Part shown: positions 1 to 64,000 of the stretch, piece after piece | Numbering within the stretch: position 1 is the first letter of the stretch | Layout of the letters: the number at the start of each line of letters is the position of its first letter | Source: Hormiphora californensis | Taxonomy: Eukaryota; Animalia; Ctenophora | Direction: 5' to 3' | Assembly: GCA_020137815.1 (NCBI GenBank) | Contig: CM035358.1 | Span: 1,240,001-1,304,000 of the forward strand | DNA length: 64,000 bases | Made by a program: the position numbers and the translations under genes | Notes under the pieces: model-generated | What the model was told of the DNA's origin: nothing | Databases searched by the model: none | Seen by the model: only the letters and a program-made list of their open reading frames with translations

Positions 1-29
1 AGAGAGAGAGAGAGTTCGTACACGCTTAT

Positions 30-874
30 AGTGAGAGAGAACAGCCCCGATTTTGATGAAACTTGGTCAGAATAGTGTTTGGTATCTAATTAGAAGTGAA
101 AAAAAATTTTAGTGCTCAAATCCTAAATTTAGGATTTTTAGGTTTTTTAGGTTTTTCGGCTTTTATGGGTTTCAGGAACGTCCTAGAACAAAATGAATAA
201 AACCATATTTCTCGGCGTGAAATTCTGCATCGATTATAGTGGTTGTAAACCTTTCTATGACGTAAGGTTCAGAAGTTATCGCGAAAAACCCCAAACGGGT
301 ACATGTGTTAGGGGCGGGTTCATGTTTTAGGCTAACGGGCGAACCTCTTGTCAGAACACCATATTATAGGGTGTCAATCGACGCGTATTGATAAGGAGAT
401 CATTTTAGTGAAAAATATTTTGATCTGCGATGTCTGTGTAACGAATGAAACCTAAAAAACCTTTTAGCCAAACGGGTATGCTTCATTCAGTAAGGTTTTT
501 TTAGGTTTCATTCGTTACACAGACATCGCAGATCAAAATAGTATAAGATGGTGTTCTGACAAGAGGTTCGCCCGTTAGCCTAAAACATGAACCCGCCCCT
601 AACACCCGTTTGGGGGTTTTCGCGATAACTTCTGAACCTTACGTCATAGAAAGGTTTACAACCACTATAATCGATGCAGAATTTCACGCCGAGAAAGATG
701 GTTCTATTCATTTTGTTCTAGGGCGTTCCTGAAACCCATAAAAGCCGAAAAACCTAAAAAACCTAAAAATCCTAATTTTAGGATTTGAGCACTAAAAATT
801 TTTTTCACTTATAATTAGACACCAAACACTATTCTGACCAAGTTTCATCAAAATCGGGGCTGTTCTCTCTCACT
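30..874. mobile_element. Long palindromic foldback/MITE-like element
   Basis: 30-~465 is the near-perfect reverse complement of ~490-874 (agtgagagagaacagccccgattttgatgaaacttgg ... ccaagtttcatcaaaatcggggctgttctctctcact); no ORF. Confidence 0.85.
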
Positions 875-933
875 TTATCTTTCTAAGTGTGACAGAAACA
901 GTGGAGTGAGGAGTTCTAAGTGCAGCGGTGTTA

Positions 934-1057
934 TAGCACTGCTTGTACAACTTATAACACTGCCCAGTGTTATAAGTGAAAACTTATAACACTGGGGGGT
1001 GTTATAAGTGAAAACTTATAACACTGCCCAGTGTTATAAGTTGTACAAGCAGTGCTA
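934..1057. repeat. Short palindromic element with internal repeats
   Basis: tagcactgcttgtacaacttataacactg ... cagtgttataagttgtacaagcagtgcta, with repeated cttataacact/gtgttataag units. Confidence 0.8.
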
Positions 1058-1212
1058 CCTAAAGAATTATATTATATCTCAAAATTTTACAATGGTAAGA
1101 TAACACTTAAAAAAGAAAAAACTTAACGGATACCTTCCTGCTTTCAAAAGCGGTTTTACTCTACTTGATCAATAAATTAGAGTCCATGAGCTAGTAGTGT
1201 TTATACAAATGT

Positions 1213-2445
1213 TCAAGTGTCCCTTGGTGCTTCTAACACCCTCTTTCCACGGATTATGAAGTGGGTTCCAGGGGACTGCTTTACCTTCTCCTTCAGTTCA
1301 ACAACAAGCTTCTTCCGTTCTTTCCGTTCTTCTACTGTTCTATCAGGAGAGATAAAGACTTTGACAAACTTGTCGTTCCCTTTCAGCAGGGATTTCTTCG
1401 ACAGGATTGACATTTGAGCGTCTTTGCTCCTCAGCACAACTTTCACAGGTCTTGCCGATGAGGACTGCTTTCCCAAGCGCTCGGCAGATTGCACTTTCGG
1501 AGCCTCTTCAAGCTCACTAAAAAGAGACTTAATTTGAGTTTCAAGCTTCTCACCATTTACATTTTCTTTCAACTCTTCCAATCCATGGATGATGATATTA
1601 CACCCACGGTCGTCCGATGCTGCCACAATTGCCGATTGAATCTTCTTAGGAGCCAGGGCCGAAGCACACTCCTTCTCCAAAATGGATGCGAAGCTCTTCA
1701 TTTCTTCCTGTGCCGTTGACTGCACAGCTGTTATCTCAACCTCCCTCTTCTCAAGTAATTGCCTCTGGATTTTCAGGAGCTCCTCTTGTGCAGCCACTAG
1801 ATTTCTTTGGGTTTTTATGAGCTCTGTACTATGGATTTTGAGCTCTTTCTCCAGCTGGTTTATCCTCAAGGTTTCGCAACCCACTGCTAACAACTCTTCA
1901 GTAACTGGGAAGGTCTGTTCCATAAGAATACGGCATGCATCCTCCACAAGGTCTAAAAGCACTGGCTTGGTCAGTGCATTGAGTTTGGTCCTGGAGGGAA
2001 CCTTCAGATCATTCCAAACTTCCGCTGTCTGTGGTCTGTACCGTATCCGTTTCAAAGTGGACCTGAGAGCTTTTTGCTCCTTCAGTTCAGAGGGCGTTAG
2101 ATCCGGAGATAGATAAACAGCCGAAAACTGTTTGGAGTCTTTGAGGTTTCGTGCTTTTTTGAGAAGCGCCAGGAGAGTCGCTCTCCTCTCCAGGGATACT
2201 AAGAGCGGTCTAGGACGTTTCTCATTTCTTTCCCCGATGCGTTTTATCGTTGTCACTTTCGGTTTCTCTTGCAGCTCCTCAAAAAGTTCGTCTAAAGTAG
2301 TTTTAGCTACTCTATCGGTTGTTTCTTGGAGACCAAACACAATCAGGTTCTTCTCTCTTCCGGGCTGTTGGACGGGAGTAGGGTGGTGCGACGTTAGTGG
2401 TTTTACCACTTTAGGGGAGGTTGCAGCACAATTCTGTGCAAGCAC
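1213..2445 (-). mobile_element. LINE ORF1-like coding fragment(s), two ORF1 RRM/CTD-like modules in one frame
   Basis: Two copies of the non-LTR ORF1 signature (NLIVFGLQE..RIG..RPLLV..YLSPDLT; NIIIHGLEE..RLG..RPVKV..FISPDRT) with a coiled coil between; no ORF2 follows. Confidence 0.75.
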
Positions 2446-3082
2446 AGAAGAGTAAAAAGTTCTGTAACTATGAAACCATGAGGAGATTTGGATGTAATAC
2501 TGAAAATTGCAACCTATTTCATCCTCCCCTCTGTAAGAACTCAGAGTTACGTCACCAGTGCTTTAAACAAAACTGCATGAAGCAACATCTAAAAGATACT
2601 CAGCGGAGCCCGCCTTTTAGAGTTGATGAAGCACCCCGGAACACTGGTTTAAATGCTCGGAATGGGATCGGCTCCAACATCTTGGTATCTTGTCCCTCCA
2701 GCGGCGTCGTGAGCGATACATGATTATCCATGTCTGGAAGGTTCTTCATGAGGTAGTTCCAAACGGCACGGGTCTCCTGTTTACTGAGCACACCCGTCTT
2801 GGTACCAGAGCATTGGTCCCCCGTTACAATTACCTCGCTCAAAAATCCATATCTGGCCCTTATGACTCATCATTCGGTGTTAGAGGAGCACAGTTGTGGA
2901 ATTCCCTACCCCGTGCAGTGAGAGAGGCAACATCACTGCTCGAGTTGAAACAGTCCCTTGGGTCCTACTTAACTACCATCCCCGACCAGCCACCTGTACG
3001 CGGTTACCGGGTTGAGCACAGTAACTCCTTGATTGATTGGAGAAATGACCCCAGTGTGTTTAAAGAGATGGGCGAATCATAG
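2440..3082 (+). mobile_element. Internally deleted CR1/L2-group LINE remnant (ORF1 CCCH finger joined to ORF2 C-terminus)
   Basis: FHPPLCKNSE..C..HLKDT matches ORF1 of the 4662 element; WDRLQHLGILSLQRRRERY..LWNSLPR matches the end of its ORF2. Confidence 0.8.
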
Positions 3083-3755
3083 AAATGTGTTTTGCTTTTC
3101 ATTGTCAATTGGCTGATACATATAACCTGCTGACTTTCCATGTCATCTGAGTGTTGGCTCCTTTTGAGCTAAAGCTTTGTGTACAATACTAAATTTATTT
3201 ACGAATGTTTACGAATGTTTAAATACGCGAAGTAGCCTTAATAATTTCATTCGCAGTTAAGTCCTTGAGGCAGTGACTGAAATACGAACCCCAGTGATTG
3301 CAAGGGGAAGCTACACTGTCGTTGGTTAACATTGAGTCGGGTGCAGCTTGGATCGATTTATAACATTGAATAAACTGATCCGATGTGATACTCGTCGTGT
3401 TGAGATCGTCAGCAGAGTTCAACCAGTAAACTTCAGAAACAAAGTCGTTTACTGTCTCTTCCAATCGTTTTATCGCAGGGTTATCGCCCTCGTACTTCAT
3501 TTCTGACATTATCAACGTTTCGTTTTTCTGCCCTTTGGGGCTGTTACATCGGATTCATCTTCCTGCTCAATAAATAGTTTTACGTTGTAGTTGATGAAAG
3601 TTTGTAACAGCTAATAGCGTATTCAGAACTAAACAAACAGCGAAGTATATTGTCTCTTAATACGATTCGTAACATATCCAGCGTGGGACATGAAATGACT
3701 TTTATGTAAAGAAACAGGGAAAGGAGATAAAAAGAACGCCAGTGGCAGCGTTTTT

Positions 3756-3908
3756 TATACTCCATTTTTTTCAACTGTTCACCCCCAAAGTCGTGCGCGA
3801 AATTGTTTTGCGCGTCTATCACATGTTAACGTGTAGGGCGCGCCACGAAAATTTAAAATTTCACTGAAATTTCAATTTTGGGTGAACAGTTGAAAAAAAT
3901 GGACTTTA
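3756..3908. mobile_element. MITE, second copy at 27104-27257
   Basis: TIR tccatttttttcaactgttcaccc / gggtgaacagttgaaaaaaatgga; very similar copy at ~27104. Confidence 0.75.
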
Positions 3909-3909
3909 A

Positions 3910-4554
3910 AGTCGGATTTTTTGAAACTGTCACCCCCTGAAATAACAAAATTTGCCATATCTCCGGTTCTTGATAAGATAGAGACTTGAAATTTGGAGGT
4001 TCGGAAGAACTTAGCAAGATCTTCGTAACCTCCAAATTTCAAGTCTCTATCTCGCCAGGAACTGGTTTTATGGTCATTTACGAAATTTGAAAATACCCAG
4101 GGGGGTGACAGTTTCAAAAAATCTTGGAATGCGCTGCAGCCCCCTCATGCGCGCACCCCCGCAACAAGGGGACTGGAGGGAATGCCGCGCGCGCGTTTGG
4201 CCTGAGCCCGGCTGGGTCGAAAATAACTTTGCGGTCGAAAAAACGGCGGTGCTTATAACTTTGGCCCCTGAAGTCCGTTTTGCTTGATTCTTTCACTAGC
4301 TGTTAGATCTGACAATTATCTACCTTGCTGTTTTTGAGAGAAGTTAATTGGACTTGAGGAGGCTGAGCAATAGCCGTTCAAAGATTGGTTGTTTTCAAAA
4401 AGTGACGTCACAGGTCCCTGCAGGGACACTTTGTTTCAAATTTGAATTAAAATCTCGAAATTTTTTATTTTACCGCACTCGATTTTGCGGAGTTTGGTTC
4501 ATATCTCCTGTTCCTGATAAGATAGAGACCTGAAACCGGTTGCATTTGAAAGCT
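3910..4554. repeat. Hairpin-rich foldback repeat, left part, interrupted by the LINE
   Basis: Hairpin gagacttgaaatttggaggtt..aacctccaaatttcaagtctc and motif ttttaccgcactcgattttgc both recur at 9284-9490. Confidence 0.65.
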
Positions 4555-4574
4555 GTTTCAAACTGTTTCAAGCT

Positions 4575-4616
4575 GTTTCAAACTTTTCAACACTACTTTA
4601 AACAAATTAATTTGAG
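4575..4616 (+). other. Spliced-leader (SL) exon relic at the LINE 5' end
   Basis: gtttcaaacttttcaacactactttaaacaaattaatttgag matches the ctenophore (Pleurobrachia) SL as I recall it; followed by gc, not the gt of an SL RNA gene. Confidence 0.8.
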
Positions 4617-4661
4617 GCGCGCGCCCGTGCGTTTTCGAATATCCCTCTGTAGGCTCTAGCC

Positions 4662-6068
4662 ATGCCAGATATGACAAATATGGCTACACCTACTGATGAC
4701 AAAAGTGATGGCAATGCCCTTGCCGTTGGAAATCTTGTAAACGCAGCAGATCCTCTTACCAAAAAGATCCTGTCTGCCTACCGCCATGATGTGGATTACA
4801 CCAAGAATCTAGACATCATCCGCACATTCAACTGTGCTCACCTGGAAGCCGCTGCATCATTTTTCGGTGCATCCCCCGGCTCACATGCAGATAAAACTAA
4901 GCGGTACCAGAACCGCACTACACTAGCTGACTACATCATCATTCAGCTGGAAAGTCATTTTCCTTGTGACTGTGAGGGCTGTGGCGAAGGGTATGCAGTT
5001 AAACCAGGTGAATCTCCTCGTGTCCGCTGTTTTCTTTGCCAGCAGGGGTCTCATGATTGCGAGGCTATGGATGGCACCCTTGGGTCATTGACGGGGTCGG
5101 TCTGGTTGTGTCTGCCGTGCAAGGACAAAAACAACAAAATTGAAACCTTCATGTGCAACCGAAGTGCTGAAGATCCAGAATCAGTGTTATCTGATGAGGA
5201 ATACGAGTTCAAAATCAGTCCAAAGGCAGGCCGTAGCGGTAAGAAGAAGAGGAAGAAGAAACAAGCTCCTGTCAAGAAAGATCCTGATGATCTGGTAACT
5301 CCTGTTGGTGGAGTGACAGTTCTAAAAGATGTGGATCTTGGAGACATATCTTCTGATGGAGAGGTGAAACCCCAAGGTGTTCCTAAATTCAGCAATGTTT
5401 GTGAACGTTATCTACTGAGAGACTGTCCCCATGGCCCAAATGGTGACAAGTTGATTAGTGGTAAGCCTTGCAGCAAGGAACATCCCCAGAGATGCCTCCG
5501 TTATTGTCAGTTCGGAACGGCAACTCGTTCTGGGTGTAACTATGGTGACCAGTGCCAGGATTTTCACCCACCTCTCTGCCATAAGTCTGAGATCTCCCGA
5601 GTCTGTACCGACAAAGAATGTAAAGACACACATTTAAAGAACACTCGGAGAAGTGAAGTAGCCCCTACCAAGGGTAATTCATTGAAGACTGCTGGTAACA
5701 AAACCAGTGGTGTCTCTCAGAAAGTGGAGCAGAAAGAGACCCCTCGCTCAGCTCCTCCAAACCCAAAGAAGAAGAAGAAGAAGAAGATTAACAAAACTGA
5801 GACCGATCCCCGTGCCGCGACCAATGACATCCGTTCACAAGAGGATTTTCTCATGGCATTGATGGCCTCAGTGAGGGACGAGATTCTTCGAGAAGTAAAG
5901 ACGTCACTGAACTCATCTCTACAGTCCTTCAGGGAAGAGATGACGAGGGAACACACACCCCGGCCCAAACATCTGACACTCACACAACCAGGCCTGAACA
6001 CCCCGACCAACTACCAAGGGGTTCTGGAACGGTTTCGGAATTACTCCTCATCAACGCCCGCAGTTTAA
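4662..6068 (+). CDS. LINE ORF1 (PHD-like finger, CCCH fingers, basic tracts)
   Basis: CDCEGC..RCFLCQQGSHDC..WLCLPC; CERYLLRDCPHG; CLRYCQFG..C..FHPPLC; poly-Lys tracts. Confidence 0.9.
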   Translation: MPDMTNMATPTDDKSDGNALAVGNLVNAADPLTKKILSAYRHDVDYTKNLDIIRTFNCAHLEAAASFFGASPGSHADKTKRYQNRTTLADYIIIQLESHFPCDCEGCGEGYAVKPGESPRVRCFLCQQGSHDCEAMDGTLGSLTGSVWLCLPCKDKNNKIETFMCNRSAEDPESVLSDEEYEFKISPKAGRSGKKKRKKKQAPVKKDPDDLVTPVGGVTVLKDVDLGDISSDGEVKPQGVPKFSNVCERYLLRDCPHGPNGDKLISGKPCSKEHPQRCLRYCQFGTATRSGCNYGDQCQDFHPPLCHKSEISRVCTDKECKDTHLKNTRRSEVAPTKGNSLKTAGNKTSGVSQKVEQKETPRSAPPNPKKKKKKKINKTETDPRAATNDIRSQEDFLMALMASVRDEILREVKTSLNSSLQSFREEMTREHTPRPKHLTLTQPGLNTPTNYQGVLERFRNYSSSTPAV

Positions 6069-8971
6069 CGCCTTCCGCGGCTAGTGACTGTCGGTGGAAG
6101 TTTTCTTTTATCAAGGACTCACTGGAGAATCCGTCAATACCCATCCTTTGCACCGGTATTACGGAGACCTGGTGGCATGATGATTTCTCTGATGCCCAAT
6201 TGGAGATTGAAGGCTTTCACCTAACTCGTTGTGACAGAGCGGGTAGAAGAGGTGGCGGTTGTGCACTCTACATTAACAATCAACTGACCCCTTCCTCTGA
6301 GTTCAGATTCTCAGACACGTCCAATAGTGCGGCTGCTGTATACATCAAGGAGACCCACTCGGTTTTCTGTGTTGTGTACAGGGCGCCATCTTCCCCTGCG
6401 AATGATCTTTTTGATGATCTATCCCGTTTCATTGATCAGTGCGAACTCGACAAGGGTTGTCCTGACATCTATGTCATGGGCGACTTCAATATGCCAGACA
6501 TAGACTGGGGGACACTCACTGGAGGACCTAGCTCACAGATGCTACTAAAATTTGTGAACTCATATTTTCTCACTCAGCTTGTTGACTCTCCAACACGGGG
6601 CTTGAATATTCTAGACCTCGTTCTCACCAACCGGCCAGACTATGTCTTCAAAACTGAGGTATCGGAGTCGTGTATTTCTGACCATAATATGATCAGCTCT
6701 ACACTTGGGTTTGGTATCTTACCCACTCGTCAATCAGACCATCGATTCACGGACTTTGATATTTACAACTTTCACGAGGCTAACTTCCCTGAAATGTGTA
6801 GGGAGCTGGACCAGATCGACTGGCTAGCACTCGCCGACATCTGCGATGACGGTGATGGTTCTGATTTCGTTCAACTTTTCACCCTGACTGTTCTACAGGT
6901 CTTATCTCACCACTCTCGTAAGAAGAAGGCCCGTAAAAAAAGAAGGGACCCTATTCTCAGGAAATTGAAAGTGAAACAGCGGAGTTTGAATAAACGGATT
7001 ACTCTTGCCCGGCAGAATAAACCTCACCTTTTGCCACAGCTAGAGGTTGGTGTTTCCAGAATTACTTGGGCCATCTTGTGTCACATTTCTCAGCGACTTG
7101 ATTCTGATGAAAACGAGGCGTTGATAAAACTCAAAGCTAACCCAAAATTCTTCTGGTCATACGCCAACCGAAAGAGGAAGACCCGGTCACGTATACCTCC
7201 TTTACAGAAAAGTGATGGGTCACTTACGGACGTTCCCGAGATGAAGGCAGAACTATTTCAATCACAATTTACCTCTGTTTTCAGCACTCCTTCAAACTCC
7301 CCTTCAGCAGCTGCAGACAACATTACTCCTTCTACATGCAGCCTTTCAGACATCGTTTTCTCCACTGCTGATATTGAAAAGGCACTACATGACCTCAATC
7401 CCTATTCAGCCGGCCCTCCAGGAGATGTACCTGCCAGAATTTTACGTGACTGCCGATCATCGCTGTCCTACCCCCTATCCATCTTATGGGCCAAATCGTT
7501 TGATTCTGGTATTGTACCACCCTGTCTGAAACTTCAGTACATTGCACCCCTCTACAAAAAGGGTCCTAAAATGAAAGCTGAAAATTACCGCCCGATCTCC
7601 CTCACCAGCCACATTGCCAAGACATTTGAACGGGTTGTAAGATCTCAAATGGTGTCATACTTTGAATCAGAGAACTTGTTTAACGAGTCTCAGCATGGAT
7701 TTAGAAGCAAGAGGAGCTGCTTATCCCAACTCACTCGTCACATTGACAATATTCTGAACAATCTCAACAACCTTCTTGAAGTGGATGTAATATACTTAGA
7801 CTTCGAGAAGGCTTTTGATAAAGTTGACATCGGTATACTTCTCGAAAAGCTGCAGAGATATGGAGTTAAGGGCAAACTCCTTGAATGGATCCGCAGCTTC
7901 CTACTAGACCGGAAACAAACGGTCTTAGTCGACGGCGTAGCGTCTTCTTTTGCAGAAGTCAGAAGTGGGGTCCCACAAGGGACTGTTCTCGGTCCACTTT
8001 TATTTCTGATTTATGTAATTGACCTGGAATCCGTAATCAAACACGGTTCTTCTTTGTCGTTCGCTGATGACACTAAAATCTTCTCTGCTATCCGTACTAT
8101 GGTTGACAAATTGAACCTACAGGAGGATCTGAACAGTGTGATAACCTGGGCTGACGCTAACAATATGTCCTTGCACCAGTCAAAGTTCGAGGTCATGAAT
8201 TTCACCCTGAATCACACCAGTTCGCTTAGAGAAGTACCGTTCAGTGCTGAGAACTATTCCTATCAACTGTCTGATGGGAGGTTCATCGATCCAACAGACA
8301 CTGTCCGAGACTTAGGTGTTCTACTCTCGAGTGATGGTCAATGGTCGGCCCAAATATCTCGAGTTGTTACCACGGCTAGTCGGGTTGCTGGATGGACATT
8401 AAGTGCATTTAGATCCAGAACTCGCCGCACCATGATGACTCTTTACAAGTCACTGGTGCGTCCCCATCTTGACTACTGTTGCACACTGTGGTCACCTTCC
8501 AAAAATGGGGATATCAGTCGTGTTGAGGATATTCAACGATCGTACACCCGTAAGATCGTTGGTCTCAAGGGGCTGAACTACTGGCAACGTCTTCAAACCC
8601 TGGGACTTTTGTCGCTTCAGCGCCGACGAGAGAGGTACACTATGATTCTTGTGTGGAAAGTGTACAACAATGAGATACCCAACAGTACTGACATGTGTTT
8701 CGTCGACAGTCACCGCTCTGGCCCTAGAGCTGTCGTCCCTCGATACTCGTACGAGGCTCAACGATCTATCTTGTCGCTATATGAACAATCATTTGCGGTA
8801 CTGGGGGCAAGGTTGTGGAACACTTTGCCTCGATCTGTAAAGGAGGCCCCAACTCTTTATCAGTTCAAATCTCAGCTAGGTAGTTTCCTCTCTACCATTC
8901 CGGATACACCCCCCATCAGCGGTTATCCTGCTCAAGCAAACAGCAACTCAATACTAGAGTGGTGTCCATGA
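5828..8971 (+). CDS. LINE ORF2: AP endonuclease + reverse transcriptase (frame open from 5828, no AUG before the EN domain)
   Basis: LLINARSL, ITETW, GDFN, LDLVLTN, SDH (APE); YRPISL, QHGF, LDFEKAFD, GVPQG, FADD, DLGV (RT). Confidence 0.95.
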   Translation, partial: HPFTRGFSHGIDGLSEGRDSSRSKDVTELISTVLQGRDDEGTHTPAQTSDTHTTRPEHPDQLPRGSGTVSELLLINARSLTPSAASDCRWKFSFIKDSLENPSIPILCTGITETWWHDDFSDAQLEIEGFHLTRCDRAGRRGGGCALYINNQLTPSSEFRFSDTSNSAAAVYIKETHSVFCVVYRAPSSPANDLFDDLSRFIDQCELDKGCPDIYVMGDFNMPDIDWGTLTGGPSSQMLLKFVNSYFLTQLVDSPTRGLNILDLVLTNRPDYVFKTEVSESCISDHNMISSTLGFGILPTRQSDHRFTDFDIYNFHEANFPEMCRELDQIDWLALADICDDGDGSDFVQLFTLTVLQVLSHHSRKKKARKKRRDPILRKLKVKQRSLNKRITLARQNKPHLLPQLEVGVSRITWAILCHISQRLDSDENEALIKLKANPKFFWSYANRKRKTRSRIPPLQKSDGSLTDVPEMKAELFQSQFTSVFSTPSNSPSAAADNITPSTCSLSDIVFSTADIEKALHDLNPYSAGPPGDVPARILRDCRSSLSYPLSILWAKSFDSGIVPPCLKLQYIAPLYKKGPKMKAENYRPISLTSHIAKTFERVVRSQMVSYFESENLFNESQHGFRSKRSCLSQLTRHIDNILNNLNNLLEVDVIYLDFEKAFDKVDIGILLEKLQRYGVKGKLLEWIRSFLLDRKQTVLVDGVASSFAEVRSGVPQGTVLGPLLFLIYVIDLESVIKHGSSLSFADDTKIFSAIRTMVDKLNLQEDLNSVITWADANNMSLHQSKFEVMNFTLNHTSSLREVPFSAENYSYQLSDGRFIDPTDTVRDLGVLLSSDGQWSAQISRVVTTASRVAGWTLSAFRSRTRRTMMTLYKSLVRPHLDYCCTLWSPSKNGDISRVEDIQRSYTRKIVGLKGLNYWQRLQTLGLLSLQRRRERYTMILVWKVYNNEIPNSTDMCFVDSHRSGPRAVVPRYSYEAQRSILSLYEQSFAVLGARLWNTLPRSVKEAPTLYQFKSQLGSFLSTIPDTPPISGYPAQANSNSILEWCP

Positions 8972-9099
8972 TGCGTGTTAGTGTGTTATGTGTCGCTGTG
9001 CTGTGAGTGTACTGAGCATTGACTCTTTTTAGGAGGTTTATCTTTTTAAATATCCTGTGTGTTACGCAAATTTATGAATTTGAATTTGAATTTGAATTT

Positions 9100-9660
9100 A
9101 TCTTCCTCTTTCCAACGCTACCAAAACGATTTCTGTACCTTATCTGGAACCGGAGATATGATTGATTATGTATTCCCCCCCAGCGCGGTATTCCCTCCAG
9201 GCCCCTTATATTATATTATAAGGGGCCTGCAACGTATGCCAACAAAAAATCCGACTTTATAGTCTGATTTTAAATAACTGTCGTTTTTACCGCACTCGAT
9301 TTTGCTCTATTATTACAATAACTCCGGTTCCTGATGAGATAAAGACTTGAAACTTAGGGGTTGCGAAGAACATGCTAAGTTCTTCCTAACCTCCAAATTT
9401 CAAGTCTCTATCTTATCAGGAACTGGAGATATTGTCATAATAGAGCAAAATCGAGTGCGGTAAAAACGACAGTTATTTAAAATCAGACTATACTTTTCAA
9501 CAGTTTTGAGATTTCTAAAATTTAAATTTTCGCGCACCGGATTTTTTGGCATTCCATCAAGCGGCGCGCGAACTCACGCGCAAAGTTAAAATTCGCGCCA
9601 CGCGACTGCGCGTGTTGGTTTTTGGTGCCAGACAACTCGGTCAGTATAAAGTCCGTTTCA
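9100..9660. repeat. Foldback repeat, right part
   Basis: Palindrome tagtctgattttaaataactgtcgtttttaccgc .. gcggtaaaaacgacagttatttaaaatcagacta (9260-9490); shares motifs with 3910-4554. Confidence 0.7.
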
Positions 9661-9767
9661 AGCGACTTGACCCGTAATTCTTGGGATTTGGCGCATTGCG
9701 CGTGTATTTACAAAGGGGAAATCCTGAATTTCCAGGAATCTCAGGTCAAGTCGTTTGAAACGCAGCA

Positions 9768-10154
9768 ATAAGGAACCATAATAAAGTTCAAGAGCCTCCA
9801 AGAGCACCCAAGAGCGCACCCTATCGAAGAGAGACCACACCTGAGAGCGCACCATACCCAAAAGAGACCACATCCAAGAGCGCACCACCTCCAGAAGACA
9901 CCACTTCAAGAGCGCACCACATCAAAGAGAGCTCCCCATCCAGAAGATACCACGCGCAGGGGACACCACGCGCAGAAGAGACCAGCGCGGCGTTGTATTT
10001 GCGCGTGCGGTCTCTTCTGCGCGTGGTGTCCCCTGCGCGCGGTATCTTCTGGATGGGGAGCTCTCTTTGATGTGGTGCGCTCTTGGAGTGGTGTCTTTTG
10101 GAGGTGGTACGCTCTTGGATGGGGGGCGCTCTTGAACTTTATTATGGTTCCTTA
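9768..10154. mobile_element. Foldback MITE with internal aagagcgcacc repeats
   Basis: TIR ataaggaaccataataaagttcaagagc / gctcttgaactttattatggttccttat; mirrored internal subrepeats. Confidence 0.8.
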
Positions 10155-10189
10155 TCGGATCGACTCTCTCTCGATCGACTTAATTCAAG

Positions 10190-10440
10190 ACGGCCAGCGT
10201 TAAAATCTGGGTGTTTCGTGAGTACTGACAAACGGTTTTTTAGGGTTAGGGCTAAAGTGGGGTTAGGGTTAGGGCTGGGTTTTGGGTTGGGGTTAGGCCT
10301 TGACATTTCCTACCAGATAAACTTTGAATTAGCCAAAACGGTTGAGTGGTTTGGCGGTTAGAGTCATTTTAGTGAATCAACTGTTTTGGCAGCGTGCACC
10401 TGTAAACAGGCCACCAAACACCCAGATCGTAACGGCGCCC
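10190..10440. mobile_element. MITE-like element with internal telomere-like ttaggg repeats
   Basis: Ends gttaaaatctgggtg .. cacccagatcgtaac; related copy at 36225-36507. Confidence 0.65.
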
Positions 10441-10789
10441 ATTCAAGACAACATTTGTTACGAACAAAGTTTCCGAATCAATCAATCAATCAATCAAAAA
10501 GTACATTTAACATCCCGCTTTTTGACTAATAATAGTAAGAGTGATAAACGTCATACAAAGTTACTCGATGACCGCCAGAGCACTCCTACCAGCCTTCTAA
10601 AGCGGTGAACGCAAAGTGGAAAAGAAAGATGATATGAGTGATATTAATAGCCCAGATATGATGATAATAAGTAGATAATAAATTAAACGTTTTTGATTAA
10701 GTAAGAAATAATTATATGTGTGAAAATATATGTTAAATCAACTAGCAAACTGGGGCGATCGTACCGATCGCTAATCGAGAAGGAGGGGG

Positions 10790-11547
<758 letters not shown>

Positions 11548-11683
11548 GGCCTCTCTGTTTCACTGTCTCTCCTTCAATCTCTCTATCTTATGATATATGC
11601 TATGTGATGTGATCCCTCTCTTTTTTCTCTCTCTCTCTTTCTCTCCCTTTTATGTATGTGATGCGACCCCTTTAGTTCGCAAG

Positions 11684-13010
11684 CTTCTTCTTCTTCTGGG
11701 AGGACGCTGGCTAGTGCGAAGCACTAGCCAGTATGGGGTGGGTGCCATGTGGCTCCCGTTCCCCGTCCTGGGTGAAGTGGTTGGTGTGTTGCCAGCTGCT
11801 TCGGCCCAATGGGAATTGGGGAGCTGGTGCCATACCAGGTCACAGGGGAAACCTCCCTTTAAGGGGTGGTTTCTGGGGGGTGAAGTATATCCATCGCCTT
11901 CTTATAGAACGATATCGTTTTTCTAAGGGGTTGATGGTGTCTAATTTCGTACATGCTGAGGCCCAGCCTGTCAAAGGATTCCTGTCGGAGTTTCCAGAGG
12001 GCGGGGCATTCAGTGAGTACATGCTTTATTGTCTCGTCTTCCATCCCACATGCTGCACAGGTTGTGGTCTCGACTTTCTTTAGTTTTTTCAAGTGATAGT
12101 TCAGGTGGCAGTGCCCTGTGAGTAGGTGAGTCGCCATCCTTAGGTCTGATCTATTAAGTTTTTGAAGAGGTCTCTCATATCTTTCGGTCCACATCATGTT
12201 CATATGTTTGGTATGTTTGATGGGTCCGGTTTTAACCTTTTCCCTGAGGGCTGCATAGGCTGCCGCTTTGGGAATTGGTATGAGAGTAACTTCTTCGATT
12301 TCTTGAGCTCCTTTTTTTGCCAGGATGTCTGCTATCTCGTTTCCATCGTACCCTTGGTGGGCCGGGATCCATCTAATCATGACATCGTTGAATATGGCTA
12401 GGGTGTTCAGGTTTTTGATAGTTTTTATCGCGGTTCTTGATCTGCATGTCGTGGAGTCTAGGGTCTTAATTGTCCCTTGGCTGTCACAGTTTATGAGTAT
12501 TCGCTCGTTTGCCGTCCCTTTGTCTAGGAGGCTTTGAGCTGTTTTCTGTATAGCAAACATTTCTGCCGCCGGTACTGTGCCTTCGGGGCCTAGGTTGTAT
12601 GATTTTCTATCTAGTTCTGTTTCACCGGAGTGGATGATGTATCCTGCTCCTGCGTTGTTGTTGATTTTTGACCCATCAGTGTGTGCAACTATCGTGTAAT
12701 TATCTCCTTCCTCCTCGAACGTCCCCCTTTCCGGGATCTCTAGTGAGAATTCCCTGTCTAGGGTGAGTTCCGGGGTTGTGAGGTCGTGACCTCTGCCCTC
12801 TGTTTCCAGAGTTCTGAGGTCCCGAGATACCGTGTTGGCATGTGAGGTAAACACTTTTGGGGTTTTTAGGTTTGATTTTATTGGCCCTTCCCATTCTCCC
12901 GTTGCCATTAGGGTGTATGCAGTTTTGGCTGCACAGTACCTCAGGTGGTCGGTGATTGGAGTGGTGTTTGTGATTGTGTCGAGGGCTGTTGATGGTGTCG
13001 AGGGCATGGC
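11684..13010 (-). mobile_element. 5'-truncated RNase H-bearing LINE (I/Loa/R1-group) 3' end
   Basis: ORF 11859-13007: HTDGSK, AEMFAI, CDSQ, WIPAH..GNEIAD (RNase H) and CAAC..ETIKHVLTECP zinc knuckle; (aga)n tail at 11684-11696. Confidence 0.85.
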
Positions 13011-13896
13011 CTGTTACCCTTGTGAGTGTGCCTCTTGACTGTGTCATGTGCTTTATTGTTTTGGTTTCAATCGCATTTGCAAACAACCATTGCCCATAGA
13101 TAGGGTGGGTTTTACTTTGTCTGGTGGTATCATCTGGCGTTTTGGGGTTCAGTCCCATGTGGGTCCCAAAATTTTCGGATGCATTGAGGATGTTTTTGGA
13201 TTGTTTGATTTGTTTGTTACGGGTTCGTTCCAGTTCAGTTTGCGTCCAGGGTAATCCCTGAAACTTTGTGGATAAGACCCCTTCATTGGGTACTGGATTT
13301 TGATCGGGTTTCAAGTTTTACGTTTTTTCGGGGGTGAATATGAATACGTGTGATTTTAACGCATTAGTTTGAGTACAAAAAAACCCCCCTTGGGATTTAT
13401 GAACTGCGATTCTACTTCTGATCACTGAATCCCAATTCAATCCCACTGAATCCACTGTTATAATATTGATGTTCACAGTACAACAGCTGCCCACACTGGT
13501 CAGTTTCATTGTAAGGTGGCACACACACTGAAAAGCAGGAAATTCGCCAATTAGCGTTTACATGTCGTTCAGTGACAAGAAGGGAGAGAGAGAGGGAGAG
13601 AGATAGAGAGAGAGAAAATAAAACGGTTGAAAATAAGGGAACAAAAGAAAATCAGACCTAAAAGACATCCCGCATTATTAGGTTTCACACGTTTCACATC
13701 ACCACCTGACTGACTCACGAATCAATGAGAATTGTAGACCCCCCCCCCCCCCCCCGTCCTCTCTTCATCTCATCGTTTGTCTTTCCTGTTGTCTGGTTGT
13801 AACTGTCTTTGAAGGACAGAGTCTGGCAGCAAGTTTTATACCTGCTTGACAACACAATAATATTATAAGTAAGAGGAGGAGAAGCGAGAGTAAGGA

Positions 13897-13943
13897 CTCT
13901 CTCTCCCCTCTCTCTCTGCTCTCTCTCTCTCTCTCTCATCTCT

Positions 13944-13979
<36 letters not shown>

Positions 13980-14058
13980 CTCTTCTTTCTCTCCATCTCC
14001 TCTCTCTCTCTCTCTGCTCTCTCTCTCTCCCCTCTCTCTCTTTCTTTCTCTCACTCTC

Positions 14059-14105
<47 letters not shown>
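13897..14105. repeat. (CT)n microsatellite
   Basis: Direct inspection. Confidence 0.95.
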
Positions 14106-14108
<3 letters not shown>

Positions 14109-14767
14109 ACTCACTTCTACATCTGCCACTCTACCCTCTCAATATATCTATCTTAATCCTTCTGACATCTCTCATTATAATCTGTCCCTTTCTTTTGTCT
14201 TCTCCCCTACTACATTTTCTTATTGAGAAGTCTCTCTCACTGCATACCTTCCGTTTCACTCCTCTCTCGCTCTCTCTCACTTCTCAGTTCACTCCGTACC
14301 TTCCTTCTCCACAGCTCTTACTTCCCTCTCCGTATCAAGTCTTATACACTGTGAACATTTAGAAAAGGTTCATAGCTTACCTACTGCAGCTGTATACACT
14401 GTTTGACATGGTGAGATATCGTCAAGAGAGTTGTAAAGAAACACGGAGAAAGTGCGAAGGGACAAGAGAGAAAATGGGACACATTATATGTTAGGAAAAA
14501 GGAAGAAACATGTGCATAATCTGATTAGAATGTGTCAAAAGAAGCACATTGTACAGCTCTTACACTGCTGTATAGTAGTACACTGTCATTGTACAGCATT
14601 TGAATGGAAGCTTACACTTTTCTTAAAACCTGTGTACTGCTGTGTACATTTAAAATCCACAAAAATTCAAAAATTTGAACCGTTTGGTTTCTAAGAGGGT
14701 TCCTACATCTTTCCTGGTGACCCCTCCAGCATCCTAACTCTCGTATAATCCCCAATTCTTTTCACAG

Positions 14768-15382
14768 GAACACGTCCCAGAGGTCCACACACACTTCAAA
14801 GCCCAAGGATTTCACCCCACTACCTATGCCAGCCAGTGGTTCCTAACCATGTTCGCTACTGTGCTGCCACTCAACGCCGTCTTTCGTATCATGGACATCT
14901 TTCTTTGGGAGGTAAGATATTGGAGAGCGAGTTGGGAGGGCGTGAGTTGGGAGGTTTGCTTGTTTGTTTGTTAAAGACGTCTTAGGAACAGCTGGGATAC
15001 TGGGCTAAGAGGTATGATATTGGAGAAAATGAGTGAAAGGTGTCACGTCAATGTTTACTGTACACAGCCACAAGTTTTGCTAACAATGACAACCCCGTCA
15101 CTGTTGACATTGTAGAGACAAACAGACAGTGGAACTATAATTATACAGAGGGTCTTCTACATCTATAATATATCTTCTACACCTATAGACTGAATGAGGG
15201 GGACTTGGGAACAGGGAATATCTATAACTATAGTAATTACATTATTCTAATAACAGACAGCCCAATGCAGAAAGATTGCTTGTCTTTATATGTGATGCTT
15301 GCAGTGTCTCAATCTTGTGAGAATATAATGTGAGATCTTGTCAATAAATTCTGCATACACACATGCTGAAATATACACACTA

Positions 15383-15414
<32 letters not shown>

Positions 15415-17730
15415 TATCTCTCTCTATCTCTATCATTTATATCATCGTCTCTAGTATAGTATTTATCTCTCATAGCCGGTGTTTAGTTACAGGTGTTTCA
15501 CCCGAGATAGCGGCGACTCTTCTTTGAGTAGGAGGGGAGCGATATGTAGTGAGAGAGGGAGAGAAGGAGAGAGATAAAGATAGAGAAGGAGAGAGATAAA
15601 GATAGAGAGATAGCCGGAAGGAAGTGTTGATATGACGACTGTCATCATCTGATCTTCTTTATTTTCAGCAAACATTTGACGTTATCTACCAAATTGGCAT
15701 TGCTCTCCTGAAGGAAGGGAAGGATATTCTAATCAATAATGACATTGAAGGAATGCTACAGGTAACACCATTCTCCGTATTGCACTGGGTGTGTCGGCGT
15801 GTATTGCATTCATTGTACAATAAAAGTGTGAATGTGTGAGTGTATTTTTTGAAAAAAGTCCAGTCCAACTCTCTCCCATCGACACACTATGTATGCGGCA
15901 CGCGCGACGACTTGGTTGCGGTGAAAGCGCGTTCTCGTGCACGAATTCTGCGCGGCGCAGGACCGTGGGAAATCTCCCACCAAATCTTGCAGCAGCGATC
16001 TTTCAGTTTCACCAAGTGCAAGCATCATCTTTCAGCTTCTTTGAAATGAATACAGGTTTGTAATATTACGCCCTTTTTTAGTACTTCAGAACGACTGTGT
16101 ACAAGAATTGGGTTGGAGCAGAGGACGGGTTAATTAAAATTGCCAGGCAAATCAAATTGGACCAACGAAAAGTAAGCAACAGTGATTATTTAATTATCCC
16201 TTACCAGAACCCCGCCTCGCACATAAATACTGTCGTGTTTCCTAATTCCTAACAATGCTCATATCTCTTCCTCAGCTACGAAGATTAAAACAGGTGTATG
16301 TGACTGAGAAGGAAAGGGAATCAGCAGAATTAGAGGAGTGTAAGAGACTCTCTTTTGAGAACAGTGTTCTGTGTCAAAGGATTAGAACTTTGGAGGGAGA
16401 AACTTGTCATTTGGCTGACAAATTAATCAAGGTAAGAGAAAGTATCTGGGTATAAATGGGTAACTAAAACCTTATCAAAATGATACTTAAGCAATGGCCT
16501 CCCCTTATTCGTCTCGGTGTTTTTGTGCCATAACAATAACATAACCATCTCTCCACAGGGCCAAGTGAGTCGGGCAGAACAAGCAGAAGAACTGTTCATT
16601 TTAAAACGAGAACTGATCGCACTACGTCGACATGACGGCGAGGTGTCAGAGAAACTAAATGAGGCCACGAGGAGAAATAGTTATCTAGACTCCAAGCTGC
16701 ATGGAATATGCTCAGAAAATGAGGCCCTCCGTCAGGCGCTATCTACGCTAGGTCACGATCCTCTACAGTTCATTCAGAATAGCGAGATCCCAAGTTGTGT
16801 TTATAGCAGCTCAGCGGTGACTCTTCCTACATCAACAGGACCCGAGGTAATGTATACTTGTGACTTGTAGAATGTAGGAAATACTGGTCCCTGATTGGCT
16901 GATAACCAGTCACGTGACCTAAATGACGAGTTCTGATCGGTTGATTACTTGTTTCGGTCGGTTCCTGTAATTTACTAATTTCCACTATTCCAGGAGAGAT
17001 GTGAGGATGCGGGTTATTGTACAATAGAAAGACAGCAGTCAGCACAGTGTAGTCCCGGGGCCATGGAACTTCTCTCTGAATCAACTAGATCCTCCCCCAA
17101 GGTAGGCAGACACTAACACGTGAGTAATCCTTTGTGGGCGTGTGAATGTCGTGTGAATGAAACTGAGAGTGAATGGGATTGATATTGAGTGTGAATGATT
17201 CAATGAATCGCCCATATGATTCGATTGGAATTATGCGTAGATTTTGTAGTAATGAACCCAGTGTAGGGTGATGCAATATAGGTACCTCTTGAATTGTACC
17301 CCCACAACTGCTTTCCAACTCCATGCACATTATTCCAGGATGCAGTTGAGCAACATTGTCGGTCTATATCGAGTGACAGTGTGATAAGTAGTTCAAGTAG
17401 TAGTACTGCAACTACAGGGTTTGAAGCACAACCAACAGCACATAGCAGTAGTTACTATAAACACCACGTTCAGGTTGGTGCTCTCAGTTCTGGTCGAATG
17501 AGTTTTAGTTTTAGAAGTGAATGGATTTTCATCCCAATTTCATCGAATTTGTTGACTTTTTTACTCCTATACGCAACTTTAAACATGTTTGTTTCGCTTT
17601 TCAGGTCGATTCAAAGTTAGTCATATCACAAACTGGAAGCACAGTTGTTGCGAACGGGCCTAATAAGATTACGGATGGACTAAAAAAGACGTTTGGGCTT
17701 GATAAAAAAGAGAGGGATAGGTTATTGTGA
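14768..17730 (+). CDS. EVI5: EVI5-like TBC-domain RabGAP, 3' exons (~14768-14911, 15669-15761, 16082-16170, 16276-16431, 16559-16846, 17339-17473, 17605-17730); 5' exons not seen
   Basis: YASQWFLTMF..VFRIMDIFL (TBC C-half), LADKLIK|GQVSRAEQAEE (EVI5 coiled coil), GT-AG boundaries. Confidence 0.85.
16876..16967. mobile_element. hAT-like ~110-bp MITE, partial copy
   Basis: Same family as 45819, 51642 and 54452. Confidence 0.8.
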
Positions 17731-18891
17731 GAGCTTGGACAATTCTGCCTCCAAACTTGAAAAATCTACCCTAATTGTCTGACTCATAAGAATTATTGTG
17801 CGTGGAAATATCAATAAAATGAAAGTGAAAGAAGTCGGCAAAGATAAAGAGACTGCTGGGACATATAAATTTGATATTTTTATTTAAGTGTGTGGTTGAT
17901 TTGTTTTTGTATTAATATTTATACGTCCGCCGATTAAACTATTTTCCATATTTTCTTAAAAACACCGCTAACTGATTTGTTTTGAAGTTCATGTATATAG
18001 TACTGTATATATAGTACTGTATAGTACTGTATATTATAGTACTGCAATGGGACCCCAAGTCGAACTGCAGTGGGACCCCAAGTCGAACACCGGGAGATGG
18101 TTTGAAAACTCGCGGCGACTGCAGCAAGTCGGGGTGCTACTGAGCCATGGTTTCAGTAGAACAGTTCTTCCCATGCTGCAACCTGTCAGAGCATTGGCCT
18201 GACCCATTATCTGTCAGAGCATTGGCCTGACAGGCTGCAACCCAAGTCACTACATATGTCAGGTCCGATAGTGTGCCGTGTGGAGAAGTTACGAACATTG
18301 GTCAAACAGTTCTAGTCGGTTCTGTCTGACAGAGTAGGTTTGGCAAAATAGGCCGATCGACTGCTGTGCGATCGATCGATCGTCCGCAGCCTTATCGGCA
18401 CACAATTCCCGGGGTCGTCAGCGCGTACTTGCGTGCGTTCGCTGTGTCTACTTGGTGTACTTTTTACAGTACCCCGACGGGGCGCGCTACGTTTATGTAG
18501 TTGATCTAACCAATAAGGTCTTTTAGGTTATCTTTACTTTTGTGACCTTTTTTGAAATATTTTGTAATCAAAACGAGATTTTAGGTAAGCCGAAATAAAT
18601 TGAGGTATGAAAATGAACATTAAACACCGAACACGTCAAATTAAATCAAAATAAAGACGCTCATTAGGGCGGGTTACAAAGAGGGGATAAAAACTGTTAT
18701 ATACTGGAATATTATAAAAATAATTTGCTGTCATTGTCAAGAGTTCAATTTAAGACATTTCTAGAATCTAGACCTGGTAAAATATCTAACCCTATCTAAG
18801 TCGTACAAAGTACCCATTTAAAAACATAAAACATCATTTGGTAAAACACAAAATGCTCAATAGAGATTTCAAGCACACATTTGATTTTAAA

Positions 18892-21414
18892 TTAAGCACA
18901 TCTATTCAAGACAGATCTCAAAAACTGCCTATTTCTGAAACAGTTTTCATTATTGTTCATGTTAGGTTTAGATTTCTTAATAAACACTTGAAAGTTTACA
19001 ACTAGACTGGTCGTTATCTTGACACCGTGCTGGCTCTTTCTGTTAATTGGTTCCACTAGGGCAGGGTCTACGTTAGCTGAAAACCGGTGAACGTTGTATG
19101 CCTGAAGTGGGGAAAGGAGGGCTATTTCAGGAACGTAGAAATTGAAACTTTAAGTTACCACTTCATCAATAGATGATATATCACATCACCCTCTCCCCAT
19201 TAGTTTACCCAGCCCTCTCTCTTCTCTCTCTACCACCCATCAGGCATCAGCCCTCTCCTTCCCTCTCTACCACCCTTCTACTTACCTCAGACAACAAGCA
19301 TTTCTTGGCCAAACCAGGCAGCCAGGACCCAACATTGGTTGCGTTATCAAAATACACAACCATGGAACCAGGCTTGAGACACTTTAACATCGCCTCTAGG
19401 TTAGCAGTGGCAGTTTCCTTGTGTGCAGTTAGACTGCTTAGGAACTTGCTCATAATTACAATATCTGCCTGTTTCACCTCTTTCTGAAAGGATTGTTAAG
19501 GAGTATAATCAATACTTCCTTTTCACACCAGCAATATTATACTGGGCGATCAAGGAATCTGTGATTGTCAATGTTAATGGCTCGTACAGCCGCCCTTAAT
19601 ATACAAATAGAGACGTGGTCTGTGGACTTCAGACTCGTTGTTACTTGTTTACTCTCGTACAACATACCTTGTTTTGTGCACTAAGAGGTTCTAAGAAATC
19701 CATTTTCTTGTAACTCAACTGCGCTCCACAACTCCTGGCGGTAGTCTCTGCTACGGGGGCCCACTGACTGTACTTATCAAAGAATCGGAACCTGATAGAG
19801 AGAACGAGTTGAAGATCCATTGATCAAAACTTCCGCGACTGGATTAATACAAATACAGAAGGACACCTATTTAACTTACGATACTTTGCTGGTAACCCCT
19901 TCCAGTTTCAGCCAGTTAGTGACTGCCGATATCTCAACACCGGGTCCACCTCCAACACACAGCACCTTTACAGGATGGTTCTGGAGACTGTCCAAAAACT
20001 GGACCACCTGGGGGGAGTGGAAGGAGTTTCGAGTGAGATAATAAGTTATAATGGTCTGGAAAAGATCATGATAAATCACTACACCAACAATCTCTCACCA
20101 TTCCAGTATCCCACTTCTTGGGGCGTGTCTGGAAGGGAATCTCAACATCTCCCCTCCCCGCTGACAGCAACAACTCGGTCAGGATAAGGGCGTGACTGTA
20201 GAAGAATCGGTAGACATAACACAGCCGTGTACCCGGATGGGCAAAGTTTATCTTCTCATGGGAATCTTTCTGAGCGAGACCCTTGTGGGTGTAACCGTAG
20301 TTGATCTGATCATTACCTGGCAAACATAACTTGTTGTTGGACGTTGTATTGGTGCGAATTTACCCCAGGACAAAAAGAAATGTAAACAGAATTTTGTAAG
20401 GACACATCTCTTCAATATCTAAACTAATCAATTAACCTTATTAATACCTTCTTTGAATGCCTGTAACAGGGATTTCTGATTAGCAAACTGCTGCTCGCAT
20501 CCAGTCAACACTTGCTCAGTAGTACGGAGGATTATCAAAGGTACTGCATCACAGTAATCCGGTGGTGGGCCGTGCTGTTGTTGTCCATGATAGTAGTTGG
20601 GGACATTGTTTTGAGGGTAGCATTGCGGTGCCAGGTTCATACTTTGAGGGCTGTAGTGATTGAGAGGAGGACTACTACTATAGCTGGGCGCTGGAGGATT
20701 CGGAGAGTTGTTGCTTCTACAGCAGCAGCAGTCACATTGCGTCTGGTGAGTAGGGTTCAGCTGGTCGTAGGATGGTATTGTTATGGATCCGGGCCATCCT
20801 CCTTGGTACCCTTCTGCTTGGTGACATTGGTGGCAATTGTTCTGAGGAGGTGGTGGTGAGTTGTACAGGGGTGGAGGTGGTGGTGAGTTGTATAGCGGTG
20901 GAGGTGGAGGTGGTGTTCCGTACATGGCTGGAGGAGGCGGGCTGTATTGCTGTTGGGGTGGTGGTGGAGTATTATAATGGCTAGGTAGTGGTGTGTTATA
21001 TTGGGCCGGCTGATTCTGTTTGTTCTGATAGCCCGACGGGTGGAAGTTTTCCCGAACGGGTGGAGGACAAGATCTCTTACTTCTGAAACTCTCAAAGCCC
21101 TCTCTACGGTACGTTGTACGGGGACCATTCTGGGTTCCATCGTTCTCCCTGCAACGGAGAGGGAGAGGATGGTCCAATGGATGCCTATTAAGATCACTTT
21201 CCGGGGGTGACTGATAAGGATATGAAACTGGAGGCTGGTAGTTGTTTGTTGGAGGAGGCTGGTAGTTGTTTGCTGTAGGAGGCTGGTAGTTGTTTGTTGT
21301 TTGTTGGAGCTGGGTGGTTGGTGGGGAGTACTGGAAGTGGGTGGCTGGTGGTGGTAGTGGCCCCTGTCCGAGGGGGTAGTTTCCCCAGCCCTCCTGGTAT
21401 CCATCGTATGTCAT
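18892..21414 (-). CDS. Pro/Tyr/Gln-rich N-terminus + class I SAM-dependent methyltransferase-like domain, ~6 coding exons
   Basis: Exons ~21414-20448, 20317-20111, 20036-19878, 19791-19668, 19483-19286, 19102-18892; motifs VLCVGGGPGVE, ADIVIMSKFLS, LKPGSMVVYFD. Confidence 0.7.
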
Positions 21415-21465
21415 TATATCTGTCGAGCCGTGTTACATTCTGAAAAATGTTCATGGTTGGTGTCA

Positions 21466-21690
21466 CAGTGGTCATCCGACATAATTGCCATACCTCGACG
21501 TGAAATTCGACCTGAATCTCGACCTGGAATGAGACACGCATTCGTAGTGAGAGAGACATAAAGACTAACGAGAGAGAAGAGTTGAAGCGCGACATCATTT
21601 GCTTACTGCGGCACATCTCTCTGATGCGCGGCTCATTTCACGTCGGATTTCACGTCGGATTTCACGTCGGAATATGTCGGATGACCACTG
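21466..21690. mobile_element. MITE with 3-bp TSD (tca)
   Basis: TIR cagtggtcatccgacata / tatgtcggatgaccactg; tca on both sides. Confidence 0.85.
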
Positions 21691-21923
21691 TCAACAAGAT
21701 CTTTAGATCATTCACATACACTGATAAAAGAGATGTTGATATCAGCAATTCAATTTTGGGCTTAAAATGAGTAGAATGTTCCCGGCGATTTCATCATTCT
21801 CTCCCCCACTGCCCCTCCTACAACCCCTCGTTTGACCTTTTACCCAATGGGATAAGGGGGTTCGACCGGGTTCGACTAATAAAGACCTACTCATTATTTG
21901 AACTTACCATCCTCTTTAACCCG

Positions 21924-22082
21924 GTCGCTTGTAGTGGGAAAACGGTAATGGAAAACGGAGAGGCGCAACCGTGGCCAATCAGTGCGCTAGTACATGCTGA
22001 CAAATGCACTTTTTGCTGTGCATTATGCAAAGTCTGCGTCTCATTACTGTAATTCCATTACGGTAATGCGACTACAAGCGGC
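21924..22082. mobile_element. Small inverted-repeat element
   Basis: gtcgcttgtagt .. actacaagcggc with imperfect inner arms. Confidence 0.55.
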
Positions 22083-22374
22083 AGCGTAACGTGATGTCAC
22101 GTACATAATATAAAGAAAATTATTATTTAACGGGTGAGAGATATATGGTATACCGGAAAGAGGTTCGCACTGGGCGATGACCCTGTTGCAGCAGGTGATG
22201 TGATCTTTTTTTATTTGGGGAAGTTGCAGTTGTGTTCACAAAAATTCAAACACTGATGTTCATTGTCTGGTTCAAAATAAAGAAGGATAATAGAGTGGTA
22301 TTCAACACACTTAACTACTTAATCTAGTGTGAGTGTGTATCAGCACCAGAAGGAGATATCAAAATTACTTCCTA

Positions 22375-23775
22375 TTAATCTAGTCTTTTATTAACAAATA
22401 CAGGAGAATATTCAAACATTTCATAATCAAGTTCATAAATATCATTTAGTTGTTTCTGCTGATCTTCACTCAGCTGCCCAATGTAATCATCAACCTCCGT
22501 CCCCTTCACTTCCTTTTTTCCTGAGGAATTGTGCTTCCCCATAAAATACTCAAGGTATTCTGATAGATTGAGGCGTTTCAACAAATACGGCACTTCCTCC
22601 TCTTCATTTTCGAGTTTCACAACAATGTCAAGATTATTCTGGCAAGTATCTGTGAATTGTGATGCCGGCCTCCAGTGAGGGTTTGTACCCTTGTCGTCGC
22701 GTTTGCTCCGTGCGTAGAGGATCCATTTGACAAACTCAGGAAATGTCGGTGGAGCGAGATAAGGGTTTTGATTGTTCTCATCTGGTTCCCATTTACCCGT
22801 TACCCACTTGTTCAACTCCCCAATATATACCCGATGTAACGTGTTATCAGTAACTTGTCGAGAGTGCAGGATAGTGGGCTTCACCCAGAGGTCCCGCAGT
22901 GCGTCCAATTCACCCTTATCTGTCACTGTCTTCCTATAATGAGAAACCAGTCTGGAGAGAGGATGGCGAACAATAGTGAACCTGATGCTGTCTCTTGGCT
23001 CCCGAACAAACGTCCGAAGTCGACCATTCGCTGCCTTTTTCTTCTCCCTAGACGTAAGGACATGACCCCATACCGCACCGATGCCGTAGTCGTTTCTAGC
23101 TGCCTTCTCTGGGTAAACATGTTCAATAAAGAATCGTTTCCAATTGGTACTGGAAGCTTTGTAGACAGGTGCCCAGGTCAGTTTATACTTTTGAAAATAA
23201 AACATTTGGAAGGTGTTGAAGTTAGGGTTCTGTCGAGCACTGCACACATCCCTGATGTGATTCATCCGTGTATTGATGACTGCTTCAACGGATATATTGT
23301 TTCCTGGGTCGGTAACTACCTCTGGATCCAACACCCCCTCTGGATCCGACCCTACATTTGAGACTGAAACCACCTCTGGGTCTGGTACCCCCTCTGGTTC
23401 TGGTACCCCCTTTGAGTCTGAAACCCCCTCTGGGTCTGGTACCCTCTCTGGGTGTGACACCCCCTCTGGGTGTGACACCCCCTCTGGGTGTGACACCCCC
23501 TCTGAGTCTGGTACCCGCTCTGGGTCTGGTACCCGCTCTGGGTCTGGTACCCGCTCTGAGTCTGGTACCCGCTCTGGGAGTGACACCCCCTTGAAACTGA
23601 TGATACTTTTTAGTTCATTCGATTTAGAGTTTTGAAGCTGCTGATGTGCAGCGGATATTTCTCTCCTCAGTACCTCAACCTCTTCAACATGATTGTAGCT
23701 TGTCACCAAGAGGATGGTGAAGAGGATGGATATCACACCCAGGAGAAATAATTTAGACGGACGAAGGGCCATCAT
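22375..23775 (-). CDS. Golgi carbohydrate sulfotransferase (Sulfotransfer_2, CHST8-14-like), intronless, hexapeptide-repeat stem
   Basis: N-terminal TM; PVYKASSTNWK (5'-PSB), VRHPLSRLVSHY (3'-PB), HWRP, YELDYEMFEY. Confidence 0.9.
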   Translation of the reverse strand: MMALRPSKLFLLGVISILFTILLVTSYNHVEEVEVLRREISAAHQQLQNSKSNELKSIISFKGVSLPERVPDSERVPDPERVPDPERVPDSEGVSHPEGVSHPEGVSHPERVPDPEGVSDSKGVPEPEGVPDPEVVSVSNVGSDPEGVLDPEVVTDPGNNISVEAVINTRMNHIRDVCSARQNPNFNTFQMFYFQKYKLTWAPVYKASSTNWKRFFIEHVYPEKAARNDYGIGAVWGHVLTSREKKKAANGRLRTFVREPRDSIRFTIVRHPLSRLVSHYRKTVTDKGELDALRDLWVKPTILHSRQVTDNTLHRVYIGELNKWVTGKWEPDENNQNPYLAPPTFPEFVKWILYARSKRDDKGTNPHWRPASQFTDTCQNNLDIVVKLENEEEEVPYLLKRLNLSEYLEYFMGKHNSSGKKEVKGTEVDDYIGQLSEDQQKQLNDIYELDYEMFEYSPVFVNKRLD

Positions 23776-24082
23776 TATGACGTCAAACACGTGTCATTTA
23801 TCGGTGATTTACTGAAACAATTCTATATCACTTTTTGAAGGACATGAATCAGCTAATGGGTCACAAAACTAACAAAACATACAATCACTGGATATGGTAT
23901 CAACTAGGCAGTGCTACGACCACATCAAAGAGGTCACAACAAGAGGCCTCACACAATAATAAGTACATTAGAGTTGCCAAGCTAGACTGTGCTTACAAAT
24001 GTAAAGGAGGGTTAGAACATAACAACATTAGAGGGGGTCCGGGGTACAACATATATGTATAATTGAACCTGTTGTTATTATA

Positions 24083-24166
24083 AGGACAATTGAGACTCGT
24101 TGTATATGAGGGTCAACACAGTCGGGCTATATTGACTCTGATATACATGACGAGTCTCAATTGTCC
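24083..24166. repeat. Short hairpin element
   Basis: ggacaattgagactcgt .. acgagtctcaattgtcc. Confidence 0.7.
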
Positions 24167-24180
24167 ACATTCAACAGATT

Positions 24181-26549
24181 GGCAAAAATGCATAATTTGC
24201 GGAAAACTAAGTCCCGAAGAAGTCTACACGTAGTCCCGACGTAGTCCAGACGTAATGGTTTGGGACGCAATAGCTTGAGACGTGTACTACCGACGAATTA
24301 CAGACGTAAAACAAGAATTATTGCATTATGTATTCATAATGCAGTGTTTCCCTGCCCCAGATGGGTGTAAAATTGATGACTAAGCTTCAAAACTGGATTT
24401 CCCGATGAATTCTGCACTCAAAGATCATCCGGGCAGGGAAAAAATAAAAGGAGAGACAAACACTTTATTTGCTCTATAGGGAGCGAGTGAGAGCAAAACG
24501 AGGGATTGCTAGCTACATACACAGTCAGCTTACTACAGTTGCAGTTATGAATAATAATAATAATATGGGGTTTTGCTATACCGCCCAGGCAGAACAGGGC
24601 CAGAGCAGACGAGCTGGCCCTGACACTGATCCACATCAGAGCGGTATGCCTCAAACACATTCTCCTTGTAGATGTTATACTATGATACAGCTGAGTGCTC
24701 ACGTCAATAGCATCAGCTGTATACATGTTTAACATGTTGTTAAGATATTGTTTAGTCTAGTGATTTGGTACTTATGGTTGACTAAAATTGAGTTCAGGAG
24801 CTTCGGCTCCGCACACCATCTCTCTTGTCGTTCTCGTATCAAAACCCATTAAAACAAGTGGAGCTGATACAAATCGAACCAGATGTTCCTGCTACCCGGA
24901 AGTGGCTGGAGTTTCTAGGCTTTGGTGGATCTGGATTCAAACCCGTGTGTACCCGTGGACATGTTTCTGGGGCGTGGAGCACAGGATGAAGATGTGCGAG
25001 TCCTTCGCGGTGCTTGTTGTGCACCTGTCCACGTGGGAATCATCATGTAAAGTGTTCCTCTTCGCACTGACGCAGTGATACGGCAGCCATGTGTTGCCCT
25101 CGGGGATCTACCATTGTTTGAGGAGCTACTGCAGGCGGATGGGTAATGGACTCTAATTCGTCTACCGCAGCACCTGTCATCTGTACACCGAGTGGACTAT
25201 TAAGTTGGGCGGCATCTTGAGGACGTCGTAGGAGTGTTTCGACTGGTTTTGGGACTGTTGTTTCGACTCCTTGTTCCCGTAATGTACCCGTGGTCTGGCT
25301 GAAATGTAAGTTGGCGACTATGAGCGCACGAGGCGCGAGTTCCGGTTGATGCAGACACGGCGAATGATCATCTCTGTTGCCATGGGAGCAGTATACGCAG
25401 AGATACGACTGGGTGGACTCAGACGGGAACTGGTACCATCATGTGACGTAGGAAGCTCGGATGGAGGAACTGGTGTTTCTGGCGGTAGAGTAGAGAGAAT
25501 GGACTATGAGAGAGCGTGTGTGTATTTTATAATTTTATTTATTAGGGATTTTGGGAGCCCATTTAAAATATTTTTTATACTCTAAAAAGTGTAATAAATA
25601 TTTTTATTTTTGTTAGGGGCATATGTTATATTATGATACAGCTGAGTGCTCACGTCAATAGCATCAGCTGTATACATGTTTAACATGTTGTTAAGATATT
25701 GTTTAGTCTAGTGATTTGGTACTTATGGTTGACTAAAATTGAGTTCAGGAGCTTCGGTTCCGCACACCATCTCTCTTGTCGTTCTCGTATCAAAACCCAT
25801 TACAACATAGATAATACTAGCTATCACACACACAAAAAATATAGTTTAAGGGCCCAGAAGAGATCAAGAGCCAGGAATAAACATTCCCAAAATACACACG
25901 GTTCACATTATATCCAGAAAAACTGATACTGGATACTGGTAAAAATAACAGACTTATAGAAAAAAGAAAAAACCTAAGATGCAAAGCCAACAGCCCTAAC
26001 TCTGCTACTACAGCAGCTCAACACAGTAGTCAGCAGCTCTCCTGCGAAAAGCCCAAAAGGGTTAAAAAGGGTTGCAACAAAAGACTACTCGCACCAGCGA
26101 AAGAGACAGATCCCCAGAACCTAGCCTCCGCCAAGGTATGACCTGGGGGAGTGAAAACCACGACCAGAAGAGCCAACGGAAGGGAGGGGAGCTGAGAGGA
26201 TGAAGTCCCGAACCAAAGAATCTGGAGGGGGGAGAAGCAGAGCCCAGGGAAGGAGAGGTGAAAACTCAAAACATGATGACCAGATGAGAGAAACTTTACG
26301 AACAGACCCTCAATGCACGTATAGTACACTGCTCTAACCCTAAACACATTACGTTTCAGTAAATGTAATGTTTATAGTGCGTTTTCAATTACGTTTTTAG
26401 TAAGTCTGTATGGCGTCTGGACAGTGGACTACGCACTGACGTAGTTGGGACGTATGTAGTACGTCTCAAGCGATTGCGTCCCAAACCATAACGTTTGGAC
26501 TACGTCTAGACTACGTCGGGACGTAGTTTTCCGCAAATTTGTTGTTGCC
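24181..26549. mobile_element. Non-autonomous Mutator-like DNA transposon with 9-bp TSD
   Basis: ~110-bp imperfect TIRs (ggcaa..atttgcggaaaacta..tttgggacgcaat / attgcgtcccaaa..tagttttccgcaaat..ttgcc); TSD caacagatt at 24172-24180 and 26550-26558. Confidence 0.85.
24673..25807 (+). mobile_element. Miniature LTR retrotransposon (TRIM-like) nested in the MULE
   Basis: 184-bp direct repeats TG..CA (24673-24856, 25624-25807), 4-bp TSD taga, ~770-bp interior without intact pol. Confidence 0.9.
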
Positions 26550-26918
26550 CAACAGATTTATCATTTTGAAACTCATACAAAGCTTGACAACTCAACATTA
26601 AATCAACCTACAAGGCAGTAGAAAACAAGTGGTCTCACACAATTGTGCATAATAAAGGCACGTCAAAGGGGGTATAAAATACCTTGAACGTCTCAAATAC
26701 CTTGAACGTCTCAATTTTAACAATTTAACTACGTATTTTCAACAAACCAACTGCGTACAGTAAACGAGCCCTCTTTTACTGGCAGAATACACACTGCCTC
26801 GGGCCCCTCGTATGAATTATACAACACTAGAGAATGGATAGTCTCTTGTACTTTTCTCACTATGTTTTGCATGTTAATCTTACTTTCATGCTTGTTATAT
26901 TACCCCTCACTGCATGTG

Positions 26919-27081
<163 letters not shown>

Positions 27082-27103
27082 CCCTCTAAACAAGTTCTTT
27101 CTC

Positions 27104-27257
27104 TATACTCCATTTTTTTCAACTGTTCACCCCCCAAAGTCGTGCACGGAATTGTTTTGCACGTCTTACACATGTTAACGTGTAGCACACGCCACGAAAA
27201 TTTTAAATTTCACTGAAATTTCAATTTTGGGGGAACAGTTGAAAAAAAGGACTTTAG
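27104..27257. mobile_element. MITE, copy of 3756-3908
   Basis: High similarity to 3756-3908. Confidence 0.75.
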
Positions 27258-27959
27258 TCACATTATCCTAAGAGGTCGTCTCTTTACAGGGCAATCTATG
27301 AACTACAAAGTGGCTCCATATTTCTGGCCCACCCTGTATAATAATAATAGACTAAACAGGCTTATAACAGGCCTCATAGGAAAACTGATCTAGTTAGCCA
27401 TGGTTAAAACAACGATATCTCTCAAAAAATAATGAACAGGTGGAAAGGCAGTGCCTTTAAGGCACACAATACGTTATATTATTATATATACCCTGCTAAC
27501 TTAAATAACCCGCCAGCGGCGAGAAGTCCCACTGGCGCGCTCTCAATATACAGCCAGTCCAGCGGCAGATTATTTCCCACTGGCTGGCTGTTTATTATTA
27601 ACTCCTATGTTACATTCAAAGTGTGTGTAAATGATCAGTTCTTACTGAAATACAGAGGGAACACTGTTTGCAAGAGTTACACACTGCATTGGAGAGAAAG
27701 AAACAACACATTCCGTCAATTTCTCTCTGTTTATCTCCCCTTTTGTTTCACTATCTCAATTCCTCTGTGTTATGTCTGGCATGCCCCATATCTTGTTATT
27801 TCTTTCTCTCTCTCCATAGTAACTGTTACCAAACAGTGTACACTCAATTGAGAGATGTTTTTGACTGTTTCTCAGTTCTCTTTGTGTGTTTTGATTAGTG
27901 TTCTCTCTCTTGTTAGTGTGTAATACTTGAAACAAACAACTAAAGCAGGGTATATAACC

Positions 27960-28147
27960 CATAAACTCTGACCAATGGCACGTTATTGGTTTAAACCCCT
28001 CCGCCTCTCCCTCGGCTACGCCTCAGGATCGTCGTCGTGATTTAAACCAGTTTATCCGCCACTGGCGGATAAACTACAGCTACCTTCTCCCAGCGGCGCG
28101 CTGGGAGAAAGGTATCTGAAATAACGTGCCAGTGGCCAGAGTTTATG
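27960..28147. mobile_element. MITE-like inverted-repeat element
   Basis: cataaactctgaccaatggcacgttatt / aataacgtgccagtggccagagtttatg. Confidence 0.7.
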
Positions 28148-28605
28148 CCTCATATAATACTACTTACTCAACAAGGATGCACAAATGCTATAGAAGCTCT
28201 GTGCAGCTCTGTGAGTGGATTTGGGAAATATGCTGTAATAAACTAATGATTGGACTGTGCGTTGTCGGGGAGACTACTCCTTGGTAACTGAGAGATCATA
28301 TTTTATGATCATATTTTATGAGAAGAGCCCATATATATTGATATCTGAGATAAGCAAATAAAAAGTGAAACGAACTGTAACGTAACCAGCGAGTCTACTC
28401 AACTGCAGGTATATATGGCAGCGAAGTGCAGTGACTCAGTTTATACTTTATACGATAGATTTACTGTCAGAGCATTGGCCTGATCCTATTCTCATTTCGC
28501 GAGAACTGTGGTCAAAGCATTGGCCTGGCAGCAGATTTATAGAATATAGTCCACCCTATACTAGTAGAACCAGAAACAAATGTATACTGCCAAAATAAAG
28601 AAATA

Positions 28606-31600
28606 TCAACACGTTTCCAGCCAAGTTAAAAGATCACAATGCTCCTGACAAGATATCCCACTAGTACTCTCGTAAGTGTACGTCCTAAACCCGTCCTCAC
28701 ACTTCCTCACATGCATTCTACAAGTACACCCAGATTCAGTTCCCTCATTCTCAGATTCAGGTGGGCCAGTCATCACTAGCTGACCAAAGAAATCAGTATC
28801 ACCGCCCGACAGTTCTTCTTCTCCAAAGAAATCACCCACGCCCGAGGATCCATCCTCCTCGACTGCCTCATCATCCGAGCTCCTCTCTGAAGAAAGGAGG
28901 TTCTGTAGGGGCTCTGGAAGGAACTGGAACAACGGCCAATGACGCACAGGATAGTGGTGGTGAACTGGTTTTCTGTATCCTTTGACACCACCTATTGGTC
29001 CTATGATCGGTTGCTGAGGCTGTTGGTGAGGTTTGTTATTTTGGTAGGGCTTCAAACGGGGTTGGTATGGTTTCGAAACTCGAGAATTGCTGTACTTTCG
29101 TCTTTGGGCGTTTACTTTCTCGCTTTTCTTTTGTACTTTTCCCTTTCCAGTTGTATACTTCCTTTTTCCCTTTCCGTTCTTTTCTTTTTTGGTATCTTTC
29201 TCGCCACCACTCGCTTTCCTTTCATCTGTGCCTAAGCGACCAACTGGGGTAGTATCTTCAACTTCAAACCTTTCTTGTTTGATTGGTATATCACATTCTC
29301 CACGGCACTTTGCAGCTTCGTCTTCGATGGACTCGGTGCTTCCAGCAGTAGCAGTCTTAGAGGTAGGTATCTTAGTCGTAACATCTTGAGTGCTCAGCCT
29401 TTTAGCAGTATTATCCTCAGTGGTGGGTCTCTTAGTCATTGCAACCTTTCTGGCTTGTACTTGAGTCGTAGCAGCCTTAGCATGCTGAGTCGTAGCAGCC
29501 TTAGTGGTTGGCTTTTCAGTCGTAGCAGCCTTAGTGGTTGGCTTTTTAGTCGTAGCAGCCTTATTGGTTGGGTTTTCAGTCGTACCGGCCTTAAAGGTTG
29601 GGTTTTCAGTCGTAGCAGCCTTAGTGGTTAGCTTTTTAGTCGTAGCAGCCTTAGTGGTCGGCTTTTCAGTCGTAGCAGCCTTAGTGGTTGGCTTTTTAGT
29701 CGTAGCAGCCTTAGTGGTTGGCTTTTTAGTCGTAGCAGACTTAGTGGTTGGCTTTTTAGTCGTAGCGGCCTTAGTGGTTGGGTTTCCAGTCGTAGCATCT
29801 TGAGTGCTCAGCCTTTTAGCAGTATTATCCTCAGTGGTGGGTATCTTAGTCATTGCAACCTTTCTGGCTTGTACTTGAGTCGTAGCAGCCTTAGCATGCT
29901 GAGTCGTAGCAGCCTTAGTGGTCGGCTTTTTAGTCGTAGCAGCCTTAGTGGTTGGTTTTTTGGTCGTAGCGGCTTTAGTGGTTGGCTTTTTAGTCGTAGC
30001 GGCCTTAGTGGTTGGGTTTCCAGTCGTCGCGGCCTTAGTGGTTGGCTTTTCAGTCGTAGCAGCCTTAGTGGTTGGCTTTTCAGTTGTAGCGGCCTTAGTG
30101 GTTTGCTTTTCAGTCGTAGCAGCCTTAGTGGTTGGCTTTTCAGTCGTAGCGGCTTTAGTGGTTGGCTTTTTAGTCGTAGCAGCCTTAGTGGTTGGCTTTT
30201 CAGTCGTAGCGGCCTTAGTGGTAGGCTTTTTAGTCGTAGTAGCCTTAGTGGTTGGCTTTTCAGTCATAGCGGCCTTAGCGGTCGGCTTTTCAGTCGTAGC
30301 GGCCTTAGTGGTTGGCTTTTTAGTCGTAGCAGCCTTAGTGGTTGACTTTTCAGTCGTAGCAGCCTTAGTGGTTGGGTTTTCAGTCGTAGCAGCCTTAGTG
30401 GTTGGCTTTTTAGTCGTAGCGGCCTTAGTGGTTGACTTTTCAGTCGTAGCAGCCTTAGTGGTTGGCTTTTTGGTCGTAGCAGCCTTAGTGGTTGGCTTTT
30501 CAGTCGTAGCGGCCTTAGTGGTCGGCTTTTTAGTCGTAGCAGCCTTAGTGATTGGCTTTTTGGTCGTAGCAGCCTTAATGGTTGGCTTTTCAGTCGTAGC
30601 GGCCTTAGTGGTCGGCTTTTTAGTCGTAGCAGCCTTAGTGGTTGGCTTTTCAGTGGTAACAGGCATAGTGGTTGGCTTTTTGGTGGTAACAGGCATAGTG
30701 GTTGGTGGCTCAGTAGTCTGTCTCTTCGTAGTTCGCGTCTTCGTAGTTCGCGTCTCCGTCGTCCGCCTCTCAGTTGACTGTTTCCCGGTTGACTGTTTCC
30801 CGGTTGTCTGTCTCCCGGTTGTCTGTCTCTTTGTAGTTCGCCTCTCCGTAGTGGGTCGGTCAGTAGTCCGCCTCTCGGTAGTGGGTCGGTCAGTAATCAT
30901 GGTCTGCTCCGCTGGTGGCCCTGTTACATCACCACTTCCAGTGGTAGCCCACATCTCATCAGAACAGCTACACAACTCATTCAAGACGCCTCGTGAAGTG
31001 GTAGTCTCCAGAAACATTGCTGTTACTTCATAGAGGCCGTGTATATCGCCCTTTTCCAGACTCTCAAGTAGCTGAAAAAGAAATATTAGTTAACGGATAT
31101 AATCGAAGATTGCCTTGCCCGACCCTCTCTCCTCTCATGTGTCCTGCATAAGATTTGTTTGAATACACTAAAAAGCCCTCACCTTTCTTAGCAGGGAAAT
31201 CTCCTGAACAGAGTAAGTTTGTTCGTCAGAAAATGCTTTCATAACAGAACCAAGATCAAACTCGGTACCATCAGTGTTTGGCTCAGGAACATCGCACTCG
31301 CAAGAAGTTAGACCGGGGAAAATTTGAGGCAGGGCGAGAATGACTTTCGTTGAGTTGATGTCCCGTTCAGAGAGTATATGTAGAAGAGTGTCAATCGTAG
31401 CATTTGAAGGGGCAGAGGAGGGAACAGACACAGAATCTGAAGGTATATTATCTTATGCGACTCTTTAAAGATAGTTAACAGTTATGCTAAAACATACAAT
31501 GGACCTATGGATTACAAATGGCATGACTTAATGTTCATCAGAATGCATTAGTACAGTCGGACCCCGATTTAGTGGCCCCCGATTTAGTGGCACCCCGATT

Positions 31601-31749
31601 TAGTGGCAGGATTTTTTCCCCGATATAGGAAATTAATGATGATGCCACTAAATCGGTGTCCGACTGTAATACAGCATTACGTATTCTATACAAAACCAAC
31701 CTGTGAGTACAGGCGAGGGAAACAGGAGTAGACACGCAAAGATAATCAT
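28606..31749 (-). CDS. Secreted Thr/Lys/Ala-rich mucin or glue-like protein (exons ~31749-31701, 31437-31183, 31071-28606)
   Basis: Signal peptide MIIFACLLLFPSPVLT; dozens of PTTKAATT[EK]K decapeptides; Cys-containing termini. Confidence 0.8.
31554..31666. mobile_element. Tc1/mariner (pogo-like) MITE, TA TSD
   Basis: ta|cagtcggaccccgattta .. taaatcggtgtccgactg|ta; family copy at 53842-53998. Confidence 0.85.
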
Positions 31750-32190
31750 GATAGGAAATGAGAGGCGATTGTTTTGACGATCATTATGTTACAAAGTTCA
31801 AATATTCAGATGTTTTGACGTGAATGTTGTTAGTGGTCTGAGTAGTGAAAGAGAGAGACAGAGAGAGACAGAGAGAAAGACAGAGATGAAGAGATGAAGA
31901 GGAATAGAGGGAGAGTGAGTGAGATTATGGAAAACTCCGAACCTGTTCAACCCTGGGGATCGAGGTCTTCAGTATTGTTACCAATCTAAATATTCGTTTC
32001 AGCAATAAATTGAAAATTGGTTCACATACAATAACAATAACAATTTCCCATTGGTATTAAAGTTTCGATAGATCCCGGTATATTTCTTCACACAAAGTTC
32101 CATACATCATTTGTATTCTTTTCTCTAACTCTCACGATCTCCTTATCTTTCACGGACGTGATTCTTCTCTTTTTTCTCTCACTCTCCATT

Positions 32191-32248
<58 letters not shown>

Positions 32249-32282
32249 TTCTCACACACACACACACACACACTCACACAAT

Positions 32283-34147
32283 TCACTCATCATCAGTTTC
32301 CTCGACGATCAACATAACTCGGAGCCCTCCAACAAAGTGCAACAAACTGGACGAATCAGAGGGTACCAACTTCTTGGGAAACTGAGTCCACACCTCGTGT
32401 GAGAACATCTCCTTTCTCATCAACCACGTGTAGACATCGGAGCACGTGGTAGACCTATCAAACACCTCGTGTTCTCTCTTCCCGTCCGGTAATCGGAATG
32501 TTATGTTTATCCGATGGGGGTCTATCATGGTATTGTTAGACGAGGATGAAGAGGAAGACTCTGTTGTTGATGATGATGTGGCTGGGTTGATAATCTCGCC
32601 TGCTACTATCCGGAGCACCCCAGGCGCTGATTCCTCTGTCTCGTCAAGAGATGAGGATGAGGAGCTGGTGGTTGGTTGGTCGGTGGATTGGTGAGAGGAG
32701 GAGGAGGGTGCCGGGATGGTATCCATTTGATCCGTGATATCTTGTAACACGCCAGCACCTCTGGGGGAAGAGTTAAGTTAAGACTCGACTGTCGGTCGGT
32801 GGAGAAAGAACAAAATGTGCTAGGAATCGGAGACAGATGGGGAGTTCACTTCCATCTAATGATTTACAGTTAATTAAGATTTATCACACTTCTTACCTAG
32901 TGCAGCGTCGTTTTGAGGGAGGGGGATCCGGGGAGGCGAGGGTACCAAAATGATCAGACAAAAACACATTCATCTCCTGAAGGAGATCATACGAGATACT
33001 GAGCTGTTATTTCGATTAAAAGAATCATAGCGGTTGTTTAAAAATAGAAAAAAAGCACTCATCACAGCGCTGGCAAGCACTAAACACTTGATAAAACATA
33101 CCGAGATGAATTCCTGTTTGGTCAGGAAGGTCCACTGTGCCATCAGCTCCCCAGTCCGCGGATCAATAATCCCGATAAAGGGGGACTGGTGACACTTGTA
33201 GAACTGGACAAAGTGCTCACCTTCCCTCGAGTCTCTGCAGGGTAGATAACGAGTGTTCAAAAAAGCTACAACTAAACAAGCTATGTACTACTACTAAAAA
33301 AGTTATAAACCAAGTTACTAACTGATAAAATGAGTGTTTCCAAAAGTACCTGTATAGTTGCCAGAATAGGAAATGTTGGGATATGATGTGTCTAACCTCC
33401 TGGCAACTCCACAGATCCCTGTTTAACGTCTGACACTTGAAGTCTGATACATCCTGGTGGAGGAGTTGTAATTGGTTAACTGGTTAACTGGTTAATTGGT
33501 TAATTTTAATGAAGGAATGATTCACAGGAGGGAAAAGTATTGCAATTCGTAGATAGATATCTGTGAACTATTGATTCAATCAATTTGATTGAAATATATG
33601 AAGGTTCTTTCACACACCTGCAGATTGACTAGCAGCCATTTCTTGATTTGTTTCCCACGTAACTTTGCGGTTTCTAGTGTACCCATAAATGAGATATCCT
33701 TGGGAGGTTTAAACAAATCCGCCAAACCTGAAAATCGAAAGATTTGTTTAAATACATCGGTTAAATATATATAATAGCTTATTTTGTTTAGAGAGAGTTT
33801 TAGAACTAACCATTTGCTTTTCTTCTAGAAACAGGGTTGGTAAACCTCGTACTAAAATTCCTATCATTCGGGCAATCAAATGCATTAGCGGGCCTCTTTC
33901 CAGTCCTCCCAATCCTCTCCATGGCGGTAGTCTCTACAATCCTCTCGGTTCGAGATGGGATGGGAGCCCTGACATGTTCCTCCATCATTGGTTGATCAGA
34001 GGAGGAGGCCCCAGCGCCGTCCTGTCTGTCCACAAAACACTCGACAGCCAGGCTAACATTGTTATCACATATTGAGAGGTATTTGATGGCCTCCTCTACA
34101 GTACTCCCTGTAACATCCACAAATCTTTGTATTGCGTCAGATGCCAT
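32283..34147 (-). CDS. UBXN7: UBX domain protein 7 (UBA-like, UAS, UBX), multi-exon
   Basis: IQRFVDVTG..LSICDNNVSLAVECF; LFKPP; WLLVNLQ; LNRDLW; IIDPRTGE; FRLPDG..TQFPKK. Confidence 0.88.
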
Positions 34148-34298
34148 GCTGTGTGGGGAATGGAGGGGGTATGATTTTGAGGGCAAATGGCAATGATTTA
34201 GAAACAAAAACCGGTCAGGTACATAAAAAAGTTCTTAATAAAAATCTCTTACACAATAATTAATCATAATATTTCTCTAGATACGAGTTCTATGTCAA

Positions 34299-35804
34299 TT
34301 ATCTTGCCAGATTTCTAAGAGCCTCAACTAGAGTCCTTGTCGGTCTCCCACTCATACCTTTGGGCAGATAACTACACGACTGTGTGCTATCCATGACTCC
34401 CGCAATATCAAGATGCGCCCAACTATCACACTTCACAAACCGCTCCAAAAACTTGGCCGCAGTGATTGAACCGCCATACGGAGTGCTACTGATATTATTG
34501 ACATCAGCAGTCGGGGACTTGAGGAGATCTCCATATTCCGCAAAAAGGGGCATCCTCCATAATCTATCACCTGATACCCTTCCTCCACTTTCAAGTGCAC
34601 TCCACAAGTCCTCACAGGTACTATATGTCCCGGAACATTCACCACCCAGGGCCACGGCCATGGCTCCCGTCAGAGTGGCGGCATCAATAACATGCCGGGG
34701 TTGGAATGTGTCAGAATAACAGAGAGCATCAGCCAATATCAACCTACCCTCGGCATCCGTGTTGTCGACCTGGATAGTAGTACCATCCATAGCAGTCACC
34801 ACATCACCTGGCTTAGTGGCCCGTGCAGATGGCATGTTCTCACACAGGACAATGAGGGAGACGATGTTAATGGGAAGGGACAGAGCAGCCGCAGCTAGTG
34901 TGGCACTGGTCATACACGCTGCCCCACCCATGTCTGCCCTCATAGCGTCCATTCCTTTAGAGGGCTTGATAGAAATACCACCGGTGTCAAAAGTTACCCC
35001 TTTACCAACCATACATACAGGAGCCTCGCCCTCCGCTGCACCTGAGTAGTGGAGTTCTAGTAGGAAGGGTGGTTCGTCGGACCCTTTTGCTACTGACATA
35101 AATGATCCCATTTTCTTTTCCTCTATCCAGTCCCTCTCCCTAACAACAAGCTTTACACGACCATCCGGGAAATCCTCTGCCACTATCTTTTGGATGGTCT
35201 CAACAAATAACCGCGGAGTCATGTGGTTAGCGGGCATCTCCATGAGATATCGGGATAGGTTTTGGTACTTTGCCAAAATTACACCCTCCCTCCAGGCTGA
35301 CTCACATGCTTCAGGTAGGTCAACTGACTTGCACTGGGTAACCTCCGGTGATGGCGTTTTCTTGGACTTTAATGCGTCAAATTTAAAGAGAGATAGCATG
35401 GTCGCTTCGCCTGATGCTTTGGCATTCCCGGCGGAATCTACAACGATTTCTGTTACCGAAGGATCAGATTTCAGGGATGTGACCGCATGTCCAATTGCTG
35501 TTCGAATAGCTTCTGCGTCTGCGTCTCGAGATACAGAATCATAACTTTTCAGCTTTGTAGACTTCTCAATATTAGCCACAGCTATTGCTGGATACTTGGA
35601 ACTGACACCGTAAAATGTCCTACATTTCTTGATAGTGGATATTTTAATCTTCTCAGACAGTTGAGATGCGACCTCGCTATCAAGAGAACTTGCACAGGAG
35701 GACAGCTTGAATTCCTCCCCATCGTAAGACCCAGTTACCACTAGTCCAGTTAAACTCCGATAATGGGAGGGTCGTGAGAGAGCCCTCCGGGTGAAATTGA
35801 GCAT
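34299..35804 (-). CDS. LAP3: M17 leucine aminopeptidase, intronless, probable mitochondrial presequence
   Basis: VGKGVTFDTGG, MRADMGGAA, NTDAEGRL, ATLTGA, HLDIAG; starts MLNFTRRALSR. Confidence 0.95.
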   Translation of the reverse strand: MLNFTRRALSRPSHYRSLTGLVVTGSYDGEEFKLSSCASSLDSEVASQLSEKIKISTIKKCRTFYGVSSKYPAIAVANIEKSTKLKSYDSVSRDADAEAIRTAIGHAVTSLKSDPSVTEIVVDSAGNAKASGEATMLSLFKFDALKSKKTPSPEVTQCKSVDLPEACESAWREGVILAKYQNLSRYLMEMPANHMTPRLFVETIQKIVAEDFPDGRVKLVVRERDWIEEKKMGSFMSVAKGSDEPPFLLELHYSGAAEGEAPVCMVGKGVTFDTGGISIKPSKGMDAMRADMGGAACMTSATLAAAALSLPINIVSLIVLCENMPSARATKPGDVVTAMDGTTIQVDNTDAEGRLILADALCYSDTFQPRHVIDAATLTGAMAVALGGECSGTYSTCEDLWSALESGGRVSGDRLWRMPLFAEYGDLLKSPTADVNNISSTPYGGSITAAKFLERFVKCDSWAHLDIAGVMDSTQSCSYLPKGMSGRPTRTLVEALRNLAR

Positions 35805-36224
35805 GTTTTGGAGCCTAAAATGAAGGAATTTCAACTTATTAACATCCAATGACGTCTCAATATACAATATCCTTGCAATGACTCAATAAATACAGTGCTT
35901 TCCTTGAGCAAAACAACATTGTCAACGCTTTGAACGCCTGTGAACGCGGGTGAAAGGAAAAAAGTTGGAAAAGAAAAAACTTTTGCTTCCCAAAATTTTG
36001 GAAAATTGTGTTTTTGTGACCGACGCGCGCACGATAGTATGCGCTGCAGGCTAGTGCGCGCGTTTTTTGAACTGGCAGCAGAAATCGTCCAAGATTCCAA
36101 AATTTCTGTCTTTTGTTACTTTTTTTACGTCACGCTCTCGTATCCGGCTAGCTGATGAGTGGTGACTATTGACTGACATGTTTAAGTTAGTGGCCTTGGT
36201 CGCATCGTACAACTACTGGGGTGG

Positions 36225-36507
36225 GAAAACGTTAAAATCTAGGTGCCTTCCATTGCTAACAATTCATCGATTTTGGCGGTCGAGACGGATTAGGGCAGTT
36301 GTTAGGGTCGGGTTAGGGTTTCGTTTGGGGTTATCGGTTAGGGCTATCGATTCTCTATCAGATACCGTTTAGTTTACTCAAATCGGCTATGTGGTTCCGC
36401 GGCTATAGCCGTTTGAAAAAAGTCGGTCTAAGTGGTTTTAGGTGTACTTTTTTGGCATCGCGCACCTGTAAACACGCTGCAAGGCACCCAGATTATAATC
36501 GCGCCCA
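36225..36507. mobile_element. MITE-like element with ttaggg repeats
   Basis: Related to 10190-10440 (ttttggca..gcacctgtaaaca..cacccagat). Confidence 0.6.
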
Positions 36508-37276
36508 CTGGGGTGCCGTCGTGTTGGGCCGTAATTTATAAGAAACTGGATAGCGATTTCGGATCACTGATCCGTAAAAAGTCGGCTTCCAGCCTACATG
36601 TGACATATACATATAGCATACTGCATACAGGGGCGGCTCTGCCATGTGGACGATGCGGACGCGTCCGCATTTTTACTTTGGATCACAGAGAGAAAAAGAA
36701 AAAATTAAAGGAAAAGGGTCAATTTTTCTCAAAATTTGATGTTTCAAATGAGATTTTTAGTGAAATCTGCGCGCCACACAGGTTTTTTGCCGTCGCAGTA
36801 TTTTTTTGATCGGCGCGCTACGTCAAAATAGCCAATGCGGACCATCCGCATTTGGTATTTCGACGGAACGCGTGAGTTAAAAATGTTTCGGCCACATTTT
36901 GACCAGAGCGGCTGAAAGCCGCGCACCACCCCTGACTGCATACAGGAGACATCACACGCATGAGAGATCCCTGCCTATGAGACACCGGCTCCACAAACTT
37001 GCAACTTCCATGAGCCAATCTATTTCAGGAGCATCCAGAGCCCAGTTAGTTTTTGTTGGTACGCACAAAAAAACATCAATCTTGTCCGACGTCCGTTGTC
37101 TCATACACGGAGATCTCTCATGCGTTTAGTTTCTTCTATTATCTCATGCTGTGGGTTATCTTCTGTGTGTCTCATAGATTCTCCATCCATCACAAGGTAT
37201 TCATTACAGTATTTGAATTACACCCTTACACCCTACTCTGAATATTAATAGCCATGATAATGTGAGCTGTGGGCAA

Positions 37277-38247
37277 ATGAAGGTAGACTGTAAGGTTGTC
37301 CTACTTGGATCAGCTAATGTTGGTAAAACATGTTTGATACGCCGGATACACAAGGGAATCTATAGAGGTGAATATGAGAATACGATCGGGGCAGCGTTCT
37401 GTGCGAAACGAATTAACTTGGATGGCCACTCGGTAACACTGGTTAGTGCGTGTGTATGTGTACGTGTGTGTAACTTGTGAATGTTTATGTAATGGTTTAC
37501 AAGGTGGTAATTGCAATGTAAGTAGAGTGCTCTTTGTCTAAATTACACACCTGTTAATTCCAGGGTATATGGGATACAGCAGGCTCAGAAAAGTTTGAAT
37601 CAATAGCACGCCAGTATACACGGGACTGTAACGCGGCCATCATTTGTTATGACGTCACAGACCGGCTAAGTTTTGATAGAGCTAAGCAGTGGGTAGCAAC
37701 CATACAGAGAGATGAACCAGACTGTGCAGTATACTTTACCGGGACGAAATGTGACCTTCCTGATCACGTGGTATCTCTTGATATGGGATCTGAGTTTGCT
37801 AGGATGGAGAACTGCCAACATTTTATGTGAGTAGGGGTGTGAGTATCAAATTAATTGCAGAAGAGTGGGGGAGGTCGGAGTAATGTTTGTGGTAGGGAAT
37901 CATCTTCCTAGTAGTCATTTCACTTGTTATTCTAACAATCTTCTTCTTCCTAGGCCTCTTGATATTTCTCTTTACAGTTTTTGTGTGGGCTTCTCTAAGA
38001 CCACACTAAATTACCTCTCAGACTCGATCTCTCCCAATTTGATTACCAAAATACCTCCCCTCTCTCTAATACCGATCTTTACAGGACGAGTAGCAAAGAA
38101 AATTTAAATGTGTCAGAGCTATTTTACAAGATCTCCCTCGACTCTACACGAGCATTTGAGGTTCTTCCCAGAGCGTCCGCCAGACAAATAGAGACTGTTG
38201 AGTTGTCACAACCCAGGAGAAGAGATACTATCGACTGTTGTAAATAG
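37277..38247 (+). CDS. RAB24: Rab GTPase, Rab24-like (exons 37277-37441, 37564-37827, 38085-38247)
   Basis: GSANVGKT, TIGAAF, GIWDTAGSE, GTKCD, TSSK, C-terminal CCK. Confidence 0.82.
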
Positions 38248-38552
38248 CAAATGGTGTACCGTCAATCTGCATGCCTCTATTGAACTGTGTTGAAGTACAG
38301 TTATTTTATATAGGATGTGTAACTAAAATTTAGTTTGATTTTATTTTAGAAGCTCAAAAATTTGCTCCGTTATTCAGTTTTTAGATCACCCACAATTGTA
38401 TTTTTACAGTTATTTTGTTCTCACATGCTCTTTTACGATTCTTTACACTACCCTTGTTTCATTCCAATTTGAGTTCCAATACATATACCTCAAGTTTCGT
38501 GTTAATTACCTAATTAACGAGTCATTATGTGTTAGTAGGGGTTTCAGGCACA

Positions 38553-46816
<8,264 letters not shown>

Positions 46817-48241
46817 AACGAAAAAAACTTTTTGTCAGAAATATTCTGACCTGATATTGGGAAGTGAGAATTCTTTTTCTTGTTAGGAGTTCCTTTTTGT
46901 GACCCTCTCTTTTGTGTGTTAGAGGGAAGCCCTGATAAGCATTTTTTTAGGGGATCGTGTTAAGAGATTGTTAAAATACCATCAAATCGTTTTTGTACAG
47001 AGCTCTCTCCGTTTCAGTCGGGGTTGCTATGAGTGTTTTTGTGTGTTTCTCTTCTTGAGCTATATATCAATTTTTATCATCTATGATTAACAGTTTGTAA
47101 AAACAATTTGTTTCCCATTTTGATCATCAAATATTGGGTCATCCAATAGGACATCCGAACCACAGCGGTGCGCAGCTGTTGTTTTGTTCGACCCTGTCTC
47201 ACAAAAAGGGTTTGAACAAAAACTATGCAGCGCTGAAATTATACATATCGGAATTCAGTAACGAATGACCCAATATTTTCCAAATAAAAAATGCATGATT
47301 TGCAAATATGCGAACATGAATTATACAAAATTTGGAGATCTTTCACAATAAATAAATGCCACTGTCATAATCAAACGGTTTATGGCTGTAATTCCCACAC
47401 CAAAACAGAGCTGTGTATTTTCATCTTGTAATGCTTTTGTTTATGAAGGAGCAGCAGTAAAATAATGTTTTATGAAGGAGCAAATGAAGGAGCACTTCAT
47501 GATGTACACCCGTTACACCCCTTCTTCTGTTTATATTCCGTAACTTTCTGGTTACAAATGGGGCAGATATGAATTGGCCGTTTAAACTTCTTCCATACGT
47601 GAGGCAGGAAACACAGGCTGAAATAAAGATGTTATTTGTACCGTGATTCATATAAAATGTTGCTGTAAAAAGTAATTGTTCAAAATTGAATGGCTATATC
47701 TTTCACCTTGAATCTTGATGGTCTATACTCACCAAAAAGGGAGGAGTAGAATGGCTGAAACATGGGTACACAGGGTGGTCTGATGGAGAACAGTTGTAAC
47801 GATATTCTCCCCACAATGCTGACACGTAGTACGGACTTGCGTGTGTCTCCTTAACTTTATCGGATTTTCCTGGGAATAGTGTTAGGAGATTACCTGGTCG
47901 CTATATGATCGTCAAAACCTCGTTAACCATGGGTACCTAGGACCTACACTAGGACCTACACTAGTGTCTATTCAGTCCGTTTACTTACGAAAGTGGTAGA
48001 GATACGATGGATTATGATTTACTGTGTAAATGTTCATCGTTTCATCATGTGTATTGTGTTGTATAAACTATAACAGCAGCCTATAACTGTTTAGGAATCA
48101 ATTACCTAATCATCATCATTCATGATCATTCAGATTGTGATAAGTGTGTAGCTTATTAGACCGTGCTGTGTGTGTCACTGCCTACTATATGAATATTCAT
48201 CACATCCTAATTACCCTATTGTGAGTGCAGTTGTGAGATTA

Positions 48242-48299
<58 letters not shown>

Positions 48300-48804
48300 T
48301 GTGTGTGTGTGTGAGAGAGAGAGAGTGTGTGTGTTTGTGTGTGAGAGAGCGTGACTGTGAGAGAGAGAGACAGATAGAGACAATTATAAGTCAGAAATAT
48401 CGGGCGAATAACGGCTGAGCCTCATGAAAAGTGGTGTCGCTGCACTTTACAACTACACGGGGGGTTGTGTAAATGTATGTACCACCACATTTCTCGTGAG
48501 AGCTCAAATTATCTATTTATCCCTGTGCCGTGTGGTGGTTTGAACCCTCATCATTTAGTGTAAAGCTTCTCCCTTTTCATTCCCCCAGCTGAAACTCTTT
48601 GAGCTTCTTTGTTGTTTCTCCTGAGGTCTAATTATAGTTGATGAGGGCCCGAGGACTTATTTATATTTCATTCCCTACACTAGACCCAGAGTTGCCTAGC
48701 TCGACCCTCTTTTCGCGAGCTCCGGAACTCGGAAGGCGGAAGGGTTAGAACATAACAAACCCAGAGATCCTTTGATAAGAATGCTAATAATCAGTATTTT
48801 CAGA

Positions 48805-49859
48805 ATGTTTTTGAGGCGCTGTTTTTGCTGTATTGTAGTGGGAGGGACCTTGTTCACAGTTCTAATTCTAATCCTTGTGCCGCCACCAGGTCAGTGCATC
48901 TTCTCAAGTGCTTGAAGTTGTGCTTGAAATTGTTATTGTATTCAGCTGTAATGAGCATTCCTTTTACCTCATATGTTCTTCTTTCAGGTCCAGAATACAC
49001 TACTCGACTGTCCCGGGATGATTACTACCGGCTACGGAGAAGAGCTGTCACCTCACCCCACCTCCTCAAAGGCCCTCTAAACTACAGTATCATCGAGGCT
49101 GACGAGTTTTGTGGTAGACTAACTGGTGGTAACCATGGTAACCATGGTGATCCGACCTATTTCTTTGTCATGATAATCAGTTCCTGGCCGAATACGGAAC
49201 AGAGGGAAGAGATAAGGAAAACCTGGGCGACCTACAAATGGTTTGACGACCCTTCTGTCAACTACACCTACAGATTCATTTTATCCCATCCAAACCAGGA
49301 TCAACTGGCGAACAGTACCCACCCTACTGATCTAGATCGGGATGACATCATCATCACTACGTTCCAGGAGCACTACTATCTGCTGGATATGAAGGTCATG
49401 TGGGCCTTCTCAGAGATCCTCCAGCAGTTCCAATTCCAGTATTTGTTGAAGTGTGATGATGATACCTTTGTTAACTTGTACCGGTTACCTCCCAAAATCC
49501 TGGAGGCCGGCGTGAATAGTGCCTACTTTTACGGGGGCCACCCTTTACGAACACACAAATGGACCGGGAGTAAGATTAACTACGCCGCGGGTAGCGGGTA
49601 CGTGTTATCCCGGCCCGCCCTGTGTTCTGTGGTATTTGCACATGCGGTGTATGCTCGAACAGAGAATAGGATCCCCATTGAGGATGCCTATACGGGACTG
49701 CTAGCTAGTAGGATGGGAATAATCTTAAAACCTCTGAGTGGGTTTGCTATGGAGCATGAAAGTTGTAAAGACTTTACTACCGTGATATTTCACCATTTGG
49801 ACCATAAACTGTTTGCTAGATTGCTACGGATAGCAGTGAATGGGACACGGTTCTGTTGA
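48805..49859 (+). CDS. GT31 beta-1,3-galactosyltransferase/GlcNAc-transferase family (exons 48805-48889, 48988-49859)
   Basis: Type II anchor MFLRRCFCCIVVGGTLFTVLILILV; REEIRKTW, KCDDDTFV, YAAGSGYVLS, EDAYTG. Confidence 0.9.
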
Positions 49860-50259
49860 ACAATGTTACACGAATAACCCAGGGTTATTAACCCTGCTGC
49901 AGTCTGCACCCGAGCTTGGGTCCCATGTAGGTCAGAGACGAGGTTAACCCTTGTGTACCCCCAATTCAAATGTACACTGTTTGTCCCCGGCTCCCACAAC
50001 AAGAACAATATAGTTTTTTTTTTTTTTTTTTTGGGGCATTAAGCTAAGGCGTACCAAGTCTCATACCACCCGGGTATAGACGGCATAGCCTGGAACCCTC
50101 CGTACGAACTCCCTTGAAAATTCAAGGGAGAGCAGTGCACATTGGAGGGCCCTACGCTTGTCTTGTGTCTGTCTTGGTCAGTCATTTAGATAGCTAAAAA
50201 CTGATCATAATAATACATAGATTTCAATGATTACGCAAGCTTTATCCTATAAAGTTACA

Positions 50260-50469
50260 GGGTCTGGAACAAGGTATCATTTTGCCTTTGAGAGTTTCTT
50301 GAGTTTAGTTTGGTCTGGAACAAGGTAACGTTTTGCCTTTGAGAGTTTCTTGAGTTTAGTTTGGTCTGGAACAAGGTAACTTTTTGCCTTTGTGAGTGTC
50401 TTGAGTTTAGTTTGGTCTGGAACAAGGTAACGTTTTGCCTTTGTGAATGTCTTGAGTTTGGGTCTGGAA
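50260..50469. repeat. ~51-bp tandem repeat, ~4 copies
   Basis: ggtctggaacaaggtaacgttttgcctttgagagtttcttgagtttagttt. Confidence 0.9.
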
Positions 50470-51106
50470 TCCCGATGTATACCGTGTTTTGAATAGTCAA
50501 TTACATTCACAATATAAACTTTACACAATCTGTGTACAGACAATACGAACAGGTGAACTTACAGAATTTTGATGGATGATTGTTACCGTGATGTTGGTTG
50601 GTGATGGGAATGGAGATGAGAGCCGAGAGGTGTATCCTTTTCCGTTAGAGATAAAGATAAACGAGAACAATCAAACACAAATAAGGGGTAGGACAGATTG
50701 TAGCACCACTAAAGTGTAAAATGTTCTAGAAGACAATTCGGATGAGATAGATAAGAACATTTGTTAGTTGTTACACGCGATAAGCGACTTAGTGCACCAA
50801 AACACAAGGATTGTCTCTGTAGTGTGGTGTTTAGCAATGTCCGCTATATTGGGAGAGGTGGGTGGGGGAGGGCGGGTGGGGGTGGGGCGGGGGGTAATAT
50901 TGGACAAAAATGTAGCTGTAATTTAGTGATGAGACCAGGCCAGGCCCGAGAGACAGTTCAGTGGTAACTGGGAGGTCATGTGTGATGGAAATGAGAACTA
51001 AAGACAGATTTGAGTTGTATTTTATTGAGGAAAACAGCCCTTTTTGGTGTCTGAGACAAGCAAAAGTGAAACGAAATGCAACGTAACGAACGAGTAATCG
51101 AACAAT

Positions 51107-51435
51107 ACTGCTAGCTAGTAGGATGGGAATAATCTTAAAACCTCTGAGTGGGTTTGCTATGGAGCATGAAAGTTGTAAAGACTTTACTACCGTGATATTT
51201 CACCATTTGGACCATAAACTGTTTGCTAGATTGCTACGGATAGCAGTGAATGGGACACGGTTCTGTTGAACAATGTTACACGAATAACCCAGGGTTATTA
51301 ACCCTGCTGCAGTCTGCACCCGAGCTTGGGTCCCATGTAGGTCAGAGACGAGGTTAACCCTTGTGTACCCCCGATTCGGTTAATTGTAATCAAATGTACA
51401 CTGTTTGTCCCCGGCTCCCACAACAAGAACAATAT
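51107..51435 (+). pseudogene. Duplicate of the GT31 gene 3' end and 3'UTR (49697-50011)
   Basis: Near-identical sequence with one small indel. Confidence 0.9.
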
Positions 51436-51612
51436 GTCCTAGTTTATACCAGTTAAAATGCCCTGTTTCCATGTTGTCGTAGGATGAATAATGTAACTTT
51501 AGAAAGGTAACTTGTTTTAATAAATGCTTTTAAACACCGTTTATCTTCAATTAACTCTTTGCTAAAATTTTCACTGTCGCGGTAGTCAAAGGAAGTTTGA
51601 AAAAGACAAGAG

Positions 51613-52244
51613 CTATATATCACTGAACAGCTGCTATAAAGCAGCAACCGACCGAAACAAGTAAACAACCAATCAGAACTCGTTATTTAGGTCACGTGAC
51701 TGGTTATCAGCCAATCAGGGACCAGTATTTACTGATTCGGTCGGTTCCTGCTATAAAGTGATGGTGATAGTACCTGTGAGTCGATAGTAGACACGCTCGA
51801 GATACTTCCACCACCTCCCACGGTGTTCCGTCGAGGTACCATCATGCTAGTTTGACAACTTTTAAATGCCCCTCCTGCTTCTGAAGGAGCAGCTCCATTG
51901 GGGGATGTGGGCAGAGTCTTGGGTGTTGTTGGCAGCGTCTTGAAAGTGTCTGGCTGATCTTCCTGGTTTCTGTGGGGGGAGGGAAAGATGTTAAAAGGAG
52001 GGATAAAGGACTATTGACAAAAGAACATAGTTGCCGAAAAAAGATATCCATGTGATTGTGTTTTCATTGCCCCCCCCCCCTCTTTCCTCTCTTCCCTCTC
52101 TCACCTAATATTGCTCATCATGATGGGAGCAGTCCTGGTAGAGGAAAATGAAACAGCGGACCTGTCCAACTCAATCACATTCACCTCTACCTGATCTTGG
52201 TCCATGATATCTCCTAGGATCGCCTCCTTATCTTCTTTACCCAT
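51613..52244 (-). CDS. Small orphan protein (~120 aa, Ser/Thr/Pro-rich), 3 exons
   Basis: ccaccATGG start with an upstream in-frame stop; MGKEDKEAILGD..SNIR|NQEDQPDTF..IDSQ|LFSDI*; consistent splice phases. Confidence 0.55.
51642..51750. mobile_element. hAT-like MITE, TSD ctataaag
   Basis: Family TIR and 8-bp TSD. Confidence 0.9.
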
Positions 52245-52827
52245 GGTGGTTATTTGTTATGTTCCGAGAAAGGGTCGAGCAAAGTGGTGGTGACAGGAAA
52301 AGTTTAGAGCACAGATTCTGCACAGGGCACAGCTGATGTAGGGATTGATAGGGAAAGAGCAGGGGCAGTACACAAGACAAGAAAACAACACACGTGGAAT
52401 ATGGAAGGGAGAGAGAATGGGGAAAATAGGAAAGGGAATACATGCACAAGCACATGCAGGTAACACGACACTAGTGATTCAGGTGCAGGTGACCAAGGGT
52501 TAGATAAGATAGAGACAACACGGCTAATATGATCTGGTGTATATTATGGGAACTGGGAAATGATGGTGCCGAGTCCAGGGATATGAACATTGTACAGATG
52601 TTAAACAGAAGAGATTAATCAAAGTAATATCCTCCTCTCTCCCCCCACTATCTTTCTCTGTCTCTCTCACTTCGTCAGTCTCAGTCTCCTTCTCTCTCTT
52701 TTATCTGCTACTCACTGCACAACACGGATAGTTTTACAGACGCACAAACAAAACACACATAGCAGGAGGTTAGGGGGAGATTACAATCTGGATGGGGATT
52801 TTGGGGTACTATTGTAGGAGGTTTTGA

Positions 52828-53024
52828 TGAAGCCCGACAAAATCTATTGGATCGGCCCTGAATAATTGAATTGATTCAATTCGAAAACAGTCGAACGACT
52901 AATCCAACGAACCGACCATAAACCATTTGACCTGCAATATGGTGGTGCCAGACCCCGTTTTGATTCTCAGTGCGCTTGGATAGGGTCGGCAGTGGCCAGA
53001 CAGAACTGATTGTGTCGGGCTTCA
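52828..53024. mobile_element. Inverted-repeat element
   Basis: tgaagcccgacaaaatc / gattgtgtcgggcttca. Confidence 0.6.
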
Positions 53025-53545
53025 TTACTTTTTAACCAAATTGAAATTGTCTAAATTAAACATGTTGCAAGTAAAATGCAGCGTATAAAACAAACATGAA
53101 AGATGTAGAAAAATAATGATAATTTGATCCCTAGCCCGTAGCACAAACACAAGAATAATAACGGCATATCATGTACGTGCCTGATAATTGTTCACTCTCT
53201 TTGACCCAAATACTCTACTAGCACTATACTACACCTACTAACTAATTACAGCTATATCAAGTATCTCCCGCAGTTTCAAATAGCTTATATTGATTTCTCA
53301 CACACGCGACAAAGATTTAAATAAAAGTAATAATACAATGGTAAACTAATAAAAAAGTTATAAATAATGTATTACTCTCTCTCTCTCTCTCTCTGTACAA
53401 GTTCTAACTAACCTGATCTTTGCAAAAAAAACTCCCATTTTAATACTACACACCTCTCTATAAATCTTTTAAATTATCTAATTCACTCTGTGAGGGTCTA
53501 TAACAGAGTTATATATAACAAAAACAAAGTTCTTATAATTTCACC

Positions 53546-56500
53546 TAATTGTCATTGTCTCTGAACTGGTCTAGCTCGCCCAGTACTTGTTTATTGTACT
53601 TGGAGCTAGATAGAGTGAGACAATTCTCCTCAGTAGATCTCGTTAGAAGGTATCCCTTGTTCTTCTTCTTCAGGACCTTCTGATCACCGTTCTTCTCTAT
53701 GATACTCAGACTATCCGTCAGGTCAATGAGGGCACCTGTGGAAGGAAGGGAGTGTTACAAAATGATGTCCAGAGAAAGTCAAAAGCAACACTTCACTTGA
53801 GTCGCTTGACACTGGTTTCCGTGCTCCGCAATAATAAAGTACAGTCGGACCCCGATTTACCGGGATGCTCGGGGGAAAGGGTTTTGCCCGATAAATCGGG
53901 GTGCCCGGTATATCGGGGTCAAATACCGTTAATTTCCTATATCGGGGGAATTTTATCCTCCCGGTAAATCGGGGTTCCGGTAAATCGGGGTCCAACTGTA
54001 TGAACAATTCAACACTTAACGAGGTATATTAGTAAATTTTTAAATTAGAGACGAAATAATTGTGTTAGTTGTGGTACATAAAATAGAGGTTAATCTAATT
54101 ACCAAGTAGTCCAGTATTGGCAGACTCCTGTTCAATAGTGACTCTAAGTCCAGTACTATCAACGGTCCTAATCTCCATCACTAGTCCATCTCCCTTGACA
54201 GTGACCTTGTCCGACTTGGTGTTGATTCGGAGGGGTCCGAGGTGTCGGGGTAGTCTCCTGTTCTCGGTGGGAGTGATGATGATGGAGTCGAGTTGGGTGG
54301 ACCCAGCGTAGACGGTGACACTCTTGTATAGACCGTTCTGAGGGATGGATAGTGGGGGTTAGAAGGACGGTGGGTTATTAGCTTGGGGCAATAGTAGAGC
54401 GAAGTGGGAAGGATCTTTTGAACTGTTGAGTTGTTGGGGTACAGCAGGTAGCAGGAACCGACCGAATAAAGAAATACTGGTCCCTGATTGGCTGTTAACC
54501 AATCACGTGACCTAAATAATGAGTTCTGATTGGTTGTTTACTTGTTTCGGTCGGTTCCTGGCAGGTAGGATATGAAACAAAAGGATTACCTTCTTCAGAG
54601 TTCCGTATATCTGTACATTATCAGTATCCAGTAGTGTGTAGCTAGCACCAGGCAGTAGTTTACCTGCCAGGCACAGGTCTTCACCTGACACAGACAGGTG
54701 CACAGGTACGTTCTCAGGTTCAGTGTCCTGGGAGAGGGAGGGGGAGATGTTAGTACTAGTGTCCTGGGAGAGGGAGGGGGAGATGTTAGTACTAGTGTCC
54801 TGGGAGAGGGAGAGGGAGATGTTAGTACTTAGTAAAGGTAGTACCAGTATCATGGCTTGAGAGGCAGCTCTAGATGTGGGATGTTAGGAGAGTGGTGGTT
54901 GTGTGAGGATAAGGAAAGTGGGCTGTTGTTGGGGTTTAACTTGAGAGGGTGAGTATTTGAGTGAACTGTGAATAATAAGAGTTGGATTTTTATTCAACTT
55001 ACCATTGAAACAGATCGGACACGTTTCCTCCTAGAGTTACAGTTATGAACATTGCAGTCCTTCATTTGGGTACTCTCGCCCCGGGACCTGTTCTGTATTC
55101 CACCGCCACACTCTGCACTACACTCACTCCACTCGGACCACATGGTCACCTCAGCGGATCTCTGGCAGATCTGGGTAGTGAACACAGGGTCTCTCCTCAT
55201 GTCCACTTCCCTCACAGGTAACGCCTCCTCCACTGGGTGCTGGGTTGGTACATGTCCTCTCCCTTCTCTGTGTACCACTACCGCAGTCAGCACTACACTC
55301 ACCCCAATCACCCCATTCGGTCCATTGTCCGTTAACAACGTCAGAACAGGCAGCCAGGTAGCAGGGTTCAGTTTGGACGGGTAGCCCGGTACATTTGGGA
55401 CCACCTTCTACTGGTGCAGGGGAGTCACATTCTCTGGTCCTGTCTCTAGTTCCATAACCGCAGTTCTTGCTGCAAGAACTCCAGGCGCTCCACTCACTGA
55501 ACCCGGGACAAACAGGTGCACCACATGTCTCAACCTCTACCTCCCGTTCCTCTGGGCATGATGGGTATCCGGCCTTGGGTGGGGGGTTGGAACATGTTCT
55601 GAATCGAGATCTCTGTCCAGCACATTCTGCTGTACAGGTGGACCATTCTGTCCAGTCAGTATAACCTGAGGGGAGGGTGGTTAGGAATCAAGTTACTAAG
55701 TTAGATCAACTCAAAAAGAGAGATGATAAATTGGATTCTAGAGATAGTTACTATGGTAACCATAAGTTAGTATTTACTATGGTTATAGTGGTTACTATAC
55801 ATTAGATACCATGGTAACTGCACTTACCAGCACTGTAGGTAATCTCCAGCTGGACTCTACCACTCACAGCTCCCATCTCATTGGTTGCCATCACCAGATA
55901 TTGACCCGTTAGAGGGCTGGTCAGGCTATCTGTCGAGAGGGATCCGTTACGGTGTACCGTCCACGAGTCGTCAATGGGTCTTGGGACACTACCACCACCC
56001 AGGAAGAACCAGTCAACCTGAACAATTGGGAGTTAGATATGACCAAATAAGGGCGTCACGTGACTGAACCAGTCAACCTGAACAATGGGGAGTTAGATAT
56101 GACCAAATAAGGGTGTCACGTGACTGAACCAGTCAACCTGAACAATGGGGAGTTAGATATGACCAAATAAGGGTGTCACGTGACTGAACCAGTCAACCTG
56201 AACAAGAGGGAGTTAGATATGACCAAATAAGGGCGTCACGTGACTGAACCAGTCAACCTGAACAATGGGGAGTTAGATATGACCAAATAAGGGCGTCACG
56301 TGACTGAACCAGTCAACCTGAACAATGGGGAGTTAGATATGACCAAATAAGGGTGTCACGTGACTGAACCAGTCAACCTGAACAATGGGGAGTTGGATAT
56401 GACCAAATAAGGGTGTCACGTGACTGAACCAGTCAACCTGAACAATGGGGAGTTAGCTATGACCAAATAAGGGCGTCACGTGACTGAACCAGTCAACCTG

Positions 56501-59500
56501 AACAAGAGGGGAGTTAGATATGACCAAATAAGGGCGTCACGTGACTGAACCAGTCAACCTGAACAATGGGGAGTTAGATATGACCAAATAACGGTGTCAC
56601 GTGACTGAACCAGTCAACCTGAACAATGGGGAGTTAGATATGACCAAATAAGGGTGTCACGTGACTAAAACAAGGAGGAGGGTTGGTTAGATGACGGTGT
56701 GTTTCCTTGAAGGAAGGTATGGAAACTCGGGGTGTGTCAAGAACTGGTTTGTTGTTATTTGAAGATAAGAAGGTTCCCACAAACGTTTAAAATTCACATG
56801 CTCGCGTGGGCTTCGAGTTTATCAAATTAAAACAAGTGAGTCCTTGTGAGTCACTTGTTTTAATTTGTCCCCTGCTCCACTTGAGCGCCATATTTGCTTG
56901 AAAGAGAGATTACATCACCAAATATTTACTATTTAGATTTTAGTGGGGTTGCTATTTATATACCTGGACATCAGGGGTTCCCCTAACTCGAGTCCTCAGC
57001 AACGCTTCACTCTCAGGGTAAGCCCTGACAACCTCAGGGGGCGTGGGATCAAAGTAGGGAGCCTGACCACTCTCTTCCACTAACACCTCACTAATAGTTG
57101 TGTCTCCTCCCCATTTGTTGGAGACCTTCAGTTTGAGGGTGCCGGGTAGTGTTACAGGGAGAGTGAAGGAGATGACGGCATTGTTAGCGGAGAGCTGCGG
57201 GGGAAGAGATCTCTGGTTAGGGAGCTTAGAAATGAAAATATTCATTGTAAAAACCATCTGTAGAGGTTACCAAGGTAATTTGAATCTCATGCATCTGGCT
57301 GGTAAAAGTTATCTTTAGTTATAATTTTAGTACCGTTTTCACAGCGAACTGAGCGTCTTCAGCTAGATCCATGATACCACTATCCCCAGTTAGAGTCAGC
57401 TCCATATCTAGATCTGTTAGGGGCTCCCCTGTTACCCTTATGTCAAGTTGGGTAAGTGCCGCACCCTGGGCTGTGTAGATCTCAGTAGGGAGTGGCTCTA
57501 ATATCTTGATAGCTGCAATTAGGGGTCATGTGTTAGTGGCAATAGGGGGATAACGAGTAGGTGTTTATCCTTTTTATAACTTCGGTAATCACCGATGTTA
57601 TATAATAGAGCCACACGAGGACTAACATGTATGATGTAAGAGAGTAACGTGCAACATGTTAGAAACAACACCAGTTTCTGTGGCTCTGGTTCACCCAATA
57701 CCATGCTAAAGCGCGTTCTAGCTATTACACCCATGATAGCAAATGCCCAACACCCGTTCTAGTCTTGGTATCGAAGACACCTCACACTCTGTGCGACCTT
57801 CGCGCGCGCTGGCAAGGGGTAACTTCGTAACCAAGTTCTAGTCGTTCTACTCACGTTGCGATTCCTTCGCCTCCTCAGTGGGTTGTATGAAGTTATCAGC
57901 AGTGGTACTGGTCTCTCCATAGAACTGGAGTCTGAAGGTGTGCTCTACCGGACTGCCAACACCATTGTTTGCTATAATCCTGTAGTCACCACTCATCTCT
58001 TCCTGCAGAGATATATGAGATCTTTATTAGTTGTTGTAACATGTATAAATTAGAGTGTTTTGGACTTGGTATAGTGGAGAGTTGGGACTTGTATTGTTAA
58101 TCAATATTACATGACCGCGTGTTTTGGAAACAAGCCACATCAAATGTGAACCCGTTATTATTCTCTCAGCTGGGAAAGAGTCAACACTAGAGGTAAGAGA
58201 ATAGGTTATTGACATGATAAAGGAGCTCACTGTCTATTATGTACCAGACCCTTCCAATTGGGAGCATTGATCAGGAGGGATGACTATTCGTAAATATTAT
58301 CAGTGATTATTCATAAAATGAAAGCTTGTTGGGATGTCATGAATAATAATCTGGAATAAAGCATGAGAAACTAAAATAACAAAGAATATTATATGAGACT
58401 ATGCAGAACCCAGTACAGTAGATACTATATTAGACTGGTAAAATAACGTACAGTAAACCCGTCAAGGGGCAGTCGGTATCGAGTAGTTTCCTTATCCATT
58501 GGAGTCACTACTCCATCACCCATTAATCGACCGTTCTGGTCCAACACGTAGATGTTACTAACAGGCACACCTGGGAGGGGTTAGGTGGTTAGGTGGGTAG
58601 GGGGTTAGGTGTAGGCGGTTAGGTGTATGTGGTTAGGTGTAGGTGGTTAGGTGGTTAGGTGTAGGTGGTTAGGTGTAGGGTGGTTAGGTGTAGGGTGGTT
58701 AGGTGTAGGTGGTTAGGTGTAGGGGGTTAGGTGTAGGGGTTAGGTGTAGGGGGTTAGGTGTAGGGGTTAGGTGTAGGGGGTTAGGTGTAGGGGGTGGTTT
58801 TGCTGGTAACACGGGGGAGATAATTATCAAGGATGAGGAAAGTTGGTTTGAAAATACATTTCGAAAACAATTTCGGGCAAAATTCACCGGACAATAACAA
58901 TATGAGATGTCTTACTTGAGATAGTTGCTGCAATGATATGTCTCTCTCCCTGGTATAGAAGTGCATTCTCTGGTGCCTCAACAAACACAGGGGACCTCCT
59001 AGCCAAACTGTGAGAGGGGGGTGTTAGCATAGCGTGTAGAGTATTGTACTTCGAGTAATGATTTTAGCTGTAGTTTATTATGGAGAAATGACGCTAACAT
59101 CATGTTATAGTCGACTAGGTGAAAGTCAAACTGTTTCAGCCCCAACCTATAATTATACTAATATAGGATACTTACTCGATATTAAGCGTTCCCCGGCTGC
59201 TCACAGTTCCTAACTCATTAGTTGCCACCGCCAGATAATCAGCCACATCAGCCACATCGAATGAGTCAATCACGTGGTTATAGGTGGTACTACCGTCGGT
59301 TGTATCAGAAGCAATGATGGGAATGGTGTCACCGGTTATGGTGTTACGGAGTGTCACCTCTGGCTTAGGAACACCTGCAGAGAAGGGAGGGTGTTAGTGT
59401 CACCTTGGTTACGTGAATCTGTTATTAGTACAGTGTTAGCTGTAGGATGTAGGAAGGGTGTTAGAAGCAGATCTGGAAAAATTCGGCTGGACGAGTCGGA

Positions 59501-62500
59501 AAGAGCGATTCTACAAATGAAAGGGAAATTCTAGGAAATATAGCAGTTGTCTACAGAGATCCGTGTGTTGAGAAACTAACGGGTAAATAGTTTATAGCTG
59601 ATCCAGCGTGGCCGAGAGAAGAAGAAGAGAGAAGAGGGGTAGTGCTAGAGAGAGAGTAAAGGAGGAAGAACAATTTGAGTTCCTTGAAATTCGAAATGTG
59701 TAGGTCCCAGCTCTCTTAGTGAGACCCGGAGAGGCCCTAAATCTCATAGCTCAGCCAATATCACGTACACCCTGAGTAATTGATCTTGTAGCAGGCTTAT
59801 AGATCGTAATAGATTCGTTCGTCGCTTGTTTATGATTGCTTGTTTAGACAAGATTCGCATATACCAGACGATCTTCCCACATATCCATGTGTGTACCTAT
59901 GTTGTGTGAGTCTTTGCCGCGTTGTTTACATATGCTGTTACATAGCTCTGCACAGAGGATATATTATCAACAGATGTTATAGATGTGCAGCTGTGATTCG
60001 ATTTAGTTAGTGTCAGGGTTGAGATCAAATAGCTGTAATTCAATCTTGATAATATGTGTATGGAAAATGGGCTCTATTGAATCGATATAGGAAGACCTAA
60101 TCAGACCACCGAACACGTGTCTACACACACGAGCCATGTGTAATAACACACTCCAAGATATGTCCTATATGGTTTTGTTATTGTAGACAGGTTGTGTTTC
60201 ATCTCGTCTCTACAAGATAACTACTGGCTCTATCTGGCCACAAGAGAGGCCCAGGTCCCTAGATAACAAGCAGTCTCTAATTTCTAAACCCATTTTTATA
60301 CGACCCTTCTTTTTCTCTGTCTTGTCTCACAGCTTTACATTTGCGTTGCTTGCTTCTTGATCGATCTTTCGAGAGCTTAGTTTGTATCTTAACTTTTCAC
60401 TCTTATCTACTATGATACTCACTCTTATCTCCCACACCAGGCACCATGACAAAAGACATCACCCCACCTCCCTCGACTACTGAAGATGACGAACTGCCCC
60501 TCCTTGCTGGATCACTCCCTTTAGATCCCCCTAGAACACCACCTCTCTTCACTAAATCCCTGCCTGTACCCTCCTGCAAACACCACTTCTCCAAATATCT
60601 CCTCCCAACAACCCTTCTGGAAGAGGTCTACAACACCCACACAGGGTTCGGTCTGGCCCAGATTCTCTGCTACTGCCTGGTAGGGATGATCCCTCTCTCG
60701 GGCACATTCCAACTGACAGTAATCTCCGTTCTGATTCCCGTTCTACGATGTGATTGGAGTCTAAACCCCCACTTTGAAGCGGCTATTACCGTCTCTGTGT
60801 TTGGCTCCTGCGCCCTCACCGCTCTTCTCCTCTCCAAGTTATCTGATCAGTACGGTAGGAGGCGGGTTGTCATGGTAGCAACGGTTGTCATGATGTTAGG
60901 TGTCATTATGGGTGTCACGTCACCCAACAAATGGGTGTTCCTGGCTGGTAGAGTGGTGGTGGGAGCGTGTGTGGGTGTCAACTCTAGCATTGTGATTTGT
61001 TATGCTACAGAGTATGCAAGTAGCAGGTGGCGGACTATTGGTGTAACTGTTCTTATATCAGCCATGTTCCTGAGTGTATTTCTAGTGAACCTACTGGCAT
61101 GGTTTGCACTCAACACTATTGGATGGAGATGGTTCCTTGTCCTTGTTTCAACCCCCCTCATCCCACTACTAATCCTGGTTTCCTTCCTCCCTGAATCTCC
61201 TAGGTATCTGGTGGTGTCAGGGCAGTCTGATCGTGCACTGGCTGCTCTCTCCTGGCTAGCTAAGATGAACTCTCGATCCCTTCCCCCTAACTCTAGCATG
61301 TGGTGTGTTATGGTAACGCTGAACTGGGCAGGTTTAGGGAGCTGTTCTCACCCAGATATCGGCGTGCCACAATCGCCCTTGCCATCTCCTACGCCTCAAA
61401 CATCTTCCTGGAGTTCGGTCTTGTCCTCCTCCTCCCTCTACTCTTCAACACTGGTCTGTGTGGCGGTGGAGCAGGGAAAGTACCGACACACAGCTGCAGC
61501 CCTCTATCCAGTGACGACCTCCAGAAACTAACAATATCAGCAGGAGCCTCACTTGTGGGGACCGGGTTAGCAGTGGTTAGTGCTCAGTCTGTGGGACGAC
61601 TCCTCCCTCTCCGGCTGTCCAACTTGATAAAGATTATTGTTATGGGGTGTTTCTTTATCTGTGTCAATGAGAACTTTACCCTCGCACTCACATGTCTGAT
61701 TCGGTTAGCTGAGGCTTATGTGAACGTGTTGCTAATGGTCATGATCCCAGAGAGTTTCCCGACTACAATTCGCTCAACTGGTGGTGGGTTTGTCAATGGA
61801 TGCGGCAAGATGGGAGGGGTCTTGGGCACGGGGTGTGTTTATCTCATGTTCTATAGCTCCCCTCACTACCTCCTGGGACTATTTGTGGGTAGTTGTGCGT
61901 TGGGAATGGTAGGGGCACTGTTGTATGAGAGAGAGACTAGGGATATAGTATTGACTGATGTGTAGATAAAGACATTTTCGGAGCTCAGATATCAGAGGAA
62001 GAGAGATATCAGAGAAAATAGATATTTGAGAACTGAACAATTCCGGAAAAGTGATGGATTTTTCCGTGTTATATATGTCACCGTTAATTTTTGTACTTTT
62101 GAATTGTAAACTATAAAGGGGATTATTCTTTTTGCCGCCAGGAATTCTATCTGTTTTACTCTCTTCTTTCTCAGAAAACCTAACTCTGCTATGTCCTAAT
62201 TGGATGTAGAGCCATTTGATACACACTGGGCTCTATACCACATGCGAATAAAAACACTGTGAGCTGTGCGGCCTAGGAGTGGTCGGTGCAGCATACTGTG
62301 TAGACAGAAACCTAAACAAACCTCTCCGCTTCCTGGATAACATTTTAACTGGCCCACTACTTGAACATCTCATATATTCTCTCTTCACTCTACCATGTCT
62401 ACGTGTCCAGTTAAAATCCAGGAAGCGGAGAGGTTTGTTTAGGTTTCTGTCTACACAGTATGCTGCACCGACCAATTGGAAACGCCGCACTGATAACATC

Positions 62501-63817
62501 TCACAAACTAGTCCTACACCTAGATGCGAAACAAGACCCCTAATTGTCCTACCTGATACGACGAATTGTATGGTGTAGGGTCGTCCCTCCTTCACCTGGG
62601 CACTCTGCAGTCCAGTAACAAAGGTGGGTGCTTGGGAAACTGAAACAGAACGACATGTTAGAATGAAACAGCTCACTTTCAGCTTTAACATCTGTGATGA
62701 TAAATGTGAAAAAGCAAAAACCCTGCAGCTTGGTAAACTTCACGCAGTTGAAAAAAGGCAGCTCACTATAAGGTTACACTGTCAGATCAATGCTCTGACC
62801 GCTGTTCTCGAGAATAGGGTCAGCTGCCAATGCTCTGACAGAGGTTACATCACATTCTAAACACCCCAAAAAGTGCAGTCACACAGCTAGTATAAAAAGT
62901 ATAGCTATTCAGCGGATCACTCTCTCACCGATCATGACAATAACACTACAGTACGCCTCTCCAATGGAGTTGTTAGCACGCAATGTATAGACCCCGTTAT
63001 CCCTTGGTAGAGCAGTGTTAGTCACGTGCAGGAAGGAGGGTGTTGTCGTCTTGTTGTCAGGTATCTCCATGGTTACCACAGGAGCACCCCGGTGTGTCCA
63101 TATAAGGTCAGGTGTCGGGTAACCGTACACAAGGGGTGTCAGGAAGAGGGGTTGTCCGTATGGTCGGGATAGGAAGGGGATACAGTCAACTATCGTCGGT
63201 GCTGTGTCAACTGTCGTGTGTTTTTTTGTGTCAGAGGTTGTCATTTTAAACAAAATTTACTCCCAGAAAACCTGTCCTTTCACAAAATAATACCCAGGTT
63301 TTGGGTATATTACACGGTACCAAAATAGTAATTGGTTACCATAGTAACTGATTGGTTATCAAAATAACTGATTGGTTACCATGATAACCACATATCACGC
63401 TCACCTGTAGTGAAGGTCAGATAGGCCTTGGCAGTTACAGTACCGAATGCATTGCTGGCAGTCACCTTGTACCACCCACTATCTGTCACCTATAAGAAAC
63501 ATTGAAAACGGGTGTTATGCTAATAGGAAGATCAATAAGATTTGAGATCAAACATGTATCTGCAGCTGCCTAATAAGATTTCTTGTTTGTTCTTTGATCG
63601 TGCTCCCTCTGGAGGAAGATCTGCCCGACAGGAGGAACGGAGTTAACAAATAGGAGCTGAGAGGGAGGGTACACGATACCTGAGGGTTGGTGAGAGTGAC
63701 AATGGCAGTAGCAGTACTACCACTGGTAACCACTCTATCCGGGTTGAAGAACACCTCCATGGTCTTGGTCAGCTTGGTGACCGTGATCTCGGGGGTTGGG
63801 AGACCAACCGCAGAAAC
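53546..63817 (-). CDS. Large extracellular protein: multiple I-set Ig domains, 4 TSP1 repeats, furin-like site, ITI-heavy-chain-C-like end; 5' end outside the window
   Basis: Ig motifs (DSGWYKVTASNAFG, DNGVYTLRANNSIG, DVADYLAVATNELG); WSxWSxC..CGxG.R.R in 55001-55665; RRKR; ~15 GT-AG exons; stop at 53546. Confidence 0.8.
53842..53998. mobile_element. Tc1/mariner (pogo-like) MITE, TA TSD
   Basis: ta|cagtcggaccccgattta .. taaatcggggtccaactg|ta. Confidence 0.85.
54452..54560. mobile_element. hAT-like MITE, TSD gcaggtag
   Basis: Family TIR and 8-bp TSD. Confidence 0.9.
54722..54829. repeat. 36-bp tandem repeat x3 spanning a splice acceptor
   Basis: agtgtcctgggagagggagggggagatgttagtact x3. Confidence 0.9.
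56006..56666. repeat. 60-bp minisatellite x11 spanning a splice acceptor
   Basis: gaaccagtcaacctgaacaatggggagttagatatgaccaaataagggtgtcacgtgact. Confidence 0.95.
58575..58795. repeat. (ggttaggtgtaggg)n intronic repeat
   Basis: Direct inspection; on the minus strand it is an array of ctaac motifs before an acceptor. Confidence 0.85.
60446..61965 (+). CDS. MFS transporter (SV2/SVOP-like), intronless, nested antisense in an Ig-gene intron; frameshift near 61298
   Basis: LSDQYGRR (MFS motif A), YATEY, IGWRW, LPESPRYL, PESFPTTIRSTG; split across ORFs 60446-61531 and 61300-61965. Confidence 0.88.
62280..62474. mobile_element. Palindromic MITE
   Basis: ~59-bp perfect inverted repeats tggtcggtgcagcatactgtgtagacagaaacc... 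Confidence 0.85.
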
Positions 63818-64000
63818 TGAGGGGGGGGGTTAGCAACTGGGGAGATAGAGGGTTAGAGATTAGTGATGAAAAGACAGACAGAGACGAGAGTGAATATGAA
63901 GAGGAGGTTCCAGCACACACCCAACACACACATTGAGCTGATGCCAGTGTGATTATGGGGGAGGGATAAAAATGTGTATGGCACTAGTCTCGATATGGTA

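Follow-up and report, generated by a model that had tools for sequence, protein, structure and literature searches.

A host spliced leader at the genomic 5′ end of a LINE of the ctenophore Hormiphora californensis and of further elements

For a non-LTR element, a functional 5′ end has to be regenerated from RNA, and the known solutions are internal promoters, or co-transcription with a host unit followed by ribozyme release. What, then, serves as the 5′ end of a LINE that begins in genomic DNA with a host spliced leader (SL)? The question is raised by a 64,000-nucleotide stretch of Hormiphora californensis DNA (assembly GCA_020137815.1, contig CM035358.1, positions 1,240,001 to 1,304,000 of the forward strand), referred to here as the window. 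An initial annotation, made from the letters of the window, proposed that the RNA of this LINE had been trans-spliced to the leader, reverse transcribed to its end, and inserted. The computational follow-up described here concerns the following parts of the locus, all on the + strand:

4499–4557 (+): left half of a multicopy palindromic repeat, the target of the LINE (self-matches in the window, empty-site contigs)
4553–4582 (+): target/SL junction unit in three copies, two stutters and the real junction (sequence reading)
4575–4616 (+): SL-A, spliced leader exon, 42 nt, 3′ end TTTGAG (published leader, match to the SL RNA gene L022)
4617–4661 (+): 5′UTR, 45 nt; two acceptor-like YAG, their last letters at 4652 and 4659 (sequence reading)
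4662–6068 (+): ORF1, 468 aa, Cys/His-rich (open reading frame)
5828–8971 (+): ORF2 frame with AP endonuclease and reverse transcriptase (RT); frame −1 relative to ORF1, with which it overlaps (Pfam)
9075–9099 (+): 3′ tail of hexamer repeats (sequence reading)
9100–9161 (+): right half of the target repeat (self-matches, empty-site contigs)

With ORF1, an ORF2 that encodes both AP endonuclease and RT, and a 3′ repeat tail, the window element is an AP-endonuclease LINE. The ORF2 frame is uninterrupted, and its endonuclease and RT domains both exceed the Pfam cut-offs. A processed, SL-tagged retrogene, that is, a passive copy of a host gene, was considered for this locus and set aside, as the element encodes an open RT/endonuclease frame. 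ORF1 has no Pfam match and a single weak atlas lead below the recognition threshold; it is 31% identical to the ORF1 of L020, one of the SL-headed elements described below. The first ATG of ORF2 lies at 6476, in the middle of the endonuclease, and 5828–6475 contains none. Lacking an early ATG and overlapping ORF1 in the −1 frame, ORF2 would need a frameshift or a non-ATG start for its translation.

The LINE is inserted between the two halves of its target with a duplication of at most about 2 nt. Contigs of the empty site, four in run X5 and also found in run X1, join 4557 straight to 9100, so that the leader and the stutters belong to the insertion and not to the flank. This excludes the concern that the 42-mer might be part of the flanking repeat. 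The two stutters of the 5′ end that had been claimed are indeed present, the junction unit CTGTTTCAA standing at 4553, 4563 and 4573. The trinucleotide GTT is common to the target and the 5′ end of the SL, and the stutters likely stem from repeated microhomology jumps during 5′ joining.

SL-A is identical, at 42 of 42 nucleotides, to nt 3–44 of the published Hormiphora californensis leader, which PMC8527503 gives as 44 nt long, present on 56% of Hormiphora Iso-Seq reads and found in 718 copies in the Hormiphora genome (491 in Mnemiopsis). This exact identity bears out the suggestion that the 42-mer is the ctenophore SL. The 3′ 24 nt of SL-A occur once in the window and in none of 100 shuffles, even when three mismatches are allowed. 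SL-A is carried by 485 contigs of run X22, which is labelled as RNA and guessed to be such. Directly 3′ of SL-A there is a GC and no GT donor, in line with the earlier statement that this is not an SL RNA gene, and the fold of SL-A with the UTR is unremarkable (z −1.1). The reported spacing of 45 nt between the 42-mer and ORF1 is also right, the ATG being at 4662. An acceptor-like site before the ATG exists as described, but its position, 4657, was wrong, since the AGs end at 4652 and 4659. Among the contigs listed for three DNA runs and one RNA-labelled run, none has the SL joined to 4653 or 4660. No RNA run is listed as containing the LINE, and X22 leaves the LINE body uncovered from 4632 to 4980; neither result is informative on expression.

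Is the window LINE a single case? Metagenome contigs were scanned with a 29-nt stretch of the leader, over which the pattern forces identity, and gave 35 matches in 34 loci; pattern scans of viral contigs and of genome contigs for the SL gave 0 matches. The 34 loci comprise 23 that resemble mRNAs, one tandem SL RNA gene and ten elements, whose contigs were taken to be DNA from their flanks of 1–461 nt. At the mRNA-like loci the leader sits at the contig end with an ATG 1–64 nt downstream; 20 of these loci have above-cut-off Pfam matches to ordinary genes, one has a weak match and two have none, and an RT is found in 0 of 23. SL-A thus heads many unrelated mRNAs (23 of 34 loci), as a ctenophore spliced leader does. 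The remaining loci are:

L022, 693–830 and 1471–1608: tandem SL RNA gene, two units (GTAAG donor, fold)
L007, L008, L015, L034: elements with RT
L020, L003: elements with an endonuclease domain, that of L003 below the cut-off
L021: element by ORF1 homology, 31–37% identical to the preceding group
L016, L032: ORF1-like frames that belong to large ctenophore clusters in the atlas
L031: tenth element, unassigned

The two units of L022 are 94.6% identical and about 780 nt apart; they fold (z −3.9) into three stem-loops with the donor inside the first stem. Against this SL RNA gene the window SL-A matches over exactly 42 nt, and the ten elements match over 35–43 nt, reaching 0–2 nt into the intron and including none of the upstream flank. 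The copies at the element heads lack 0–8 nt of the SL 5′ end. All 11 SL-A junctions, in the window and in the ten elements, lie at the last base of the exon and bring along neither SL intron nor foreign mRNA sequence. Protein evidence identifies seven of the ten elements as LINEs. Other full-length elements therefore start with the SL as the window LINE does, and the SL-headed LINE is confirmed not to be a one-off, which the initial annotation had named as the outcome that would speak against it. A low-coverage assembly favours multicopy sequence, so the 10:1 proportion of elements to SL genes is not a genome-wide ratio.

Of the element UTRs, 10 of 12 contain acceptor-like YAG sites, as do 2 of 23 mRNA UTRs; the median UTR lengths, 100 and 6 nt, differ too much for the comparison to count as a test. 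In L016, L020 and L032 an acceptor-like TTTYAG hexamer follows directly behind the leader, and in L031 the leader is joined at the point where a hexamer of that type would end.

The SL-headed elements span two separate RT lineages. In quick trees, the RT of the window LINE clusters with stork, lizard and turtle proteins, which we take to be CR1 elements, with SH-aLRT support of 95 in a tree of 56 of 59 rows (three left out) and of 87 in a tree of 21 chosen rows. The RTs of L007, L008, L015 and L034 fall outside this group. Forcing them together with the window RT is rejected in the 21-row quick tree (p-AU 0.004), for a group that was defined after the first RT tree had been seen. The window LINE is a candidate member of the CR1 clade, and the four others are presumably L2/Crack/Daphne-like. 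In the second group, of six related families whose ORF1 proteins are 31–61% identical, what appears to be the equivalent point carries the SL junction in each, and the identity of their 5′UTRs ranges from 0.80 down to the level of shuffled sequence.

The depth of DNA contigs gives a view of further copies of the window family. At position 4642 the depth in run X1 is 662.6, the sum of two contigs (421.6 and 241) that both run into SL sequence. The deeper one matches 4599–4677 with zero differences; the other matches 4606–4677 and continues upstream with 41 other letters. On their SL side, the two contigs extend for 18 and 11 letters, respectively, short of the 31 that the bridging rule demands. 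A nearby locus-specific contig of X1 has a depth of 84.3, so that the ratios are roughly 5 and 3, and 9 at the start of ORF1, although depth is not to be equated with copy number. In run X5, the letters before 4606 hold an AG and a leader shortened by an internal deletion, behind other sequence, and the upstream letters of the X1 depth-241 variant are assumed to be the same. X1 contains no SL-free upstream form covering 4642. Another X5 contig, at a depth of 48.6, has 11 other letters in place of most of the 5′UTR between the leader and 4668; it is a relative with a shorter UTR.

A second leader-headed element lies upstream of the LINE on the opposite strand:

3566–3608 (−): SL-B, second SL-like leader, 43 nt, 3′ end TTGAG, at the head of W2 (SL-like search)
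1134–3565 (−): W2, multicopy composite that combines ORF1-like frames with part of a related LINE in antisense (depth, homology to L016)

SL-B is the second-best leader-like match in the window and is reached in 0 of 10000 shuffles. Its region has very high depth in the DNA runs, and four contigs of X22 cover 3562–3608 and nothing else, two of them at depths of 320 and 440. These data suggest that SL-B is a second working leader class, one for which the leader section of PMC8527503 holds no description. The W2 body is likely non-autonomous; its contigs in X1 reach depths of 353–876, against 84 for the locus-specific contig, and its ORF is 67% identical to that of L016. Among the contigs listed, at least one in X1 and at least one in X3, two runs of one study, fit W2 up to 3570 and then continue in register with letters of SL-A (12 and 21, respectively). 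To judge from these contigs, the W2 body bears SL-A or SL-B at one and the same junction, as expected if splicing adds the leader to the RNA. W2 also shares a 5′UTR motif with a small GC hairpin (3520–3550, −) with L016, L031 and L032, three otherwise diverged leader-headed elements; the motif could be part of a promoter or an RNA signal.

Both elements likely lie within a host gene, of which the window contains the following part:

14770–17730 (+): 3′ exons of an EVI5-like gene, from about residue 221 to the end (Pfam RabGAP-TBC, named ctenophore homologs, tblastn)

The nearest named relatives of this gene are from Mnemiopsis and Bolinopsis. Its residues 1–220 have no convincing match within the window, so the LINE likely lies in one long intron, with the exons that precede it likely upstream of the window. 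The initial annotation had placed the LINE sense to the EVI5-like gene and in its intron: the sense orientation holds, the exons being on the + strand, and the intron is likely. As a general argument, sense orientation fails, since W2, also headed by a leader and in the same intron, is antisense. A fragment of an RNase H-bearing LINE (11859–13007, −) is likewise antisense in this intron and has no leader-like match nearby.

The exact, exon-only SL and the SL-free empty site support the proposal that the LINE RNA was trans-spliced before it was reverse transcribed and inserted. We consider the retrotransposition of SL-spliced RNA to be a habit of the family, with a probability of about 0.9. The LINE RNA would acquire the SL by trans-splicing, and its reverse transcription would then stop just a few bases short of the cap. 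How the SL-headed copy could be expressed in turn is a separate matter. Host read-through may supply a transcript that spans the genomic SL-headed LINE, and the genomic SL copy could then act as its own acceptor, its terminal AG being reused so that a fresh capped leader is added at the same junction in each round. A second, translated mRNA may arise from the YAG that lies downstream, close to the ORF1 ATG. Use of an internal acceptor in each cycle would erode the 5′UTR, so a lasting cycle requires the terminal AG of the SL itself. Likewise, an SL-headed copy must remake the same RNA if the lineage is to persist, which favours reuse of this AG. The initial annotation did not propose such reuse.

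Taken together, read-through transcription, reuse of the terminal AG and the lack of an own promoter strike us as somewhat more likely than not. The promoterless, regenerating cycle is plausible, and one line of evidence, the leader swap, supports it in its own right. Several observations count against it. The SL ends in GAG and would be a weak acceptor, since either CAG or TAG closes all seven EVI5-like acceptors read from the exon map. A cis donor within the intron should outcompete the SL, to judge from PMC4558846, which argues against re-splicing. The antisense W2 speaks against the read-through model, and the X1 depth-241 variant could do so too, as a promoter-bearing master copy.

That last idea leads to an alternative in which each family has a few masters with an outron or promoter, and the SL-headed copies are their processed daughters, mostly dead ends in the manner of SL-tagged retrogenes. 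Such masters would account just as well for the exact SL and for the leader swap. The 41 extra upstream letters of the X1 depth-241 variant suit them, as do the AG and the shortened SL before 4606 in X5, and Hydra offers a parallel, with TE transcripts described as trans-spliced like those of ordinary genes (PMC12220107). We nonetheless hold it to be unlikely, if far from negligible: X1 lacks an SL-free upstream form over 4642, the multicopy contigs with open frames are the SL-headed ones, and the junction has stayed constant across families while the 5′UTRs diverged to shuffle level. The genomic SL might instead be an internal promoter, with transcription starting at its first base and no further trans-splicing. 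A nematode SL exon does act as a promoter element, which would favour this reading, and a promoter would suit copies that are antisense or intergenic, W2 being an example; for dinoflagellate retrogenes it has been suggested (PMC5585692). An inherited promoter gives no reason to expect two leader types at a single junction and sits poorly with copies that lack 0–8 nt of the SL 5′ end, and we rate it as distinctly improbable.

Two further alternatives would place the SL beside the element without any splicing of the LINE RNA. The RT could have switched templates at the end of the cDNA, the new template being SL RNA or else an mRNA capped with the SL; U6/L1 chimeras are a precedent, SL RNA is abundant (X22), and the 5′ stutters suggest template jumps. 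We judge it very improbable, since a switch would hardly place 11 of 11 SL-A junctions at the last exon base with no SL intron and no foreign mRNA, or keep the LINE-side point fixed in a multicopy contig. The LINE could also target SL RNA genes in the manner of NeSL, SLACS and CRE, so that the SL would be target DNA; site-specific non-LTR elements are known to insert into SL exons (PMC4640811). The empty site contradicts this directly, being a palindromic repeat without an SL. The upstream flank of the SL gene is present in 0 of 11 elements, the 3′ end of the window element is adjoined by the repeat and not by SL intron, and the endonuclease at the N-terminus of ORF2 is of the AP type and not restriction-like. 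Such targeting is barely credible here.

These elements resemble known systems and depart from them in several respects. The window LINE resembles CR1-group elements in its two ORFs, its AP endonuclease and RT, its short tandem-repeat tail and its little or no target duplication, but its 5′ end consists of a host SL exon and a 45-nt UTR, where a longer, element-specific promoter region is expected for that group. NeSL, SLACS, CZAR and CRE share with it an SL exon adjoining a non-LTR element. They insert into SL genes by means of a restriction-like endonuclease, whereas the window LINE and the other SL-headed elements have unrelated insertion sites and the SL would travel with the RNA. R2 is co-transcribed with rRNA and released by a ribozyme; if the proposed cycle holds, both systems would lack a promoter and have their 5′ end cut from a host transcript, the ctenophore elements differing in not being site-specific, in release by the spliceosome and in the addition of a cap. 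There is a likeness, too, to dinoflagellate retrogenes, in which genomic SL relicts mark the reverse transcription of trans-spliced RNA, and for which PMC5585692 discusses both a promoter and a re-acceptor role. Those retrogenes are described there as passive copies of host genes with partial, stacked relicts; the ctenophore case involves an animal, and an autonomous element whose single, near-complete SL is joined at a fixed point. In Hydra, an SL is present on about 30% of the TE Iso-Seq reads (PMC12220107), and six genomic SL exons are merged to TEs in Schistosoma mansoni, where the authors allow for mis-assembly (PMC5832876); in the passages concerned, neither source presents the SL as the regular 5′ terminus of LINE families in the genome. 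A search by titles and the beginnings of abstracts, with subscription papers and Repbase or Dfam notes outside its scope, found no report of leader-headed ctenophore LINEs, nor do the relevant parts of PMC7986045, PMC12460157 and PMC11822377 contain anything on them.

If the proposed cycle is true, a renewable host leader would be a third solution to the 5′-end problem, one used by an animal's elements from two RT lineages. The 718 leaders of Hormiphora and 491 of Mnemiopsis were given no class in the leader section of PMC8527503, and SL-headed LINEs would supply a concrete candidate for both sets and may account for many of the former. The 42-nt SL tag marks full-length LINE copies. A wider view, which we offer tentatively and at slightly less than even odds, is that in ctenophores two or more LINE lineages, together with their non-autonomous derivatives, are promoterless and use the SL as a self-regenerating acceptor, so that every transcript reading through a copy would furnish a capped RNA of full length for transposition; most genomic leaders would then be LINE heads, and these portable trans-splice sites would help to explain the many sense-nested genes.

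Two minor observations remain. One of the mRNA-like loci, L010, is a leader-capped, polyA-ended contig that encodes ubiquitin-S27a (32–490) followed by ribosomal protein L13e (637–1296). It is either a dicistronic RNA or a chimera; the pertinent section of PMC7986045 treats operons as unreported in ctenophores. Within the window, 34299–35804 (−) has no leader-like match among the best eight and contains an unbroken ORF of 501 aa. Its product presumably resembles leucine aminopeptidase.
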